A stretch of 64,000 nucleotides of DNA from Bdellovibrio sp. ZAP7. Its GTDB lineage: Bacteria; Bdellovibrionota_B; Oligoflexia; Oligoflexales; RGVZ01. The DNA is taken from positions 63,491 through 127,490 of the forward strand of contig CAMDKS010000001.1 of assembly GCA_945900755.1 (NCBI GenBank), given 5' to 3'. The stretch's first letter is position 1; the number at the start of each line of letters is the position of its first letter. The translations under genes and the position numbers were made by a program. The notes beneath the pieces are model-generated. The model did no database searches, was not told the origin of the DNA, and was given only the letters and a program-made list of their open reading frames with translations. Shown piece by piece: positions 1 through 64,000 of the stretch.

Positions 1-91
1 CCCAGCCACCAAAACAGGCGTAGCCAATGAGGCAGGCGAGGACCCAGTCCCGAGACCTAGTCGCTCGCCCGGCGGTGGATCGAACAATACG

Positions 92-1000
92 ATGAAGAAA
101 TTTGCACAGCCATCAAACGCACAAGGACTCTATGGCGTTTTCGATGTTCGTCACACGACCAATGATTATTTTGATGAAAGCGGGGGGCGCCTGAGACGCG
201 ATCCGGCGCTCCACGGCAAGCTGCGCATGGGCGGCAAATATTATGGTGACGTATTGGACGTTAGCGTAGGTGTTGGAGGTTCCAAGTTGCCGAGGTCCCA
301 ACGAGTCTACCAAAACCGCCCCGACATCACCATCGACGCCTATCCGTTGAAGGGTAAGGTTGCTAAGTTGTTGGTCTATATGAATGCACTATTTCCAGTG
401 CGTTCGGGGGATCTTGATCCTACAGAATTTGCTGATGGCGATCGCTACGACCGCGACTATCGCAGAGCGATAGATGCCACCGTTATGTCATTTGGAGTCG
501 CTCCCAATATCAAACTGGAAAGCTTTCACTCGATGGGCCGACTCCAGTGGACAGCCGGAGCAGATGCTTGGACTAGGCTCTATTCTAAACCCCTTTATAT
601 CGAAGAGTCTGACGGTAGTCGCGACCTTGGTTTGATTGCAGAGAAAGAACCGGCCATTGGTGAGAGGTTTGAGGATAGTGCTATGCGGTATGTTCATCAA
701 GAGACACTTGCCATCGGCTACACACCAACGATTTTGCCAAATCTGCAAATGGAAGTGGCAGGTTATGCCGAGCATCGTTATATTCCGAGATACCACAGAA
801 ATGAACTGTCGGATGCATGGGAATACACCTACGAGCCCGAGAGAATATCGTTTGCGAGATACAAAGTAGCCCTCGACATGACGCCGTCGGTCAGTCTCAG
901 CAATGAGTTATATTTTTTCCGTAATGGATTTTTTGCCGGAAATCGCATAAATGATCAGAGGCGATATCGCAATATCGTCAGACTGTCCTTTAAGCTATAG
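92..1000 (+). CDS. hypothetical protein (start uncertain; frame open to window edge)
   Basis: 302-aa ORF. The same frame has no stop back to nt 2, so the gene may begin upstream of the window. No motif recognised. Confidence 0.4.
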   Translation: MKKFAQPSNAQGLYGVFDVRHTTNDYFDESGGRLRRDPALHGKLRMGGKYYGDVLDVSVGVGGSKLPRSQRVYQNRPDITIDAYPLKGKVAKLLVYMNALFPVRSGDLDPTEFADGDRYDRDYRRAIDATVMSFGVAPNIKLESFHSMGRLQWTAGADAWTRLYSKPLYIEESDGSRDLGLIAEKEPAIGERFEDSAMRYVHQETLAIGYTPTILPNLQMEVAGYAEHRYIPRYHRNELSDAWEYTYEPERISFARYKVALDMTPSVSLSNELYFFRNGFFAGNRINDQRRYRNIVRLSFKL

Positions 1001-1014
1001 AACGGAATTCCACC

Positions 1015-1602
1015 ATGGGTTCAAATTCATTTATTGAGATCGAGCATAAGTTTGTTGTTGACGCTCATTTCAATCGTGACGCGTTTCTCAAAAATGTAGC
1101 AAGCCTCACACCCAGTCGGCAGGCAGAGGCCAAAGTTAGGGATACCTATTTTGTACTGACACATGATAATAAGCATGTTTACAGGCATCGATTTGACAAT
1201 GAAATTCAGCAGTTAACAGTGAAGTCGATCGAAGACGACAATGCCGTGCGCACGGAAATAAATATCCCTATCGACCAGTCAAAAGGTGATCAAACGTCGG
1301 CTATCCTCGAATTTATGAATGCCTTGGGATGCCGCTGGTCTGGGAGTTTAGCCAAAGAAATTAATGTCGCCTATTTTCACGACTGTGAAATTGTATTCTA
1401 CCGAGCGGTCAATCAGGGGCGCGAGGTTTGTTGCATCGAATTCGAGGCCGTCAATCCAAAGTCTGTGGAAGAGGGTCTTAGGGTGCTTGAGATCTATGAG
1501 AAGGCCCTTGGATTTATGGCAGAAGATCGTGAAAGTAAAAGCCTTTTTGAACTATTGCTATTGGACAAGGCTCCAAATAGTGTAAAAGCGATGTTCATTT
1601 AG
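1015..1602 (+). CDS. CYTH-domain protein (CyaB/thiamine-triphosphatase-like)
   Basis: 195-aa ORF. The N-terminal IEIEHKF fits the ExExK signature of CYTH triphosphate tunnel enzymes, and the size is typical. Confidence 0.6.
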   Translation: MGSNSFIEIEHKFVVDAHFNRDAFLKNVASLTPSRQAEAKVRDTYFVLTHDNKHVYRHRFDNEIQQLTVKSIEDDNAVRTEINIPIDQSKGDQTSAILEFMNALGCRWSGSLAKEINVAYFHDCEIVFYRAVNQGREVCCIEFEAVNPKSVEEGLRVLEIYEKALGFMAEDRESKSLFELLLLDKAPNSVKAMFI

Positions 1603-1662
1603 ATTTAGTATGAAACAAGCAGTAAAAATCGAACTCAAATTTCTTTCAGAAAGGAACAAATC

Positions 1663-2094
1663 ATGGGACTAAAGGACAAAATCCAAGACGACATCAAAAC
1701 CGCCATGAAGGCCAGAGACGCCATCCGATTGAGTGTCCTAAGAATGGTATTGGCAGATATCAAATATCAGCAAGCGCAAGTGAACTTGCGCGAGGAGTTG
1801 GCTGATGATGTCGTGCTCAAAATAGTTGGTGCTTATCAAAAAAAGCTGACAAAAAGCTTGGATGATTACCCTGCTGGCGATGCGAGAACGGCCCTCCTAG
1901 GCGAAATAAAAATCGTAGAAGAGTACCTTCCACAAAAGGCCACAGAGGCTCAAACTAAATCTGCCGTCGAAAAAGTTTTAGCAGCGACAGAAGACCGAAA
2001 TTTCGGAGCCATCATGAAATTAGTTATGGCGGAACTTGGTGGTAACGGCGAGGGACGTTTGGTCAGCCAAATAATTAAGGAAAAACTAGCATAG
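1663..2094 (+). CDS. yqeY: GatB/YqeY-domain protein
   Basis: 143-aa ORF. The N-terminus LKDKIQDDIKTAMKARD..LSVLRMVLADIK and the size are characteristic of the YqeY family. An AAAGGA RBS lies 7 nt upstream. Confidence 0.7.
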   Translation: MGLKDKIQDDIKTAMKARDAIRLSVLRMVLADIKYQQAQVNLREELADDVVLKIVGAYQKKLTKSLDDYPAGDARTALLGEIKIVEEYLPQKATEAQTKSAVEKVLAATEDRNFGAIMKLVMAELGGNGEGRLVSQIIKEKLA

Positions 2095-2222
2095 GTTTTG
2101 AAGGGTTGAGCAAGGCGCCCAATTTGCCATTTGGCTCGTTTCTATCAACCGCAAACAAGGGGTTAACCGCAAAAACAATTTGCCCCAATGCCAAGAGTAG
2201 TAAGTTTCTTGAGTGATATCAG

Positions 2223-2265
2223 GCCGCAAGCACAGTGAGGAGCTGTCCTTGCGGCTGTTTTGTTG
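2223..2265 (+). terminator. rho-independent terminator candidate downstream of yqeY
   Basis: The 8-bp GC-rich stem GCCGCAAG (2223-2230) pairs with CTTGCGGC (2248-2255) and is followed by TGTTTTGTT. Confidence 0.5.
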
Positions 2266-2446
2266 CGAAACTACCGCTCTGACTGCATTTGAGAGTATAA
2301 TTTCTATAGGGGCATCGGAGAGATGGAGCAATAAATTCAAAATAAAAATTAATGTTTTTCAGAGTGTAGCCGATACCTAGAACATAGAAGTCGCGACGTA
2401 TGAATGTCACTACAAGAAAAGTGAATTTCAAATTCGGTGGAGCAGA

Positions 2447-4897
2447 ATGTTTAGCATCATGAGACACAACAAAATAAATTCAAAGAGCGCAAAAATTTTG
2501 CGATCAAATTTTGCTGTATCTGCATGTGCCGCAAGTCTTTTTCTATTTGGCGCAAATGCTTTGGCGGAAACAGCGGATTGGCTGGCCTCGGATTTAACAA
2601 CAACCCTAAGTGAGGCAAATCTCAAGGCCCCTGGAGGGACCGCCTACTTTAATGACGATCTAATTCAGGCGACGACGGTGACACAAAATATTAGAATTCT
2701 AAAAAAAGAAGCGACCACCGATACCCTGACACACCTCGTCGATACGATGATCGCGAATGACGAGATTGGTGCAGAAGATTGGTTAGCGAAGATGCCGCGG
2801 ACCAAGCCCGTCATTCCTAAATCAGAGCTCGATATTGTTGTCGAAAAATATGAGTGCAGATTGGACGTGGCCGCGTCTCGAGTTTCTTGTGATGCGACCG
2901 CTGCCATTTCAATTGCAACAGGCACCTCATCCCAAGCGCCAAAGACAGAGATTTACGGGCAAGCACTGGTGGCCCAAATTGCCCTCGAGGCTGGACGTTT
3001 AGATCATGTAAGCCCACCAATAAAAGTAGCCGCTCAAGCAACTGTTGAGATGACGGGTCAAGCACTCGTACAGAATTCGCAGCCTACAAGTATCACATTA
3101 GTGCCACGTCGTGATGGCCTCATTACCGTTGCAGGCAAACACATTAGCTTCACGGCGGAGAATCAGTCGATTAAAGTTCTTCTGGACGATAAACTTGCCG
3201 GTGTAGAGGTGAGTCTATTTGTGCGTGATCCATCCATCGTCTATTGGAATGAAAAGTCCGGGCAACTTACAGGCAAGAAGACGGGCAAGACGGAAGTTTT
3301 CGTCGTCTCCCCACGTCGTATCTCTATTATCGAGGCGAGTGTCGAAACCGAAAATCAGCCATTGGCCATAGCGCCCATCCATTCGAATGTGGAGGCTGTG
3401 GCCGCAGCTCTCACGTCGACAACGGGCCCTCAAGCGCATGGCATTGAACTTCCGAAAACATTGGCCAGTCTAAATGGATTTGATGCTGCGGTGTCAAAAG
3501 GTCTAATGGCAGCGAGTAACAATTCAATATTGAAAGAGCCCACGAATTTAGGTGTTGCCGACGAAATTTCAAAGCTAGGCCCACAGGGGCTCAATCAAGG
3601 GTCGCAATTCATTCGTGCGAAGGCGAGAGCAAATTTCCAAAGTGTACGTATTAAAATTATCGACGACCGCTCTATTGCGGGCAAAGAAAACTATCCAGTG
3701 GGTGGTGTTCGGGTAAAGGTTGCGGGGACAGAATTTTCACAATTGACGAACGGTCAGGGCGAAGTTGAAATTCGCGATGTACCAGCTGGTGCTCGTCTAT
3801 TATTAGACATCTCTGATGAGCGTGGATACATCATGCCGCAGTTGACGGAGATTGTAGCGGACAGAAACAATATTTCACGAGCCGCCACACAGTTAATAAC
3901 CGTACTTAGGTTTGCGGCCTTAGATATTACGGCACGTGCTGTAGGGGTCGTTCAGGATATGGGGAAATCTAGTTTTTGCGGTTCGATCATGGATCACCGT
4001 CTTGTGAAGGCGGGTATTTCGATATCACTGGATACGGCAGCAACAGGTCCAGTATACTTTAATAGACTGGGTCTTCCAGATTTAACTCTCGGCAGCACAG
4101 GTCCGGGTGGGCGCTTTTGTTTCTTCAACGTGGAGCCAGGACCCGTGGCGGTTGCGCTCCATACCAAGAATAATTTTCCCCCGATTTCAGGTGTTGTTGG
4201 CACGGTCTCCGGTCGCCATACCGAAGAATCTTTCGACCTAGCAGAGGCTAGTTTTGTCTCGACAACACTAACAACCATTGCCACTGCCAATGAGCAACTA
4301 GGTTCCGACGACCTGCGTTCATCTCGACACGATATTGTCGAATTAGCCGACATCTATGCGGTGGGCAGTGGTGAAATGATGGTGCCAGTCGACGAAGGAG
4401 TCATGACGACAGCAACGGCCGTACTTCCGGTTAAGGGTCGAGTCTGGACGGTAAGTGCGTCACCAGATTTTGAGACAAGTGTTCAAGCGGTTTCCGTTAG
4501 AGCACCTGCAGCCAGTCAAATTTCGACCTTAGTCCCAAATGGTTTTGTGAGTGATATGTCTAGCCTTTCGCAAACAGCACATAATTCAGACGAGGGTAGT
4601 GTCATTATTGAGCACGGGACCCTGGCTGGCCAAGGCACGGACCCAGTAAAAATTCGTTTAGTCGATGCCTTCGGTCGTGACGTGGGAGATGGTTGGTATT
4701 TCGCAGATCAACCTGTAACTAAAGCTATTTTCTTCAACGTGCCCGCAGGAATTTATGCCATCGTCATTGAAACATCCACCGGCCACTGGCTAGCCGCCGA
4801 TACGGTAGTCGTCTATAGTGAATCGGTGAGTGTCGCCAAGACTGGCGGGCAGCTTGAAAAAATAATGCCGCCTACCCAGCACGCTATGAATGATTAA
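2447..4897 (+). CDS. large secreted protein of unknown function
   Basis: 816-aa ORF with a signal-like N-terminus (AASLFLFGANALA). Internal segments look like carboxypeptidase-regulatory/Ig-like beta-sandwich repeats (VRVKVAGTEFSQLTNGQGEVEIRDVPAG). No catalytic motif seen. Confidence 0.5.
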   Translation: MFSIMRHNKINSKSAKILRSNFAVSACAASLFLFGANALAETADWLASDLTTTLSEANLKAPGGTAYFNDDLIQATTVTQNIRILKKEATTDTLTHLVDTMIANDEIGAEDWLAKMPRTKPVIPKSELDIVVEKYECRLDVAASRVSCDATAAISIATGTSSQAPKTEIYGQALVAQIALEAGRLDHVSPPIKVAAQATVEMTGQALVQNSQPTSITLVPRRDGLITVAGKHISFTAENQSIKVLLDDKLAGVEVSLFVRDPSIVYWNEKSGQLTGKKTGKTEVFVVSPRRISIIEASVETENQPLAIAPIHSNVEAVAAALTSTTGPQAHGIELPKTLASLNGFDAAVSKGLMAASNNSILKEPTNLGVADEISKLGPQGLNQGSQFIRAKARANFQSVRIKIIDDRSIAGKENYPVGGVRVKVAGTEFSQLTNGQGEVEIRDVPAGARLLLDISDERGYIMPQLTEIVADRNNISRAATQLITVLRFAALDITARAVGVVQDMGKSSFCGSIMDHRLVKAGISISLDTAATGPVYFNRLGLPDLTLGSTGPGGRFCFFNVEPGPVAVALHTKNNFPPISGVVGTVSGRHTEESFDLAEASFVSTTLTTIATANEQLGSDDLRSSRHDIVELADIYAVGSGEMMVPVDEGVMTTATAVLPVKGRVWTVSASPDFETSVQAVSVRAPAASQISTLVPNGFVSDMSSLSQTAHNSDEGSVIIEHGTLAGQGTDPVKIRLVDAFGRDVGDGWYFADQPVTKAIFFNVPAGIYAIVIETSTGHWLAADTVVVYSESVSVAKTGGQLEKIMPPTQHAMND

Positions 4898-4941
4898 ATT
4901 AGAAAATTAGTTCGCACGGCCACTTTTTCACAAGCCTTGAA

Positions 4942-5796
4942 TTAAGACAAAATGTAGTCGCGCAACTCTACGGCGGTACCCGATTTTAGGGTCGTAGTCA
5001 TTTCAAGCACTAAATTTAATGCCCCTTTTGCAAATAAGGACCTATTTAGTGCGCGGTGAGACAACTCAATTTGTTCGGAATCACTGATAAATCTAATTTC
5101 GTGATCGCCGATAACACCGCCGCCACGTATGGAATGAATTCCTATTGACCCAGGAACGCGGCGTCCTGTGCCATTAAAAATAATTTTGCTTTTAGGCAGT
5201 GCTTTTTGAATCATTTCTGCAAAAAAGACGGCAGTGCCGCTCGGCGCATCGGCCTTTAGGCGATGATGAGTTTCAGTAATTTCAATGTCAAAACCAATGG
5301 GTCCCAGAACTTTTGCGGCCGTGACGGCAAGTTTCGCAAGGGTCGCTACGCCGAGACTCGTATTTCCGGCCATAAGAATCTTATGGCGGCAGGTTTTTGC
5401 AAGGCTCTTTATTTCAGACTTTAGTTTCTCGGGCAGTCCTGTGGTGCCGATTAAATAAATTTTATTTTTGGCTGCCCCAAGACACTTGATCAAAGTGGAC
5501 GTGCCTTGAGGGGAACTAAAATCAATGACGATGTCGGCTCCTTGTAAGACGGCAGTCAATGCTTTGGTCGTATTCTTTAAGACGGCAAAATGATCGGCAT
5601 CATAAACCGTAATTTCAGTCAACGTAACGGATGCCCCAAGTCTAAGAGTGGGGTGGTCTTTAAGCAGGTCTACCAATTCCAGTCCCATGCGGCCGCTGGC
5701 GCCGAATACAAGCACGTCTTGCTTTTGGGCCAAAGAAGTTTTTTTGCGCGTTGTCACATCTTTTTGCGCAGTCCGTTTTTTTGATGATGGTGCCAT
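4942..5796 (-). CDS. dapB: 4-hydroxy-tetrahydrodipicolinate reductase
   Basis: 284-aa ORF with a Rossmann motif (FGASGRMG) and the ETHHRLKADAPSGTA motif typical of DapB. It lies directly downstream of dapA. Confidence 0.85.
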   Translation of the reverse strand: MAPSSKKRTAQKDVTTRKKTSLAQKQDVLVFGASGRMGLELVDLLKDHPTLRLGASVTLTEITVYDADHFAVLKNTTKALTAVLQGADIVIDFSSPQGTSTLIKCLGAAKNKIYLIGTTGLPEKLKSEIKSLAKTCRHKILMAGNTSLGVATLAKLAVTAAKVLGPIGFDIEITETHHRLKADAPSGTAVFFAEMIQKALPKSKIIFNGTGRRVPGSIGIHSIRGGGVIGDHEIRFISDSEQIELSHRALNRSLFAKGALNLVLEMTTTLKSGTAVELRDYILS

Positions 5797-5799
5797 GAA

Positions 5800-6708
5800 C
5801 TACTCGCTTCGAGCTAGAAGGCTCGCCAACTGTGATTTTGCTAAAAACAAAGTAGATTTAATAAGGGCATAATTTTCCGACGTCACTGGCGCAAGGGGAG
5901 CCCTTAGAATATTTTTACTTAGTCCTAATATTTCAAAGGCCGCTTTAAGTGGGCCAGGATTACCCTCGCAAAACATGATGTCAATCGCAGGCAACAATAT
6001 TTTGTGGATGGCCAGGGCCCGCTCATTTTTCTTTGCATGAAAGGCACGAGTCATCTCAACCATAGCCTCGGGAAAAATATTCGAAATGACACTAATGACA
6101 CCTCGTCCACCAACCGCTAAGCTCGCCAAATAAGTGGGGTCATCCCCAGTTAAAATGTTTGCCGTGGACGCATTCACAAGGCGGCCATATAAGCCTAAAT
6201 CACCACTAGCTTCTTTGACGGCGACGACATTTGGAATCGTGGTTAGATCGGCAAGGGCCGATACAGTTAGGCCTTGACCAGTGCGCCCAGGAACGTGATA
6301 AAGGCAAAGCGGTACCGCCACGCTTTCAGAAATCATTTGGTAGTGCAATCTGAGGCCAGCCATACTTGGCTTATTATAGGGTGGCGTCACGATTAAAAGA
6401 CTATCGGCCCCGGCATCGACACAAAGTTTTGAGAGCTCGATGCTTTGAGCGGTGTTGTTTCCGCCGCTACCCGCCATCACTCGCACGCCAGGTGGCAATA
6501 CGGCACGAGCCTTGCGGACCATCGAAATTTTTTCTTGGACGGTTAACGTCGGAGATTCGCCTGTGGTGCCGCTTATGACAATTCCAGTTATTTTTGCGGC
6601 GGCCTGTTGGGCCAGATGACTTTCAAACGCGCTCCAGTCGACGGATCCATTGTCCGAAAACGGCGTACCAATAGCTGTCCAAACGCCCTCGATGCTAACA
6701 GAGCTCAT
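5800..6708 (-). CDS. dapA: 4-hydroxy-tetrahydrodipicolinate synthase
   Basis: 302-aa ORF with GTTGESPTLT and the active-site lysine context VVAVKEASGD, as in DapA. Confidence 0.9.
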   Translation of the reverse strand: MSSVSIEGVWTAIGTPFSDNGSVDWSAFESHLAQQAAAKITGIVISGTTGESPTLTVQEKISMVRKARAVLPPGVRVMAGSGGNNTAQSIELSKLCVDAGADSLLIVTPPYNKPSMAGLRLHYQMISESVAVPLCLYHVPGRTGQGLTVSALADLTTIPNVVAVKEASGDLGLYGRLVNASTANILTGDDPTYLASLAVGGRGVISVISNIFPEAMVEMTRAFHAKKNERALAIHKILLPAIDIMFCEGNPGPLKAAFEILGLSKNILRAPLAPVTSENYALIKSTLFLAKSQLASLLARSE

Positions 6709-8216
6709 GGGGCCACCTTTTTTTTAATGACGGAATTTTTGGCTGGTTTGGCTTTTGCCTCCGGCACAGTCTTTCCGGCTGGTGCGGAATTAACATCGGG
6801 CGTCCTTTTAATCGTGGCAGCCGGTTGAATTTCAACGGGGAGAGATTTTGGTGTGTGATACGCAATGGTAGGACGAGGATCAGGGAGCTCGGAGACAATG
6901 GCGGTTTTAACACCACAAGAATTTAATATTAGGCCGAAAATGAGTGTCGTCATCGAAGATGAAAATGGCACGGTGACATTTAAAGCCTTGCGAATTTTTT
7001 TGGCCGCATCAATGAATCGAGCTTTTTCACCAGAGCCACCCGGCGTCGAGGTCATGCTATCGGAGGTGAGGGTGGCAGCAAAAGCAAGAGTATCCTCAAG
7101 GAGCTCGGGATTAATTTTCTTCAGCTCAGCAGGAATTAAAGTACTGGGTGTCGCCCGATGGACTTTGCAATAGGTCAATAAATCATGGGCGGCTGTGGTC
7201 GCCACACGAGGTGACGTGCCGCGACGTATGAGACTACAGACCACCGCTCGCTCGACGTCGGATGTTAGGAACTCTAACTCAGTCAGTTTGTCTTTAGGAA
7301 TAAGCGTCTCTGAAAATAATTTGGCGGCGAGGCCCATGCGTTGATTTAGCTCAAAAATTTCATGAAGAAATCCAAGACGCCTTGTTTCCCAAACATTTAG
7401 ATTGGCACTGACCTCAAATCGCACGCCGGTCAGCCGCTGACATTCGGCCATGAGGATTTCACATTCAATTTCTAGTTCCCTGGAGTTGGCAATGTTGGCC
7501 GTGTTTTCTCGTAATCCCACGACAATTTGAAGAATACTGGCAGCCATTTCTTCAAAGGCAGCAATAATTTTTCGGACCACTCGCTGCTCCGTGCGGCAGT
7601 AACTTAACGTTTCGGTTTCTAAACCACTAAATCCTACATGAATGGCTATTCGGCATTCGACGCTATGCTGCTGCCCAGTCGTATCTAAGATGTCTGCAGG
7701 ACGCATGAGTGAAAGTTCGTGAATCGACTCACGCAATTCTTTTGCGGTATCGTGAAGAGTTTTGGCCGCGTGAAAAAGTACAGATGGAAATAATTCTCGT
7801 CGACTTTCACCAAAAGCAGATACGGCGATAAACGGACGGTTCATAAAGAGTTCAGCTTTTTTAAGGGCTAGGTCGGCCCATAACGCTAAGTGGGCACAAC
7901 TTTCAGAAATTAAGCTGCGTGTGGATATTCGCATGTGGTTCCACGCAAGGCCTGCGATCCCGTAACGGGCCGCTAAAACGTCAATAAATTCATCGTTACT
8001 ATCAGCTAGTAACGGAAGAATAGACCTGTGTGTCGAGGCGAGTTGAGGGGTAATGGTAGCTAAGGATGCCTTGAAATTTTCCACGCAGCGATCAGAAATC
8101 AACCCTTCACTGGCCATAGCAGACGCATAAGAGGTCAAAAATTGAATCGTGCCTGCATTATCGAGTTTTAAAAACGATTGCCAGTCTTGCATGGTGACTA
8201 ATCTTTCTGCCGACAA
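6705..8216 (-). CDS. hypothetical protein with embedded lipobox-like segment
   Basis: 503-aa ORF whose stop overlaps the dapA start by 4 nt. No motif I can name in the first ~420 aa. An in-frame MTTLIFGLILNSCG (ATG at 6951-6953) resembles a lipoprotein signal. Confidence 0.45.
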   Translation of the reverse strand: MSAERLVTMQDWQSFLKLDNAGTIQFLTSYASAMASEGLISDRCVENFKASLATITPQLASTHRSILPLLADSNDEFIDVLAARYGIAGLAWNHMRISTRSLISESCAHLALWADLALKKAELFMNRPFIAVSAFGESRRELFPSVLFHAAKTLHDTAKELRESIHELSLMRPADILDTTGQQHSVECRIAIHVGFSGLETETLSYCRTEQRVVRKIIAAFEEMAASILQIVVGLRENTANIANSRELEIECEILMAECQRLTGVRFEVSANLNVWETRRLGFLHEIFELNQRMGLAAKLFSETLIPKDKLTELEFLTSDVERAVVCSLIRRGTSPRVATTAAHDLLTYCKVHRATPSTLIPAELKKINPELLEDTLAFAATLTSDSMTSTPGGSGEKARFIDAAKKIRKALNVTVPFSSSMTTLIFGLILNSCGVKTAIVSELPDPRPTIAYHTPKSLPVEIQPAATIKRTPDVNSAPAGKTVPEAKAKPAKNSVIKKKVAP

Positions 8217-8255
8217 ATGCGACGTTAGGGTTTAGCCGTGGGCTATGGATGTGCC

Positions 8256-9914
8256 CTAAAATTTTATCGCAAAATTGGCCATAAGTCCAAAGCCCATTGT
8301 GGGAGACCTAATACTGGAAGCTTTCCAAGCTTTTCCAGGGAGAGCGCCGGCAAGTCCTAAACCTAAATCGACTTCGCGTTGATAGTGATAGGCATAGGTG
8401 GCATCTAATTCGTAACCAAGATCGGTGCCGTAAAAGCCCATTGGGCGTTCTGTGCTGCCGTTGGCGTTGTAATAACCGACCACATCCTGAGGTGCACCTT
8501 CGAGGAGGCGACCTGTAACCATCTTAACTTCAAAATCTCCAGTTTCCATGTTCTCGTAACGGTAACCTAAACTGAATAACGAGGTGTTCATGACGCGTTC
8601 TGCATCAAAGACTCCTGCTACCCCGTATTTGCGTGACGTGGTGCGGCCGTTAAAAAACAAGAGAGCGGGATGATAATTGCGGTTAAAGCCCATGGCTTTT
8701 GCTCGGTTATTTCGTCTGGTTTCGCCCACTAGAGTATTATTGGCCTCAGTTTCTCCCGAGCGGTTGATGTAGTATCCATCGGCATCACCGGGTGCAAAAG
8801 AATAATCACTGAAAACTAGATGGCGGTGGAGGTTGCCTTCGTTGAATTCTTCAGGCCCAAGAGCGGCTCCTGATTTGGTCACAGTATATTCTAGATTTCC
8901 AGCGAGGCCGATGGAGTTGATATTATTGGTGGCAATGGTTCCGTCACTATCAAGACGTTGTCCACCCATAACCAAAACAGCGGGGTCAGCCGTTTTTCCG
9001 CTGCGGAAGATAAGCTCATTTTTAAGCGAGAATTTTCCCCAGAAAAAACTGGTGTAGAAGTCGAAAAATTTTACGTCAGTCTTCAAATCCGACGAGAGAA
9101 TATTGGCAAAATACAGTTCAATTTGTTTTCTAAAGGCTCCAGGAGCCTTTGCCTTAACGTCATCAAACGTGATGCCAAAAAATATTTGATCGGCATCGTC
9201 AGAGGCATCATTGGCACCAAAGTTATTGCCTTTAGACGCGAATGCGGCTTCGGCTCCTGCATCGCTAGATGGATTATCGTATGGGTTATCAACCCAGGTG
9301 CCAGTTTCCTGAAGCTTGTCAGCGCCGAAAGAAAATCCAAGGTCTTGTTGTTTTTGAATATTCACGTCACAAGTCACGCCGTCAAATGTAGACGCTGAAT
9401 TCGAAAAAGGCTTTTTCCCGGCACTCATAAAAGCGCCTAATCCGACCTCTCGGCTCCTGCGTCCTGCGGATAAAATACAGTAGTTGAAGGCGTATTTTCC
9501 GTAGGCTTCACGAATCACTGGGCTGATATTTTTGTAGCCAGATTCGGTTACACTTTGGCTGCGGCCATCACAAGATGTATCAGTGCCACCGCTTGTTGTT
9601 CGTCGGGATGCACATACGTTTGGTTTTGCGGTATCTCCAAGGTAAGCCGCACTAGGATCGTCGGTTAAGCCTAATCGAAGATTAAAACTGGCCCGATCAT
9701 TTGCTTTGACCTCACCATTTAAATCGAATGAAATCCGGGTGGCTTGGTAGGTGCCGTTGTCTCTTTGAAACTCAGGATTTACTCGTGTCTCGCCAAGCAA
9801 GCCATAGTGCCCAGTGCCATCTAAGAAAAACGCATGGGCTTGGTCTGAAGGTAACAAAAGAAATGCGGCGGTAAGGATCGCCAAGCTTGAAATTTTTTGA
9901 ACTAATCTGGTCAT
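8256..9914 (-). CDS. outer-membrane beta-barrel protein (porin-like)
   Basis: 552-aa ORF with a signal peptide ending AHA. It is rich in alternating aromatic/Gly segments and has a C-terminal ...ANFAIKF with terminal Phe, typical of OMP beta-barrels. Confidence 0.6.
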   Translation of the reverse strand: MTRLVQKISSLAILTAAFLLLPSDQAHAFFLDGTGHYGLLGETRVNPEFQRDNGTYQATRISFDLNGEVKANDRASFNLRLGLTDDPSAAYLGDTAKPNVCASRRTTSGGTDTSCDGRSQSVTESGYKNISPVIREAYGKYAFNYCILSAGRRSREVGLGAFMSAGKKPFSNSASTFDGVTCDVNIQKQQDLGFSFGADKLQETGTWVDNPYDNPSSDAGAEAAFASKGNNFGANDASDDADQIFFGITFDDVKAKAPGAFRKQIELYFANILSSDLKTDVKFFDFYTSFFWGKFSLKNELIFRSGKTADPAVLVMGGQRLDSDGTIATNNINSIGLAGNLEYTVTKSGAALGPEEFNEGNLHRHLVFSDYSFAPGDADGYYINRSGETEANNTLVGETRRNNRAKAMGFNRNYHPALLFFNGRTTSRKYGVAGVFDAERVMNTSLFSLGYRYENMETGDFEVKMVTGRLLEGAPQDVVGYYNANGSTERPMGFYGTDLGYELDATYAYHYQREVDLGLGLAGALPGKAWKASSIRSPTMGFGLMANFAIKF

Positions 9915-9950
9915 AAATACATGCCCCCAAGTAAAGGTTTCGAAGGCATA

Positions 9951-10751
9951 TTAACTGTCTTTGATAGAAAAACGCAACCTTTGAACGCCACTACACGCCC
10001 CAGAATCTTCATTTATTTCAAAGAGCATTCCATAGAACCATAGATCATTTTTTGCAGGTTCAAAGTTTTTTCGTTCGCCAGTACGCATTCTTTGTACCGC
10101 TGACGCCGTATCCATTCCAATGACGCTATCGTAGGGGCCGGTCATGCCTAAATCTGTGACAAATCCAGTATGCTTTTTAAAGATCCGCTCGTCGATCGTT
10201 GGTACGTGACTATGGGTTCCATAGACGGCGGAAACACGCCCCGCTAAATATTGTCCGAGTCCCTGTTTTTCACTGGTGGCCTCGGCGTGTATGTCGAGGA
10301 TTCGCACCTTGCAATACGACGGCACTAACCCAAGCATTTTATCGGCCATATCATAAGGCGAAGAATTATCGCCCTTCATAAAGACTTTGCCAATCACGTT
10401 CATGACTGCAATCCGAACCCCGCCCTTTGTTTCCAACAGGCGCAGTCCCCTTGACGGCTCGTCTACATTATACATGTTTGCTGGTAAAACGATGCGAGGA
10501 TGATCTCTAAATTCATAGATGTCTTTTTTGTCCATCCAATGATTGCCGGTGGTGATGCAATCGATACCGAACGTTGGGCTGATCAACTCTTCAAAGAGCT
10601 TTTTGGTAATCCCAAAGCCGCCGGCAACATTTTCGCCGTTCATTATTACGAAGTCAGGTGAGAATTCCGCACGAGCGCGCTCAAGGCCTTTAATAAGGGC
10701 GAGTCGACCAGGTCGACCCATAACATCCCCAACCGCAAGAACTCTAATCAC
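9951..10751 (-). CDS. ymdB: YmdB-type metallophosphoesterase (2',3'-cyclic-nucleotide phosphodiesterase family)
   Basis: 266-aa ORF. IRVLAVGDVMGRPGR..VIMNGENVAGGFGIT..TTGNHWMDKK closely parallels B. subtilis YmdB. Its start overlaps the rny stop by 4 nt. Confidence 0.85.
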   Translation of the reverse strand: MIRVLAVGDVMGRPGRLALIKGLERARAEFSPDFVIMNGENVAGGFGITKKLFEELISPTFGIDCITTGNHWMDKKDIYEFRDHPRIVLPANMYNVDEPSRGLRLLETKGGVRIAVMNVIGKVFMKGDNSSPYDMADKMLGLVPSYCKVRILDIHAEATSEKQGLGQYLAGRVSAVYGTHSHVPTIDERIFKKHTGFVTDLGMTGPYDSVIGMDTASAVQRMRTGERKNFEPAKNDLWFYGMLFEINEDSGACSGVQRLRFSIKDS

Positions 10752-12307
10752 TTTGCATAATCCACAAATTTGGATTCGCGAATAACAGTCACTCTTACTT
10801 GGCCAGGAAAGGTAAGCGCCTGCCGCATTTTATGGGCAATACTGCTCGAAAGATTTGAGACCTCTTGATCGGATACTTCGGCAGGGTTAACGATGGCATG
10901 GACTTCGCGTCCTGCTTGGATCACAAAGGCCTCATTCACGCCGGGGAAATCCTTGGCAACTTTTTCCATTTCTGCAAGGCGTGTAACATAAGTTTCTAGA
11001 ATTTCTTTTCGAGCTCCGGGACGATTCGACGACAGGCTATTTGCAGCGTATAGGACCACTGCATAAGGCGTGACATTATTTAAATCCTCACGGTGATGGT
11101 GTCGAATGGCCTCAACCAGTTCTGCGGACTCCTGGTAACGAAGGCAGAAATCCGCACCAATATCGGCGTGATGACCCTCCGTTTCCTGATCGATCGCCTT
11201 GCCAATATCGTGCAGTAGGCCGCATCGTTTTGCTTTTTTTACATTTAAGCCGATTTCTCCGGCAATAATTCCACAGATGTGTGCCGTCTCGATGCTGTGT
11301 TGTAGCACGCTTTGCTGACCTGCGGTGCGGTACTTCAACTTTCCCAGTGCCATGACCAACTCGGGATGAAGATCGACGATGCCAGTGTCGAAACTAGCCT
11401 GCTCACCTTGTTCACGAATCACTAAATCAAATTCACTGATGACGCGTTTGACCGTTTCGTCAATGCGAGCAGGATGAATCCGTCCGTCGCCGATAAGGCG
11501 CTCGATCGTTAGTTTTGCAATTTCACGCCGCACAGGATTGAAACAAGAAATAATCACGGCCTCAGGCGTATCATCGATAATTAAATCGACGCCCGTTGCC
11601 TGTTCAATCGCTCGAATATTTCGGCCTTCACGCCCGATAATTCGTCCCTTCAGATCTTCACTTGGCAGGGTGACCACCGTAATCGTTGAGTCACTCACAT
11701 ACTCGCCACTAATGCGCTGAACCGCCAAGCTTACGACCGCTTTGGCACGCTTGTCAGCCTCTGCTTTGGCATCGGCCTCAATACGAGTTATCATGGCTTG
11801 AGCATCAGCTCTGGCCTGCGTTTCGAGAGTCTTAAGTAATTCTCGCTTGGCTTCCGCATGCGACATATTGGCGATGTTTTCGAGAGTTTTTCTAGTACTT
11901 AACAGAGAGGCTTCACACTCGACGCTAAGTTTTTGATAGTTGGCTTCTTCCGTTTGAGCCTTTTTGCTAAGTCCCTCTAGCTCTTGTTCCCGCTTGTCTA
12001 ATATCGCAAGCTTCTTTTCGATGGTTTCCTCGCGAGCCTTTAATTTTTGTTCAAGCTTTGTGACTTCGCCGCGGCGCAGACGAGCCTCATCTTCAAACGT
12101 CTGACGAGACTTGCGACTTTCTTCTTTGGCGTCTCGAAGTGAACCCTTAATCATATCATCCGCTTCACGACGAGCATCATCAAGGACACGCTTGGATTCG
12201 AGTCGCGCCTTTTCAAATGCGTGGGTTAGCTGCTTCTTGTGAAAAAATACACCTATGACCAGCACGCCAATTAGAATGCCAATAAAGGCTATCAGTAACA
12301 TCGTCAA
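10748..12307 (-). CDS. rny: ribonuclease Y
   Basis: It has an N-terminal TM helix, a long coiled coil, a KH segment (GRIIGREGRNIRAIE) and an HD domain (LLHDIGKA). The listed ORF starts at 12373. I prefer TTG at 12307 (GGAGG 8 nt upstream) or ATG at 12301. Confidence 0.9.
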   Translation of the reverse strand: MTMLLIAFIGILIGVLVIGVFFHKKQLTHAFEKARLESKRVLDDARREADDMIKGSLRDAKEESRKSRQTFEDEARLRRGEVTKLEQKLKAREETIEKKLAILDKREQELEGLSKKAQTEEANYQKLSVECEASLLSTRKTLENIANMSHAEAKRELLKTLETQARADAQAMITRIEADAKAEADKRAKAVVSLAVQRISGEYVSDSTITVVTLPSEDLKGRIIGREGRNIRAIEQATGVDLIIDDTPEAVIISCFNPVRREIAKLTIERLIGDGRIHPARIDETVKRVISEFDLVIREQGEQASFDTGIVDLHPELVMALGKLKYRTAGQQSVLQHSIETAHICGIIAGEIGLNVKKAKRCGLLHDIGKAIDQETEGHHADIGADFCLRYQESAELVEAIRHHHREDLNNVTPYAVVLYAANSLSSNRPGARKEILETYVTRLAEMEKVAKDFPGVNEAFVIQAGREVHAIVNPAEVSDQEVSNLSSSIAHKMRQALTFPGQVRVTVIRESKFVDYAK

Positions 12308-12492
12308 AGCAATATCCTCCAGCTCACAACAAGGCGAGCGTTCGTTCCGTGAAATAAATATAAACCAGCGCATCCAAATACTTCGGTCAAGTCTGCTATC
12401 ATACTCACCAAAGTAGGGGTAGGGATACGCTAAAATTCATTCTCCAGCAAAAGCCTGGGGCACGTGGCGTAGATTGGCTCAGCGTGCCAAAG

Positions 12493-12530
12493 TAAAAACA
12501 CCCAAACCCCATGAAGGGTGGGTGTTTTTT
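12493..12530 (-). terminator. rho-independent terminator after pal
   Basis: The stem ACACCCA (12498-12504) pairs with TGGGTGT (12519-12525). It is flanked by an A-run and a T-run, so it reads as hairpin plus U-tract on the minus strand. It lies ~30 nt past the pal stop. Confidence 0.65.
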
Positions 12531-12556
12531 AATGCAGAGGAATCGTCAGGAAACGA

Positions 12557-13042
12557 TTAGTTCTTTGTGACTACAAATTCAGCACGACGGTTCTTAACCC
12601 ACTCGGACTCAGTGTGGCCAGGAACAACCGCTTTTTCTTCGCCGTAGCTGATGGTCGAGAGACGAGCTCCCTCAACGCCTTGCTGGGTAAGGAAGTTCTT
12701 TACAGATTGTGCGCGGCGCTCGCCTAGAGCTAGATTGTACTCTACAGTTCCGCGCTCATCACAGTGACCTTCGATTTGAACAACGGCACTTTTATTAGCC
12801 TTTAGAGCTTCGGACATAGCTGAAAGCGTGCTTTGTGCCTCAGAAGTAAGGGTATAGTCGTCAAAGCCGAAATAGATGGGAGTTGTTACTAAATTGGCAG
12901 AAGTGTCAGCGACTGGTGCAACTGGGGTTTCTGTGGTTGGTGCAGCCACAGGCTCAACGACTTTTTTCTTGTCGTCTGTACAGGAGTTTAGGGACATAGA
13001 AGCAATGACGACGGACAAGAGCAAGCTGGACTTCAAAAACAT
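12557..13042 (-). CDS. pal: peptidoglycan-associated lipoprotein (OmpA-family)
   Basis: 161-aa ORF with a lipobox (SLNSC). The OmpA-like domain reads IYFGFDDYTLT...IEGHCDERGTVEYNLALGERRA. Confidence 0.9.
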   Translation of the reverse strand: MFLKSSLLLSVVIASMSLNSCTDDKKKVVEPVAAPTTETPVAPVADTSANLVTTPIYFGFDDYTLTSEAQSTLSAMSEALKANKSAVVQIEGHCDERGTVEYNLALGERRAQSVKNFLTQQGVEGARLSTISYGEEKAVVPGHTESEWVKNRRAEFVVTKN

Positions 13043-13238
13043 GGGTGTCTCCTCAATTTTAAGACTCGAATAAATGATTAGTTACGACACGTTCTCCTAA
13101 TTAAAGAACGTACTATAAACTGTGACGACTCACTTTGCCTATGCTCTTGCAAAATTGCAAGCACTCCGTAAGAAAATTAACGATATATCGTCGAATTTTT
13201 TTGGGATGGGTGGCTGCACCGTGCTCTGGCGAAGGCGT

Positions 13239-14699
13239 TCAGGTGTTCATCTTTAAAGCATCGAGTAATTTGTACTGAATTCCCGAAAAACTTCCAGCCG
13301 ACATAAAAATAATGGCGTCGCCTCCACGAATATTTGCAATCATTTTGCTCAGAAGCTCATCATTTGAATTGAACGCATAGGCCTTGCCACCGATTTCCTT
13401 GGCGAGGTCGGCCGTGCTCATTCTTTCGGCGACCGGGATTCTCTGGTCCTCGGAGCACGGTCCTATATAGATAGCGTCGGCAAGCCCCAATTTTTTGACG
13501 TAATCCTTTTGAAATATATTTCTGCGACTGGTGGCATTCTTCGGTTCAAAGGCAACATGTAATTTGCGTTTCGGGTAAACGGCTTTAAAGCCCTCTATGA
13601 CCAGCCCTACAGCGGTCGGGTGATGAGCAAAATCTTCAAACACGTCTATGTCACCAGCATTACCTAAGTGATCTAATCGTCGCGCAACACTTTTAAACGA
13701 GGCAATGGCCTCTGCAAGATCTGCGCTCTTAACGGGTTCAATAAATCCACCAGCCGAAAGGCTTTCTACCGTTGCGATCACTTGAGTAATATTGGCCAGC
13801 ATGTGCGTGCCCGAAAGGGTTGTCTCAATTTTTAGTTCGCCCCAGGTTTTCGTATGGACGGAGGCCGTCCAAAGTTGCGTTCCACGATTTTTTTCTTTGG
13901 CCTCCCATTTCCCAAGCCAAACGTCGGCGGTTTTATCCTGCCCCGTGGTGGAAACTTTTACGACGCGGGCAAGAGGGGTGATGCGACTAAATATATTTTT
14001 CACACGCAGGTCATCCCAGTTTGCCATGATCGCCCCACCTTTTGGGACCAGAGCCGTTACCTTGTCAAACTGTGCCTCTATGGCCTCAACCGTCGCATAA
14101 ATATCAGCGTGATCGTACTCGATATTATTCAAGACTAAATGGTGAGGGTGGTAGTGAAGAAATTTTGGACCCTTATCAAAAAAGGCCGTGTCGTATTCAT
14201 CGCCCTCGATCACAAAAGTAGATCCTGAGCCTAGGCGAAAGCTGCGGGGGAAGTTGTGTGGAATTCCACCAATGACAAACCCTGGATCTTCTCCTAGTTC
14301 AAATAGCACGTGAGCCATCAAGGACGCCGTCGTTGTTTTTCCGTGTGTGCCCGTTACGACGATACCCACGCGCTTTGAGAGCACCTCGTCGCCCGTCAAT
14401 TTTGGGAAACTCGTGTATGGAATTCCACTGCGCAAAAGGGCTTCTAGTTCCACATGTCCCCGAGAAAGAGCGTTGGCAACGACCACGAGGTCTGGTTTGG
14501 CTGACGCCAAATTTTCAGCCGCATAGGGCGTCATCACCGTAATTTTCAACTCTTCGAGCATGGTAGACATCGGAGGGTACATGGCGCCGTCACTGCCAAC
14601 AATTTTATACCCAGCCTCTTGACATAGGCCTGCAACTGCCGCCATTCCGGTACCACCGATTCCCATAAAATAAATGGTCGAGCCTTTTTTAATTTCCAT
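13239..14699 (-). CDS. mpl: UDP-N-acetylmuramate:L-alanyl-gamma-D-glutamyl-meso-DAP ligase
   Basis: 486-aa ORF. GIGGTGMAAVAG...GSDGAMYPPMSTMLEE matches the Mpl-specific N-terminus, and TGTHGKTTT is the Mur-ligase P-loop. Confidence 0.85.
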   Translation of the reverse strand: MEIKKGSTIYFMGIGGTGMAAVAGLCQEAGYKIVGSDGAMYPPMSTMLEELKITVMTPYAAENLASAKPDLVVVANALSRGHVELEALLRSGIPYTSFPKLTGDEVLSKRVGIVVTGTHGKTTTASLMAHVLFELGEDPGFVIGGIPHNFPRSFRLGSGSTFVIEGDEYDTAFFDKGPKFLHYHPHHLVLNNIEYDHADIYATVEAIEAQFDKVTALVPKGGAIMANWDDLRVKNIFSRITPLARVVKVSTTGQDKTADVWLGKWEAKEKNRGTQLWTASVHTKTWGELKIETTLSGTHMLANITQVIATVESLSAGGFIEPVKSADLAEAIASFKSVARRLDHLGNAGDIDVFEDFAHHPTAVGLVIEGFKAVYPKRKLHVAFEPKNATSRRNIFQKDYVKKLGLADAIYIGPCSEDQRIPVAERMSTADLAKEIGGKAYAFNSNDELLSKMIANIRGGDAIIFMSAGSFSGIQYKLLDALKMNT

Positions 14700-14761
14700 T
14701 TAGCGTTCCTCATTATTCTTTAGAGTCAAAAATCAATTGGTTCTAGGATCTTCCTCAATCG

Positions 14762-15688
14762 TTACACATTGGCTGGAACGCCGGTAATGTCCCATTCCAG
14801 AGTGGAGGCGGACTGATTTGGTGGCGCATTCGCCGTAATTTTTGCGACCGATCCAATCACCAGCGGAAAATTGGGAGACACATGTCCAAAATCGGGAGAG
14901 GTAAATATGGGAATTTGGTAACGTCGAAAAATCTCCTCACTTAAAATGGGGGCCGAGTCTGGCAAACCGCCACCGAGCTCACTAAAGGAGCCCAGTACCA
15001 GGCCGCGAACTCCTTTTAAAAGCTCTGCCTGCTGCCACTGATTTAACATTCTCATGATTCGGCCAGGATTTTCGCCGATGTCCTCAAAAAAGAGGATAAA
15101 GCCCGCAAAACTCTTTGGCAGATAGGGCGTTCCTATGAGAGACGTCAATACGGACAAGCACCCGCCAAACAACACACCACTGTCCACCGCTTTCGGGCTG
15201 CCTAAAACAGGCGTAACGGCGATTTTGCCCAGAGAGGTTTTTCCACAAACGAGATTTAGAAGTTGCGTGACATCCTCTGTACCAGATTTCTTCCAGGTCA
15301 CCGTCGCGGGCATCGGACCATGAATAGAGAGCCGTCCTGTTTTGGTGAACAGTGCCGCTTGTGCCGCACACACATCACTAAACCCGATGATTGGCTTATT
15401 TTTAGCTTTTTTCACTTGTTCCCACGGGACCAAATCTAGGAGATCACTGGCACCATAGCCTCCGCGGGCCCACATCACAGCGTCACTTTCGGGCTCGAGT
15501 AAGGCTTTATTGAGTGCGTTAGACCGATCAAGGATGCTGCCTGCCGTCCAGGACCAGCTTTCGTTTGGCGTGAGGTCGTCAAAAAGGACTTGCAGGCCTG
15601 CGGCTTCCAATTCCTTGATACGCAAGCTCAAAAGCCCCTCACGATCGAGACTTGATGCCTTTATAATTCGAATAGATTTCACGTCCAT
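14762..15688 (-). CDS. ldcA: LD-carboxypeptidase (peptidase S66)
   Basis: 308-aa ORF with ARGGYGASDLL and the nucleophile context IIGFSDVCA typical of LdcA. Confidence 0.75.
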   Translation of the reverse strand: MDVKSIRIIKASSLDREGLLSLRIKELEAAGLQVLFDDLTPNESWSWTAGSILDRSNALNKALLEPESDAVMWARGGYGASDLLDLVPWEQVKKAKNKPIIGFSDVCAAQAALFTKTGRLSIHGPMPATVTWKKSGTEDVTQLLNLVCGKTSLGKIAVTPVLGSPKAVDSGVLFGGCLSVLTSLIGTPYLPKSFAGFILFFEDIGENPGRIMRMLNQWQQAELLKGVRGLVLGSFSELGGGLPDSAPILSEEIFRRYQIPIFTSPDFGHVSPNFPLVIGSVAKITANAPPNQSASTLEWDITGVPANV

Positions 15689-15870
15689 GTGAAAACAAAA
15701 CTCCCAGTATTGACCAGTCTATGAAACAATAAATGCAGCAATGAATGAAACGTCGTGCGTAAAGCATCGCACAGTTCTATCATTGTACCAAGACTCGGTC
15801 CAAAGTGTGTCATATAAATTAACAGTAAATCGAAGAAGTCACCAGAAGTCACAAGAACGGAGCCATACCG

Positions 15871-17295
15871 ATGACGTTGGAGCAGAAATCAAAGTTGTTG
15901 GCCTTGACCTCGGGCGTGGTCAGAGATGCCCTGCGTGGAAAAGCCAAAGTAGTGGCGCCAAAATTTAACGAAAACCGTCCCCTAGGCAAAGTTTCCACGG
16001 ATTCTAGGACGACCAGTGTGGGTGATTTATTTGTAGCTCTCAAGGGCGAGTCGTTTGATGGTCATGATTATATTGCTCAAGCCGTACAAAAGGGTGCCGT
16101 CGCCGTGCTGTGTGAAAAATATCCAGCCGATGCAATCCAAGACGGAATAGACATTTTTTTGGTGGCAGATGCTCTCGACAGCTTTCGCCGGCTTGCGAGT
16201 CAGTGGCGGGAGCTTGTGGATCCGACCGTGATTGCCGTAGCAGGAAGCGTTGGAAAAACCACCACAAAAGATCTGCTGGCCGCCATCCTGTCCAAAAAAA
16301 GTAGTCATCTAGTGTGGACGAAGGGTAGCCAAAATGGATTCATCGGATTGGCCATGACCCTGATGGAGATTAAGGCTGAAACCGAAGTCGCCGTTATAGA
16401 AGTTGGCATCGATGCTCCCGGAGCCATGATCCAGCACATTGACGTGGTCCGCCCAGAGGTGTCCCTTGTAACCGCAATTTCTGAAGAACATCTTGAGTGG
16501 CTTATAGACCTCAAGACCATTGCTCGAGAAGAAAATTTGATATTAGAGGAAACGGCCCGGGCAGGCGGCACTAGTATTATAAATCTAGATGATCCGTGGA
16601 TTGCTCCGTTAATGGAGTCCATAAAGGAGACCGGAAAAATAGGTTTTACATTGAACGGCAGCCCTGGCCCACAAACGGTGTCGGGAAAATTAACGGGTAG
16701 CGTTTTAGAAATTGAGGGCCTTGGCCGCAAAAAGTTTTCGGTCGAGTGTCCCTTGCCTGGAGAACACAATGCCAGAAATCTGTTGGGCGCGATCGCTGCG
16801 GCACTCGTGGTCGGAGTGAGTCCCGAGGATATCAAACTAGGCTTGTCCTCTTTTGTGTCGAGTGGCGGCAGAAGTCAACTGGAGACCCTTAAATCTGGGG
16901 TCAAGGTTTTGTGTGATTTCTATAACGCAAACCCAGCAAGCATGAGGGCTGCATTTAAGGTGGCTGCAGACGGCCGAAATAAATCTGGGGTCATCTGGCT
17001 TTGTCTTGCTGACATGAAAGAGCTGGGCGAGGCAGAGGAGACACTTCACCGTGGCCTTGCCGCCGACATCGCAGGAATTCCTGGCGACGTTCGACTGATG
17101 CTCTACGGTGAAAGAATGAAGTGGCTCAGTGCAGAGCTTGCAGCCTTGGCACCTAGAATCAAAATCACACAATTTTTATCGCAAGAATTAATGGCTGCAG
17201 GTATGAAGGCTAGTCTTAAGCCTGAGGACTTTATCGTGATTAAAGGCTCTCGCTCAATGCGCATGGAAAAAGTTTGGGAAAGCCTTAAGGCTTAA
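15871..17295 (+). CDS. murF: UDP-N-acetylmuramoyl-tripeptide--D-alanyl-D-alanine ligase
   Basis: 474-aa ORF with STDSRTTSVGDLFVALKGESFDGHDY and the P-loop AGSVGKTTTK. Confidence 0.9.
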   Translation: MTLEQKSKLLALTSGVVRDALRGKAKVVAPKFNENRPLGKVSTDSRTTSVGDLFVALKGESFDGHDYIAQAVQKGAVAVLCEKYPADAIQDGIDIFLVADALDSFRRLASQWRELVDPTVIAVAGSVGKTTTKDLLAAILSKKSSHLVWTKGSQNGFIGLAMTLMEIKAETEVAVIEVGIDAPGAMIQHIDVVRPEVSLVTAISEEHLEWLIDLKTIAREENLILEETARAGGTSIINLDDPWIAPLMESIKETGKIGFTLNGSPGPQTVSGKLTGSVLEIEGLGRKKFSVECPLPGEHNARNLLGAIAAALVVGVSPEDIKLGLSSFVSSGGRSQLETLKSGVKVLCDFYNANPASMRAAFKVAADGRNKSGVIWLCLADMKELGEAEETLHRGLAADIAGIPGDVRLMLYGERMKWLSAELAALAPRIKITQFLSQELMAAGMKASLKPEDFIVIKGSRSMRMEKVWESLKA

Positions 17296-19283
17296 TCGGT
17301 TGATTTTGCACCAGAATACAATAGTTGAAGCCAGGCACGGTACCTCGTAGCGGCGAGCCAAGGGCGAGTGGGTGTCTCGGGGATATGGCCTCCGAGTACT
17401 TTTTCTTTGGGAAGTTTTAAGCCGTCCTCGGGCAAAAATAAATACTGATTCAAATCACTAGAGATCGTCCAAGGACTCTTTTGAAATAATGGAGCATCCA
17501 TAAAAACGCCGTCATTTATCGTGCGGATCTTTAATTTTTGATCTTTTGTGACGTAACTCAAATTTGGTTCGGCAAAATACGCTAGAAACGGTGCAATTTG
17601 ATTCTGTGCGGTAAATTCCCCAACAACGGCGGGTAGGCGTCCTTCCCGGCGAAGCGTTTCAATGATCCCACCAGTAACGGTGACGGAAACATGAGACAAC
17701 AAACGCTCCCACTTCAGGGCGTCATTTTTATAGTGATCCTCCCAAGGGATTTCTAAATTGCCGTGATCTCCAGCCACGACGAATATCGAACCCTCCCATA
17801 AATTTTTTTCTTTCATGCGCTTAACAAATAAATCTAGTGACTCGTCGAAATACTTTATAGTTCTTTGGGCCGGATGCTCGGCAACGAAATTTTTGGTTTC
17901 AATGGAAGCATCCGTAGGCACTGTCCAAGGAATGTGGTTGGTGACCGAGAGAATCATCGGCATCAGGGTTTTGACGCCTTCGACTTGGGACAAATCTCCG
18001 AGAATTCCTGCAGATTTATCAAAGAGAGCCAGGTCACTGATGCCCCACCCCGTGGACGGCGTATTGGATGGATAATCGGTCCTTGTCACCATTTGCGAGA
18101 CACCTTGATGGGTCCAAAATGCCAACTGGCTGTCAAATTGTTGGTCGCCACCATGCAGCCAAACTGTGCGAATACTTTTGGAGTCGCGATACAAAGTTGG
18201 AAGACATTTAATATTTACATCTGGAAACGACCGCATGAGCGAGGTGTCAGTGGCCGAAGGCGTTCCACACCACGTGGCCTCTTGACCGCCGCGCGTCACC
18301 GGTCCTGAGCTGTACACTTGCGTAAAACGTACTCCAGAACTCTGAAGCTGATCCAAATAGGGCGTGATCGACTGGCCGTCGCGGGCCCGTTTTCCGGTGT
18401 CAGTATCTCTCAGAGATTCCGAAAGAATGAGCCCCAAAACGATGGTATGCTTCTTGGCGCGAAGACGTTCGACCTCTGCACCGATGATGCCGAGATAGTC
18501 TTGGTTGGCGGCAGAATTAGAAGTGGATAAAGACACAGGTTGGTTGATGGTGGTGGCTTGCTTGACAAAGAGGAGGTTGGTTGCGCCAGATAATTGCTCA
18601 AACCTAGCTGACTCTGCGCTCGAGACAGCTTTCAAGGTCGGTTTTTTACCGAGATTTGAATAGAGAGACTCAAGATAATTAGCCTGAAGTGGTTCCACGA
18701 CAAACCAATTGATGCGGTAGCGAATGTTTAGCATGTGCCCGATACTAGCCAAAACCACAACGGCCATCAGTTTCGTTGTGAGTGCTCGTTTTTTTCTTAT
18801 AACGGACCCCCGCTGCAGCCAAACTACCAGCGCCACAGAGAGGGCCAAAATATAGAGTGAGGTCGGACCAAACATGCTTGTGCCATTGGCTGAAATAAAA
18901 GCTTTATCGGTCATATAGGTCAAATGAAACGGAATGATTTGGAATTTAAAAAATTCCACATAACCTTGATGCCCTGCCGTCGCGCCGCCTATGATTAGGA
19001 TCAATAACGATCCCAAATACTTTTGGAGGGCACGATTGCGCGTGCTCGGATAATATTCACAAATCCAAAACGGCAGTGAGAGCAGGGCTGCTGCCCAAAT
19101 ATCACTCAAAATACCGGTCACGCCTGTGCGCCACAACGTGCTGAATTGACTATTTAATTCAGTCGCATACTGCTCCGACAATACGCCCCACGCCACGATT
19201 CGGTGGAGCACGAAAATCAGGGTCAGAGAGATAAATATTTTTAATGTTCGAATCATGGGATTGACGATACCATGATGTGTCAC
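17292..19283 (-). CDS. LtaS/sulfatase-family membrane phosphotransferase
   Basis: 663-aa ORF with about five N-terminal TM helices. The C-terminal alkaline-phosphatase-superfamily domain shows SESLRDTDTG and VVAGDHGN. Confidence 0.65.
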   Translation of the reverse strand: MTHHGIVNPMIRTLKIFISLTLIFVLHRIVAWGVLSEQYATELNSQFSTLWRTGVTGILSDIWAAALLSLPFWICEYYPSTRNRALQKYLGSLLILIIGGATAGHQGYVEFFKFQIIPFHLTYMTDKAFISANGTSMFGPTSLYILALSVALVVWLQRGSVIRKKRALTTKLMAVVVLASIGHMLNIRYRINWFVVEPLQANYLESLYSNLGKKPTLKAVSSAESARFEQLSGATNLLFVKQATTINQPVSLSTSNSAANQDYLGIIGAEVERLRAKKHTIVLGLILSESLRDTDTGKRARDGQSITPYLDQLQSSGVRFTQVYSSGPVTRGGQEATWCGTPSATDTSLMRSFPDVNIKCLPTLYRDSKSIRTVWLHGGDQQFDSQLAFWTHQGVSQMVTRTDYPSNTPSTGWGISDLALFDKSAGILGDLSQVEGVKTLMPMILSVTNHIPWTVPTDASIETKNFVAEHPAQRTIKYFDESLDLFVKRMKEKNLWEGSIFVVAGDHGNLEIPWEDHYKNDALKWERLLSHVSVTVTGGIIETLRREGRLPAVVGEFTAQNQIAPFLAYFAEPNLSYVTKDQKLKIRTINDGVFMDAPLFQKSPWTISSDLNQYLFLPEDGLKLPKEKVLGGHIPETPTRPWLAATRYRAWLQLLYSGAKSTD

Positions 19284-19305
19284 AGAATTAACAGAGGGTT
19301 ATTGA

Positions 19306-21510
19306 GTGGTTGGGAAACAAATTAGAATAGAGGTTGAGGGCATGACCTGCGGAGGGTGTGCCTCAAAGGTAACGTCTGCCCTGCAACGTGACGCTCGCGT
19401 AAGCTCGGCCATCGTCGATTTTGCCACCAGAACAGGCGTTGTCGAGGGAGACCTGACTCGTGAGGAAATCGGAGTCATCATATCCTCGGTCGGCTATAAA
19501 CTTGCGGCCGAATTGGATGCATCCGTATCAAGTAATCATTTCGAACCCAACAAATATGGGCCAGAGGTCCAAAAACTAATCCCGGCGGCAGCTCTCGCCA
19601 TCCCGGTCGTTGTTTTGGCGATGGGGCCTTGGCACGTCGATCACGGGGATTGGTGGCAATTTGTATTAACCACATTGTTTTTGGTGTGGCCTGCGAGGTC
19701 CTTCTTTATTCGTACATTTAAGCAACTGCAGCATGGTTTTGTGACCATGGACACACTTGTGTCTATTGGTATGGGGAGTGCGTGGCTGGCTTCCTTGGTC
19801 ATGATGCAAACCGACTCTATGCATCTATATTTCGAGTCATCCGTGATGATTGGATTTTTTGTGATGCTTGGAAAAGCATTGGAGGACCAAGCTCGGAGAA
19901 AATCAATTGGGGATGTTGATCGACTAGTAAAACTGAGGCCAAGAACCATTTGGCGGGCCACGCAGGGACGCTCGCCTGAGGAAATTCCATTGGCGGACGC
20001 AAAAATTGGCGACCATCTCTATTTAAGGCCTGGGGATATGTTGGCGCTGGACGCCGTAGTCGTAGAAGGCTCTGTTAGTTTTGACGAGTCAGTCATCACC
20101 GGCGAAAGCGTGCCAGTGATTCGCCGCCCTGGAGACCCTGTTCCGTCGGGAGCGGTGAATGCCAGCAGTGTTGGAGTCACCCTTAGAATTACGAGAATTG
20201 GCAACGATACCACCGTCGAGCAAATCATTCGCCTCATAGAAGATGCAAGGCTATCGCGTCCACCGATCCAAAAAATTGCAGACAGGGTCTCCGCTGTTTT
20301 TGTACCCATCGTAATGATTCTTTCGGTGTTGACGGGAATAGGTTGGTGGTATTTTGGAGGGTCTGACATTAACACGGCGTTGATGCGAGGACTCAGCGTT
20401 CTGGTCGTGGCGTGTCCCTGTGCCCTTGGCCTTGCAACACCGGTGGCGTGGGTTGCTGGACTTGGGCGGGCGGCTAGGGCGGGCGTACTTGTGCGGTCTT
20501 ATGAGGCGCTAGAAACCTTAAAAAACGCAGATGCCATAGTATTTGATAAAACGGGAACCCTAACCTACGGCCGTCCGACGGTGGTTCGAGTAAATAAAAT
20601 GGCAAAAGACGGCCGAAATGATGTTGTGACGGATGTCCGAAAAAAAAATCCAGTCATCACAACAGATGAAACAATGGCCGCAACGATTTCCGCATTGTCG
20701 CACTCCAGCCACCCCTTATCACGAGCCGTGTCGCACTGGATTAAAGAAAATTATGACGTTTCTGCGGCGCCCCTGAGTAAACTTCAAGAGGAGAGAGCTG
20801 GAGAAGGGGTGCGTTGTGAACTTTTGACTCCGCGCAGAGAAATATTGCGATTCGGAAAACTTGGATTTGTCACAAGCCAGGCCGTGCCCGCTTGGTGCGA
20901 CGCGGAGAGCTCAGGTCACATGCTCGTAGCGGTTTCAATGGATGGTAGTCCAGTACTTCTTTTCGAGCTTGAAGACGTCGTGCGAAATGATGTTAAGGAT
21001 GCATTAGCGCGCCTGGCGGATCGCGGCCTTGACCTCCACGTAGCCTCGGGTGACAGGCCTCACGTGGTTGAAGAATTGGCAAAAAATCTGAAAGGCATAA
21101 CCTCATTTCAAGGTTCGATGACACCCGTCTCCAAGCGAGATTTTGTAGTATCCCTGCAAAAATCCGGCAAAATAATCGCCTTTGTCGGTGACGGGATTAA
21201 TGATGCACCCGCACTGGCGGCCGCAGATGTTGGAATTTCTCTTGGCACTGGAACGGATGTCGCAGCTCATAGTGCAGGCTTGGTTCTTCAAAAATCTGGC
21301 ATCTCGACTTTAGTGGATGCCATAGAATTGTCTCGGCGCATTACCAAAATTATTCATGAGAATTTCTTCTGGGCCTTTTTCTACAACGTCGCAGCGATAC
21401 CCGTGGCGATGGCAGGGTTGGTGACGCCCATGTGGGCTTCAGCGGCAATGGCACTCTCAAGCCTGTCGGTGGTGACCAACGCCTTGCGGCTACGAAGGTA
21501 TAGATTGTAA
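19306..21510 (+). CDS. copA: copper-translocating P1B-type ATPase
   Basis: 734-aa ORF with GTG start. Motifs seen: HMA motif GMTCGGCASKV, CPC motif VACPCALGLATP, DKTGTLT and GDGINDAPALA. Confidence 0.9.
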   Translation: MVGKQIRIEVEGMTCGGCASKVTSALQRDARVSSAIVDFATRTGVVEGDLTREEIGVIISSVGYKLAAELDASVSSNHFEPNKYGPEVQKLIPAAALAIPVVVLAMGPWHVDHGDWWQFVLTTLFLVWPARSFFIRTFKQLQHGFVTMDTLVSIGMGSAWLASLVMMQTDSMHLYFESSVMIGFFVMLGKALEDQARRKSIGDVDRLVKLRPRTIWRATQGRSPEEIPLADAKIGDHLYLRPGDMLALDAVVVEGSVSFDESVITGESVPVIRRPGDPVPSGAVNASSVGVTLRITRIGNDTTVEQIIRLIEDARLSRPPIQKIADRVSAVFVPIVMILSVLTGIGWWYFGGSDINTALMRGLSVLVVACPCALGLATPVAWVAGLGRAARAGVLVRSYEALETLKNADAIVFDKTGTLTYGRPTVVRVNKMAKDGRNDVVTDVRKKNPVITTDETMAATISALSHSSHPLSRAVSHWIKENYDVSAAPLSKLQEERAGEGVRCELLTPRREILRFGKLGFVTSQAVPAWCDAESSGHMLVAVSMDGSPVLLFELEDVVRNDVKDALARLADRGLDLHVASGDRPHVVEELAKNLKGITSFQGSMTPVSKRDFVVSLQKSGKIIAFVGDGINDAPALAAADVGISLGTGTDVAAHSAGLVLQKSGISTLVDAIELSRRITKIIHENFFWAFFYNVAAIPVAMAGLVTPMWASAAMALSSLSVVTNALRLRRYRL

Positions 21511-22176
21511 CGGGAGTTGATGCAACCAGCCGAACGTTAAGGCCTCACCCACATGGTTACAAACGGCCTTTGCACCTGCTGTAAGCATTTGTTCTGCCGT
21601 ATTTTGGGTTAGTACTCCGATGGGAAACATTCCTGCCTTGACCGCAGCCTTAAGGCCGTGGGGGCTATCTTCAAATACGATCACTCGCCCATGGTCAAGA
21701 ACGCTGATTCCTAATGCCTTGGCGCATCTTAAAAAAACCTCGGGATCTGGTTTCGGATTTGTCACGTCATCGCAACCAAATTTATAAGTGACTCCAACCC
21801 CAAGGCGTTCTAACGTTGACGAGATAAACGCCCGAGGAGCATTACTTCCGATGCCGTAAGGAATTTTTTCTGCCGCCAACCAGGTGAATAATTCTCGGGC
21901 TCCGGGTAAGAATTCAATTGTTAGGGAACTGTGTCGAAGAGCCTCACGCTTCAGCTCGGCAAGAGTTTCTCTGGTGTCGGGACGCCCAGCTCTATGAGCT
22001 AAAATATCAGCTATCGCCTGAGTCGAGCGGCCGGGGAGACCTTCGGTGTCGATCAGTGCGGTGCCATATAGCTCCAAATAACTTTGGCGCCAGGCAATAA
22101 GGTGGGCCGACAGGCTATCCACCACCACTCCGTCGAAATCAAAAATGACACCTGCAGGTTTAGCATTTTTTTGCAT
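21490..22176 (-). CDS. HAD-superfamily hydrolase (beta-phosphoglucomutase-like subfamily)
   Basis: 228-aa ORF with HAD motif I (VIFDFDGVVVDS) and a C-terminal FEDSPHGLKAA. Confidence 0.7.
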   Translation of the reverse strand: MQKNAKPAGVIFDFDGVVVDSLSAHLIAWRQSYLELYGTALIDTEGLPGRSTQAIADILAHRAGRPDTRETLAELKREALRHSSLTIEFLPGARELFTWLAAEKIPYGIGSNAPRAFISSTLERLGVGVTYKFGCDDVTNPKPDPEVFLRCAKALGISVLDHGRVIVFEDSPHGLKAAVKAGMFPIGVLTQNTAEQMLTAGAKAVCNHVGEALTFGWLHQLPLQSIPS

Positions 22177-22228
22177 GATCGATTGTCAATTCCATTTTGA
22201 GCAGAAAAAATTGATCCAATATCAGTCT

Positions 22229-22879
22229 ATGCCCTTGAGTATTCCACAGAACCTTTTGGTTTACCAAGCCCTTAGGTTACAATGGACTGATAACCTAAAA
22301 AAAGGCCCAATCCATTTGTCACCACTAAAGCAAATACTTAGAGTTTTCATTGTCACTGGCCTACTGACCTTGCCGATCGATCAGTGGACCAAGGACTTTG
22401 CCAGAGAGCAGTATTTAATTCACGAAGATACGGCGGATACGACTATTTATCAAGGACGCCGCGATGAACTGTTGGCAAAAAAATTTGGCGACAACTGGCT
22501 TACAGTAAACCTAACTTATGTTCGAAATCACGGGGCATCATGGGGAGTGATGAAAGATTTAAGTGAAGATTTTCGTCGGCCCGTTCTAATTCTGATGGGT
22601 TTAGTTTTGACCGCGGCCTTTCTGTGGGCTGCTGTGCGCTTTCAATTGGCAGGTCTGAACAACTCAGCGACAGCCTTGACTCTGCTGTCGGCTGGGGCCG
22701 TAGGAAATTTTTTGGACCGTATTCGCCTCGGTTATGTGGTGGATCTTGTGACAATTAGAAGTGGACTCGCCGGCCACACCTGGAGCCTGCCTGCATTCAA
22801 TGTTGCTGATATCATTATTGTCTTAGGTCTTTTTTATCTATTAACGACAATTGTGTTGAGCTCTAACCAAAAAAATTAG
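22229..22879 (+). CDS. lspA: lipoprotein signal peptidase II
   Basis: Motifs NHGASWG, GAVGNFLDR and FNVADIIIVLG. The listed ORF starts at 22145, which overlaps the divergent HAD gene. ATG at 22229 avoids the overlap. Confidence 0.8.
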   Translation: MPLSIPQNLLVYQALRLQWTDNLKKGPIHLSPLKQILRVFIVTGLLTLPIDQWTKDFAREQYLIHEDTADTTIYQGRRDELLAKKFGDNWLTVNLTYVRNHGASWGVMKDLSEDFRRPVLILMGLVLTAAFLWAAVRFQLAGLNNSATALTLLSAGAVGNFLDRIRLGYVVDLVTIRSGLAGHTWSLPAFNVADIIIVLGLFYLLTTIVLSSNQKN

Positions 22880-22967
22880 CGGATTGAAATGGAGATTCCA
22901 CCCGAAAATATTTAAGAGCCGCAGTTACATGCTGCTAGAATAGTGACAGGATCGACTTAAACGAAAG

Positions 22968-25385
22968 ATGGCCAAGCGAATGCTTAGAGAAGTCGCTAAA
23001 AAATATATATTACTGACACTCATGGTCTTTTGCATGCCTGGGCGCCTGGCGGCTGAGGATTTGCTTGTTGGCGCCATTCGATCAGAGCTTGAAAAGGAAA
23101 GAAAGCAGAGTCTCAAGGATCGACGCGCACTCGCCACAATAGATCTAAAAAAATTAAACTCGGATGAAGAGCGAGGAGTGGTCCTTTTTGCACAGGGATT
23201 GCAGGCCATGGAAATAAACTCAAATGTGGCGGCAGAAAATTTTGATGCGGCAAAAAAAATGTTCCCAACCAACAGCCCACTCGCACAGCTGATGTCTATT
23301 TATTATGGACGCGCAACGGTAAGCGGCCGCAATGCAAAGGCTATTCTCAACCGTCTAAAAACTCAAGTAAAGGCAGCAGGAAGTTCGGCAAGAATTTGGA
23401 AACCAGAGCAATTTTCAATCATGATCGAGATTTTAATGACTCTAAAGCTAGACTCCTTACTCGCAACTACCTGGATGGAAATGGAGACAAGGGTGAAGCC
23501 TGCGATGCGGGATGAAGGGGTTGCGAAGAAGATTGCAAACTACCTAAATTACCGCAATGTAGACTCCAAAAATGAACTCATATCGATTGTCGAGTCACTG
23601 GCTGGTGGCTACCCGCATTCCGAAAATGGAAGATGGGCATTCCAAAAATTGCAGAGGCTTCAATGCGTGGCTGATGACAGAAAAAATGGCAAGGAAAAAT
23701 ACATTTTTAGCATGTCCTTAATAAACCGCCTGGCGTCCAACACGAACTTGGATGAGGGACTCAAGCAGTTCCTCGCGGAACTAACAAAGGGCAGACTGCG
23801 TGATCTTACAGGGAATGTAAAAATATTAACGCCCACTGAACGAGTGAGCTATCTTATTTCCATTAGACTTTGGAACGAGGCAAAACGCAGCGTCGAAGAA
23901 GATGTGGCAAGGTTTACGGGGTCTTCGTCCGTTGAGGGCAGACAAGAACTCGGGAAGTCCTTGTCCCAATTGGGTCAAATTCAGGGGAAGCAAGGCGAGT
24001 ACCAAGCAGCGGCGAGAACTTGGAGTCTATATATCGAGCTATTTGGGAAAGAGAACGAATGTCGCATGGCTTACGAAAGTCTGGCTGATAGCCTCGCTCG
24101 CCTGCGAGTTCACAGTGCGGCGGCAAAAATTTATGAAAACCTATCTAAGTCTCCCTCAGTAGACCCACTACTTAAGTGGCATCATTTTTGGAACACCTAT
24201 TTGGGGGGTGATTATCGCGCCGCACTTGCACTATTAGATCGGGCCGGATATGTGCCGCCAAGAGACCGCCTCATTCAAGGGGGGCTTAATTATTGGCGCG
24301 CGAAAATTTTGGAGCGCCTCAAATTGACGGATGAATCGAATGTCTTATACAGAAGAATTCTCATTGAAAATGGCGACACCTTCTATGCCATGCTAATACT
24401 GGCTAGAAAGCCCAATCTGAGAGATGCCGATACTGGTAATTTCATGACCTACGATCTTTCTGTCGGACTCTCTGGTGATAGTGAAGGGGCGGCCATAGCC
24501 GGTGCGAAGGGCGAAATTCTGACGTTGCCGGAGGATAACGTGGTCAAAGCGGGAGACGTCTTGGCCTCCGCAAATTACTCCAGTGATGTACGAGCCATTT
24601 CGGCCCTTGCAAAGTGGAGTCAGGTTCAGCTTGGAAGAAGGCTGTTGCGGCACCTACCAACAACGGCCGCGTTATCTAGTACAACAGGTTGGGGGGAGTC
24701 CCTGCGTTTGGCCGTAGATCTTAACGATTATTCTTTCGGGATGAAGTCTAGTTCTAGGACGGGCTCACCACTAAAAGCCATTCCAGCCGCGGCCGCCCAA
24801 ATTGAATCTCATATGGCAAAGCACAATAACGAGTGGCGTGACATATATCCATATGCGTTTCGGAGTATTCTTGAGCCAATTGCTGGGCTCGTTGAAATCG
24901 ACCCATTTTTAGTGCTGAGCCTCATGCGGGCAGAAAGCGTTTATACTGAGGATGCGCGCAGCAATGTGGGCGCACAAGGCCTCATGCAAATTATGCCATT
25001 TACTGGGGTTAGGATTGCGAGGCTTATGAACGATGCTAATTTTCAGCTAAGTGAGTTGCATCAGCCGTTTGTCAATATTGCTTACGGAAGCTACTATATC
25101 AAAAAGCTCTCCGACTATTATCAAGGCAACACTATGCTGGCTGTGGCTGCCTATAACGGCGGTCCAACCTCGGTCAATCGTTGGCTTGGAGAGTATGGCA
25201 ACTTGGAAGCGGATGAATTTATCGAGAACATTCCCTTTCGCGAGACTCGAAATTATGTGAAGTCAGTATTGCGAAATTTCAATAATTATAAGCATATTTG
25301 GGAGCAAAAATCGGGACTTGCGGCCTTACCGCAGGGAGCCTTGCCGTCAAAAAACAAGAATACAGTTGATACGGAGATATTTTGA
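22968..25385 (+). CDS. slt: soluble lytic murein transglycosylase (Slt70-like)
   Basis: 805-aa ORF with a signal peptide and a long helical-repeat N-terminal part. The C-terminal SLT domain shows ESVYTEDARSNVGAQGLMQIMP and AAYNGGP. Confidence 0.8.
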   Translation: MAKRMLREVAKKYILLTLMVFCMPGRLAAEDLLVGAIRSELEKERKQSLKDRRALATIDLKKLNSDEERGVVLFAQGLQAMEINSNVAAENFDAAKKMFPTNSPLAQLMSIYYGRATVSGRNAKAILNRLKTQVKAAGSSARIWKPEQFSIMIEILMTLKLDSLLATTWMEMETRVKPAMRDEGVAKKIANYLNYRNVDSKNELISIVESLAGGYPHSENGRWAFQKLQRLQCVADDRKNGKEKYIFSMSLINRLASNTNLDEGLKQFLAELTKGRLRDLTGNVKILTPTERVSYLISIRLWNEAKRSVEEDVARFTGSSSVEGRQELGKSLSQLGQIQGKQGEYQAAARTWSLYIELFGKENECRMAYESLADSLARLRVHSAAAKIYENLSKSPSVDPLLKWHHFWNTYLGGDYRAALALLDRAGYVPPRDRLIQGGLNYWRAKILERLKLTDESNVLYRRILIENGDTFYAMLILARKPNLRDADTGNFMTYDLSVGLSGDSEGAAIAGAKGEILTLPEDNVVKAGDVLASANYSSDVRAISALAKWSQVQLGRRLLRHLPTTAALSSTTGWGESLRLAVDLNDYSFGMKSSSRTGSPLKAIPAAAAQIESHMAKHNNEWRDIYPYAFRSILEPIAGLVEIDPFLVLSLMRAESVYTEDARSNVGAQGLMQIMPFTGVRIARLMNDANFQLSELHQPFVNIAYGSYYIKKLSDYYQGNTMLAVAAYNGGPTSVNRWLGEYGNLEADEFIENIPFRETRNYVKSVLRNFNNYKHIWEQKSGLAALPQGALPSKNKNTVDTEIF

Positions 25386-25508
25386 TCTATTGTCGCCAGT
25401 CTCTTGACACCTAAACGCCAACCTCTTGGCGGACTTTCCTTGCTTATACACTCACTGCTATTCTAAATAGATCAGGAACAAGTATTTGGGCCTAACGAAA
25501 AGGGGTAA

Positions 25509-26156
25509 ATGGTTATGGCAGAACAGTGGTTATCCATTGTCGAATATGCGAGAGCAACCGGAACTTCTGATATGACAATTCGTCGAAGAATTCGCACCGG
25601 AAAAATTAGGGCGGATTTAAGAGACGGAAAATATTTCATCGCCATCTCAGTTGATCAGGCAAATGGTTTGCCGCAGTCGTTACAAAATCACTCCCAATCA
25701 TACCAGCAAGCGTCGGATGCCAATGCATTAGTCAAAAATAGAGTTGCCTCCAATCACACGAACGAACGCGCCATTCCGTTAGTGAGGCGTCCTGAAGATT
25801 TAAAGCAATCAAATCACTATCAAGTTTCCCCGAATTATATTGGACCTCAGAATGTTGTGAGTACGAATCATTCAAATCATTCTACAAATAACTGGAAGGC
25901 TATTCCGGGGACGGTCACCGGCCCACTTGTCGATGCAGGAATGGCAAGCGTTGAGGCTCGAGCGCTCATCGAATTCTGCGACCGCGCTTTGCATCAGGCA
26001 TCCTCTACCGTACAGGCGATCGAAGGCAAGTATTCCGCTCGTCTCGACGCACTCAATGCGCAACTTAATACGAGACACCAAGAGATCAACAGCCTTAACC
26101 AGCAGATTGAGGATCTTCAATTGCTTGTGCAAATTTTGGAACGCAAAAGAGTCTGA
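25509..26156 (+). CDS. HTH (excisionase/MerR-like) DNA-binding protein with C-terminal coiled coil
   Basis: 215-aa ORF. The N-terminal LSIVEYARATGTSDMTIRRRIRTGKI is a helix-turn-helix. The middle is low-complexity and the tail is heptad-like. Confidence 0.5.
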   Translation: MVMAEQWLSIVEYARATGTSDMTIRRRIRTGKIRADLRDGKYFIAISVDQANGLPQSLQNHSQSYQQASDANALVKNRVASNHTNERAIPLVRRPEDLKQSNHYQVSPNYIGPQNVVSTNHSNHSTNNWKAIPGTVTGPLVDAGMASVEARALIEFCDRALHQASSTVQAIEGKYSARLDALNAQLNTRHQEINSLNQQIEDLQLLVQILERKRV

Positions 26157-26193
26157 TAGTCTAAAAAGAATCTTTGGACACAAAAAATCTAGG

Positions 26194-27339
26194 CTAGAGC
26201 CAAAGCAGACTGCTGTCTCCGTAACTATAGAAACGGTATTGCTGCTGAACAGCTTCGTTATATATAGCACGCATTTGGTCGTAACCGACCAACGCGCATA
26301 CAAGCATGAATAGTGTGCTTTCCGGCTGATGAAAGTTCGTCATAATCCCATCAGCACACCAAGGCGTGTGCCGGTCTTTGGCGAACGATGGTCGAATAAA
26401 TATATTGGTGCGAAGCCACTTTCCGGCGAGCTCTTCTATTCCACAATTTTCTGATATGGAGAGAGCATGCAACCCTTCAAGGCTTCTTAGTGCGGTGGTG
26501 CCAACCACCACCACTTTGCGTCCCTCAGTCTTAGCCTTTTTTATGGAGGCAAGTGTTTGCGCGGGCACCATAAAACGTTCAAAATGCATGGTGTGTCGAG
26601 CAGGATCATTGGTCTTTACGGGTAGAAATGTGCCAGCCCCCACATGTAACGTGACGTGCATGATTTCACATTGTTTGGCCTTGAGGCTAGCCAAGACTTC
26701 GGGGGTGAAATGGAGCCCAGCCGTGGGTGCAGCGACCGAGCCGAGATCCCCTGCATAGACGGTTTGATAGCGATCACGGTCAAATTTTTGCTGATCCGCA
26801 GAGGGATTTTTTCGCAAAATATAGGGCGGCAGAGGCATTTCTCCATTGGCCTCAAGCCAGGTGAGCAGATTTTCGCCGGCCAGATTAAATCGAGCCTCAA
26901 AAGGCAGTGGACCAGAGTCCGACGGTGCACAATCGTTCACAATGGTGGCCGTAAGCCCATGGCTAAACGTGACAATCGTCCCCGCCGCAAGCTTGCGCAT
27001 GGGTTTGCCGAGGCACAACCAAGTCTCCCCCGCATCCCTCGCGGCCGTGTACAAAAGGGGCTCCAAAAGTAGAAGCTCAACGGCGCCGCCCGTCACAAGT
27101 TTTCCATGAATCCGGCTGGCAATCACTCGAGAGTCGTTTACAATAAATAGAGTGCCTTTGGGAACTGCGTTTGAAAGGTTTGAAACTTGGCTATGTGAGA
27201 CTTTATGCCCGTCCCATATCAAACATTTAGAATGATCTCGCTCAAGCAAGGGTCGCTGCGCCACCTGATCAGGTGGTACTGCAAAATCAAAAGCTTTAAG
27301 GTCAAGGTACTTATCCGTCAATTTTGCCTCATGCGTCAC
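26194..27339 (-). CDS. queA: S-adenosylmethionine:tRNA ribosyltransferase-isomerase
   Basis: 381-aa ORF with FDFAVPPDQVAQRPL, PLPPYI, YQTVYA and SVAAPTAGLHFT. Confidence 0.9.
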   Translation of the reverse strand: MTHEAKLTDKYLDLKAFDFAVPPDQVAQRPLLERDHSKCLIWDGHKVSHSQVSNLSNAVPKGTLFIVNDSRVIASRIHGKLVTGGAVELLLLEPLLYTAARDAGETWLCLGKPMRKLAAGTIVTFSHGLTATIVNDCAPSDSGPLPFEARFNLAGENLLTWLEANGEMPLPPYILRKNPSADQQKFDRDRYQTVYAGDLGSVAAPTAGLHFTPEVLASLKAKQCEIMHVTLHVGAGTFLPVKTNDPARHTMHFERFMVPAQTLASIKKAKTEGRKVVVVGTTALRSLEGLHALSISENCGIEELAGKWLRTNIFIRPSFAKDRHTPWCADGIMTNFHQPESTLFMLVCALVGYDQMRAIYNEAVQQQYRFYSYGDSSLLWL

Positions 27340-28551
27340 GTTTTTGGCCTCCAGTGGCTCGCAGTTTCTATACGAATTTGCCTCATTGGTCTATTTTTAT
27401 CTGACACCAGCCAAGCCTTTCCCGAATTAGTATTTGCTCGTGATTTCGGAGCGTTAGTTGGAGCTCCCCGCACAAAACTAGTGGTCATTTACAATTCCGG
27501 CACCAAGGACAAGCCAAATTTCAGGATGGCCAGACCAGACATCATCCCGATTGATGATGAAGGACACATTATTTGGTACGAAAACATAATGTGGCAAAAC
27601 GCATCTATGGCTCCACTGGACAGAATTGTTCTCGAAAATAGTGTGTTCGGAATAAAGACTCGTGATCGATTCTCGTTCCCAGGCTGCTCTCCAAAATATG
27701 GAGAAATGATAACCTCTGTACACGGAGTCGCTTGGCTCGTGACGTGCCGCGACGAGGTCATAAAAAAAATCGAGCACGAATCAATGCGTCTAGTCTACGA
27801 CGAAAAAAAGGCCGAGATCAATTCGCTTTTGTATAACTACAAATTTAAACCCGAAAACCAAATGCTGTTTCAATCCATAACGCTGAAAGGGTCTCCGGAC
27901 TTTTTGCTTGCGGCCGATAGTGACCTCTACATCAAGGCCGACATCAAAAATTTCTTTACCCTAAATTTTCACGCTTCAGACATTGAAAGCAAGATGAACG
28001 CAAAGCGATTCCACCCCACCGTGGCCCTTGCGTCGTTAGGTTTTTATTTAAAGGTTCTATTTTTTAAAATCTCCCTGGACTTAAATACAGATGTCGCCTT
28101 TTTTGAAAGTTCCGCCACTATTCCCATGGTCATGACGTTGCCGGTAGATGCATCAACCAGGCTAAATAAAAAAAGTGGAGTCCTTTATAGCTTTAAACTA
28201 GGAGACGCCGTCGACCCAAAGTCACTGGGTATTGCTATGCCACTTTTGGATCCAAGTCTGTTGGCGGGAGCGTCTAAGACAGAAGGTCTTAAAAACTGTA
28301 CTGACGAATGCCTCTACACACTTCAACTCCCGGCGCAAAACAAAGTCGCCAAAATGGAAATAGTTTTGCCTCGGCAAGTGGTCGAGCTGGGGATGTTTCC
28401 GTGGTTTGTCAGCGACATCGGCGCAGCGACGAAGGAAATGGGCTGGAAACTTCCAGAGAAACTGGATCTAAAAAATAGAGTCGGCATCTACTTCGAAGTT
28501 TCCGGCCTTCCTAAAGGGAGTCATCCTTGGGACTTTAAGATGTCGTTTTGA
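27331..28551 (+). CDS. hypothetical secreted protein
   Basis: The ORF is listed from 27205. ATG at 27331 gives a hydrophobic signal-like N-terminus (LAVSIRICLIGLFL). No motif recognised. Confidence 0.45.
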   Translation: MRHVFGLQWLAVSIRICLIGLFLSDTSQAFPELVFARDFGALVGAPRTKLVVIYNSGTKDKPNFRMARPDIIPIDDEGHIIWYENIMWQNASMAPLDRIVLENSVFGIKTRDRFSFPGCSPKYGEMITSVHGVAWLVTCRDEVIKKIEHESMRLVYDEKKAEINSLLYNYKFKPENQMLFQSITLKGSPDFLLAADSDLYIKADIKNFFTLNFHASDIESKMNAKRFHPTVALASLGFYLKVLFFKISLDLNTDVAFFESSATIPMVMTLPVDASTRLNKKSGVLYSFKLGDAVDPKSLGIAMPLLDPSLLAGASKTEGLKNCTDECLYTLQLPAQNKVAKMEIVLPRQVVELGMFPWFVSDIGAATKEMGWKLPEKLDLKNRVGIYFEVSGLPKGSHPWDFKMSF

Positions 28552-28576
28552 GCGGCTATAAATGAAAGTACTGCGA

Positions 28577-29710
28577 CTAGAGGCGGGGACTGCTGCTCGC
28601 AGCTGCAGCGCCATGGGTCGTTTTCAGGCGATAGGGCTCTAAAAAAAGACTCGATCCCGTTCTCTTTGGTGCAGCGGGGCTGGCAAACGGATACTTAATG
28701 GCGTGCTCGAGGCCTGGAGAAAATTGCGTCCAGTATTCGCCGATTTTATTTGGATTCGTCGTTTCAAGTTCAAGCGTCACGGTGGGAATGCCACGTTCGT
28801 TGCCGGCATAATTTCCGAGGCTACCTGGGTAGAAGGAGTAGTCGACAATTTTATAATTTCTGCTCGAGGCACTCATATTTTGGACAAGAGACTTAGCTTT
28901 TTCTTCGCTGGACGTTAGGGCCCGTGGTTTTTGCTCGGTTGGTCCATCATAATCATAGAAACCTAAGGGTGCGTGCAGCGATATAATTTTGTCAGGTTTA
29001 AACGTGTCGACGAGCCAAATTTGAAAAATCGTTTCGATTTCACTGTTCGGAATTGGCCCAGGAAAGTGCCGTGGATTTTGTTGCCGACGCTCGGCCCACC
29101 AGCGTTTCGCAGTGGAGTACCAGTCTCTTGTAAAGAAATTACGATTCAGATCGACGCCGCGTAAATTAGTGCGATGTGCGGTTTTCTGCAAAAATCCGTC
29201 GGGATTGACCAGTGGGGCGACGATGACGCGACTTCCTTCGGGAATTAGATTGGGGTTTGCCTGAAGGTGAAGCGCGAATTTGAAAACCAACGGAATCGGA
29301 GTTAATTCGTCAGGGTGTACGCCTCCGAGGATCAGTGTGGTGTTTGGGCCGTGGCCAAATTCGGCATAAATGAGCGGGCTGCCGCCGTGGCTTTTGAGTT
29401 GGCTTTTCCATGGAACACCGTTATTGCCGCAGCCTTCTTTGTTGGGATCCCACTTGAGGACAGCATAATTTTTAGCGATTTTCTGGCAAAGAGTCGTTAT
29501 CGTGGAAGGTTCCTTTTCGCTGTCTAACATGAACTCGTGGTAGGTATCGGTGAGGACTGCGGGCAAATTGATAAAGCCGTCTTTCATGGCTTGATCTGTG
29601 ATGCGAAACCCTTGTCCAAAGGTTGCGTGGGCTGGCGCAAGCACAACCCATGCGACGAGCACTTTTAAGCAGCGGCGAGGGTTTAGTAAATTGAGAATTT
29701 TTAGCTGCAT
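28577..29710 (-). CDS. M14-family zinc carboxypeptidase (secreted)
   Basis: 377-aa ORF with a signal peptide. It shows a zinc ligand context GGVHPDE (HxxE), NPDG and RGVDLNRNF, typical of M14 peptidases including the gamma-D-Glu-DAP peptidase type. Confidence 0.7.
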   Translation of the reverse strand: MQLKILNLLNPRRCLKVLVAWVVLAPAHATFGQGFRITDQAMKDGFINLPAVLTDTYHEFMLDSEKEPSTITTLCQKIAKNYAVLKWDPNKEGCGNNGVPWKSQLKSHGGSPLIYAEFGHGPNTTLILGGVHPDELTPIPLVFKFALHLQANPNLIPEGSRVIVAPLVNPDGFLQKTAHRTNLRGVDLNRNFFTRDWYSTAKRWWAERRQQNPRHFPGPIPNSEIETIFQIWLVDTFKPDKIISLHAPLGFYDYDGPTEQKPRALTSSEEKAKSLVQNMSASSRNYKIVDYSFYPGSLGNYAGNERGIPTVTLELETTNPNKIGEYWTQFSPGLEHAIKYPFASPAAPKRTGSSLFLEPYRLKTTHGAAAASSSPRL

Positions 29711-30282
29711 TTATCCAGTTTTCCATCGATATAGGCATAGAAATCGGGGTTCAAAGTGGCATAGTATTCGACGCCATTTTTTCGATAACAAAGGGCACAG
29801 TAAATATTATGACGCAACTCCTCTTTGAGATGCCACCTATTTTCGCAATTACTACAGATATAAACGTAACCGCCCTCGGCCGCTAGTCTTGTATGAACAT
29901 GAACCTCCGGGTCGATTTGGTACCCAGTCTGCTCAAATTCTAGCATTTTCTGGTAAAATCGTTTGGTATGACCAGGGTCAAAGCCGGACTGGTAAAGCCA
30001 TAGGTGGGTCATTTCATGAAATATCGTGTAGGGAAGAAGTTGCGGTGCATTGGCAAAATAGGACAATGAGAGCCTGATTTTATTTTCAAACAATATCGCA
30101 AGTCCGACTTTATTTTTCATTTTATTTGAAAATTCGATGGTCGTAGCTTGTCTATTATTATCGCTACCAGAATTTGAAAAGCGCGGCGAAAAAAGTTCAA
30201 AAAAATAATCCGCCAAAAGCTCTAAATCTTCTTTTTCAAATGTGATCGTTAAACTCTTCATAATATTTATTATATAATGCAC
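29701..30282 (-). CDS. SprT-like zinc metallopeptidase-domain protein
   Basis: 193-aa ORF with an HExxH motif (FHEMTHLW) and a C-terminal CxxC...CxxC zinc ribbon (CSNCENRW...CALCYRK). Confidence 0.65.
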   Translation of the reverse strand: MHYIINIMKSLTITFEKEDLELLADYFFELFSPRFSNSGSDNNRQATTIEFSNKMKNKVGLAILFENKIRLSLSYFANAPQLLPYTIFHEMTHLWLYQSGFDPGHTKRFYQKMLEFEQTGYQIDPEVHVHTRLAAEGGYVYICSNCENRWHLKEELRHNIYCALCYRKNGVEYYATLNPDFYAYIDGKLDKCS

Positions 30283-30287
30283 TTGGG

Positions 30288-32696
30288 TCAGGTCGCAAAA
30301 AATTTGCGGCCCATATGCTGGCCGTCAAATATTGGTGCTCCAAGGGTTCCATGTTTAACTAATTGAATATCGTTAGGAAAATCGCCATTATTTCTGGAAA
30401 CCAAAAGGTCAGAAAATAATTTTGCACCGACGGAAACAGCTTTTACGGGCAGTACTTTGGACGCAAGGATAATTATATCCTTTTCCGAAGTTAATTCAGG
30501 TACTACAAACACTGGAATGACCAGATCTAGGTTACCGAGGCCTGCCGTCAAATCCTCAGCCAGAGTCTCCAGCCGGCTTATTTTTACGGCAATCGTGACG
30601 GTGCAGGTTTTGATATTTTTTGGAGCCGTCGAATTATTTTTAGGCGTGACGATCGTAAATCCATTTTGCATCAAGCGAACGTCTTCCATGGAGCGAGCGA
30701 CAACTTCGCCGGTCGTGGGGGCATGGATGAACAAGTCGGGAGGAATGGCGGAGGCGAGACGCTGACCAATGATTGTGGGGTCGCCGCCAATCGCGATGAT
30801 GGCTCGTGATGATAGGCAGCCGCGTTGTGCTAGTGATAATTGATCGCGAACGATGCTTGTGAGGGACGTGTTGTCATCATCAATTCCCTCACGCACCAAG
30901 GTCAAACTAACGAGGTTGCCGAAGGTTGATACGCGGCCTGGAGCGAAAAAATTCATAAAGGCACACGTTTCATCATCGCCAAATACGAGAATATTTTCTC
31001 CGTCGAGAAGGTCTTCTCGTCCGAGGCGCCAGGACGAATCGAGTGTGACCATATCAAATCCAGACTTTTGAGCGAGATCGACGGCAAGCCCCAAGAACGT
31101 TTTTGCGGGTGGAAGGCCGTGAATGGCTGGCATTCTAATGCGAACGGAAAGTCCAAGTGCGAAGGCTTGAGCGAGTGGTTGAATGAATGCGATGGAATGG
31201 CTTGACGGAGGAATCATGAGCCAGTTTTGACTGATTTCAGTCTTGGGACGCGAAAGGGTGGCGGCGTCCCGGAATTGAGTAACGTCTAAAGGAAATCCTG
31301 ACGCTAAATCTGAAAGGGTTTCCTGAGCCAATTGTTCACTACCCAGCTCCAGGGTCAGTCGTACTAACGCTTCGTCATCAGCCAGTAAACGGGAGACCCA
31401 TTGATGGGCTGATTTAGAATGCTTCTCAAGTTCGGCGCGGTCTAGTGACGCTTTTTTTCCTGACGCCTTCGACGTGGTTTTATTTGGAGATGAAGTTTCC
31501 AAAGCGGCGGTATCCGCTACTCGCAGCGAGCAGCCTTTGAGGACGGACCTTGGCACACGCCCACACAATTGAAATTTTTGATCGTGGAGCCGAGCTAGAT
31601 CTTCGGTTTGGATAGCCACGGGGGCGATATCAATTCTCAGGGGATCAAAAATAGTCAAAGCCCCTTTACCATGGGCTAAATCTTGAGACGGAGTCGTCAT
31701 CACGGCCGCGGAGACCCACCAAGGAAATTGAAACGATCGCTGTGATAAATGCGTTGCGAAATTTTGTACGCCTCCCTGATGGTCTTGGCTGGATGGACTC
31801 GCGGTAGGCGAGTCACATAAATCCCAGGCTTGGCTAGCGAGTTCGCACATTCCATATTCACTAATTATTTTTGAGGGCTCAATTCCAAATCCAGTTGAGA
31901 TCATTTGGTATAATTCTTCGCGCGTGACGGAACGGCTGCGTCCTTTGGTACCCCCAGTTTCGATGACGAGACTTCCTCGCGGCAGAGAAAAGGTGGCGCC
32001 TGACTCTAGTAAATTAACAAAATGAAAGGCGGTTCCGAAAACATAAATGGGCGCTCCGGCCTTTGAGGCTTGTGCGATGGAGTGACGAACCTTGGCGGAG
32101 TCTTCTGGGTCCGCATAGTGTGTGCTCCAAATATCAGCAAGCCATGCCACCATTTGGGCAAGGCTGGAGTCGGGCCACTCGGCGACCTTAGGAATGAGAC
32201 TCACCGCCGAAATGCTTAATAAATTGTCACGCTGTGATGGCACGCAGCGCTCCAGTGCGCTAAAAAAAGTGGCAATACTTGCGGCTCTGTACCAAGAAAG
32301 ACCGTCGGGCGAATATCCTGATTGAGACTTTCCTTCGACACCAGATGTGGTGCCGCTAGAAACAAATATACACAGCTTATCCACAGCGGGGTGCAGTCGG
32401 GAGGGTGGTCCGCGAAAGGCGCGAATTGGCATATAGAACAGTGTCTTAAGGTGTTGACCGGTCAGCGGCCAGCTAAATTTTTTGGCATTATTATTTTCAG
32501 TGGAAAGCTTCAAATTGAGGCTCTCTAGTGTCGGCTTATTGGAGCGTTCGAACACATTTTTTGGCGGAGTTCCATGCTCTGACCGTAACAGATATTCCAC
32601 CTGAGCCGCCAGCCGCGAGTCAAGACGTAGTAAGGCTGCGGCCAAGGGCTTCATGGCTGCTGAAAAAGTTAAAATTTTTGAATTCGTATCTTGCAT
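30288..32696 (-). CDS. fusion protein: LuxE-like acyl-protein synthetase (ANL fold) + LuxC-like acyl-CoA reductase
   Basis: 802-aa ORF. The N-half has adenylate-forming motifs FVSSGTTSG, ETGGTKG and EYGMCE. The C-half has an ALDH/LuxC-like catalytic Cys context (LAQRGCLSSRAI). Assignment is from recall. Confidence 0.5.
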   Translation of the reverse strand: MQDTNSKILTFSAAMKPLAAALLRLDSRLAAQVEYLLRSEHGTPPKNVFERSNKPTLESLNLKLSTENNNAKKFSWPLTGQHLKTLFYMPIRAFRGPPSRLHPAVDKLCIFVSSGTTSGVEGKSQSGYSPDGLSWYRAASIATFFSALERCVPSQRDNLLSISAVSLIPKVAEWPDSSLAQMVAWLADIWSTHYADPEDSAKVRHSIAQASKAGAPIYVFGTAFHFVNLLESGATFSLPRGSLVIETGGTKGRSRSVTREELYQMISTGFGIEPSKIISEYGMCELASQAWDLCDSPTASPSSQDHQGGVQNFATHLSQRSFQFPWWVSAAVMTTPSQDLAHGKGALTIFDPLRIDIAPVAIQTEDLARLHDQKFQLCGRVPRSVLKGCSLRVADTAALETSSPNKTTSKASGKKASLDRAELEKHSKSAHQWVSRLLADDEALVRLTLELGSEQLAQETLSDLASGFPLDVTQFRDAATLSRPKTEISQNWLMIPPSSHSIAFIQPLAQAFALGLSVRIRMPAIHGLPPAKTFLGLAVDLAQKSGFDMVTLDSSWRLGREDLLDGENILVFGDDETCAFMNFFAPGRVSTFGNLVSLTLVREGIDDDNTSLTSIVRDQLSLAQRGCLSSRAIIAIGGDPTIIGQRLASAIPPDLFIHAPTTGEVVARSMEDVRLMQNGFTIVTPKNNSTAPKNIKTCTVTIAVKISRLETLAEDLTAGLGNLDLVIPVFVVPELTSEKDIIILASKVLPVKAVSVGAKLFSDLLVSRNNGDFPNDIQLVKHGTLGAPIFDGQHMGRKFFAT

Positions 32697-32844
32697 GGCT
32701 CAAGCCTTTGAGGGGATTTTGGATAGACACCCAAGATCTTGCAGGTTATAACTATAAAAGAGATATATTGTCCAAATAAATTAGGCCTTAGGCCCCCCGA
32801 ATATGTAAAATCGGGTGAGAAACAGGGAAGGTCCCAAAGACGCC

Positions 32845-33828
32845 ATGTCGGCAGAGTATTTCGTCAAATTGGATCGATTTGAAGGGCCGCTGGATCTGCT
32901 ATTGCATTTGATCCGTGTGCACGAAATTGATATTTTTGCGATCGACATCCTGAAATTAACGACAGAATACCTTAGTTTTCTTAGGCTTGTGAAGTTTGAC
33001 GATATTTCTGAGGCCGGTGAATTTATCTCCATGGGCGCAACCCTCATTGAGATTAAGAGTCGCGGTCTGCTCCCCACCGAGGAGCGTAAAGTCACCAACG
33101 AAGATGGCGTGGACGAAGATCCACTGAAAACTCTCCAAGATAGGTTGCTTCAGTATGAAATGATTCGTCGTGCGGCGGATTGGTTTTTGCATTGCCCACA
33201 AATGGGAGTGGAAATTCAAACGGGCCATGAGCATGTGCGGCTTGCGGAAGAGTTTAAGGATGTGGAGACTCCATTAGAGGGCGACCCAGCTCGCCTCATT
33301 ATTCTTTTTGATCAGACCATGCGAGATCTTGCAGACCGCAAGGCCTCAAAAATCGAAGCGAAAATGCACGGCATCACCCTTGAGCAGACGATCGAACGAT
33401 TTGCTGTGTATATTGAAACCGTAAAATTTGGCATGTTTCAGGGCCTCTATAATAAATTTAGAAGTCGCTATGACATGCTTGTGCATTTGATGGCAGTCCT
33501 TGAATTGTCCAAACAAGATAAACTAAAGATCTATCAGCAAGATATGATGGGGCCCCTGTGGTTCTACCGTTTCGATTTGGACGAGAGTGTTTTACCGTTG
33601 GCTACAGCCGTTGCAGGTCATGACTTAGCAGCTGGCGAGACAGTGGTCGAGGCCGTCCTAGGTGATGCCATTCTCCCTCAAAAGAAAAAAAGGTTGGCAC
33701 AATTAAATTATGTGACGGCTGATGTTCCTAATCAACGTTTCAGGCGTGATGCCGAGGCAACAGATTTATCAGATGTGGTCATAGACCCGTCTTCAACGAG
33801 TGACCAGCCGGAGGTTAGCGATGATTAA
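32845..33828 (+). CDS. scpA: segregation and condensation protein A
   Basis: FVKLDRFEGPLDLLLHLI matches the ScpA N-terminus. The ORF is listed from GTG 32815; ATG 32845 aligns better with known ScpA starts. Confidence 0.85.
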   Translation: MSAEYFVKLDRFEGPLDLLLHLIRVHEIDIFAIDILKLTTEYLSFLRLVKFDDISEAGEFISMGATLIEIKSRGLLPTEERKVTNEDGVDEDPLKTLQDRLLQYEMIRRAADWFLHCPQMGVEIQTGHEHVRLAEEFKDVETPLEGDPARLIILFDQTMRDLADRKASKIEAKMHGITLEQTIERFAVYIETVKFGMFQGLYNKFRSRYDMLVHLMAVLELSKQDKLKIYQQDMMGPLWFYRFDLDESVLPLATAVAGHDLAAGETVVEAVLGDAILPQKKKRLAQLNYVTADVPNQRFRRDAEATDLSDVVIDPSSTSDQPEVSDD

Positions 33829-35071
33829 TCAAGATCAAGATGACGAGTCAATGGAACAACCTGACGAGTCAATGGAACAACCTGACATGACATTTACAGT
33901 AGACGTTGAAGCGGAAGATCCATTTATACTTTCCGAGCAACTAACCCTTTCAGGGAAAATTGAGGCCATCATATTTGCATCTCCAAAACCGATGCGTGCG
34001 GTTGAAATTCACGAGCTGCTGATGGAATTTGGGCACACGTTAAAAGAGGTCCAAGACTCCTGCGATGAATTGACAGAGTTTTACCGAGACCGCGCCGGCG
34101 GCCTGCATCTCAAATATATTAAACGTATGGGCTACCAGTTTCAGACCACACCTGCTGCCAAGAGTTTGATGGAGCGTCAATTCTCTAGTCGCCCGCGCCC
34201 ACTTTCACGAGCAGCCTTAGAGACATTGGCGGTGATAGCTTACCGTCAAAAACAGTCGAAAGGTGTCACGCGTGCCGAGGTGGAATTTATTCGCGGCGTA
34301 GACGCTGGTTCTATATTTAAAACGTTGGTGGAACGAAACTTATTAGCGTGTACGGGGCGTAAAGAAATCCCAGGGCGACCAATGATCTTTGGGGTCACCG
34401 ACGACTTCTTGAGAGTCTTTCAGCTGGGTTCGATCAATGATCTTCCGCCACTCGAAAGCTTTCAAACTCCAAAAGATGTGTTGGATGCAGCCAATCTAAA
34501 AATTGCGGAGTTTGAGGCCGAGCAAGACGGGGTCGATACGGACGAATTCATTAATGACGATACCTACGCATCCGAGGTTCAAAGTCTTGAAGATTTCAAC
34601 GCTTTAACCGCCGTTCAACCGGCCTACGCTCCGACTCTCGCCCGCCTCGACGAGGTTATTGAGGGGGTTGCGGCCTCGGCTACGGATACGGCCATAGATG
34701 GCGTGCTCGAAACAGAGTCATCCGATGATGTCATAGATGATTTAATGGACGATTTAGGTGAAGGACAGGTTGCTTGGGTTGCCCCAGAAGTGCATAATGA
34801 AGGCCGTCCACTTCAAGGTGCGGTTGCTGGGGAAATTAAGTTTTCCATGGATTCCATCAATGAAGAGGAATGGGACAATGAAGTTCAAGTCGTGATGACT
34901 GCAACACAGTCCACTGCCGCGCCGTTAGTCGACGTAGTCAGTGACATAGTTGTCGACGCGTCAAGTGACGCAGTAAGTGAGGCTCAAACAGATGGGCGAG
35001 ATGAGACTACAGAAATGGCTTTCCCAATTGGGAGTAGCGAGTCGCCGCGAGGCGGAGATTTGGATAACTGA
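33821..35071 (+). CDS. scpB: segregation and condensation protein B with long acidic C-terminal extension
   Basis: IEAIIFASPKP and LSRAALETLAVIAYRQ...TRAEVEFIRGVD are ScpB-like. ATG 33821 has GGAGG 7 nt upstream and overlaps the scpA stop. The last ~200 aa are D/E-rich. Confidence 0.8.
   Translation: MINQDQDDESMEQPDESMEQPDMTFTVDVEAEDPFILSEQLTLSGKIEAIIFASPKPMRAVEIHELLMEFGHTLKEVQDSCDELTEFYRDRAGGLHLKYIKRMGYQFQTTPAAKSLMERQFSSRPRPLSRAALETLAVIAYRQKQSKGVTRAEVEFIRGVDAGSIFKTLVERNLLACTGRKEIPGRPMIFGVTDDFLRVFQLGSINDLPPLESFQTPKDVLDAANLKIAEFEAEQDGVDTDEFINDDTYASEVQSLEDFNALTAVQPAYAPTLARLDEVIEGVAASATDTAIDGVLETESSDDVIDDLMDDLGEGQVAWVAPEVHNEGRPLQGAVAGEIKFSMDSINEEEWDNEVQVVMTATQSTAAPLVDVVSDIVVDASSDAVSEAQTDGRDETTEMAFPIGSSESPRGGDLDN
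33842..33883 (+). repeat. perfect 2 x 21-nt tandem duplication inside scpB (DESMEQP x2)
   Basis: GACGAGTCAATGGAACAACCT occurs twice back to back. Confidence 0.9.
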
Positions 35072-36317
35072 GGGACGTCTTGCCGTTAACGGCAAGGTTG
35101 TTACGGCCCAAGGCACCAAGGTTGACACAGAAACCGATAGCATTTCGCTTAATGGTAAATTGGTTAAATCCAAGATGCCGCCGAAAGTCTATTGGCTCCT
35201 AAACAAACCAGATAAAATTCTGACGGCTCGTAGCGATGAGCTAACCAATAAGCCCACCATTTACGATTTGCCGATGGTTGCGAAAGCAAAATTTCTGGTG
35301 TCGCCAGTTGGTCGCCTCGATTTTCGTACGGAAGGATTGTTGTTGTTAACCAATGATGGTGACCTCAACTATAAACTGTGTCGACCCGAGTATCATGTAC
35401 CAAGAGAATACCAAGTGTTGTTAGATGGTCGATTAACGAAAGAGCAAGAAGCTGAAATTAAGAAAGGCGTTGTCCTTGAAGACGGCCCGACAAGAGACGT
35501 AAAAATCGTGTACGTGCACGGTACGAACATGGGCCTTTCTACGGGCTCATGGTATATGATCACAGTCCACGAGGGGCGAAATCGATTGGTGCGACGAATC
35601 TTCGAACACTTCGAAAAACGAGTGGTCAAACTGATTCGCGTTGGATTTGGCGACATTCGGCTTCCAGCGGATCTTCCTGCCGGGCAATACCGCCAATTGA
35701 CTAATGCGCAAGTTGACACGTTGCGTGTGGCGACAGAGCATGCGATCTCCTTGAATACCGCCAAACGTGTCTCGGCGTCCAAAAATCGTTCGTCCAGAAA
35801 AGCATTGTCATTCAAACCAAGGGTCAAAAAACCGTTGGATGAAGAGGACATTGGGTCGGCCTCCGCCGCGAAAGGTTCTACAAAAAAGATCGCAGAAAAA
35901 ACAAGTCCGGCATCAAAAACCAAAGAGACAAGGGTCAAAGATTCCCGTGCTCAGGCCAAAAAGCCGACAGCAAAAAGCGGATCTACGTCCACTCGGTCCA
36001 CTCGAAAAAAATCCACGTCGTTTAAAGATGCGATCGCAAACGACAAACGAAACCGGCACGCTCCCTCAAAAAAGGTTCCGCCTCAGGATGCGACCGACCG
36101 GGCCGCTCCGGAATCGTCCCCTAAGCGACCACCTCCTCGCACTACCTCTAGGGATGCGTCCAAGGGTGCGGGCGACCCAAAAAATGTGGCGAGGACCTCT
36201 AAAGGGGCAAAGCCTGTTGATCCGAAATCGACGACTAAAAAACCGTCGAATAAACCATCGAATAAACCCACTAGGCCCTCACAGCCGGAGAAAAAAAACT
36301 CCACCAAACGAGGATAA
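35001..36317 (+). CDS. rluB: 23S rRNA pseudouridine synthase (RluB/RsuA family) with long basic C-terminal tail
   Basis: It has an S4 domain (LQKWLSQLGVASRREAE) and the catalytic motif VGRLDFRTEGLLLLTNDG. The ORF is listed from 34977; ATG 35001 is preferred. The last ~190 aa are K/R/S/P-rich. Confidence 0.8.
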   Translation: MRLQKWLSQLGVASRREAEIWITEGRLAVNGKVVTAQGTKVDTETDSISLNGKLVKSKMPPKVYWLLNKPDKILTARSDELTNKPTIYDLPMVAKAKFLVSPVGRLDFRTEGLLLLTNDGDLNYKLCRPEYHVPREYQVLLDGRLTKEQEAEIKKGVVLEDGPTRDVKIVYVHGTNMGLSTGSWYMITVHEGRNRLVRRIFEHFEKRVVKLIRVGFGDIRLPADLPAGQYRQLTNAQVDTLRVATEHAISLNTAKRVSASKNRSSRKALSFKPRVKKPLDEEDIGSASAAKGSTKKIAEKTSPASKTKETRVKDSRAQAKKPTAKSGSTSTRSTRKKSTSFKDAIANDKRNRHAPSKKVPPQDATDRAAPESSPKRPPPRTTSRDASKGAGDPKNVARTSKGAKPVDPKSTTKKPSNKPSNKPTRPSQPEKKNSTKRG

Positions 36318-36323
36318 CGCTCT

Positions 36324-37319
36324 ATGAAATTAGCAACCCTACGAGACACCACGCGAGACGGTAAATTAGTGGTGATTTCTCGCGACAATACTAGATATGT
36401 CGAAGCATCAAACATTGCCCAAACGATGCAGGAGGCTTTAGACAGGTGGGACGAGGTCAAACCACGTCTTGACGGTCTATATAAAGATCTATCATCTGGT
36501 GCCACAAAAGGCCAATCCGTGGCTTTAGAAAAATTGGCAGCACCGCTGCCGAGAGCTTATGAGTGGATTGACGGATCAGCGTACATCAATCACGTGATCC
36601 TCGTCCGCAAAGCTAGGAATGCAGAGCCACCAAAGACCCTAAAAACCGACCCGCTTATTTATCAGGGCGGGTCTGGAATTTTTCTTGGAGCCAATGATCC
36701 CATTTATTTAGCCAACGAAGAATGGGGCTGTGACTTCGAGGCGGAAGTCGCCGTTATCTTGGGCGACACACCCCAAGGCACTCAAAAATCAGAGGCATCC
36801 AAGTACATTCGATTGCTGATGATCGTTAACGACGTCAGCCTTAGAAATCTCATTCCTGCTGAGCTTGAAAAAAACTTTGGATTTTTTCAAAGTAAGCCCG
36901 CCTCGGCCTTTGGGCCGATCGCTGTGACGCCTGACGAGCTAGGAGATGCCTGGAAAGACGGACGTGTCCATTTGCCGCTTGTATCGCATTATAACGGTAA
37001 GAAATTTGGCGACCCGAATGCCGGTCCTGAGATGTTTTTTGGGTTTAACGAATTGATTGAGCACATCACAAAAACCAGATCGTTTACGGCTGGGACGATT
37101 CTCGGGTCGGGTACGGTATCGAATGAAGATCGGGCCCGCGGCAGCAGTTGTTTGGCAGAAAAAAGAATGATTGAAGTCATTGATTCAGGTAAAGCCGTCA
37201 CTCCCTTTATGAAGGTGGGTGATACCATTGAGATTGAAATGTTTGCTCAAGATGGAAAGTCAATTTTTGGCAAGATCAATCAAAAGGTGGTTTCGACTCA
37301 AGGCTGTGTGAGGAACTAA
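36324..37319 (+). CDS. fumarylacetoacetate hydrolase (FAH) family protein
   Basis: 331-aa ORF. MKLATLRDTTRDGKLVVISRD and the length match the ~330-aa bacterial FAH-family group. Confidence 0.65.
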   Translation: MKLATLRDTTRDGKLVVISRDNTRYVEASNIAQTMQEALDRWDEVKPRLDGLYKDLSSGATKGQSVALEKLAAPLPRAYEWIDGSAYINHVILVRKARNAEPPKTLKTDPLIYQGGSGIFLGANDPIYLANEEWGCDFEAEVAVILGDTPQGTQKSEASKYIRLLMIVNDVSLRNLIPAELEKNFGFFQSKPASAFGPIAVTPDELGDAWKDGRVHLPLVSHYNGKKFGDPNAGPEMFFGFNELIEHITKTRSFTAGTILGSGTVSNEDRARGSSCLAEKRMIEVIDSGKAVTPFMKVGDTIEIEMFAQDGKSIFGKINQKVVSTQGCVRN

Positions 37320-37321
37320 AC

Positions 37322-38173
37322 GTGGGAAAATACGCTGTCATTTTGCAAGTAACGTCGCAATATTTAAAGAGACCTGTGATTTTTTTGCTACTCGCGGCAC
37401 CATCCATTTTATCGACGGCAGCTTTTGCAAGACTGGAGCAGGGCAATAGGTCGAGTATGGTCTTGCATTATAAAGAAGATACGACCGCGGGGGCGGTCCA
37501 GCCAGATAATGCTGCAAAACCAGCAGAAACGGACGTGTATACACGTCGAGAAAGTCCGGGCGACGAGGCCGAACCTGCGCTCCCAAGGCGGGTGGACGGT
37601 TCAGAAAATCCGGACTCAAGCCCTAAATCTGGAAAACCAAAATATCGAAAAGCCTACGATCAAGCTGCAAAAAAAGAGGCAGCTTCCGAGGGCGGTGATG
37701 AGTCCATTGGAGTGTCTGTCGGGATCGGTTTTGGATTTAATTATTTTGCAGGTAGCCTAGGTTTGACGTTTCCCATCAACCATTATGTGGCCTGGGGTAT
37801 TTCAGGAAATTATTATTCAAGAGACGAGAAAAAAATCGCTGAATTACGAACTGGGGGAGATCTCAGTTTAATTTTACGAGTGCCGAATTTTACGCCTTTG
37901 ACGCCCTTTGTTTCTGCGGGGCCAGGGTATATAGATTGGAAGCGCTCTAAAGATGATGGAGCAGGACTTGTCGTTTTTGACAAAGCCGCCAGCCCTACTG
38001 CCGAGTGGGCTGTAGGGGCGTCCATCAGGCTCGCTAGGTACGTATCCTTGGTGGCCGCACTTAGGTCTACGACCTACACGGCCTCGCCTCCAAGGGTGTT
38101 TGAAGACGAGCATACGCGCCGAGAGGTTCGCACGAGAGAGCGGTTTGAATTTGGTTTTGCGTTTGGTTTTTAG
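37322..38173 (+). CDS. putative small outer-membrane beta-barrel protein with disordered linker
   Basis: 283-aa ORF with GTG start and a signal-like N-terminus ending AFA. The middle is P/E/K-rich. The C-terminal ~150 aa show an alternating pattern ending FAFGF. Confidence 0.45.
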   Translation: MGKYAVILQVTSQYLKRPVIFLLLAAPSILSTAAFARLEQGNRSSMVLHYKEDTTAGAVQPDNAAKPAETDVYTRRESPGDEAEPALPRRVDGSENPDSSPKSGKPKYRKAYDQAAKKEAASEGGDESIGVSVGIGFGFNYFAGSLGLTFPINHYVAWGISGNYYSRDEKKIAELRTGGDLSLILRVPNFTPLTPFVSAGPGYIDWKRSKDDGAGLVVFDKAASPTAEWAVGASIRLARYVSLVAALRSTTYTASPPRVFEDEHTRREVRTRERFEFGFAFGF

Positions 38174-38249
38174 TTTGGTTTTTAGTTTTCTAGAATCGGC
38201 GATATTTTTTCGTCCGTAGTATACGTCCTAATCATTGAGGGAAACTATT

Positions 38250-39176
38250 TTGACAGATTTGAAAACGATTGCGATGTTTCCAGGCCAAGGTAGTCAATAT
38301 GTTGGTATGGCCAAAATTCTGCTAGACAACTTCCCATATACCAATGAAGTCTTCGAGGAAGCAGCCGACGCGGCTAAAATCCCAGTGAAGAAATTGTGCC
38401 TTGAAGGGCCAGATGATCTGCTAAAACTTACCGCCAATACCCAGCCTTGCATCGTCGCCACGAGTATCGCTACCTGGCGAGTTATGATTGAAGAAAAAGG
38501 CTTTAAGGCCGATATTTTTGCGGGTCACAGTTTAGGAGAATACTCGGCGTTGGTGGCCTCAGGGCGACTTTCGTTTGAGCGTGCGATCACTCTGGTTCGG
38601 GCTCGTGGTGTGGCCATGCAAAAAGCAGTGCCCGTGGGGGCAGGAGCGATGACGGCCGTGCTGTCGATGGAGGCCTCTCGCCTTGAAGAATTCTGCAAGA
38701 AAGCATCAAAACCAGGCGAGCCTGTCGAAGTCGTGAACTACAATAGTCCAACCCAGCTTGTAGTGGCAGGGTCTTGTGTGGCCGTGCTGCGTCTTGAAGT
38801 GGCTTTGACTGCAGAGGCGGTTAAATTCGTTTCACTACCAGTCTCCGCGCCATTCCATTCGTCTATGATGAAGCCAGCTCGCGAGGAGATGACTCCCATG
38901 CTTCTCGCGACCGAGTTTATAAATAATAAAACTCGAATCATCCCTAATTTTTCTGCCAAAATAACCGATCAATACGCCGCAGATTTTTTGATTAAGCAAA
39001 TTGACAGCCCAGTAAAATGGTGTCAAACCATCGAAAAAGTACAATTTTCGGGTATCAATCATTATGTGGAAGTGGGCCCAAGCAAAGTGTTGTGGGGACT
39101 TGCGCGAAAAATATTGCCTAAAGGTCAATTCAAATTGGCCAACACGGATAATGTCAAAGAGTGGTTAGCCCAATAA
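38250..39176 (+). CDS. fabD: malonyl-CoA:ACP transacylase
   Basis: Motifs FPGQGSQYVGM and AGHSLGEYSALVASG. The ORF is listed from TTG 38235. TTG 38250 sits 6 nt after GAGGGA and gives a FabD-like N-terminus. Confidence 0.9.
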   Translation: MTDLKTIAMFPGQGSQYVGMAKILLDNFPYTNEVFEEAADAAKIPVKKLCLEGPDDLLKLTANTQPCIVATSIATWRVMIEEKGFKADIFAGHSLGEYSALVASGRLSFERAITLVRARGVAMQKAVPVGAGAMTAVLSMEASRLEEFCKKASKPGEPVEVVNYNSPTQLVVAGSCVAVLRLEVALTAEAVKFVSLPVSAPFHSSMMKPAREEMTPMLLATEFINNKTRIIPNFSAKITDQYAADFLIKQIDSPVKWCQTIEKVQFSGINHYVEVGPSKVLWGLARKILPKGQFKLANTDNVKEWLAQ

Positions 39177-39268
39177 AAGACGGGATCAACCTAGATTTGG
39201 CTGAACGATAGTGCCTTGAAGTCTTCATAAAACAATGATATAAAATCCACAGTACAACTGGAGATTTT

Positions 39269-40459
39269 ATGGAAAATTCCCAAGTAGCGCCGCAAAAAGG
39301 AATTGTCCCCAGGACAATTAACCTACAAGAATTACTAAGCAAAAAGTCACATTTTTTATTTGGCCCTAGATCCACTGGCAAATCAACAGCCATCGGTCAA
39401 CAGTTAGGCAAAAAGGCCGTAATCGTTAATTTGCTTCGCTCGGCGGTGCAATCAACGCTTCTTAAAAACCCAGAAGAACTCGAGGGCATCATTGATGCGG
39501 CCATCGATTCCAGCACATCAATGGTAGTGATAGACGAAATACAAAAAGTGCCTGCATTGCTTGATGAGGTTCATCGGCTGATCGAAGAACGCAACTTTAG
39601 ATTCTTACTCTCAGGGAGTAGCGCGCGAAAATTGAAGGCTTCAGGTGTCAATCTCTTAGGTGGACGCGCATGGATTTCAAATATGTTCCCTTTTACAACT
39701 GAAGAACTTAAAGAAAATTTTAAACTTGAGCACTTTCTGCGATATGGCGGCCTACCTCATGTCTACTTCAGCTCGTTTCCTCAAGATGAGCTGGAAGCAT
39801 ATATGACAACTTATCTTAACGAAGAAATTAAGATGGAAGGCTTGGTCCGAAAAATTCCTGCGTTTCTAGAATTTCTCCGGCTTGCAGCGATGACTAACAC
39901 TCAAATCCTTAACTTCTCGACCATAGCATCCGACACTGGTGTTAGTGCGACAACGATCAAAGAATACTATGGCATCTTAGAAGATACTTTGATCGGTAGG
40001 TTGGTGCAGCCCTGGGCGAAGTCCACCAAACGAAAAGCAGTGGCCACTGCGAAATTTTATTTTTTTGACACGGGAGTGGCTCACACGTTAGCGGAAACTA
40101 AAACCTTAGACCGCAACTCGGATCTCTACGGACAAAGTTTTGAGCAGTGGATCTTTATGGAGCTTTCCGCCTATCTATCTTATCGTAATCGTAAAGAGAA
40201 ACTTCGGTTCTGGAGGTCTCAGGATCGCCACGAAGTTGACTTTACCATTGGGGACGAGGTTGCCATCGAAGTCAAATCAACTAAGAAAATCAATAGAGAC
40301 GATTTCTTGGGAATTAACGCCTTACGAGAAGAGGGTTTCTTTAAGGCTTTTTTTATCGTCAGTAGCGATCCGGTCGATATCGTAAGAGATGGCGTCCATT
40401 GTTTAAATTGGAAAACATTTTTGCAGCGTCTATGGGCCGACCAAGTGCTCAGAATATAG
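39269..40459 (+). CDS. AAA ATPase with DUF4143-type C-terminal domain
   Basis: 396-aa ORF with Walker A (GPRSTGKST) and Walker B (MVVIDEIQ). The C-terminal half resembles the DUF4143 ATPase family (recall). Confidence 0.7.
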   Translation: MENSQVAPQKGIVPRTINLQELLSKKSHFLFGPRSTGKSTAIGQQLGKKAVIVNLLRSAVQSTLLKNPEELEGIIDAAIDSSTSMVVIDEIQKVPALLDEVHRLIEERNFRFLLSGSSARKLKASGVNLLGGRAWISNMFPFTTEELKENFKLEHFLRYGGLPHVYFSSFPQDELEAYMTTYLNEEIKMEGLVRKIPAFLEFLRLAAMTNTQILNFSTIASDTGVSATTIKEYYGILEDTLIGRLVQPWAKSTKRKAVATAKFYFFDTGVAHTLAETKTLDRNSDLYGQSFEQWIFMELSAYLSYRNRKEKLRFWRSQDRHEVDFTIGDEVAIEVKSTKKINRDDFLGINALREEGFFKAFFIVSSDPVDIVRDGVHCLNWKTFLQRLWADQVLRI

Positions 40460-40714
40460 AGACGAGCGACAAGGAGCAGATCAGACTCAACTGGATTTTT
40501 TCGCTGACAAGCTTATTTAGTTCGCGGAAACGCTCATGGTGGGCATTGCTGCCTTTCGAAATAATGGCCTCGGCATCCTTCAACGCTCGTTCGCAAAAAC
40601 GAGCCAAAGCAATTGGATGAAAGCGACGAAAAAGTTTTCAGTCGGATTCCTTGAGAGCACTCATTTCTGACGCCTTTGCCAAAAACGTTTTGTTCAAAAA
40701 TTTATCGCCACTGG

Positions 40715-42160
40715 TTACAGGCCGAGTTTTTGTCGCAGCATATTTACATCGGCTCGAAAAATATTTCCCGGCGACTTTGCATTTTGTTGTTCGTAGTAAA
40801 GCAAGAGACTTCTGAGTAAGTCACGTCCCTCGGGCGTTTTAGCCGATTGCTTTGGCGTTTTGTCATTCAAGGCTGGCACAGGAATATCAAACCAAGAGTC
40901 CCAATGGTCTTGACTTCTTTTTGCAATCATCGCCCTAGCTTCCGGGGGGAGCTGGTCTAAAGGTATGGCCGCTCCTCTTTCTGGCAATCGTTTTCCATTT
41001 TTCAGGGCTTCAATTTGTGGTTCAATGGGCTCAATCATAGTCGTCTTATATGTTACTTGACCGCGAAGGCGAGTCTCGACTTCCTTACGGATTCGTTTGG
41101 CCCGTTCATGTGAATTTACTTCGATCGTTAGTTGATTCTTATAAATTTTAATGTTCCCAAGAAGTATAGGTCCCGCCAAACGCTTTCTAGCGGTAGGCTT
41201 TCCCCCAAGCCAAGAGATTTTCGCTTCCACGATCTTTCCGTGCTCTGACCTCGCATGGTGCGTTAACTCATCTTCGGTGGCTCCCTCCTGTAGGACCTTT
41301 AATTTATGAAAAGCAAAGTCTGGGTCTTCAATTTGATACATAATTTTTTGCGGCATCAAGGGATCACCATCGGTATTATGCAACTTGATGTTCGGATTAA
41401 ATAATTGCTTGACGATATCTAGATACGTTTCGCGGATAGACTCATCAAACTCCAGAATATCCTCAGAGGTTAACGGCTTTTTCCCAACGGCGCTTTCGAT
41501 AAATTTTCTAAGTTTCAAGATTTCATTTTTGTATATAGGCGGTATTGGATAAGGTGCCGTTGCGATGTTCGAGAATCGATTTGCAAAATACATCGTAGCA
41601 CAAAACATGATTTGTCCGACTTGCAGAGCCAGGGACGCCGTTCGCTCGTTGACTTCAAACTCGCCGTCGGTCAGTAAATCCCGCAAACGCATTCCCGTTC
41701 CTGGGTGGACAGCAACCACCTCACAGAAGCTAAATGGGCACCGATTGGCTGCATTTAAAATCATTTTTTCGTCAGCACTAAGCTGCCGGTCGTTGGCTTC
41801 GAGAAAAGACTCAGCCACGGTGGTGTCAATAGGCGCGCCCAGTTTTACCGTTTCTTCCGGTTCCGTCTCTGTCCAATTAAATAGGAGCCAAGGCATGAAG
41901 GCTTGATTCATCGGTGCTTCGGGGTCAAACCCAACGTCTGTCTCATAATTATTGAAATCGTCCCATGCTTCGTGGAACGCTTCTGGTCCAAAAATCTCGG
42001 CGGCATGGCGCATCAGTCTGGGAATCAATTGAGCCTCGACATGACGCAGGCGCTGGTAGTTAAAATCAACAGCCTTACTGAGATCCTGAGTTGCCAGACA
42101 ACATTTTTTGTACTTCTTGCCACTTCCACAAGTGCATAGATCGTTTCGCCCTACTGTCAT
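40715..42160 (-). CDS. SEC-C-motif metal-binding protein, otherwise uncharacterised
   Basis: CTCGSGKKYKKCC lies at the extreme N-terminus. ATG 42160 is preceded by AAGGAG; the listed ORF starts at 42187. The rest (~460 aa) has no motif I recognise. Confidence 0.6.
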   Translation of the reverse strand: MTVGRNDLCTCGSGKKYKKCCLATQDLSKAVDFNYQRLRHVEAQLIPRLMRHAAEIFGPEAFHEAWDDFNNYETDVGFDPEAPMNQAFMPWLLFNWTETEPEETVKLGAPIDTTVAESFLEANDRQLSADEKMILNAANRCPFSFCEVVAVHPGTGMRLRDLLTDGEFEVNERTASLALQVGQIMFCATMYFANRFSNIATAPYPIPPIYKNEILKLRKFIESAVGKKPLTSEDILEFDESIRETYLDIVKQLFNPNIKLHNTDGDPLMPQKIMYQIEDPDFAFHKLKVLQEGATEDELTHHARSEHGKIVEAKISWLGGKPTARKRLAGPILLGNIKIYKNQLTIEVNSHERAKRIRKEVETRLRGQVTYKTTMIEPIEPQIEALKNGKRLPERGAAIPLDQLPPEARAMIAKRSQDHWDSWFDIPVPALNDKTPKQSAKTPEGRDLLRSLLLYYEQQNAKSPGNIFRADVNMLRQKLGL

Positions 42161-42503
42161 AGACTCACAACTCCTTCGGAGTAACATAATTGAAGTTAGG
42201 AAAATGCATTATTTATTTTCACCAAAAACACCAATGTGTTCGCCAGCCCTGTGGAGAACAGCACCAGCGGACTCTCTCACAGGTGGGCGGACATTTTCAA
42301 CTTCTATTGCAGGTTCATATGAAATTAGGTGTCTTTTTGGTGGTACTTTTGGGTTTAAACTCGCATTTTGGAGCTAGCGTCGTGGAGTTGAATAATAAGA
42401 AAATTAATGGCCGAAGGGATCATAACATCGCCGCTGTGACATTGATTAAGTCTAAAGGCGCTTTCGAAGTTTTAACTGTAATGACAGATTTTGAGGTGCA
42501 AAA

Positions 42504-42818
42504 ATGAAAGTCTATCATGATTCTGAAATTGACTATCTTTCAATAGACTTCACGGATGAGGTTGAGTCGAAGTCTGTATTTAAAGATGGAATTATTATTC
42601 GGTATAACAAAAAAGTCCATGTCATTGGGGTCGATATCACAGACTCAATGAAGCTTTTTGCAAGTTCCGACATGATGACTTTGCAAGAGGCTTGTGCCTT
42701 TTTGGGAATCTCAGAATCTACAATGAGACGAAAGATAAGACATGGAAAGATTAAGTTTGTTAAGCAAGGCAAGGATTATCGCTTTAAAAAATCTGCTATT
42801 ATTAACCTTGCAGCGTAG
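42504..42818 (+). CDS. DUF2283-like domain fused to excisionase-type HTH
   Basis: 104-aa ORF. The N-half MKVYHDSEIDYLSIDF...VIGVDITDS fits DUF2283 (recall). The C-half LQEACAFLGISESTMRRKIRHGKI is an HTH. Confidence 0.6.
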   Translation: MKVYHDSEIDYLSIDFTDEVESKSVFKDGIIIRYNKKVHVIGVDITDSMKLFASSDMMTLQEACAFLGISESTMRRKIRHGKIKFVKQGKDYRFKKSAIINLAA

Positions 42819-42843
42819 GCCTGTCGTCGAAATAGCTTTGATC

Positions 42844-42872
42844 TTGACACAAGTCAAATAATGTGCAATATT
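42844..42872 (+). promoter_or_regulatory. sigma70-like promoter candidate with palindrome over the -35
   Basis: TTGACA at 42844-42849, a 17-nt spacer, then AATATT at 42867-42872. TTGACACAAGTCAA (42844-42857) has 5-bp inverted arms. It lies 33 nt upstream of the 42905 ATG. Confidence 0.45.
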
Positions 42873-42904
42873 CACATAGCCGTTATATAGGAACATTCTG
42901 ACCC

Positions 42905-43195
42905 ATGCAGACCAGGCAATTAACCAAAACAATACGTTCCCTCATAGCTGCCGGTAAAGTTCGTGTCCTTAAACATGCCTGCGAACGAATGGCACTACGA
43001 GGTTACACGTTGCCCGAGGTAGAGCAAATCCTTAGGAGCGGATTCCACGAGCAAAACCACGATGAGTTTGATGGCAAATTTGACACTTGGCGTCACGCTA
43101 TACGGGGGTCAACGATCGACGGACGGCAGACCCGCGTGATAGTAGCAATTGTCGACGATCTTTTGGTAATCTCCGTCGTCGGGCCATTAAAATAA
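42905..43195 (+). CDS. DUF4258-like small protein (putative toxin)
   Basis: 96-aa ORF. VLKHACERMALRGYTLPEVEQIL and the size fit DUF4258 (recall), a family usually paired with DUF2283. Confidence 0.55.
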   Translation: MQTRQLTKTIRSLIAAGKVRVLKHACERMALRGYTLPEVEQILRSGFHEQNHDEFDGKFDTWRHAIRGSTIDGRQTRVIVAIVDDLLVISVVGPLK

Positions 43196-43208
43196 GGAAT
43201 AAAACTTC

Positions 43209-43652
43209 ATGAAAACAAAAAAATCAAAAAATCTTGTCTACGGCGGTCTAGGCTTCCCCATTATTTTTAAAGAGGTCGAGGTAAAAGAAGTGCTAGGAGA
43301 ATTCGTTCCCAACATGAACCACCGCAAACTTCAAGATGATGTGTTCCGAGCTCTTCTCAATGCTCGATTTAAGCTATCAGGATCCCATCTGGCCTTTATC
43401 CGGCATTATATGGGGCTGAAACAGGACGAGTTTGCCCAACGCCTTGGGCTGAGCGGCCATAGTATGATCTCAAAATGGGAAAAAAGGCGCACCATCTCCA
43501 CAGGTATGTCAAATGCCACTGAAGCTGGGGTCCGAATACTTATGCACCAATTTCTCAATGATCCGAAAATTGCCACCAAAGAAGTGACTGATATACTTGC
43601 CGGCGAACTTACTGAGCCGAAGGGGCCTGTTGCTGTGAGCGTGGCTGCATAA
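43209..43652 (+). CDS. MqsA/YgiT-like HTH antitoxin-type protein lacking the zinc-finger cysteines
   Basis: 147-aa ORF with an XRE-type HTH (LSGSHLAFIRHYMGLKQDEFAQRLGLSGHSMISKWEK). The N-terminal layout parallels YgiT-type proteins but contains no Cys. Confidence 0.55.
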   Translation: MKTKKSKNLVYGGLGFPIIFKEVEVKEVLGEFVPNMNHRKLQDDVFRALLNARFKLSGSHLAFIRHYMGLKQDEFAQRLGLSGHSMISKWEKRRTISTGMSNATEAGVRILMHQFLNDPKIATKEVTDILAGELTEPKGPVAVSVAA

Positions 43653-43707
43653 AAAGATTTTCACTTCTGTCCCCATTGTTCACTGAGCCTACCCATGAAA
43701 CACTAGA

Positions 43708-44424
43708 TTAGTGATATTGGGGTTCCTGCTCGGCCAAATCCGTTTTGGCTAGCCACCATACTGGGTCTGGACGTTGGGGGTTAGGTGAAATTTCTGTCTC
43801 TTCACATTGGTCAAAGCATTCCAGTCGGAATTGAAACCCTTCATGAGAGGTGAGGGTTTCGCCAAATTCTTCCCAGGTATATTCAACGCCATCGACAATC
43901 ACAACCGGCGTGCCATCAGCCCGCTGGCAAATCCGACCATTAACAGCTGCGCCTTTGATATAGAGGCGGTCATGATGGAGTTCCGCCCCGAAATCAGACG
44001 AACGCATATAGCGAACGGCGAGGCCCGCCTCAATTTTCTTGTAGAGTTTGGCATAAACTTCCTGGACCGGGGTATCGGGGTGCTCAAGGACAGAAAATTG
44101 ATAACCGCCGGGTGAACCATCAACCAACTCGAACGACTTGATTCCAAGCCCAGTGCTTAGGCGAACATCAAAATAAAAGATATGGGCCTTACCGACTGAG
44201 TCATGCAACATAACGGGGGGGAAATTGACAGTCTCAGGCCTGGGAAACCCGGATTGCATGGCATGAAATTGATTGTAACACTCTGAGCAAAGTTTCTGGC
44301 ATGCGCCTCCATCCTTACTGGTGAGATGAGTAAAGCCGAAGGCGAGATTTTCCTTGCGGCATGTATCGCAAATCTCTGTTGGAATCTGTGATTTTGAATT
44401 TTGCCCAACTTTCTTGTTTTCCAT
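43708..44424 (-). CDS. hypothetical protein with N-terminal zinc ribbon
   Basis: 238-aa ORF with CDTC...CSEC near the N-terminus. AAGGAAG RBS. It lies 28 nt downstream of the 44453-44986 gene. Confidence 0.5.
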   Translation of the reverse strand: MENKKVGQNSKSQIPTEICDTCRKENLAFGFTHLTSKDGGACQKLCSECYNQFHAMQSGFPRPETVNFPPVMLHDSVGKAHIFYFDVRLSTGLGIKSFELVDGSPGGYQFSVLEHPDTPVQEVYAKLYKKIEAGLAVRYMRSSDFGAELHHDRLYIKGAAVNGRICQRADGTPVVIVDGVEYTWEEFGETLTSHEGFQFRLECFDQCEETEISPNPQRPDPVWWLAKTDLAEQEPQYH

Positions 44425-44452
44425 TCAATGTCTTCCTTTCAAATTAGAGAGT

Positions 44453-44986
44453 TCATTCAGCCGAAATGTGGCCGTTTTCTGCTGGCAGATACGGAATCAA
44501 ACCTTTTTTAAACGCAACTTCTTGAACATCCCTTGTGGCGTGCCGTACATCCACAATGAAGCCGTTTATCGAAAGCATCCATGCCATTGGATTTTTGTCG
44601 AGCCTACTTGGGAGTGTCCATTCCGGGGCAAACTGTTGAAGTTTGAGCATTCGCCTTATCGCCATGCATTTTCCCTGGCCCGTGCTTTCCCCGACCCCAA
44701 GTGCCTTATCAATTGCGGTAAGTTTCATATAAGGTTTCGTGCTGGAATCATCAAGAAAATTAACCCATCCAACCGTGCGAATGATTCCACATGCCCAAGT
44801 GTTTGGTTTTCCACTTGCGAATGGCGACGGGCGCTTACGGGCGAGTTTGGCGAATAATTGCTTGCACAGATTGGTATACTCTTCATTGAGATGCTCTCGG
44901 CAAAACATCTCGACGAGGCTTGAAATATCTGAAAAATCGCCCTTTGGGCTTTTGGCGGACATATTCGCCGCAATTTTCTTGGCCAT
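44453..44986 (-). CDS. hypothetical protein
   Basis: 177-aa ORF with an AAAGGG RBS. It is co-oriented and near-contiguous with 43708-44424. No motif I can name with confidence. Confidence 0.5.
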   Translation of the reverse strand: MAKKIAANMSAKSPKGDFSDISSLVEMFCREHLNEEYTNLCKQLFAKLARKRPSPFASGKPNTWACGIIRTVGWVNFLDDSSTKPYMKLTAIDKALGVGESTGQGKCMAIRRMLKLQQFAPEWTLPSRLDKNPMAWMLSINGFIVDVRHATRDVQEVAFKKGLIPYLPAENGHISAE

Positions 44987-45100
44987 TACACTGCCCTTTC
45001 GTCATTTGAAATAAATCTTGTCCTCGTTGCCCGCTTTGCGCTCCTTGCTACCATATAAATCAAGTCGGCGCAATTGTCGTGATTTAAGAGCATCACCGCC

Positions 45101-45289
45101 ATGGTTCTTGACACAATTTCTAACGCTTCTTCAAGCCGTCAAGTTGCCGACTTGTTTGGATTTAGACCAAGGACGAGTTCACAGCTTTGTGCGTCTTGGG
45201 TTGACCAAGGTTTTTTAATGGTCCTAGATTTTTCGAACAAAGGGCGAAAGTACGAACTTGCAAAACAATATCGGAAGCTAATCCCATGA
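45101..45289 (+). pseudogene. isolated winged-helix fragment (possible Fic-family C-terminal remnant)
   Basis: 62-aa ORF. SRQVADLFGFRPRTSSQLCASWVDQGFL...GRKYEL resembles the wHTH tail of larger proteins. No upstream domain is present. Confidence 0.3.
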
Positions 45290-45343
45290 CGCAGGGGATT
45301 ACATCAAACTTTGCCCGGAGCACGAGCGGTTAAATGGCCCTAG

Positions 45344-45505
45344 CACACAGGATGCCACTATTGCGAATTATTTATTGCTGGCAATGCATACACGCGTCTA
45401 CGCAGCCGGATCGTTGTAAACAATGCGGGCATCAATAGCGAGCGACCGGTTGCCATTGAAGAAACATCCGATGATGAGTTTGACCGTGTACTACCGCATT
45501 ATTAA
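45344..45505 (+). pseudogene. short-chain dehydrogenase gene fragment
   Basis: A frame bounded by stops reads ...RIVVNNAGINSERPVAIEETSDDEFDRVLPHY. The NNAG motif and following context are classic SDR, but only ~50 codons remain. Confidence 0.4.
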
Positions 45506-45854
45506 GCTACCAATTTAAAGCTGGTGATTAGACCGTCAACTTCAGGCGACTTTGAGTATCGAACAGCGGAAGTTAGTGTCCGTCGTTTGCTTAGGTCGAT
45601 GACTTGAGACCGTTGCACCAGGGTTGGCCGCGAGGAATCCGGTAGACAACAATATCAAAATAGCGCTTAAAATCACGTTCCAACCACTGACCAAATATGC
45701 CGTCATTGTCGGCGGAATCGACAAAATCACTCTATCCAAAGGAAAACTCGAGGCCATTGGATGGCCTGTTCCGATTTCAACAAAATGATGGCTTTCTGCC
45801 TGCATTCAATCCGGCTTTAATCCCATCCCGAAAGCAAAGCCCTGCGTTGAAATT

Positions 45855-46286
45855 TTAAACTCTTGCCATATTAGACAAGTTATTTTCTGCTGAAGCGTCC
45901 GGCCTGGAACGAAGATATTTTGTTCCACCATGATCCACAACAACGGCATCAATTTCTCCTTTCGTGGCTAACTGAATGGCACGCTTCTTTGTAAGCCAGC
46001 CGAGCTCTTGGACGAAATATTCTAGAATTCGTCCACTCTTGTCCTTTTGCGTGCCAGTAATTTTCTTTTTTAAAGGCAAAACCTGAATTATACCAATTTT
46101 GCGTCCTTCATACTTTTCCATCGCACGCCAAAGTTTTTCAAATTCTGATTTTGTAAAATCTTGAATTTTTCGACTACCTTGCACACCTGTGTGTTTTTGC
46201 AAATAGCGTAAATATTTTTTAGAATTATTCTCCGAGTTTGGCGCATACGCCTTAATGAGGCCCGCAAGATCTCTATTTCCATACAC
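45855..46286 (-). CDS. hypothetical protein with DUF3892-like C-terminus
   Basis: 143-aa ORF. The C-terminal GGTKYLRSRPDASAENNL resembles DUF3892 (recall). Confidence 0.35.
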   Translation of the reverse strand: MYGNRDLAGLIKAYAPNSENNSKKYLRYLQKHTGVQGSRKIQDFTKSEFEKLWRAMEKYEGRKIGIIQVLPLKKKITGTQKDKSGRILEYFVQELGWLTKKRAIQLATKGEIDAVVVDHGGTKYLRSRPDASAENNLSNMARV

Positions 46287-46367
46287 ATTTATTAAAAGGT
46301 CTATGTGGGCAGCATGGCCAGTTTCATAGTCGGGAAATTTGTCCGGCGAAAGCTTCTACAAATCGTG

Positions 46368-46757
46368 TCATTTGACCCTCTTAAAATAATACATTATTGG
46401 AGGACCAAGCTTACATTCGTCAGCCAATTTTACTCCATCTGCAGTCAATGTGAATGTCTCAGGGCAAACATCTCCTCTAAATGGAAGTCTCTTAGCGGTG
46501 TTGCCATGAATTGACGCGAAATAGACCTCCTCATCCTTCTCCTCGCCTGGCCTTTTCTCTTCTCCTGCCTTGAAGTCTCTCCATAGTTCGACCCACAATT
46601 TCTTTCCATCCTTTTCAATCATCAGTCCACCGCCACCGCCCTTCAGCACATACGTTCCTGCCCAGTTCTGAGACTTGTCTTTGGAGTAAGAGTTTTGTGG
46701 GCAAGTGAAAGCCGTGATTAGAGTCACAAAGGCTACAGAATAAATTGAAAACCTCAT
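46368..46757 (-). CDS. small secreted protein
   Basis: 129-aa ORF with an N-terminal signal-like segment (FSIYSVAFVTLITAFT). Confidence 0.45.
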   Translation of the reverse strand: MRFSIYSVAFVTLITAFTCPQNSYSKDKSQNWAGTYVLKGGGGGLMIEKDGKKLWVELWRDFKAGEEKRPGEEKDEEVYFASIHGNTAKRLPFRGDVCPETFTLTADGVKLADECKLGPPIMYYFKRVK

Positions 46758-46837
46758 AAAAGCTCCTCAGTAAGACGCAATTGTGAGTCACATTTTTCAA
46801 ATATGCAACAAACTTTGTAAAATTCACGAGCGGACAA

Positions 46838-47295
46838 ATGGCTCTAGAACACCTGCAGAATTCGGCAATGTTGAATTCCTACCAGGCAGGCCGGACCGCT
46901 TCGCACCCTCTTAGAAGGCAAGGTAAAGTCATTAAGTTTTACCGCGGTCGGGGCAACGCAGAAATTTCATCAAAGAAGACAAGTGCGGCTTTGATCTCAA
47001 GCACTATCCTTGCCAAAAACTCACTGCCAACAAGGGCTACGGGCTTATCACGGCTCACGCAACTTCATACATGCGCTACCTAGCCTTGCTCCAAAAGAGC
47101 AAGATCACGCATTTTGCAAAGGCCACTCGCAATCGACTGATCCACCTGCCTGTCCAGATTAGCCGTCACGCCAGGCATGTGATCTTTAAGTTCTGTGAAC
47201 GTCATATCGCGGAGGTGAATCGCGTCCTACAACAAATCAAAAATCTGCAGTTAGTATTGCATCGACGAATCCAGAAGCAGGCGGATGCTCTTTGA
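46838..47295 (+). mobile_element. IS1380-family-like DDE transposase C-terminal remnant (frameshifted, N-terminally truncated)
   Basis: Two overlapping ORFs join by restoring 1 nt in the A-run at ~46961-46965. The joined reading is YRGRGNAE(N)FIKEDKCGF...KATRNRLIHLPVQISRHARHVIFKF, which matches the conserved tail of IS1380-type transposases. Only ~150 codons remain. Confidence 0.55.
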
Positions 47296-47695
47296 AATTT
47301 GAATAGTATCGATACCATCTTCGCTACATAACCCCGCAGAGTAAATAATAGTGGAGCCTTAAGTCTCCGCTCGGCAAAACTGTGTGTTGATAAGCCTGTT
47401 TGCGAGCAACCTGATAGTGCAAGGGCCATAGCACGAAAAAAATTTAGGCCGCAAAGGAGGAGTGCCAGGAAAAAGACGCACGAATGCCCTCCTGCCGATC
47501 ACGACGCCGCAAAAAAATGCAAGAAGTGATCGCACGAATAAATTTTAACTCTGAAATTTCGGATTTGGGTTCTTCTCGCCTGACACGAGCAGATCAAGGA
47601 AGAGCAAGCGCGAGGACCGAGGTGTACATGTGGTACTCCGAGGGAGTCGCGCGACGCGATGACGCAGAGATGCGAAGTGTATGGCGATGAAGAAG

Positions 47696-47768
47696 CGTCC
47701 CCAACGAGATTCGAACTCGTGTAGCCACCGTGAAAGGGTGGTGTCCTGGGCCACTAGACGATGGGGAC
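47696..47768 (-). tRNA. tRNA-Glu (anticodon UUC)
   Basis: Hand-folded 73-nt cloverleaf: acceptor GTCCCCA/TGGGGAC, anticodon stem CCACC/GGTGG, loop CTTTCAC, T-arm ACGAG-TTCGAAT-CTCGT. CCA is not encoded. Confidence 0.9.
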
Positions 47769-47803
47769 CCAAAAAAAATACCGACTTCTCTTTATGAAAG
47801 AAG

Positions 47804-47876
47804 TGAGCCCGGATGGATTCGAACCATCGACCCGTACATTAAAAGTGTACTGCTCTACCAACTGAGCTACGAGCCC
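47804..47876 (-). tRNA. tRNA-Lys (anticodon UUU)
   Basis: Hand-folded 73-nt cloverleaf: D-arm GCTC-AGTTGGTA-GAGC, anticodon stem GTACA/TGTAC, loop CTTTTAA, T-arm GATGG-TTCGAAT-CCATC. The acceptor has two G-U pairs. Confidence 0.9.
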
Positions 47877-48066
47877 GCGGTCTTCAACAATGAAAACATC
47901 GAGGCAGAAGTATGTATAAAAACCACGAGCCTTCGTCAACGTCAATTTGCACAATCCAGACATTTATTTTACCTCTGACTAAAATTCGGTCGGAGATGCC
48001 TGAAACCATTGATTCTTCGGCCATCCTAGCCTATTGTGCCCTTGCTCAAAAAACTAGGGAGAAATA

Positions 48067-48393
48067 GTGACCAAAATCATCAAAAGAGACCGTCAAACTA
48101 GCTCAGCTGATCTTGTTGCGGCTATCGATAATCTGAATCCTCTGCTTGAAGAGCAAGAAGAGGATGAGGCGGTAGCCCATTTAAAAAAGGCGTCAGCCAC
48201 CCTCAGAACGGCAGCCCTCGGCAGTGACGCCTACAAGGCGGCGATTGAGGACGTGATTGACGCGTTTGAGGGGGACTTAGAGTTGTCCGCGTACACCCAC
48301 TCGCGCAAGGACTCTAAGGAATGGACGGTGGCCGAGCAGCTAGCCATTGCAAGTTGCCGGGTTTTGAATCTTGCTCGTCGTATGAAAGCATAA
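48067..48393 (+). CDS. hypothetical protein
   Basis: 108-aa ORF with GTG start, preceded by GGGAG. It looks helical and acidic. No motif recognised. Confidence 0.4.
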   Translation: MTKIIKRDRQTSSADLVAAIDNLNPLLEEQEEDEAVAHLKKASATLRTAALGSDAYKAAIEDVIDAFEGDLELSAYTHSRKDSKEWTVAEQLAIASCRVLNLARRMKA

Positions 48394-48426
48394 CGTATTC
48401 GTTAGTTAATTTTAGGAAGCAAAAAA

Positions 48427-49500
48427 ATGACAGAAAATAATGCACCAGCAGAAGCAGCACCAATCGAAACCAAGCAAACAATGAAGCAACGCGTTGAAAC
48501 ACAACGTGGAAGCAATGTGCCAATCGACTATTTTTTGTTTACGTGTCTCGAACATGAACGCACTCAGCGCGCTGCGAAAATAGACGACGCCTATGCCAAT
48601 GCTGGACGTTGGCCGATTATGCTTGGCGCAACACTTGAAAGCCTGCCTAATGAATTAAAGGAAATGGACCTTCAAGCGCTGATGAGCCGAATGACGCTGT
48701 GGTATGCGTCCCAGTATCCTGAGATGGTGGAGGAGATTCCGCTCGATCATATCGTTTTAAATCAGATCGTTGCGCCGTTTATGAAATTTACTTTGGATCT
48801 CGCAGATCTTGTGCTCCTTAAAACCGGAACACCATTGCCAGCACACAATGCGCAAACCGACGAAAGCGCGGCGGTTTGGGCTACAATTAAAGGCGTCCTT
48901 AAAGAAGAGTATCCTGGTTACTACGCTTATTTCGGTCGCTTTTTATGTTGGGCATTTGCTGACATCGAACCCGAGGAAATTGAAGAGGGATCTCGTCCGC
49001 CAGTTGGCAAAAATATGCCAAACTTCCGCGGAAATCGTCAACAAATCGGTAGTGGTCCCCCAATTCAAAGACAAGGTTCCGGCGGCCCACGTCATGGCCA
49101 AGGCGGCGGTCAAGGTGGCGGTCAAGGCGGAGGCCAAGGTCCACGATTCGGTCAAGGTGGCGGTCAAGGCGGCCGGGATAATAACCGAGGCCCGCGAGAC
49201 AATAATAACAGGGGGCCACGCGATAATAACCGCGATCAAAATCGTAACGGAAAACCTCGCAACAGCGGCCAAGGTGGTGGCGGTCAGCCTGCTGACTCCG
49301 AAATTGAAAGCCAAGCATTAGCTTCCGTAGATGATGCGATCGCAAAAATTAATTCGGGGGCGGTTGAAGAAGTATTCTTAAAGCCGGTGAATAGCTTTTA
49401 CCGCCGTATTCAGCATCAATATGCTGTCGACAAAGGCTACGAGTCTTGCTCAGTAGGCGACGGCAATGAGCGTGGCGTTAAGGTTGCTAAGAAAAACTAA
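48427..49500 (+). CDS. R3H-domain-like nucleic-acid-binding protein with GGGQ / RGPRDNN low-complexity region
   Basis: 357-aa ORF. The C-terminal LKPVNSFYRRIQHQYAVDKGYESCSVGDGNERGVKV fits the R3H pattern. Residues ~215-290 are Gly/Gln/Arg/Asn repeats. Confidence 0.5.
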   Translation: MTENNAPAEAAPIETKQTMKQRVETQRGSNVPIDYFLFTCLEHERTQRAAKIDDAYANAGRWPIMLGATLESLPNELKEMDLQALMSRMTLWYASQYPEMVEEIPLDHIVLNQIVAPFMKFTLDLADLVLLKTGTPLPAHNAQTDESAAVWATIKGVLKEEYPGYYAYFGRFLCWAFADIEPEEIEEGSRPPVGKNMPNFRGNRQQIGSGPPIQRQGSGGPRHGQGGGQGGGQGGGQGPRFGQGGGQGGRDNNRGPRDNNNRGPRDNNRDQNRNGKPRNSGQGGGGQPADSEIESQALASVDDAIAKINSGAVEEVFLKPVNSFYRRIQHQYAVDKGYESCSVGDGNERGVKVAKKN

Positions 49501-49535
49501 CGCTCGGCCACTGTCGAGCGAATGGACATTATATT

Positions 49536-50321
49536 ATGACGAAAGCTGTTTTTTCCGCACACCCGACCATTGCCATCACAGGGGCATCGGCAGGTATAGG
49601 CGAAGAAACAGCTTTGTTGTTTGCAGAGCGTGGGTGGCGCGTTGTTTTAGGCGCGAGGCGAAGAGATCGCCTTGAAGAAATCGCTAAAAAATTAAAAGCG
49701 GCAGGTGCCCACGACGTCGCAGTCGCAACCCTAGACGTGACCCTTGACGAATCGGTAAAAAAGTTTGCCGAGGTGGTCTGGGGGGCCTGCGGTCATCGGC
49801 TGGACGTTTTGTTTAATAATGCTGGTTTAGCGTTAGGGGTAGATCACGTGGCCAAAGGATCGATGGCCGATTGGCAATCGATGCTGGATACGAACGTGAC
49901 AGGACTATTACGGGTGACCCGTGAATTTCTACCTAAGATGTTAGAAGTGTCTCACGGCCATATTATAAATATGGGAAGTATTGCAGGCCACGTCGTGTAT
50001 GAGGGAGGTAGCGTTTACGCGGCCACTAAACATGCAGTGCGTGCCATCACCAGAACTATTCGACTTGAGGTTAATGGCACCCCGATTCGAGTATCATCCG
50101 TGGATCCTGGCATGGTCGAAACAGATTTCTCTCTAGTAAGATTTAAAGATGACGCAGAACGAGCCAAAAATATTTACAAGGGGGTCACTCCTTTATCAGG
50201 GCGCGATATCGCCGAGTGTGTTTGGTTTGCTGCATCAAGACCAGCCCACGTCAATATCGAAGAAATCGTGTTGATGCCTGTTGATCAGGCCGCTCCTCAC
50301 AAATTGAATAGAAAATCGTAA
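49536..50321 (+). CDS. short-chain dehydrogenase/reductase (YdfG-like)
   Basis: 261-aa ORF with TGASAGIGEE, NNAGL and YAATKHAV (catalytic YxxxK). Confidence 0.8.
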   Translation: MTKAVFSAHPTIAITGASAGIGEETALLFAERGWRVVLGARRRDRLEEIAKKLKAAGAHDVAVATLDVTLDESVKKFAEVVWGACGHRLDVLFNNAGLALGVDHVAKGSMADWQSMLDTNVTGLLRVTREFLPKMLEVSHGHIINMGSIAGHVVYEGGSVYAATKHAVRAITRTIRLEVNGTPIRVSSVDPGMVETDFSLVRFKDDAERAKNIYKGVTPLSGRDIAECVWFAASRPAHVNIEEIVLMPVDQAAPHKLNRKS

Positions 50322-50333
50322 GGAATAAAATTC

Positions 50334-51011
50334 ATGACCATGCCTCGCCCAAAGAAAAAACCGACATCCTCAAAACCATCAGGCTCAAAGCCGTCAGGCT
50401 CAAAGCCGTCAGGCTCAAAAGGTTCGCCAGCGAAAAGGAACTCAAAGGGACCGTATTCTAAAAAAACGGATTCGAAGGTCCCTTCTGCAAAAAAAGCACC
50501 ATCTACAGCTCCAGCAAAGCCGATCAATCCATTTGGCGAAAAAAAGCAAAGTGCCGGAAAAAAATGGGGCTCTGGATCAAAGGCATTCAAAGCCCGTCAA
50601 GAAGACGACGCTTTGGAATTGAAATTATCCGACCGCGATGCGGCACTCGTTAACAACATCAAAGCAAAGCTTCAACAAATTCGCGACTACAAGGCGATTC
50701 TTGCGGAAGACGGACTTAAACCCGATGAAGCTGATAAAGCCAAAGAAAGTGCTCTGATCCAACGCCTGCTTAAAATGGAAAAGGCCGCTAAAATTGAGGC
50801 GCGCCAGCGGGCGAAAGTTGCGAAAACGGAAGCGTTCCGAGAGAATGCCGAAAAAGAGATGTTTGCACGTGAAAAGAAAAAAGGGCGAGCCGACCGCTAT
50901 ACCGGAGAAGATTCCGACGGCAAGGATAAAGATGGAGATGACGATGAAGATTTCCATTCGGATTACGACGAAGAAGACGATCAAGAGGATGATGATCTTG
51001 ACGACGAATAG
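50334..51011 (+). CDS. disordered K/E/D-rich protein
   Basis: 225-aa ORF with SKPSG repeats near the N-terminus and an acidic DDEDDQEDDD tail. No fold-like region. Confidence 0.4.
   Translation: MTMPRPKKKPTSSKPSGSKPSGSKPSGSKGSPAKRNSKGPYSKKTDSKVPSAKKAPSTAPAKPINPFGEKKQSAGKKWGSGSKAFKARQEDDALELKLSDRDAALVNNIKAKLQQIRDYKAILAEDGLKPDEADKAKESALIQRLLKMEKAAKIEARQRAKVAKTEAFRENAEKEMFAREKKKGRADRYTGEDSDGKDKDGDDDEDFHSDYDEEDDQEDDDLDDE
50370..50414 (+). repeat. 3 x 15-nt tandem repeat (SKPSG) inside CDS
   Basis: TCAAAACCATCAGGC / TCAAAGCCGTCAGGC / TCAAAGCCGTCAGGC, followed by a partial fourth unit. Confidence 0.85.
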
Positions 51012-51149
51012 ACCGTGGATTTAAGAGACAAAGTACGCAAAAAAATCGATAACACTCTTTGCTGGCATTGGCATGAGGCGTTGAATGAAATTTTAGAGGC
51101 GTGAAAAAGTAGGCTTCAGGCAGCACCTATCAGCATCAGCCGTGAGCCG

Positions 51150-52173
51150 TTCAAAAATTATCAATGGCCCCCTATTTTATAAAGTATAACCCATCAGAGT
51201 TAGAAGAAATCATCGATGAAGTGTCGCCTACTCCTGCTTACATTGTCATTGATGAAGTGCAGAAAATTCCAATCTGCTCGACGAGGTTCATCGGCTCATT
51301 GAGGAACGAGGACTAATTTTTCTATTGACTGTGAGTAGCGCTCGACGCTTAAAAATGGAGGGCGTAAATTTGCTTGCCGGTCGTGCGTGGATAGCAAACC
51401 TATTCCCCTTAACTTACCGTGAAATAGGTTTAAAAAACTTTAATCTAAATCGCTACTTGCAATTTGGAGGTTTGCCAGCAGTATGGCAGAGTGAGTTTCC
51501 AGAGGAACAGTTAGATGCATATGTCCAAGTCTATTTGACGGAAGAGGTTAAGGCAGAGTCTGCCGTGAGAAAAATGCCAGCATTTGTCGAATTTTTGCGG
51601 TCCAGTGCACTATCAAATGGTCAAGTTTTAAATTACGCCAAATTAGCAAGTGACGCCGGGGTTTCGATACCAACAATTGCAAGCTATTATAAAATTCTTG
51701 AAGACACTTTATTGGGGTTCGAGGTAAGCAGTTGGAGGAAATCAACATCACGAAAAGCGATCACAAAATCCAAATTCTATTTTTTTGATCCGGGCGTTGT
51801 CAATACACTAACAGGAACTGAAAGTATTGATCGCAATTCAAATATTTATGGAAATCTATTTGAGCAGTTCATTGCAATGGAGTTGCGAGCATACATAAGC
51901 TACCGCAGACTTAAGAATCAGCTACAATTTTGGCGAACAGAAGATCAAGTAGAGGTCGATTTTATAATAGGTGGAAAACTCGCCATAGAAGTAAAAACGA
52001 CAAAAAAAATTAGTGCTGATGACCTAAAGGGTCTAAAAACGCTTGCTAAAGAGGGTCTCGTTAAGAAATACGTTGTTGTCAGCCACGATCCAATCGACCG
52101 TAAAACCGGTGAGTTCTACCTATACCATTGGAAGACATTTTTAAAAAAACTTTGGGACGATGAACTTCTATAA
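51150..52173 (+). pseudogene. AAA/DUF4143 ATPase paralog, N-terminally truncated and frameshifted
   Basis: 51325-52173 parallels the C-terminal two-thirds of the 39269 ATPase (SSARRLKMEGVNLLAGRAWIANLFP vs SSARKLKASGVNLLGGRAWISNMFP). Upstream, IVIDEVQKIP continues in another frame, implying 1 nt missing near 51270. No Walker A region is present. Confidence 0.75.
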
Positions 52174-52279
52174 TAGCTATAATAAAAAACCGGCCATGAA
52201 TTCATAAACATTGATTTCTGCGGCACTACAGTAGGTTTTTGGGCTAATAATTGGGATGTATCAATGAAAAGGCTCACTT

Positions 52280-52303
52280 GTCAGCAGCCGCCTAAAGACT
52301 TCA
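52280..52303 (+). repeat. junction motif copy A (GTCAGCAGCCGCCTAAAGACTTCA)
   Basis: Matches copy B at 21 of 24 positions. It lies between the ATPase pseudogene and the abiEii stop. Confidence 0.7.
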
Positions 52304-52325
52304 TTTTCATGGAATTTTGCGTTGC

Positions 52326-53159
52326 TCATCCAGGCTCAACTTTACGAATAGATCGTCGCCACGGTTCTCCTTTCATATGGCTGATGATCTTGTCCTGCAC
52401 GAACTCATGGGCAAGAATAGGATTATAGGTATTCGGCCTGGCCAGCAGAGGATCCATATCACCAAGAAAGCTAGCCTCTTCCATTTTAGCTGCCAGTGTT
52501 TTTTCAAACTCCGCTCGTGACACGGATATTGAGCTACGTTCCATATAACGTTCAAAGCAGCGCAGTAGCTTATCTGTATCGACGTCACGTGAAGACAGGG
52601 CGAGCCACAGATCAAAAAGATCACGACCTTTCTTACGTTGATGAAGGGCGCGTAGCTTTGTGGCAAGCAACTCCTCCAGGTGATAGGTCGGAATTTTGGC
52701 CGTTCCATTGAACCACGGGCTGCTGACGGCATAGCTGTGATGGAAGTATCCAAGTTCTGAAAAATGCTCTCGTGTATTGATCTCGATCTTAAGTCGCATA
52801 GATTGAACTGGCTTGTTCGTGGTTTCAAAACGGTATAGCAGGGTGACACGTCCCTCATTACGCTTGCGCTTTGGTTCTCCCAACCACCCATCTAAAGTGC
52901 TGCGAAGAGCGTCGATGAGGGAGCCGATTTCTCCCGCACGAACTTGTACCAGGTCGATATCCTCAGAATACCGACCTGGTGGATCAAAAATCAATTTATG
53001 CAATGCTGTTCCACCGCGAAAAGCGAGACTTTGATTGATCAGCGGTATGTTAAAAATCTCGACAAGAGCGCGACTCAGAACTAGATCTTGTTCCACCTGG
53101 GCATCAGTTGGCCAAGGAGCTTTCGTGCGCCAATTGGTGATGTATGCTGCAGGGATCAT
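52326..53159 (-). CDS. abiEii: AbiEii/AbiGii-family nucleotidyltransferase toxin (type IV TA / abortive infection)
   Basis: 277-aa ORF. FRGGTALHKLIF...RYSEDIDLV is the hallmark AbiEii N-terminal motif. There is a 4-nt overlap with the upstream antitoxin gene. Confidence 0.8.
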   Translation of the reverse strand: MIPAAYITNWRTKAPWPTDAQVEQDLVLSRALVEIFNIPLINQSLAFRGGTALHKLIFDPPGRYSEDIDLVQVRAGEIGSLIDALRSTLDGWLGEPKRKRNEGRVTLLYRFETTNKPVQSMRLKIEINTREHFSELGYFHHSYAVSSPWFNGTAKIPTYHLEELLATKLRALHQRKKGRDLFDLWLALSSRDVDTDKLLRCFERYMERSSISVSRAEFEKTLAAKMEEASFLGDMDPLLARPNTYNPILAHEFVQDKIISHMKGEPWRRSIRKVEPG

Positions 53160-53944
53160 AGGTCGGTCTCAATTGTTTCATTTGGTACGACACACCAGTT
53201 CTTGTCTGGTGATTTCTCTTTTGATGGCATTTTGGGTGATAGCAATACCGGACGTCTTCGCAATTTTTGGTAATACTCCAAAAGTGGTGCGACTAGTGCT
53301 TTATTATTTGAAAAATTTTCCAGAATAAATCCTAAGCGTTGAACATCTGGAGTTGCATACAACGGAGCCGTTTTTACCAGTTGGTCTGCGTCTAATTTTT
53401 CCTCGAGCTCGGTCAACACGGTTGCAACGTTGTTTAGATGACCTGACGCAGCGGTATACTTAACGAGATCAAAGGCGGTTGTCTCAGGTGTTGCAACTTT
53501 TATGTATCCTGTTTCTGTTTGCATTTTCTTGGTTGGAAAATTTTCAATGTCTTGAGTCATGTGGAAGGAAATATTGATGCTACCTAAATCGATGCTTCGA
53601 GTTGGACGGTCGGTCATAACTTGGAATATCATAGGCTGTTGATGTGCAGCACCATGAAGTGCAGCGGCACTTAAAAGAGCCACATAATAGGGCTGTTTTA
53701 GGTGTGCCATCAGTTCGTCAATAAACCAATTGGCTGGTGGGCTACCTAATGAACGGTATTCTGGACGAACGACCACAAAAAAACCGCGATGTGGGCTGAC
53801 GATACGGTGGCGCTGCTTTAAACGACGAAGGGCCGCTTGAGTTGCAATGTGGGAGCGGTCTGAAGTGAGGTCTTCAAATTTGAAGGTGTAACGCCCTTGT
53901 CCCTGTATTTGATCAATAAAATCGCTTAGTTTTTGATGTGACAC
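53156..53944 (-). CDS. abiEi: AbiEi-family antitoxin/transcriptional regulator
   Basis: 262-aa ORF with GTG start. It has an N-terminal wHTH-like region and YYVALLSAAALHGAAHQQP, typical of AbiEi. It is paired with abiEii. Confidence 0.75.
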   Translation of the reverse strand: MSHQKLSDFIDQIQGQGRYTFKFEDLTSDRSHIATQAALRRLKQRHRIVSPHRGFFVVVRPEYRSLGSPPANWFIDELMAHLKQPYYVALLSAAALHGAAHQQPMIFQVMTDRPTRSIDLGSINISFHMTQDIENFPTKKMQTETGYIKVATPETTAFDLVKYTAASGHLNNVATVLTELEEKLDADQLVKTAPLYATPDVQRLGFILENFSNNKALVAPLLEYYQKLRRRPVLLSPKMPSKEKSPDKNWCVVPNETIETDL

Positions 53945-54041
53945 AGTAATTTATCCATTTCAACTGCGAAAAATAACGATTTTTATCTGATAATGCATTC
54001 AATTCGGACAAATTGGCCGTCCCACTTATAAATAATAACAT

Positions 54042-54079
54042 AAAATGTTAGTTTTTGCCAATATAATGGCAAACATTTT
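54042..54079. promoter_or_regulatory. imperfect palindrome upstream of abiEi (operator candidate)
   Basis: AAAATGTT-agttt-TTGCCA-atataa-TGGCAA-ACATTTT. The outer 8-nt and inner 6-nt arms are complementary. It lies ~100 nt upstream of the abiEi start. Confidence 0.4.
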
Positions 54080-54110
54080 GTTTTACCCCCTTAACCACTT
54101 CGAGTGGGGT

Positions 54111-54148
54111 GTTAGCAGCCGCCTAATGACTACAGTATTTGACCTACA
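54111..54148 (+). repeat. junction motif copy B (38 nt)
   Basis: GTTAGCAGCCGCCTAATGACTACAGTATTTGACCTACA. It matches reverse-complemented copy D at 35 of 38 positions. Confidence 0.8.
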
Positions 54149-54380
54149 AAGAGTTAAGCCGAGGGCTATGGCCAGGTGCCGTCACAGGTAATTGAGGGAT
54201 GAGCTCCCGAGAATTTATCCGCCGCTAGCTTTCTTCCAATTTGTCTCCGGCTGTTAGGAAATGTTCCGTTTTTTTTCAAATGAACGCCGTACTAGCACTA
54301 TTTACGGCAATTTATTTATTGAATAATTCCAAACCAAAGTAAACGTACAGCAATGAATGCTAACGTTATCCAAAATAGTC

Positions 54381-54409
54381 TTGACATGGTCATCTAGAGA
54401 CCATATTGT
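54381..54409 (+). promoter_or_regulatory. sigma70-like promoter with palindromic operator in the spacer (phd-vapC)
   Basis: TTGACA at 54381-54386 and TATTGT at 54404-54409. The 17-nt spacer TGGTCATCTAGAGACCA is a near-perfect palindrome. GGGAG RBS precedes the ATG at 54430. Confidence 0.6.
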
Positions 54410-54429
54410 ACATTCAGGGAGCTTAAGAT

Positions 54430-54690
54430 ATGAAAAAAGTGAATATCTCAAAAATTAAAGCTGAATTAAGCAAATATCTACGCTTTGTTAAAGCCGGCGA
54501 AGACGTATTGATTATGGACCGTGATCAGCCGGTTGCCAAAATTGTTGGTATTAAGCCAGAGTCGGCATTGCACATCAAAGAGCCGTCGAGAGATCTGAAA
54601 TCAGTCCTCATGCAAGCCGATAAACGCCCTTTTACTGAAAAAATGGATATTTTAGACGTCCTTCTCCTAGATCGTGAGGACCGAGTTTAG
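54430..54690 (+). CDS. Phd/YefM-type antitoxin
   Basis: 86-aa ORF. ISKIKAELSKYLRFVKAGEDVLIMDRDQPVAKIV fits the Phd/YefM N-terminal fold pattern. Its stop overlaps the vapC GTG by 1 nt. Confidence 0.7.
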   Translation: MKKVNISKIKAELSKYLRFVKAGEDVLIMDRDQPVAKIVGIKPESALHIKEPSRDLKSVLMQADKRPFTEKMDILDVLLLDREDRV

Positions 54691-55121
54691 TGGTCACGGT
54701 AAGTCCAACCTCCTATTTTGATTCGTCGGTTTTGCTTCGCTACGTGATTGGCCACGAACAGTCGATACAAAATCTTACGCCTTATAGCAAAGGCGCTGTG
54801 ACCAGTGCAATCACGGCAATTGAGTGTTTGCGAGTCCTCGATCGTTGGCGTATCACTAAAGAAATTAACGATGAAAGACTGATTTCTGCGAGAAGTCTAT
54901 GTTTGCAAATTCTGAGCGGACTCAGAATTATCGCAGTGGACGACCACGTTGTGTCCATGGCTAGTCAAACATTTCCAATCGCGATGAAGTCGCTCGATGC
55001 TATCCATCTCGCTTCGGCTCTTCACTTTCAGAATCAAAGTGGAGTAAAAGTTTTGCTCTTAACCCATGACATTAAATTGCAAATGGCCGCAACCGCGTTT
55101 GACATGGACGTCTTCAGTTAG
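54690..55121 (+). CDS. vapC: PIN-domain toxin (VapC-like)
   Basis: 143-aa ORF with GTG start. It has an N-terminal acidic YFDSSVLL and SLDAIHLASAL, as in PIN domains. Confidence 0.75.
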   Translation: MVTVSPTSYFDSSVLLRYVIGHEQSIQNLTPYSKGAVTSAITAIECLRVLDRWRITKEINDERLISARSLCLQILSGLRIIAVDDHVVSMASQTFPIAMKSLDAIHLASALHFQNQSGVKVLLLTHDIKLQMAATAFDMDVFS

Positions 55122-55132
55122 CAGATGTTAAT

Positions 55133-55462
55133 TTGAACCGACTCCAGAAAATTGCTTTCGAAGGGCTCATTGTAAAACCGGCAAGGTTAAGTGGGTCCGA
55201 AGTCGCATTTATCAGATCTTATATGGGCTACACTCAAGCTCAATTTGCGCAACTTCTCAATTTGGCCAATCATTCTATTGTATCGATATGGGAAAAAAAG
55301 GACCTTAAAGGTACTGGAATGGATTTCAATACCGAGATCTTTCTCAGGTTAAATATGGCACGAACAATTCGTAAGGCTCTGGTAAATCAGGTTTTGGAGA
55401 ACTATGGATCCTCAGCCGATATTGGAGCTAAACCAGAACCGATACGGCTCTCTGTTGCTTGA
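55133..55462 (+). CDS. MqsA/YgiT-like HTH protein, paralog of 43209-43652
   Basis: 109-aa ORF with TTG start. The HTH core LSGSEVAFIRSYMGYTQAQFAQLLNLANHSIVSIWEK shares 23 of 38 residues with the 43209 protein (hand alignment). Confidence 0.55.
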   Translation: MNRLQKIAFEGLIVKPARLSGSEVAFIRSYMGYTQAQFAQLLNLANHSIVSIWEKKDLKGTGMDFNTEIFLRLNMARTIRKALVNQVLENYGSSADIGAKPEPIRLSVA

Positions 55463-55469
55463 AAATGGC

Positions 55470-55490
55470 GTTAGCTGCCGCCTGTTAGCA
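55470..55490 (+). repeat. junction motif copy C (GTTAGCTGCCGCCTGTTAGCA)
   Basis: It starts 8 nt after the HTH gene stop and carries GTTAGC twice. Its first 15 nt are complementary to copy D at 14 of 15 positions. Confidence 0.7.
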
Positions 55491-55545
55491 CCACGCACTC
55501 CATGGAACAATCGAAACACCATCGGGACATTTTGAAAAATTGCAT

Positions 55546-55767
55546 CTACCGGTCCATTAACTTCGCCACAAGTGTCGTCTTGCCGGACTGCCGCATCCCG
55601 ACGACTCCCACGACCGGCCAGAAACGTAGATATTTATTGAGTTTAGTTTGGGCCAATCTTTTTCGGAGATGAGGCACATTCTTCCAATCAGAGTTATAAC
55701 TTATTCTCAGATTTTTGGGAATTATCGTCTTTATGAACTTCAACGATCCCAATCCCCTGTAGGTCAA
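55546..55767 (-). pseudogene. N-terminal fragment of a P-loop ATPase (AAA/DUF4143-type)
   Basis: 73-aa ORF with TTG start that stops right after Walker A (VVGVVGMRQSGKTTLVAKL). No downstream ATPase sequence follows. Confidence 0.6.
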
Positions 55768-55795
55768 ATACTGTAGTTTTCAGGCGGCTGCTAAC
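55758..55795 (-). repeat. junction motif copy D (38 nt, inverted)
   Basis: Its reverse complement is GTTAGCAGCCGCCTGAAAACTACAGTATTTGACCTACA. It includes the TTG start and first codons of the ATPase fragment. Confidence 0.8.
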
Positions 55796-55857
55796 AAGGG
55801 TCGTAGATTAGTTTAGCTCAGCTGGAAGTCTTGCAGGGTCTAGGCCCCCCGAGAGCT

Positions 55858-56766
55858 TTAGTTTTTTCTTAGACTCATTAAATGAGTCAAGGCCGCGTCC
55901 CAGGTCGGTAGATTCTCTCCAAGAACACGCTCTAGTTTTTCGAGGTTTAGCCGGGAATTTTTGGGCCTAGCTGCGGGCGTTGGGAAATCTTTACTTTCAA
56001 TTTTCTTGAGATTACGGATTTTAAGTGGCAGGCCACGTTCGCGGGCAGTTTTGAAAATTTCCTCGGCGAAGCCATGCCAAGAAACTTCTCCACGGCATAC
56101 TAAATTATAAATGCCCGCTGGCATTTGGCCGGCGGCTATTTTTACTAGAGCTTTGAGGGTGAATTCTGCGATGACCAAAGAGGTCGTCGGGGCTCCGATC
56201 TGGTCTCCGACGACGCTCATGTCCTCTCGTTCCGCGCCAAAGCGAAGCATGGTGTTGAGAAAGTTTTTACCGTCATTGTCATAGACCCATTGTGTCCTGA
56301 AAACATACCCAGAATTTGGGCAATGCTTGGTGACGGCCTCGTCGCCAAATAACTTAGTTCGGCCGTACGCATTGACCGGGCTAGTTTTATCAGATTCCTT
56401 CCAGGGTAGGCTTCCGGAACCGTCGAACACGTAATCAGTTGAGTAGTGAATCAATACGGCAGAGATTTCTTGTGCGGCTTTGGCGAGGGCTTCAACGGCA
56501 AGGCCGTTAATTTTCATGGCAAGGTCAAACTCTTTTTCTGCAAGGTCGACGGCGGTGTAGGCCGCGCAGTTGATAATAATTTTGGGACGCTCACTGAGAA
56601 TCAATGCGGACAGGGCTGTGGTGTCAGCTAGGTCGCAGGCTTTGACGTTAGAAGCAGATGCATTGTGATCGGCGTAAACCACATTGGGGCGAGTTCCCAA
56701 TTGACCACAGATACTGCGGCCTACTTGGCCGGAGGTTCCAATAACAAGAATTTTATCGACTGTCAT
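55858..56766 (-). CDS. rmlD: dTDP-4-dehydrorhamnose reductase
   Basis: 302-aa ORF with GTSGQVG and the RmlD-typical YSTDYVFDG. Confidence 0.8.
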   Translation of the reverse strand: MTVDKILVIGTSGQVGRSICGQLGTRPNVVYADHNASASNVKACDLADTTALSALILSERPKIIINCAAYTAVDLAEKEFDLAMKINGLAVEALAKAAQEISAVLIHYSTDYVFDGSGSLPWKESDKTSPVNAYGRTKLFGDEAVTKHCPNSGYVFRTQWVYDNDGKNFLNTMLRFGAEREDMSVVGDQIGAPTTSLVIAEFTLKALVKIAAGQMPAGIYNLVCRGEVSWHGFAEEIFKTARERGLPLKIRNLKKIESKDFPTPAARPKNSRLNLEKLERVLGENLPTWDAALTHLMSLRKN

Positions 56767-56796
56767 TTTATCGACCTCATTTTATCGACCACCATT

Positions 56797-57732
56797 TTAT
56801 TTACCAGCATTCCAAATTTCCTCGAGGCTTTGCGATAGTGATATCTCTGGTTTCCAGCCGAGGGTCGACTGGGCCGACTCGCAATCAGCGATGATCGCAG
56901 CCGTGCTTTCATTTCTTTGGAGATGGGGCGCTAGGGACTGGGCGAGAGATTTTTTAGACAATTTATTCAGACAATCAAAAACAGACTGAATCGTCACCGC
57001 CTTGCCGCTGCCGATCACGAATACTCGTTCGGACGGCCGTCGTTCTACGATGAGGCGGTAGGCTCGTACTACGTCACGCACGTCGGTGAAGTCTCGAAGC
57101 ACGTTTAAGTTTCCAGTCTCGATGGCGGAGTTTGGTGCCGCATTGCGGATTCTTGAGGCGAGGGCTGGAACGACAAAAGAATCTTCTTGGCCGATTCCGA
57201 TGTGATTAAAGGGCCGTGCAACATAGACTAGAAGGTTGGTGGTATCAAATTTTCGAATAATATTTTCGGCCGCAAGTTTGCCCTTGCCGTAGTCGCCCCG
57301 CGGTTGTGTGGGCGTTGTAGGCGTACAGGCGAGTGTTCCTTGGAGAACTCCTTCGCCATAAACGAAGGCACTGCTAATAAATAAAAAAGTTCTGGGCAGA
57401 TCTTTGGTGGACGGGGGCAGCTTGGACAAGGCACGCACGACATTTTCAGGGCCATGGATATTGACCGCGTCGAGCAGGGCCGTTTTCTGGCCTGTGGTCT
57501 TAGCGATGCCTGCGAGGTGAATCACGGCGTCGGGTAGGTGATTCTCGAGAATGCGTCCACACTCTTGTGGATCGGTGATATCCATTTTCAAAACGGACCG
57601 AGTACCGTAGCCATATATGTCGACCGACTCTTTTGTGACACCAGTCAAAACCACTTCATGACCGGCACGCAGCAGCTCTGCCGTTAAGTGACGGCCTACA
57701 AATCCTGGTGCTCCGGTAACGAGTATTTTCAA
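56797..57732 (-). CDS. rmd: NAD-dependent epimerase/dehydratase, probable GDP-4-keto-6-deoxy-D-mannose reductase
   Basis: 311-aa ORF with GAPGFVGRHL and YGKGK (YxxxK). It lies immediately downstream of gmd, as rmd does in GDP-D-rhamnose loci. The specific activity is inferred from position. Confidence 0.55.
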   Translation of the reverse strand: MKILVTGAPGFVGRHLTAELLRAGHEVVLTGVTKESVDIYGYGTRSVLKMDITDPQECGRILENHLPDAVIHLAGIAKTTGQKTALLDAVNIHGPENVVRALSKLPPSTKDLPRTFLFISSAFVYGEGVLQGTLACTPTTPTQPRGDYGKGKLAAENIIRKFDTTNLLVYVARPFNHIGIGQEDSFVVPALASRIRNAAPNSAIETGNLNVLRDFTDVRDVVRAYRLIVERRPSERVFVIGSGKAVTIQSVFDCLNKLSKKSLAQSLAPHLQRNESTAAIIADCESAQSTLGWKPEISLSQSLEEIWNAGK

Positions 57733-57739
57733 TTGAGCC

Positions 57740-59457
<1,718 letters not shown>

Positions 59458-59508
59458 TGGGAATTTCCTTGCCGCTGGCTTAATATTTGCGGAGTTTAAT
59501 GTATACTA

Positions 59509-60621
59509 TTGCATTGGGATGAGTCCAATCCAATTTGCGCGTCTACAGGATGTCATATTCGGCTATTTCGTACGCTAGTTAGCTTCATGGTTAGGGTTTT
59601 TTGCAAACTATACGAGGTCTTGCTTAAAATTAATACACGCCTGCGCCGAGGACTTGAATCTGACCCCACAGTAATACTCATTGATCACCTAACCCCCGAG
59701 CAGGTCAAAGCTCAAGTAGCTATTGACGTTGGCCTAACTAGGCCGTTTACGGATGCGGGTGAATTATTAGTTTTAATTCCGTTTAGGGATCGTTGGGATC
59801 TTACTCAAACTTGCCTTTGTACGTTGGCGAGCCAAAAATTCAGTGACGGCGTGAAGGTTCGGGTGGTGCTGATTGATAATGGTTCTGTGAACCTAGAGAC
59901 TCGTGCAGGTCTTGGCGAAGTTACGAAAAATCACCCAACACTGAATATTCAAACGTTGCAGGCAAATTATGAGTTCAACTATAGTCGCCTTAACAACGAC
60001 GGCTATCGTCAATTTAAGACGCCTGAAACGAAATGGGCTTTATTTCTCAACAACGACGTTGAGTTGCTTGACCAAGCCATCTTGCAACGGATGGTCAGCG
60101 CTCTGGCGACGATACAGGATGTTGGCGCGGTCGGATGTACCTTGCTCTATCCTAATCGGCAAATTCAGCATTTATTCGCCGCTCCTGGAGTCAAAATCAT
60201 TGCCGCACACCCGACAAAAGGTGAGGCCTTTAGGCCGTCGATGGCTTGGTTTGCAAAATCTGTGCGCCCAGTCGCAGCCGTCACGGGGGCTGTGATGATG
60301 GTTAGGGCGAAAGATTTTGAGGCGGTAGGTTTAATGGACGAGGGCCTGCCAACGATGGGGCAAGATATTGATTTGTGTCTGAAGTTATTTTATGACCTAG
60401 GAAAATATTCGGCCGCGGTCACCTATTGCAACGTTATTCATTGCGAAAGTAAAACTAAAAATCATGATTTTTCGCATACAGAAATTCAGCGAATGACTGG
60501 CAAATGGGGCCCGAGGCTTTTAGCTCACCCATTTTATTCTAAGGCCTTTTCGCGATTTTCCGAGTCTCCATTACTTGTGATTGGTGCCGAGCCTAAATAC
60601 CCAGTCCAATGGATTTTGTAG
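59509..60621 (+). CDS. family-2 glycosyltransferase
   Basis: 370-aa ORF listed from TTG 59509; ATG 59587 is an alternative start. It shows VVLIDNGS, NNDVEL and a GT2-like core. Confidence 0.65.
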   Translation: MHWDESNPICASTGCHIRLFRTLVSFMVRVFCKLYEVLLKINTRLRRGLESDPTVILIDHLTPEQVKAQVAIDVGLTRPFTDAGELLVLIPFRDRWDLTQTCLCTLASQKFSDGVKVRVVLIDNGSVNLETRAGLGEVTKNHPTLNIQTLQANYEFNYSRLNNDGYRQFKTPETKWALFLNNDVELLDQAILQRMVSALATIQDVGAVGCTLLYPNRQIQHLFAAPGVKIIAAHPTKGEAFRPSMAWFAKSVRPVAAVTGAVMMVRAKDFEAVGLMDEGLPTMGQDIDLCLKLFYDLGKYSAAVTYCNVIHCESKTKNHDFSHTEIQRMTGKWGPRLLAHPFYSKAFSRFSESPLLVIGAEPKYPVQWIL

Positions 60622-60633
60622 AAGGAAGACTTG

Positions 60634-61998
60634 TTAGGGACTGACAGAAGGCGGAGTGTTGCAATTGGCTCCTAGTGGGGAGTGGTAGGTAAGGCCCCAC
60701 CCTGGGGGCTGGGTCGGAATAAAAACGTCAGTTGGGCAACCTGACTTCATTGACGATGCAAGCAACGGCGACAATTCATCCCAATAGGTTGCCGGTGCTG
60801 GTGGCAAGTGAATTCTTGGCCGTATTTTCATATCGTTTGGAGTTACCGGAAGCCAAACCGCCCAGATAAAAAACAATGCAGCCTTCGAAAGATTTTTGCC
60901 CCAAAGGCTAGTTGGCCGAATGAAAGCCATCCAAAAGATCACGCCGGCAGCAGTCATGGGAAACGAGTACCGGATTGTAGGGTCTATTGCGCATTCGATA
61001 AATGTCGCTAGAGAGCCCGGCCTCGCAATCCAGTTCAGTGCAGGCCAGCCAGCAATTCCGACTGTAAACAACAAGACAGCCGTCCAAGAATTTCGTTTGT
61101 CTCTAATAAAACACCATGCCAAAAACGCAAAGACTATGCATGGAACTAGCCACGGCCAGAGCGACGGTTGAAGCCATATCCAAAACGTATTTTGGCGCCA
61201 AATGCCCAGCCAAGGTGTAAGTAGGAGAAGTCTCGCAGAGTGCTCTGCAAGAAGGAACAGGCCTTTACCGATAAAACCGTCTGGAATTATTACAGCATCG
61301 TGATTGACGCCGTGCCGATTCAAAAAAATGAGCGTGATTAGTGATGCAACACAGATCACCAATAAATAAGCCTCTTTAGCCCGATTTTTCGTCAATTCGA
61401 CGTCTCGAAATACGCCATAGAGGCGCCAAGAAAAAAGAGGTAGTAGCAAGATTGACGTCCCAAGAGAGTTGCAAATTAATAGAACCATCGCCAGCTCACG
61501 CCATGTGATTGCTTGCTTTGGGTCTCTTAATCCTAAAAAAGCCATCCAAAACAGAAGCATCCAATTTAGATTTGCCAGGTTGCCGAGCATCTCTTCGTAA
61601 CCAGGCATCACGCAAAGCATGATCGCCACAAAAAATCGTGCCCCCACTGAAGGAATGATCCATGCGAGCCCCGGCCTTACGATCGAGGCAACACAAGCCG
61701 CAGTCATGGCAATACATAGCAGCGTCGTGACTGCGGGCCACGAACTGACGGGAGCCAGGGTGATGATAAGGTAGGCCAGTAAACGCTGAAGGACGTGAAA
61801 CGTGCCGGCGTAAATGTCTAGGATCGTCCAAAAGCCGCCTTTAAGCGCGTCGCCAAAATAGAGATTTGCATCCTCAGCCCAGAAATCGGCATAAGGCACG
61901 CGAACCCATCCGCGCCACAATAGCAGCGCAAAACAGGTGGCAAATGTGCCCCAATAGTTTAAAGAGGACGAGTCCTGAAAATATCTTTTAGAAGGCAC
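60634..61998 (-). CDS. polytopic membrane protein (putative glycan polymerase/GT-C-type transferase)
   Basis: 454-aa ORF that is very hydrophobic, with ~10 or more predicted TM segments by eye. The role is inferred from location in the glycan locus only. Confidence 0.45.
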   Translation of the reverse strand: MPSKRYFQDSSSLNYWGTFATCFALLLWRGWVRVPYADFWAEDANLYFGDALKGGFWTILDIYAGTFHVLQRLLAYLIITLAPVSSWPAVTTLLCIAMTAACVASIVRPGLAWIIPSVGARFFVAIMLCVMPGYEEMLGNLANLNWMLLFWMAFLGLRDPKQAITWRELAMVLLICNSLGTSILLLPLFSWRLYGVFRDVELTKNRAKEAYLLVICVASLITLIFLNRHGVNHDAVIIPDGFIGKGLFLLAEHSARLLLLTPWLGIWRQNTFWIWLQPSLWPWLVPCIVFAFLAWCFIRDKRNSWTAVLLFTVGIAGWPALNWIARPGSLATFIECAIDPTIRYSFPMTAAGVIFWMAFIRPTSLWGKNLSKAALFFIWAVWLPVTPNDMKIRPRIHLPPAPATYWDELSPLLASSMKSGCPTDVFIPTQPPGWGLTYHSPLGANCNTPPSVSP

Positions 61999-62057
61999 AT
62001 TATCTCCGAAGCGATAGGTAATACGACCCTAGCCTGTTTTCAATTACGATAATAAAA

Positions 62058-62372
62058 TCAATATACGGCAGCTATAGAGCATACCTCAACAAGATTTGTA
62101 GCTAGTGCTTGTTCGGCGTTCCCTGACTCTGCGTTGCTTGTCGCCGGAAAATGTTCATTTACCGGAACTCCACCACGCGGACTTTTAGGCGAGCAATTTT
62201 TTGCGGTTATCTCAGGCTCAAAGCCGAAGCGGTCACTCTCAAGATTGATATTTTTGAGGACGACAAAAATAAGTTCTTTATCAACGGCGAACTCAAGTGC
62301 ATCGAGCTCCTTGAGAAAAATCTCGAGGTGCTGACTTTCATTGTAAATTGGGACCACCAAACTTACTTTCAC
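62058..62372 (-). pseudogene. remnant copy of GT2 gene 58702-59457
   Basis: Its N-terminus MKVSLVVPIYNESQHLEIFLKELDALEFAVDKELIFV joins directly to VLKNINLESDRFGFEPEITAK. An in-frame 378-nt deletion removes the catalytic core, and the tail diverges. Confidence 0.8.
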
Positions 62373-62798
62373 TGGGAAATTCCTTGCCGTTGGCGTAATA
62401 TTTGTGGTGTTTAATGTATACTATTGCATTGGGATGACTCCAATCCAATTTGCGCGTCTACAGGATGTCATATTAGGCTATTTCGGACGCTAGTTAGCTT
62501 CATGGTTAGAGTTTTTTGCAAACTATATGAGGCCTTGCTTAAAATTAACACACGCCTGCGCCGAGGACTTGAATCTGACCCCACATTAATACTCATTGAT
62601 CACCTAACCCCCGAGCAGGTCAAAGCACAGGCCGCAATTGACGTTGCCCTAACTAGGCCGTTTACGGATGCAGGCGAATTATTAGTTTTAATTCCGTTTC
62701 GCGATCGGTGGGACTTACTCAAACTTGCCTTCGCACCTTGGCGAGTCAACAATTCAATGACGGCGTGAAGGTTCGGGTGGTGCTGATTGATAATGGTT
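62140..62798. repeat. diverged duplicate of the divergent GT2 start region (source ~58850-59884)
   Basis: Hand alignment of 62356-62798 against 59441-59884 gives 30 mismatches plus one 1-nt gap over 444 nt. The left arm 62164-62260 matches 58871-58967. The deletion junction is at 62260/62261. Confidence 0.85.
62424..62768 (+). pseudogene. remnant copy of GT2 gene 59509-60621
   Basis: Its first ~98 codons parallel the 59509 gene. A 1-nt deletion (GGGATCTTACTC to GGGACTTACTC, ~62719) shifts the frame. Homology ends at ~62798. Confidence 0.8.
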
Positions 62799-62914
62799 TC
62801 GGATTTTCCCTTGCTCGGTTCAATAGATTGTTAGTACTGTTCTCGCAACCATAGTTTTGATATGTATTAGATTGATAGGTCAAAAGTATTTTTACAAAGC
62901 CCATCTCAAAAATT

Positions 62915-64000
62915 TTGCTTCGTGACACTGCCTTGGAAATTGGGCTTCTTGTTTTCGGGACGGCGCTGATCGCAGGTCGATTTTCCTGGGGAATCGACAG
63001 TGCGTTTGCCGTCAGGAACTTCGCCACGTCAGCGTTTTTCTTTGTTATATTTTTCGCTACGTATCGCTTTATTCTGGTTAGTTTCATTGGCGATCGAAAT
63101 ATGCGTTTGTGGTTAACTTCGGTCGTTTTCGTGATCTGTTCGTTGCCGCATCATCTTCTTGGATTAGATAGATTTTATTACCATTTATCACATAAAGTTA
63201 TGACAGATTGGCGAGACCCAATAGCTCCCATTTCAAAGATTCGCTGGTTTCCGGGCGCTACACTTCATCTGCCAACGATTCCCTATGAATTCCCTTTTTT
63301 CACCTTCCTTCTTGTTTTTGGAGCGTTATTGATTTGGAGACTTTTTAGGCAACCGAACGCACTATTGGCGCCTCGAATCGCCATACTTATTTGGTTCGTG
63401 ATTTTACTGCAAGCCTGGATTCACCTATCAATGCGTTCGCCGTACACCTATATTCCACACTTCGAACAGCCCGCTTCAAACCACTACTGGTACCACTATT
63501 TTCTATTTCCTAAAGGGCTCGGTGCTGTAAATCTCGACTATCATCATTTTAGGCCTGGTGAAGAGCTTTTTTTAGGGGTTAACTACTCAGTTGCGCCACT
63601 ACTAGGACGAACATTTCCAGGCTATTTGGTGATGCAGTTCGGCGCATTCGTAAATCCAATGTACGCGTGGTTATCGCTAAACTGTATGTCGTGGTTTCTA
63701 GCGGTTGTATCAGTCAGCTACCTCGCGAGCTCTTTTTTCACGAAACGCGCGGGTCTTTTTTCGGCGTGCCTTATGGCCTCGGCCCAAGGAGTGATTGTTT
63801 ACGTTGGCCAGGCGAAACCTTATACAATGGCAATTTGCGGAATCGCAATCTTAGTTGCCTCCCTCCATTGGTTTGCTAGCCGAACGAAACTGAGCTATGC
63901 ACAGTGTTGTGGAGTCGGTGGGATTTTTGGTTTATTTCTACTTTGTTACGAAGCCCAACCGTGGCTTATCGCCGTCCCATTTTTGGCCGTATCATTGGGC
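62915..64000 (+). CDS. polytopic membrane protein, 3'-truncated by window edge (not in supplied ORF track)
   Basis: I read this frame codon by codon from 62879 to 64000 and found no stop. Candidate starts are TTG 62915 or ATG 63101. The translation is highly hydrophobic (…VVFVICSLP…, FLLVFGALLIW, ILIWFVILLQAW, MAICGIAILVASL). Confidence 0.6.
   Translation, partial: MLRDTALEIGLLVFGTALIAGRFSWGIDSAFAVRNFATSAFFFVIFFATYRFILVSFIGDRNMRLWLTSVVFVICSLPHHLLGLDRFYYHLSHKVMTDWRDPIAPISKIRWFPGATLHLPTIPYEFPFFTFLLVFGALLIWRLFRQPNALLAPRIAILIWFVILLQAWIHLSMRSPYTYIPHFEQPASNHYWYHYFLFPKGLGAVNLDYHHFRPGEELFLGVNYSVAPLLGRTFPGYLVMQFGAFVNPMYAWLSLNCMSWFLAVVSVSYLASSFFTKRAGLFSACLMASAQGVIVYVGQAKPYTMAICGIAILVASLHWFASRTKLSYAQCCGVGGIFGLFLLCYEAQPWLIAVPFLAVSLG

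Follow-up and report, generated by a model that had tools for sequence, protein, structure and literature searches.

Gene content of the variable region and positions of the motif

The window, by which we mean the whole 64-kb stretch of DNA analysed, contains a variable region in which abiE genes, a phd-PIN-HTH gene group, and two ATPase remnants are interspersed with four copies (A to D) of a short motif (Table 1). In related species, the interval from the K-rich gene to rmlD carries other genes and no motif; in the sister species, the replacement boundaries lie at 51023 and 55833, neither of which is a motif copy. ATPase1 lost its N-terminal codons in a simple 204-nt deletion, at which 7 nt of microhomology occur (51180-51186); the intact orthologue of ATPase1 (P0001, 385 aa, ~99% DNA identity), found in strain contig L012, is 91% identical to a query that joins both ATPase pieces. 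A 214-nt deletion at 55122/55123 has removed the 5' end of the HTH gene, whose product is 146 aa long in contigs L014 and L030. The ATPase2 remnant consists of a P-loop N-terminus, a large internal deletion, the last ~25 codons, and a TAA stop codon (reverse complement of 55485-55487). A further 207 nt are missing from it at 55704/55705; in L030, these 207 nt lie between copy D and the P-loop region and break the ATPase reading frame that runs from D.

Table 1. Features of the variable region (positions in the window)
Feature	Position	Strand	Description
Variable region	51024..55832	.	from the conserved flank with the K-rich gene to the flank with rmlD
ATPase1 pseudogene (AAA_14/DUF4143)	51164..52173	+	~54 N-terminal codons missing; frameshift near 51316
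Copy A	52279..52303	+	TGTCAGCAGCCGCCTAAAGACTTCA, 25 nt, inwardly truncated; outer edge 52279; 18/21 to consensus
abiEii (52326-53159) and abiEi (53156-53944)	52326..53944	-	Pfam 6e-37 and 1e-34
Copy B	54110..54148	+	39-nt repeat between the divergent abiE and phd promoters
phd (54430-54690), PIN (54690-55121), HTH protein (55133-55462)	54430..55462	+	
Copy C	55469..55484	+	15-nt outer block alone, cGTTAGCTGCCGCCTG
ATPase2 remnant (second DUF4143-type)	55485..55767	-	compared with the L030 242-aa paralogue ending ...VVPWSALC (stop)
Copy D	55752..55796	-	full canonical 45-nt repeat, inverted relative to A-C; outer edge 55796

Exact matches to GTYAGCWGCCGCCT occur four times in the 64 kb, at 52280 (+), 54111 (+), 55470 (+), and 55795 (-), and there were no matches across 100 dinucleotide-preserving shuffles of the window; when up to 2 mismatches were allowed, a single extra window match, at 16958, was obtained and was unrelated. 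The sequence-only reading had placed the copies in the gaps between modules and had seen the motif nowhere else in the window; the gene-relative positions of all four were borne out, and the exact pattern is confined to these sites. The similarities that it had described among the copies also held: B pairs with D as an inverted repeat of 39 nt (92% complementary), A matches B at 88% across 25 nt, and C and D make up a 15-nt inverted repeat (93%) with a separation of 296 nt. Copy A is also present in L012. Copy C starts 8 nt past the HTH stop codon and on its inner side runs up to the ATPase2 remnant, ending 1 nt from the stop codon of the latter. Two smaller claims did not survive. The weaker inverted match proposed at 51117..51131 (-) scores 15/21 to the consensus, as do three unrelated sites in the window, and the shuffles gave a mean of 1.3, which places it at chance level; in the 99%-identical strain (L012), it is normal intergenic DNA upstream of the intact ATPase1, and we did not count it as a copy. 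Reading TTGACCTACA as the start of the ATPase coding sequence proved to be an artefact: the repeat includes this stretch at loci without an ATPase, and the apparent reading frame out of D was created by the 207-nt deletion.

Structure and genomic distribution of the repeat

In a 39-45 nt repeat, TGTTAGCAGCCGCCTRAARACTACAGTATTTGACCTACA(GGGGAT), GTYAGCWGCCGCCT forms the outer block; one more base (T) belongs to this repeat than the earlier boundaries had included. The repeat has three parts, namely, a 15-nt outer block starting from 5'-TG (TGTTAGCAGCCGCCT), a 4-nt variable stretch, and an inner block of ~21 nt that holds two CTACAG direct repeats. Because T precedes GTTAGC in 10 of 11 copies, we place the start of the unit at 5'-TG. 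This outer edge is sharp in every copy, and the inner side is cut to differing, nested lengths (~15, 15, 25, 30, 37, 40, 40, 45, 45, ~105, and ~105 nt). The 15-nt block is the sole part common to all copies, and C and the copy L006-204 consist of that block alone. Some inner ends coincide: CCTACAG closes both L001 and L007, GGGGAT closes D and L009, and L005 and L006 each stop at ~105 nt. Copy D is 100% identical to L005, a copy from a metagenome-assembled genome (MAG), and on the 3' side of copy B, ~60 nt weakly resemble the extension of the MAG copies L005 and L006.

A scan of species-representative genomes returned nine matches, seven of them in one related Oligoflexales MAG, with flanks that differ on both sides. 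The motif loci in this MAG (at least seven) are unrelated to one another and neighbour GST, glutamine cyclase, cyclase/PilZ, and CheX-like genes; every copy is solo, with no inverted partner within 2.5 kb. The orientation of the motif with respect to neighbouring genes is random, which makes a regulatory role unlikely. The motif is absent from sister species that are ~85% identical in the flanks, suggesting that it is young and spreading rather than a conserved functional site. Furthermore, Logan short-read contigs from the window's own sample, 100% identical to it, break inside D (one ends at 55767 and another starts at 55781), as would be expected if the repeat recurs elsewhere in that genome. 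No promoter, terminator, or significant fold was found in the motif, no Rfam match in the region reached the gathering score (weak matches occurred only elsewhere), and nothing resembling the motif sequence was found in the plasmid collection. These results indicate that the motif is a short repeat dispersed in the genomes of this bacterial group and is specific neither to the island nor to ATPase genes; its occurrence beside ordinary genes in the related MAG is the outcome that the sequence-only reading had named as refuting a recombination or junction site of a cassette array.

The island in other assemblies

The island recurs, at 97-99% identity and with all four copies but different flanks, in another metagenome contig, L030. 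Homology between the window and L030 begins exactly at the outer base of copy A, beyond which the left flank of L030 holds a 5'-truncated DUF4143 ATPase reading away from A. At the MAG locus L006, the outer edge of the motif likewise abuts a 5'-truncated ATPase_2 gene, here in another defence-type island. On the D side, identity with L030 falls to 87%, and the similarity extends ~24 nt beyond the edge of D; the segment shared with L030 may therefore not truly end at D. Homology between island versions breaks at two of the four copies. The window, the GROS21 strain, and L030 have the same modules in the same order, the differences being small deletions away from the motif and one insertion sequence (IS) remnant.

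An IS3-family remnant adjoining the repeat

The IS remnant lies at copy B of L030. The inner half of this copy has diverged and is followed by a Shine-Dalgarno sequence (SD), an ATG, and MTQRKRHTAQLKAKVA fused to LKVELDWLKKKSGL with an A9 slippery run. This corresponds to a gutted orfA of which 16 N-terminal codons, 14 C-terminal codons, and the A9 run persist, with no orfB and no partner repeat at that site; its ATG is 106 nt from the outer end of the copy. The top tblastn matches of the remnant are annotated IS3-family transposases, and the OrfA of ISGlo6 ends in ...GQLKVELDWLKKKSGL ahead of the same A-run.

The termini of IS3-family elements begin with 5'-TG (and end with CA-3' at the other end), and two inverted repeats flank orfA and orfB, which carry a -1 frameshift site; in terminal repeats of the IS type, the inner block is bound by a DDE transposase, which cuts at the outer TG. 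The motif has a 5'-TG terminus and falls within the ~20-45 bp of the imperfect repeats of this family; at ~40-45 nt, it also has their layout of an outer and an inner block. Elements of the IS3 family contain orfA and orfB, the frameshift site being AnG, and are bounded by imperfect terminal repeats of ~40 bp, those of ISSau2 being 42 bp long (PMC5771124). The resemblance extends to an orfA start ~100 nt inside one copy followed by an A-run frameshift site, and to junctions that fall exactly at the outer base, beside truncated genes; copies consisting of the outer 15 nt alone could represent a less similar right-end type. However, the motif differs from IS3 elements in lacking paired ends around a transposase and 3-4 bp target duplications, its sequence is unlike the ISGlo6 repeat, and its inner truncation points cluster rather than spread evenly. 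No intact element, with a transposase gene between two inverted motif copies, was present in any sequence examined. No target-site duplication (3-4 bp) was found at the A-D, B-D, or C-D pairs in the window or in L030, which weakens membership in the IS3 family without excluding it, since such an absence is expected of remnants or rearranged copies. At the MAG locus L001, an IS3-type transposase fragment lacks any motif-like end. If the ISGlo6 repeat (GGACAG..TAAG) is taken as a guide, the left repeat of the L030 IS could start at TGGACC, ~30 nt into the motif, in which case the IS would have inserted into the motif rather than owned it.

The copies as probable truncated transposon ends

The explanation that we favour, with a probability of about one half, is that an IS-like transposable element left the copies behind as terminal repeats, either solo or truncated. 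The motif would then be the outer terminus of a lineage-restricted family of such elements, comparable to an IS-type terminal inverted repeat, and the four window copies would be solo ends shortened from the inside to 45, 39, 25, and 15 nt. A transposase would act on the motif, and the one locus in L030 suggests that it may be IS3-like. The module junctions could have arisen either by insertion of the element followed by loss of its interior or by mobilization of modules between two ends, and the copies would lie at the junctions because such elements made them. A and D are the outermost copies, are mutually inverted, and have their sharp edges outward; the stretch from A to D would thus have the layout of a non-autonomous composite element that needs a transposase in trans, and the island may have moved as a unit. 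This recalls other IS-bounded units, such as mobile insertion cassettes and composite transposons, in which outward-facing copies bracket cargo genes.

Of the three origins offered by the sequence-only reading, the ends of a small non-autonomous element come nearest to the evidence. The sharp TG edge, the nested inner truncation, the outward-facing A and D, the second genomic context with a breakpoint at A, and the IS3-type orfA remnant inside copy B of L030 all point this way; the missing intact element and target-site duplication count against it. So do the inner ends, in that several copies share similar inner points (37-45 nt, and ~105 nt in L005 and L006), a pattern that fits a discrete unit better than internal deletions at random, and a random deletion would not readily place the inner edge of C only 1 nt away from the stop codon of ATPase2.

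Alternative origins of the repeat

It is possible, although rather unlikely, that the motif is instead a discrete 39-105 nt unit without a transposase of its own, such as an interspersed element (REP-like or other) or a binding site for a protein, that marks junctions only because it is a preferred IS target and a hot spot for recombination and deletion. Both edges look discrete in many copies (the CCTACAG, GGGGAT, and ~105 nt ends), the solo MAG copies fit such a unit, the coincidence of two of the four copies with homology breakpoints agrees with a hot spot, and the IS3 remnant of L030 may have its own left repeat inside the motif, consistent with targeted insertion. However, the sharp 5'-TG edge combined with truncation on the inner side only has the look of a transposon end, and the random orientation to genes and the absence from the sister species also argue against a discrete unit. 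Like REP/BIME, Correia, and ERIC sequences and MITEs, the motif is short, intergenic, multicopy, and lineage-specific and breaks short-read assemblies; those sequences, however, are palindromic or have terminal inverted repeats with target duplications, and the motif has neither, nor the stable fold of REP, BIME, or Correia-type elements. A MITE is a 50-500 bp unit with terminal inverted repeats at both ends and a target duplication. The ends of the 39-45 nt unit share only ~5-6 nt (TGTTAG / TGTAGG; TGTTAG..CTACA), those of the ~105-nt form are unrelated, and there is no duplication, so the motif does not match this class. A REP or RAYT-associated repeat has a conserved GTAG head followed by a stable palindrome; the 44-mer of the motif folds at -5.4 and -5.8 kcal/mol on the two strands (z +0.8 and +0.9), and it does not match this class either. 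A known RNA family or CRISPR repeat, for which an Rfam match or regularly spaced copies separated by spacers would be expected, was rejected in view of the Rfam result and the spacing of 1.3-1.8 kb between window copies, as was an att site derived from the 3' end of a tRNA or tmRNA gene, which would be identical to part of such a gene beside the island: the only tRNAs are at 47.7 kb and unrelated to the motif, and there is no tmRNA.

We consider it improbable that the motif is an att-like site, with a 15-nt core and variable arms, at which an unseen recombinase inserted TA/Abi cassettes successively in the manner of an integron or tandem island. A, B, and C are direct repeats, one at each module junction; the 15-nt block alone is common to all copies; on the left, the island common to the window and L030 begins exactly at A; and three copies start 0-8 nt past a stop codon, as attC sites do. 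The array resembles attC/CALIN arrays in having a short repeated site, starting with a GTT box and mostly in one orientation, at each junction of a TA-rich array. An attC site, however, is an imperfect palindrome, R''(RYYYAAC)-L''…L'-R'(GTTRRRY), of 55-140 nt that folds single-stranded. The motif core lacks dyad symmetry and this R''-L''/L'-R' arrangement, none of the copies has an RYYYAAC partner or hairpin on its upstream side, the conserved part is 3' rather than 5' of the GTT box (the reverse of attC and attI), and GTTAGCA does not fit GTTRRRY. When the motif was folded with 110-120 nt of its 5' side, as DNA and RNA and on both strands, z-scores ranged from -2.2 to +1.1, the lone low value stemming from an unrelated hairpin upstream of copy B, and GTTAGC was never paired with an upstream …AAC box. 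An integron array would also have an integrase and attI at one end, or at least clustered attC sites with variable cassettes. Here, no intI or other recombinase was found among the ORFs scanned on either side within about 10 kb, D is inverted, copies lie singly around the genome of the MAG beside housekeeping genes, the modules keep the same order in the three assemblies, and sister species exchange the whole interval at non-motif boundaries. The cassette-array junction proposed earlier is thus not upheld. In the pdif/Xer modules of Acinetobacter plasmids, a short repeated site likewise bounds discrete modules, TA modules among them, but compared with dif consensus sequences, the motif has neither the 11-6-11 architecture nor a conserved XerD arm, its orientation does not alternate, and its context is chromosomal.

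The remaining proposal, that the motif is a copied 5' leader (untranslated region and first codons) of a decaying DUF4143 ATPase family, can be dismissed as extremely improbable: D does lie upstream of the N-terminal ATPase fragment and points the same way, the sequence of D recurs in B as far as TTGACCTACA, and several copies adjoin P-loop ATPase genes (in the window, L030, and L006), but P0001 has its own start and no motif upstream, its pseudogene arose by the 204-nt deletion, the N-terminal fragment belongs to a different paralogue (GMRQSGKTT versus GPRGVGKSF), the 207 extra nt of L030 place in-frame stops between D and the gene, the motif meets the ATPase genes of L030 and L006 at truncated interiors and in opposite orientation, and most MAG copies are beside unrelated genes.

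Returning to the truncated ends of a transposable element, the leftovers of the motif would be the seams of a small toxin-antitoxin island that was pieced together and is now decaying.

A dispersed repeat at the module junctions of the island

The motif pattern GTYAGCWGCCGCCT matched the 64-kb window exactly four times (52280+, 54111+, 55470+, and 55795−) and none of 100 dinucleotide-preserving shuffles of it; allowing two mismatches added one unrelated site, at 16958. The scan bore out the sequence-only reading, which had placed four copies of the motif (copies A–D) exactly in the gaps between modules. Pairwise comparisons confirmed the likeness described for them: B and D form an inverted repeat of 39 nt (92%), A matches B at 88% of positions across 25 nt, and C and D form an inverted repeat of 15 nt with a spacing of 296 nt. 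A fifth, weaker match that had been proposed at 51117–51131 was not counted as a copy, because its score of 15/21 against the consensus was equalled by three unrelated sites in the window and by an average of 1.3 sites in the shuffles. Pfam confirmed the DUF4143 ATPase fragment, AbiEii/AbiEi, and Phd/PIN as modules, together with an HTH-like ORF that received no assignment; the short AAA_14 P-loop fragment adjoining rmlD matched weakly (E = 6e−4, under the curated cut-off).

When GTYAGCWGCCGCCTNNNRACTWCA was scanned against a genome set with one genome per species, nine matches were obtained, seven of which came from a single metagenome-assembled genome (MAG), “Oligoflexales bacterium RH-23may17-54,” on seven contigs. 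Alignment in register of the MAG and window copies gave a single unit, TGTTAGCAGCCGCCT-RAWR-ACTACAGTATTTGACCTACA(GGGGAT), and both flanks differed between all copies. Copy D and the MAG copy at L005 were 100% identical over 45 nt. The neighbors of the MAG copies were genes for a GST, a glutamine cyclotransferase, a cyclase/PilZ protein, and a CheX-like protein as well as lineage-specific genes, and the orientation of the motif relative to them was freely variable. One MAG locus, L006, is a second defense-type island (SWIM/SNF2 genes, an AbiEii fragment, and a nucleotidyltransferase pair), in which the outer edge of the motif abuts an ATPase_2 gene truncated at its 5′ end. In the Logan assembly of the sample that yielded the window, contigs were 100% identical to the window and broke within D at 55767 and 55781, indicating that the sequence of D recurs elsewhere in that genome. 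By the criterion that the sequence-only reading had set for its refutation, the motif is a genome-wide repeat and not a mark peculiar to these module boundaries. Pattern scans of metagenome and viral collections gave no further copies, a weak zero, as the metagenome set evidently lacks L030, a metagenome contig with a second version of the island whose copy D fits the pattern. An empty-site comparison at the GST locus of the MAG returned distant homologs only.

Structure of the repeat

The outer edge (the 5′-TG end of the motif) was sharp in all copies, and a T preceded the outer block in 10 of 11, so the unit begins 5′-TG. The inner end varied in length, with truncation points that clustered among the copies (see the table). 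Copy B sits between the divergent promoters of abiE and phd. A function as a promoter, terminator, or structured RNA was rejected: the motif is free of consensus promoters and terminators and has no Rfam match, folding of the 44-mer gave no significant structure (z-scores of +0.8 and +0.9), and no conserved structure was found in the ~105-nt form. A CRISPR-like solitary repeat was likewise discarded for want of an array, hairpin, or Rfam match.

At one MAG locus (L007), the inner 14-nt unit ACTACAGTATTTGA occurs in tandem triplicate, so the CTACAG direct repeat within the motif can evidently expand via slippage. Approximately 60 nt beyond the 45-mer (…ATCCATGGAT…GGTAATnnnGGGATGAG) are common to B, L005, and L006 and terminate in a sequence resembling SD-ATG, and from there on the three copies differ; neither a conserved structure nor an ORF was detected in this extension. 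In one frame, motif positions 2–16 read Leu-Ala-Ala-Ala-stop, with the sole variable base preserving the stop (TGA/TAA), and a GST-like ORF of the MAG terminates inside the motif. The resemblance of this frame to the end of the tmRNA tag was judged coincidental; a search for tmRNA similarity of the motif found none, and a tmRNA-tag-like or degradation-tag module was rejected, since most copies follow no ORF in that frame and their orientation relative to genes is random.

Motif copies, deletions, and other features of the window and related contigs
Feature	Location	Strand	Inner end (nt)	Remark
Copy A	52279–52303	+	~25	
Copy B	54110–54148	+	~40	weakly ~105
Copy C	55469–55484	+	~15	
Copy D	55752–55796	−	~45	
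L006-204			~15	
L008			~30	
L004			~37	
L001, L007			~40	
L009			~45	
L005, L006			~105	
Tandem triplicate of 14-nt unit	L007 100–181			MAG
~60-nt extension	54149–54225; L005 2826–2885; L006 7253–7314			
End of GST-like ORF in motif	L008 2320–2335			MAG
Variable locus	51024–55832			K-rich gene to rmlD
ATPase1 pseudogene	51164–52173			DUF4143
ATPase2 remnant	55485–55767			DUF4143-type
Window deletion, 204 nt	51180–51186			ATPase1 5′ end
Window deletion, 214 nt	55122/55123			HTH 5′ end
Window deletion, 207 nt	55704/55705			upstream of ATPase2
GROS21 deletion, 92 nt	L012 3241–3250			abiEii-abiEi fusion
Second TA-like cluster	42504–43652			
Gene-poor stretch	44986–47695			2.7 kb
tRNA-Glu and tRNA-Lys	47695–47876			
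Polysaccharide-cluster repeats	62164–62798; 58871–59884			98 nt and 539 nt

Origin of the ATPase fragments

A database search with the two ATPase fragments of the window joined as the query identified an intact protein of 385 aa (P0001) with 91% identity. Its contig, L012 of the GROS21 strain, shares ~99% DNA identity with window 50067–53764, including the same K-rich gene upstream and the same copy A. Relative to this contig, the window lacks 204 nt (L012 1125–1328), with a 7-nt microhomology at the breakpoint, and the loss took the start and P-loop of ATPase1; this “pseudogene” is therefore the product of a plain deletion. The P-loop region of the N-terminal fragment by rmlD (GMRQSGKTT versus GPRGVGKSF) differs, which assigns that fragment to a separate paralog, ATPase2. 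Set against a 242-aa paralog in L030, the entire C–D interval is seen to be a collapsed ATPase2 remnant, retaining ~75 N-terminal codons and the last ~25 codons around a large internal deletion; its TAA lies one base away from the outer block of C. In L030, 207 nt absent from the window lie between D and the P-loop region and break the frame, so TTGACCTACA, previously read as the first codons of the ATPase fragment, is repeat sequence and not a gene start. The proposal that the motif is a copied 5′ leader of the ATPase family is refuted, given that the intact gene in L012 has no motif upstream and that the pieces belong to different paralogs. Flipping 51132–55545 would rejoin the N- and C-terminal pieces and turn all copies direct; the division of one ATPase gene by inversion between motif copies is ruled out by the 204-nt deletion and the unlike P-loops.

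The island in other genomes

The module order was identical in three assemblies (the window, the GROS21 strain contigs L012 and L014, and L030), and the cassette-style variation in order or content envisaged by the sequence-only reading was not seen among them. The assemblies differ by small deletions located away from the motif copies (see the table), and the alignments indicate that lineage-specific deletions of ~200 nt are eroding the island. In sister species, the flanks are ~85% identical with no motif, and the conserved flanks stop at window 51023 and 55833. The interval from the K-rich gene to rmlD (compared in L015, L016, and L031–L040) is a variable locus, occupied in the window's species by ATPase1 and the island. 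One sister species carries three genes there, encoding a 127-aa protein, a hybrid histidine kinase/response regulator, and a 309-aa protein; in another, rmlD is followed by a convergent gene for a 335-aa membrane protein.

Contig L030, which was found via a cluster member at 90% identity, matches the island at 97–99% identity over the series A–abiE module–B–PIN–HTH–C–ATPase2 remnant–D, within different flanks. On the left, homology starts at the first base of A, and the flank is a 5′-truncated DUF4143 paralog that points away from A. Past the indel at 55704/55705 on the right side, identity is 87%, and similarity fades ~24 nt outside the outer edge of D, near where an AAA_16 ATPase gene starts. 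By this comparison, A and D form outward-facing inverted ends of a segment known in two contexts, with an exact junction on the left and a blurred one on the right.

Elsewhere in the window, a second small TA-like cluster is made up of one DUF2283/HTH_17 gene, one DUF4258 gene, and the gene for a 147-aa HTH_3 protein that shares 45% identity with the island HTH protein in its full-length (146-aa) form; from this identity, the island protein may be an antitoxin of a DUF4258-type pair. The gene-poor stretch beside two tRNA genes contains small ORFs only, including a DUF3892 gene, and may be a degraded integrated element. In the polysaccharide gene cluster, two stretches are repeated at 93–96% identity in what looks like a partial gene duplication; L016, a contig of a related species, matches both repeat regions.

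A possible link to insertion sequences and the nature of the motif

In copy B of L030, the outer block is perfect and the inner half only ~65% like the consensus, and the sequence that follows is wholly unlike the window. An SD and ATG 106 nt from the outer end of B begin an ORF encoding MTQRKRHTAQLKAKVA, which across an internal deletion continues as LKVELDWLKKKSGL and an A9 run, followed by the last 42 nt of phd. When LKVELDWLKKKSGL was compared with plasmids by tblastn, the best matches were annotated IS3-family transposases, headed by ISGlo6 (77% over 22 aa, E = 0.02), whose OrfA has M..RTKRSPEFKAKIAL at its start and GQLKVELDWLKKKSGL at its end, ahead of the same A-run. In IS3-family elements, orfA and orfB come with an AnG frameshift site, and the terminal repeats are imperfect and ~40 bp long (PMC5771124). 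The orfA remnant that follows B in L030 indicates that an IS3-type element formerly began at or inside B, and its orientation is as expected were the motif its left repeat.

We consider the motif, with a probability of about 0.5, to be the terminus of a family of transposable elements, most likely as a terminal repeat of IS type, which may be IS3-like; the family is termed young because the motif is absent from sister species. The four island copies would then be solo ends eroded from inside, marking the junctions as a result of insertion, element-mediated deletion, and recombination at the ends, processes that would have built the island and would now be degrading it. The estimate is held at this level because no intact element or paired ends flanking a transposase were seen, no target-site duplications were found around the A–D, B–D, or C–D pairs, and the inner truncation points cluster. 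Beside an IS3-type transposase fragment in L001, a search for an adjacent motif-like end yielded nothing above the shuffled background.

In the main rival, which we regard as less likely, the motif is an interspersed repeat that forms a discrete unit of a different kind and draws IS insertion and recombination. The inner part of the ISGlo6 repeat reads GGACAG..TAAG, and by analogy with it the repeat of the IS in L030 could itself start at TGGACC, ~30 nt into the motif, which would mean that the IS had inserted into the motif. An att-like cassette site is improbable, with no recombinase among the neighboring ORFs examined, no dyad symmetry, and no cassette variation. The attC of integrons is a hairpin-forming cassette site, whereas the motif forms no such hairpin; with the sequence 5′ of the motif, an attC-type fold was absent on either strand. 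A possible resemblance to the 25-bp repeat of Tn402/class 1 integrons was considered; nothing in the plasmid collection matched at E ≤ 10. It is very improbable that the 15-nt outer block plus arm is the site of a recombination system building TA/defense arrays, or that the 39–105-nt unit is a new kind of miniature mobile element. The former would imply that arrays are assembled in Oligoflexales much as in integrons, though at non-palindromic sites and by an integrase encoded elsewhere; the latter, a unit able to move despite having neither terminal inverted repeats nor target duplications.

With the transposable-element reading, no new mechanism is revealed, and the main value of these results is the removal of the attractive, unsupported “cassette array” reading, which is replaced by mobile-element scars in a decaying defense island. 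They outline the assembly and present decay of a small defense/TA island in a little-studied freshwater lineage, the Oligoflexales, with mobile-element ends as scars at every junction and ~200-nt deletions eroding the genes. The repeat accounts for breaks in short-read assemblies at such places. The repeat or IS-end family is new and comes from an under-sampled lineage, and its 45-mer offers a practical way of locating insertion hot spots, and possibly an undescribed IS family, in Oligoflexales genomes.

Follow-up and report, generated by a model that had tools for sequence, protein, structure and literature searches.

A truncated antitoxin gene from a decayed DUF4258 module very likely accounts for the HTH reading frame behind a Bdellovibrio phd-vapC operon

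Introduction

A 109-codon helix-turn-helix (HTH) reading frame lies directly behind a phd-vapC toxin-antitoxin (TA) pair in Bdellovibrio sp. ZAP7, raising the question of whether the pair has a third component. A preliminary description of this DNA (a 64,000-nucleotide stretch, called the window below) had pointed to a paralogue of the HTH protein behind a DUF4258 gene 12 kb away. It proposed a portable third component that accompanies toxins of unrelated folds (PIN and DUF4258): a second antitoxin, a regulator in the manner of omega or PaaR, or a degenerate remnant of a toxin-first TA module. In the omega-epsilon-zeta, PaaR-PaaA-ParE and SecB-like TAC systems, the third gene is full length and conserved with the pair. 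Here we compare the reading frame with its full-length relatives, with the genes that these relatives follow and with sister alleles of the locus. The evidence makes it very likely that the 109-aa frame is the 3′ two-thirds of the antitoxin gene of a decayed toxin-first DUF4258/zinc-less MqsA-like module, and that it is a pseudogene fragment and no third component.

Results

An intact phd-vapC pair precedes a truncated HTH reading frame

The features of a Phd/YefM-VapC pair are present: an antitoxin-first bicistron with a 1-nt overlap, preceded by a promoter-like site and a palindrome with a putative operator role. The sigma-70 promoter-like site (54381–54409, + strand) comprises TTGACA and TATTGT separated by 17 nt and agrees with the consensus at 10 of 12 positions. 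Inside it lies the palindrome ATGGTC-N7-GACCAT (54386–54404), a candidate Phd/VapC operator with perfect 6-nt arms. The promoter with palindromic operator that had been assigned to the pair is thus found as a promoter-like site and a putative operator palindrome, both of them consensus matches only.

The intact phd/yefM-family antitoxin gene (54430–54690, + strand) encodes 86 aa and is preceded by the Shine-Dalgarno sequence GGGAG (–7.4 kcal/mol). Its product matches PF02604 with 36.5 bits (cut-off 29.8) and the NCBIfam model TIGR01552 with 24.0 bits (cut-off 20.8). The gene for the PIN-domain toxin VapC (54690–55121, + strand; 143 aa) is also intact, and its GTG start shares 1 nt with the phd stop. 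VapC matches PF01850 with 35.7 bits (cut-off 23.6), and inspection against the known PIN motif finds all of the acidic residues D11, E45, D103 and D127. An exact-protein look-up finds the identical VapC encoded on six contigs. Phd-VapC would be an ordinary two-gene TA operon driven from the promoter at 54381. The pair sits in a small islet of TA/defence genes and gene fragments (51.3–55.8 kb) that adjoins rml-type sugar genes and contains a DUF4143 C-terminal fragment, abiEii/abiEi, phd-vapC, the HTH stub and an AAA_14 N-terminal fragment. Elsewhere in the window, RNase Y (10748–12373, – strand) shares 76% identity with proteins of unclassified 'Proteobacteria/Pseudomonadota' MAGs and 59% with its counterpart in an Oligoflexus MAG, which points to an uncultured and probably Oligoflexia-like source.

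The HTH frame (55133–55462, + strand) begins with a TTG codon 11 nt past the vapC stop, although homology to its relatives extends from 55122. ORF coordinates and Pfam bear out the preliminary description of phd, vapC, the 109-aa frame, the 1-nt overlap and the 11-nt gap. The frame has no Pfam match, and it reaches 21.5 bits against the NCBIfam model TIGR03830 (cut-off 61.8), in the HTH part only. Its resemblance to the 147-aa paralogue encoded at 43209–43652 extends over 73 aligned residues, 34 of them identical (47%; BLASTP, E 7e-20); an earlier hand count of 23 identities among 38 core residues is correct, and both proteins do end in SVA(A). Because the alignment begins by pairing residue 3 of the 109-aa product with residue 40 of the paralogue, the former is N-terminally truncated. 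In a 5.8-billion-cluster database, its closest homologues share 98%, 81% and 73% identity with it, each with a length of 146 aa; close homologues as a whole measure 145–148 aa, and all of them possess the conserved N-terminal beta domain. Family residues 1–37 are missing, and with them a motif that is near-invariant in the joint alignment, Y-x-GLGFP ... VP-x-x-N. What remains is the HTH domain and the C-terminal tail, without the N-terminal beta domain, a Shine-Dalgarno sequence, a promoter/operator or a cognate DUF4258 gene. A search of the 600 nt upstream of the ORF at 55133 returned no toxin similarity.

The full-length family has a two-domain, possibly MqsA-like architecture

Homologues of the 147-aa paralogue are 141–148 aa long, apart from one 119-aa match that covers 81% of the query. 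A profile search of 1.84 billion representatives returned 859 clusters at E <= 1e-3 and 380 at E <= 1e-10. Among the best 150 cluster representatives, the match begins at profile position 15 or earlier in 144, and only a handful begin at positions 27–46, as the window ORF does, indicating that HTH-only forms are sporadic and not a stable class. The N-terminal domain is kept in homologues down to 39–58% identity, from Parachlamydiaceae/Chlamydiae, a Verrucomicrobia MAG and proteobacterial MAGs. In the HTH domain, recognition-helix residues H84, S85, S88, W90 and E91 are invariant in the family, the remnant included.

The AF2 model of the paralogue (mean pLDDT 89.2, pTM 0.85) has a three-stranded beta unit at residues 4–34, helices from residue 38 onward that include an XRE-type HTH, and a short C-terminal strand. 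The window ORF begins at the first helix of this model. A PDB sequence search with the paralogue gave nothing meaningful, and the top Foldseek match of the model is E. coli MqsA (3gn5; 130 columns, probability 0.98, E 5e-3, TM ~0.32–0.36). The low TM value would be consistent with two domains joined by a flexible linker. Cysteine is absent from the first 40 residues in all 16 full-length members analysed, which have no counterpart of two CxxC(G) zinc motifs, and TIGR03830 aligns only to the HTH part of the paralogue (26.3 bits, under the same cut-off of 61.8).

Neutralisation of the toxin by MqsA is carried out by its N-terminal domain; the C-terminal HTH domain mediates dimerisation and, on its own, binds the promoter and gives no growth rescue (PMC2791442). 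By analogy, toxin binding in the present family would reside in the N-terminal domain, and the remnant would be the equivalent of the MqsA C-terminal domain, DNA-binding at best and not an antitoxin.

The HTH family is linked to DUF4258 toxin genes

Loci of the family were gathered by exact-protein look-up, a scan of one genome per species and a metagenome scan, and the DNA upstream of each HTH gene was examined in the resulting 28 loci. At 21 of them, an intact DUF4258-type ORF of 96–118 aa ends 1–15 nt before the HTH start or overlaps it by up to 4 nt; sampled upstream ORFs all score above the Pfam DUF4258 cut-off. Six more loci have a disrupted but recognisable DUF4258 gene, which carries a frameshift deletion in L001 and premature stops in L016 and L018, retains no ORF of at least 60 codons in L035, has its 5′ half replaced in L027 and is reduced to its last 15 codons in L034. 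The one locus with no toxin gene (L024) also has only a truncated fragment of the HTH gene. A tabulation by upstream gene family, as had been proposed, therefore gives DUF4258 or its wreck in 27 of 28 loci and a PIN gene in none, which contradicts the notion of a component portable between toxin folds. Since DUF4258 is the sole upstream toxin linkage in these loci, the HTH family is the cognate antitoxin of a toxin-first DUF4258 module. The family occurs in MAGs of uncultured proteobacteria, in others that carry the label Parachlamydiaceae/Chlamydiae and in a single one labelled Verrucomicrobia.

The paralogous locus in the window is an intact module of this kind. The DUF4258 toxin gene of the RelE/ParE superfamily (42905–43195, + strand; 96 aa; PF14076, 28.7 bits, cut-off 25) is followed by the gene for the MqsA-like antitoxin with its N-terminal three-stranded beta domain and XRE-type HTH (43209–43652, + strand; 147 aa). 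The operon has its own promoter (42844–42872, + strand; TTGACA, 17 nt, AATATT), whose –10 element is overlain by a clade-conserved palindrome, ATGTG-N7-CACAT (42861–42877, + strand), a candidate operator that is the same in six related loci. We also considered a DUF2283-HTH_17 gene (42504–42818) as a member of the module and rejected it: relatives lack a conserved copy of it upstream, and the promoter of the DUF4258 operon sits in the 86-nt gap. The paralogue, previously taken for the third gene of a 42.5–43.7 kb module, is instead gene 2 of a two-gene operon.

The 17-bp palindrome that covers the –10 region in front of the DUF4258 genes is specific to the subfamily: it reads ATGTCA-N5-TGACAT in the chlamydial clade and ATGTTAA-N3-TTAACAT in the clade of the remnant (seen in L002 and degenerate in L001), and the window contains no copy of the latter. 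The three subfamily operators share an outer ATGT-N9-ACAT and differ in their inner halves (GTTAA/TTAAC versus TG/CA). The shared outer positions, taken with the invariant recognition-helix residues, suggest a small possibility that the remnant could cross-talk with the 42.9-kb operon.

Sister alleles reveal the deletion junction

Alleles of the locus were found through exact-protein look-ups; VapC of the window returned five further contigs, to which L001 and L004 were added, and junction sequences were compared in eight assemblies. All allele data come from MAG and metagenome assemblies. When JGI metagenome contigs were scanned with the exact sequence pattern of the vapC 3′ end, 0 matches were obtained.

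The least reduced state, allele A, is represented by L001, a single 1.1-kb Logan contig. Downstream of vapC it has a spacer, a frameshifted DUF4258 gene and an intact HTH gene whose 146-aa product is the 98%-identical homologue of the remnant. Two blocks of this contig match the window, each at ~98–99% identity: positions 1–99 correspond to 55023–55121 (the vapC 3′ end through its stop) and positions 704–1106 to 55122–55524. The 604 bp between the blocks are missing from the window and comprise a 235-nt spacer, the DUF4258 gene and codons 1–33 of the HTH gene together with its GGAG Shine-Dalgarno sequence. The DUF4258 gene of L001 is itself dead, being split over two frames (residues 1–39 and 55–104, with Pfam support) by the loss of ~58 nt out of frame. 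At the scar in the window (55120–55123, + strand), a CA dinucleotide links the vapC stop TAG (ending at 55121) to the sequence at L001 position 704, in codon 34 of the 146-aa gene.

The other contigs document further states. In allele B (L041 and L042), the stop plus CATC is joined to L001 position 490, so that all that is left of the dead toxin gene is its final ~100 nt, followed by an intact 146-aa HTH gene 116 nt past vapC. Allele C, with the stop plus CA joined to position 704, is shared by the window, L004 (99.45% identical) and L038 (100% over 4,092 bp). Alleles D (L039) and E (L040) have the B-type left junction, and unrelated DNA interrupts their HTH gene after codon 36 and codon 17, respectively; these two may be real rearrangements or chimeric contigs. 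Allele B could most simply be converted into allele C by the loss of 214 bp between two CA dinucleotides (TTAGCA|TCTG ... GTTCCA|GATG to TTAGCA|GATG). The position of the HTH frame next to vapC is accordingly a deletion product visible in sister alleles, and not, as had been suggested, a sign of a component that is portable between toxins of unrelated folds.

The window junction recurs in three assemblies that represent at least two independent samples, so it cannot be put down to an assembly error. Five different downstream states are found on contigs that encode the identical VapC, and strains with this VapC have a 146-aa gene, the 109-aa stub or shorter stubs, so the HTH 'third gene' is not conserved with Phd-VapC. 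This argues strongly against the suggestion of a second antitoxin or an omega/PaaR-like regulator. Alleles differ by 0–4 substitutions, and L042 is 100% identical to window positions 55122–55704. The truncated copies do not differ in sequence from the intact copy in L042, indicating that the deletion is recent, too recent for substitution patterns (dN/dS) to be informative on relaxed selection. Among the readings first offered, that of a degenerate toxin-first TA remnant proves correct, the sister alleles showing truncation of a DUF4258-module antitoxin gene.

As a separate observation, the rearrangement endpoints cluster, 0–4 nt past the vapC stop and at CAGATGTT within the HTH gene, and module boundaries are marked by the motif GTTAGCWGCCGCCT. 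Endpoint clustering and motif could hint at site-preferring cassette shuffling in the islet. An integron-like cassette array, considered on account of the GTTAGCWGCCGCCT motif, was rejected, as no integrase or recombinase was found among the neighbouring ORFs scanned (39–59 kb).

The remnant lacks translation signals

Predicted anti-Shine-Dalgarno pairing is –0.4 kcal/mol before TTG 55133 and +0.4 kcal/mol before ATG 55223, the only other in-frame start. The corresponding values for phd, vapC, the DUF4258 gene, the 147-aa gene and the 146-aa gene of L001 range from –4.2 to –7.4 kcal/mol. Gene callers report no gene at the remnant on the 100%-identical contig L038 and just a 79-aa product on L004. 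The 109-aa sequence is not in a 15-billion-protein collection that does hold the phd, vapC, DUF4258 and 147-aa proteins of the same NCBI contig. The interval from vapC to the HTH ORF has no predicted promoter or terminator, and transcripts that start at the phd promoter presumably run on into the remnant. Ribosomes may reinitiate at the TTG 11 nt past the vapC stop. The frame is still open for 109 codons and is cut almost exactly at the domain boundary, so a folded HTH-only product is physically possible.

Discussion

The allelic series suggests a stepwise history. A second, toxin-first type II TA module would once have lain directly downstream of phd-vapC. Its DUF4258 toxin gene would have been inactivated by the out-of-frame internal deletion of ~58 nt, after which a 387-bp deletion would have eliminated the bulk of that gene, the 146-aa antitoxin surviving intact as an orphan 116 nt past vapC. 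The 214-bp deletion between CA dinucleotides would then have fused the vapC stop to antitoxin codon 34, the state of the window. With this last deletion, the gene would have lost the promoter and operator of its operon along with its Shine-Dalgarno sequence, its ATG and the entire N-terminal beta domain. The remnant would now ride passively on the 3′ end of the phd-vapC transcript, translated poorly or not at all, and any product would be an HTH-only fragment that could bind DNA and could not neutralise a toxin. We are highly confident that the stub arose by deletion, and we consider it probable that it is functionally inert.

The alternatives differ in how they account for the same geometry. 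A true third Phd-VapC component, acting as second antitoxin or omega/PaaR-like regulator and portable between toxin folds, would explain why the ORF stands 11 nt behind vapC with no predicted terminator between and why the same HTH family stands behind another toxin 12 kb away. Such a component is nevertheless highly improbable, given that 27 of 28 loci follow DUF4258 or its wreck (the other is a truncated remnant without toxin, and none follows PIN), that strains with the identical VapC have the 146-aa form, the 109-aa stub or an HTH gene interrupted at codon 36 or 17, and that the ORF is without the conserved N-terminal domain and a Shine-Dalgarno sequence. Still harder to credit is that the short form is ancestral, with the 146-aa forms derived by 5′ extension or insertion, or that chimeric metagenome assembly created the vapC-HTH junction. 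The data do stem from MAG and metagenome assemblies, with allele A known from one 1.1-kb contig, but three assemblies, which derive from two or more independent samples, have the identical junction, distant homologues (down to 39–58% identity) keep the N-terminal domain, and an insertion would have to bring in a DUF4258 gene together with the exact in-frame first 33 codons.

A residual role in DNA binding is unlikely, though less so than either of these. Here the HTH-only remnant, translated by coupling to vapC, would bind ATGTG-N7-CACAT at 42.86 kb, or would heterodimerise with the 147-aa paralogue as a dominant-negative or co-repressor and so perturb autoregulation. The complete HTH domain, its invariant recognition-helix residues, the outer ATGT-N9-ACAT common to the subfamily operators, co-transcription with vapC by default, and the ability of the MqsA C-terminal domain alone to bind DNA and dimerise (PMC2791442) all speak for it. 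Against it stand the TTG start without a Shine-Dalgarno sequence, the differing inner operator halves, the absence of the remnant's own subfamily operator from the window and an identity to the paralogue of just 47%; moreover, presence and length of the remnant are polymorphic among near-identical strains, which argues against selection. A more speculative version, in our view a long shot, has the stub made by termination-reinitiation after vapC and acting in trans on the 42.9-kb DUF4258/MqsA-like operon through operator competition or heterodimer poisoning. If true, a TA module in decay would change how its paralogue is regulated and tie that regulation to the activity of the Phd-VapC promoter.

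A truncated antitoxin gene, our preferred reading, finds its closest parallels in three groups of known systems. MqsR/MqsA of E. coli (TIGR03830, 3gn5) shares with the full-length family the toxin-first gene order and a toxin partner from the same RelE/ParE (BECR) superfamily (PMC11980606); MqsA is the best structural match of the paralogue, and TIGR03830 matches the HTH parts weakly. On the other hand, the family here is without any CxxC zinc ligands, its TIGR03830 scores of 21.5 and 26.3 bits fall far under the cut-off of 61.8, its partner is DUF4258 and not MqsR, and the 109-aa ORF keeps only the equivalent of the MqsA C-terminal domain. Because of the missing N-terminal cysteines, the scores below cut-off and the DUF4258 partner, the HTH family is not MqsA in the strict sense. 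DUF4258 has been placed in the RelE/ParE (BECR-fold) superfamily, with toxins 'undescribed in the literature', and seventeen DUF4258-MqsA fusion proteins have been catalogued (Gerdes 2025, PMC11980606), so the DUF4258/MqsA-like pairing is already known bioinformatically. The paralogous module at 42905–43652 and the full-length relatives represent this same DUF4258 (PF14076)/MqsA-like pairing, whereas the copy behind vapC has lost the toxin and its own 5′ third.

A third parallel comes from orphan antitoxins and degraded TA loci. Such antitoxins are common. A high percentage of the orphan antitoxins in a Klebsiella survey were judged to be remnants of once-intact canonical systems (review PMC7354431), and the order of decay is alike: toxin, then orphan antitoxin, then truncation. 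The present case differs in that successive stages co-exist as alleles in near-identical environmental strains and in that its last stage looks like a three-gene operon, an effect of the deletion ending at the stop codon of the adjacent vapC gene. The likeness to omega-epsilon-zeta, PaaR-PaaA-ParE and SecB-like TAC systems is superficial and lies in three consecutive small genes on the same strand, one of them for an HTH protein; the third gene here is truncated, varies behind an identical toxin and belongs to another module.

What is new here is an allelic series caught in the act and the misleading geometry of its final stage, not a new kind of system. Neighbouring TA modules that decay through deletions can take on the look of three-gene TA operons, and the present locus should not be counted as tripartite. 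The alleles co-existing in near-identical uncultured strains record the expected order of TA decay, in which the toxin is inactivated, the toxin is deleted and the antitoxin is truncated. The 42.9-kb paralogue, for its part, provides a clean example of the experimentally uncharacterised DUF4258/zinc-less MqsA-like TA family, complete with a conserved candidate operator.

An inverted repeat and rearrangement around the phd-vapC locus

The entire segment comprising the intact phd-vapC toxin-antitoxin pair (54430-55121) and the adjoining stub, a 5'-truncated HTH antitoxin-gene remnant (55133-55462, plus strand), is enclosed by a 39-nt inverted repeat, the arms of which (54110-54148 and 55758-55796) are 92% complementary. 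A 73-aa ORF encoding an AAA_14 N-terminal fragment (55546-55767, minus strand) begins within the right arm. On the opposite strand and 3.4 kb away, the islet also carries a DUF4143-only C-terminal piece (51325-52173, plus strand), and the two pieces may be the halves of a broken second copy of the AAA_14-DUF4143 ATPase gene that is found intact at 39269-40459 (plus strand).

The motif GTTAGCWGCCGCCT occurs four times (at 52280, 54111 and 55470 on the plus strand and at 55782 on the minus strand), compared with 0.03 occurrences expected by chance. All copies are confined to the 51.3-55.8 kb islet and each lies at a junction of gene modules. The motif may represent a REP-like element, a binding site or a recombination site; a scan of neighbouring ORFs between 39 and 59 kb found no integrase near the copies.

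Strain-level indels sit just right of the stub: approximately 140 bp present in the sister assemblies L041 and L001 are missing from the window at 55524, and L042 carries approximately 200 bp more than the window at 55704. This region is structurally hypervariable. Rearrangement endpoints, which lie at window positions 55121-55123 and at L001 positions 100-103, 490, 655 and 703-712, are clustered. Two deletions have their left endpoint 0-4 nt past the vapC stop, and the breakpoints in the HTH gene of alleles C (the window) and D (L039) lie at most 8 nt apart, at CCAGATGTT; the clustering at these two places may reflect a hotspot.

The paralogous DUF4258 module and its relatives

Just upstream of the DUF4258 operon, and separated from it by the operon's own promoter, lies an ORF fusing DUF2283 to an excisionase-type HTH_17 domain (42504-42818). 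Its presence is curious because DUF2283 is often a partner of DUF4258 elsewhere; the ORF is not conserved in relatives. The module is flanked by minus-strand genes for proteins of unknown function (40715-42187 and 43708-44986; DUF7686/DUF7713, DUF6398 and a SEC-C-motif protein), which suggests a wider variable island of approximately 40.7 to 55.8 kb.

In the family's other host lineages (loci L016, L018, L024, L027, L034 and L035), the DUF4258 toxin has decayed while the antitoxin is kept: the toxin gene carries premature stops, has lost its 5' part or is almost entirely gone, and at L024 the HTH gene is a truncated fragment. Toxin decay is independent between lineages, and toxin-first decay is recurrent in the family.
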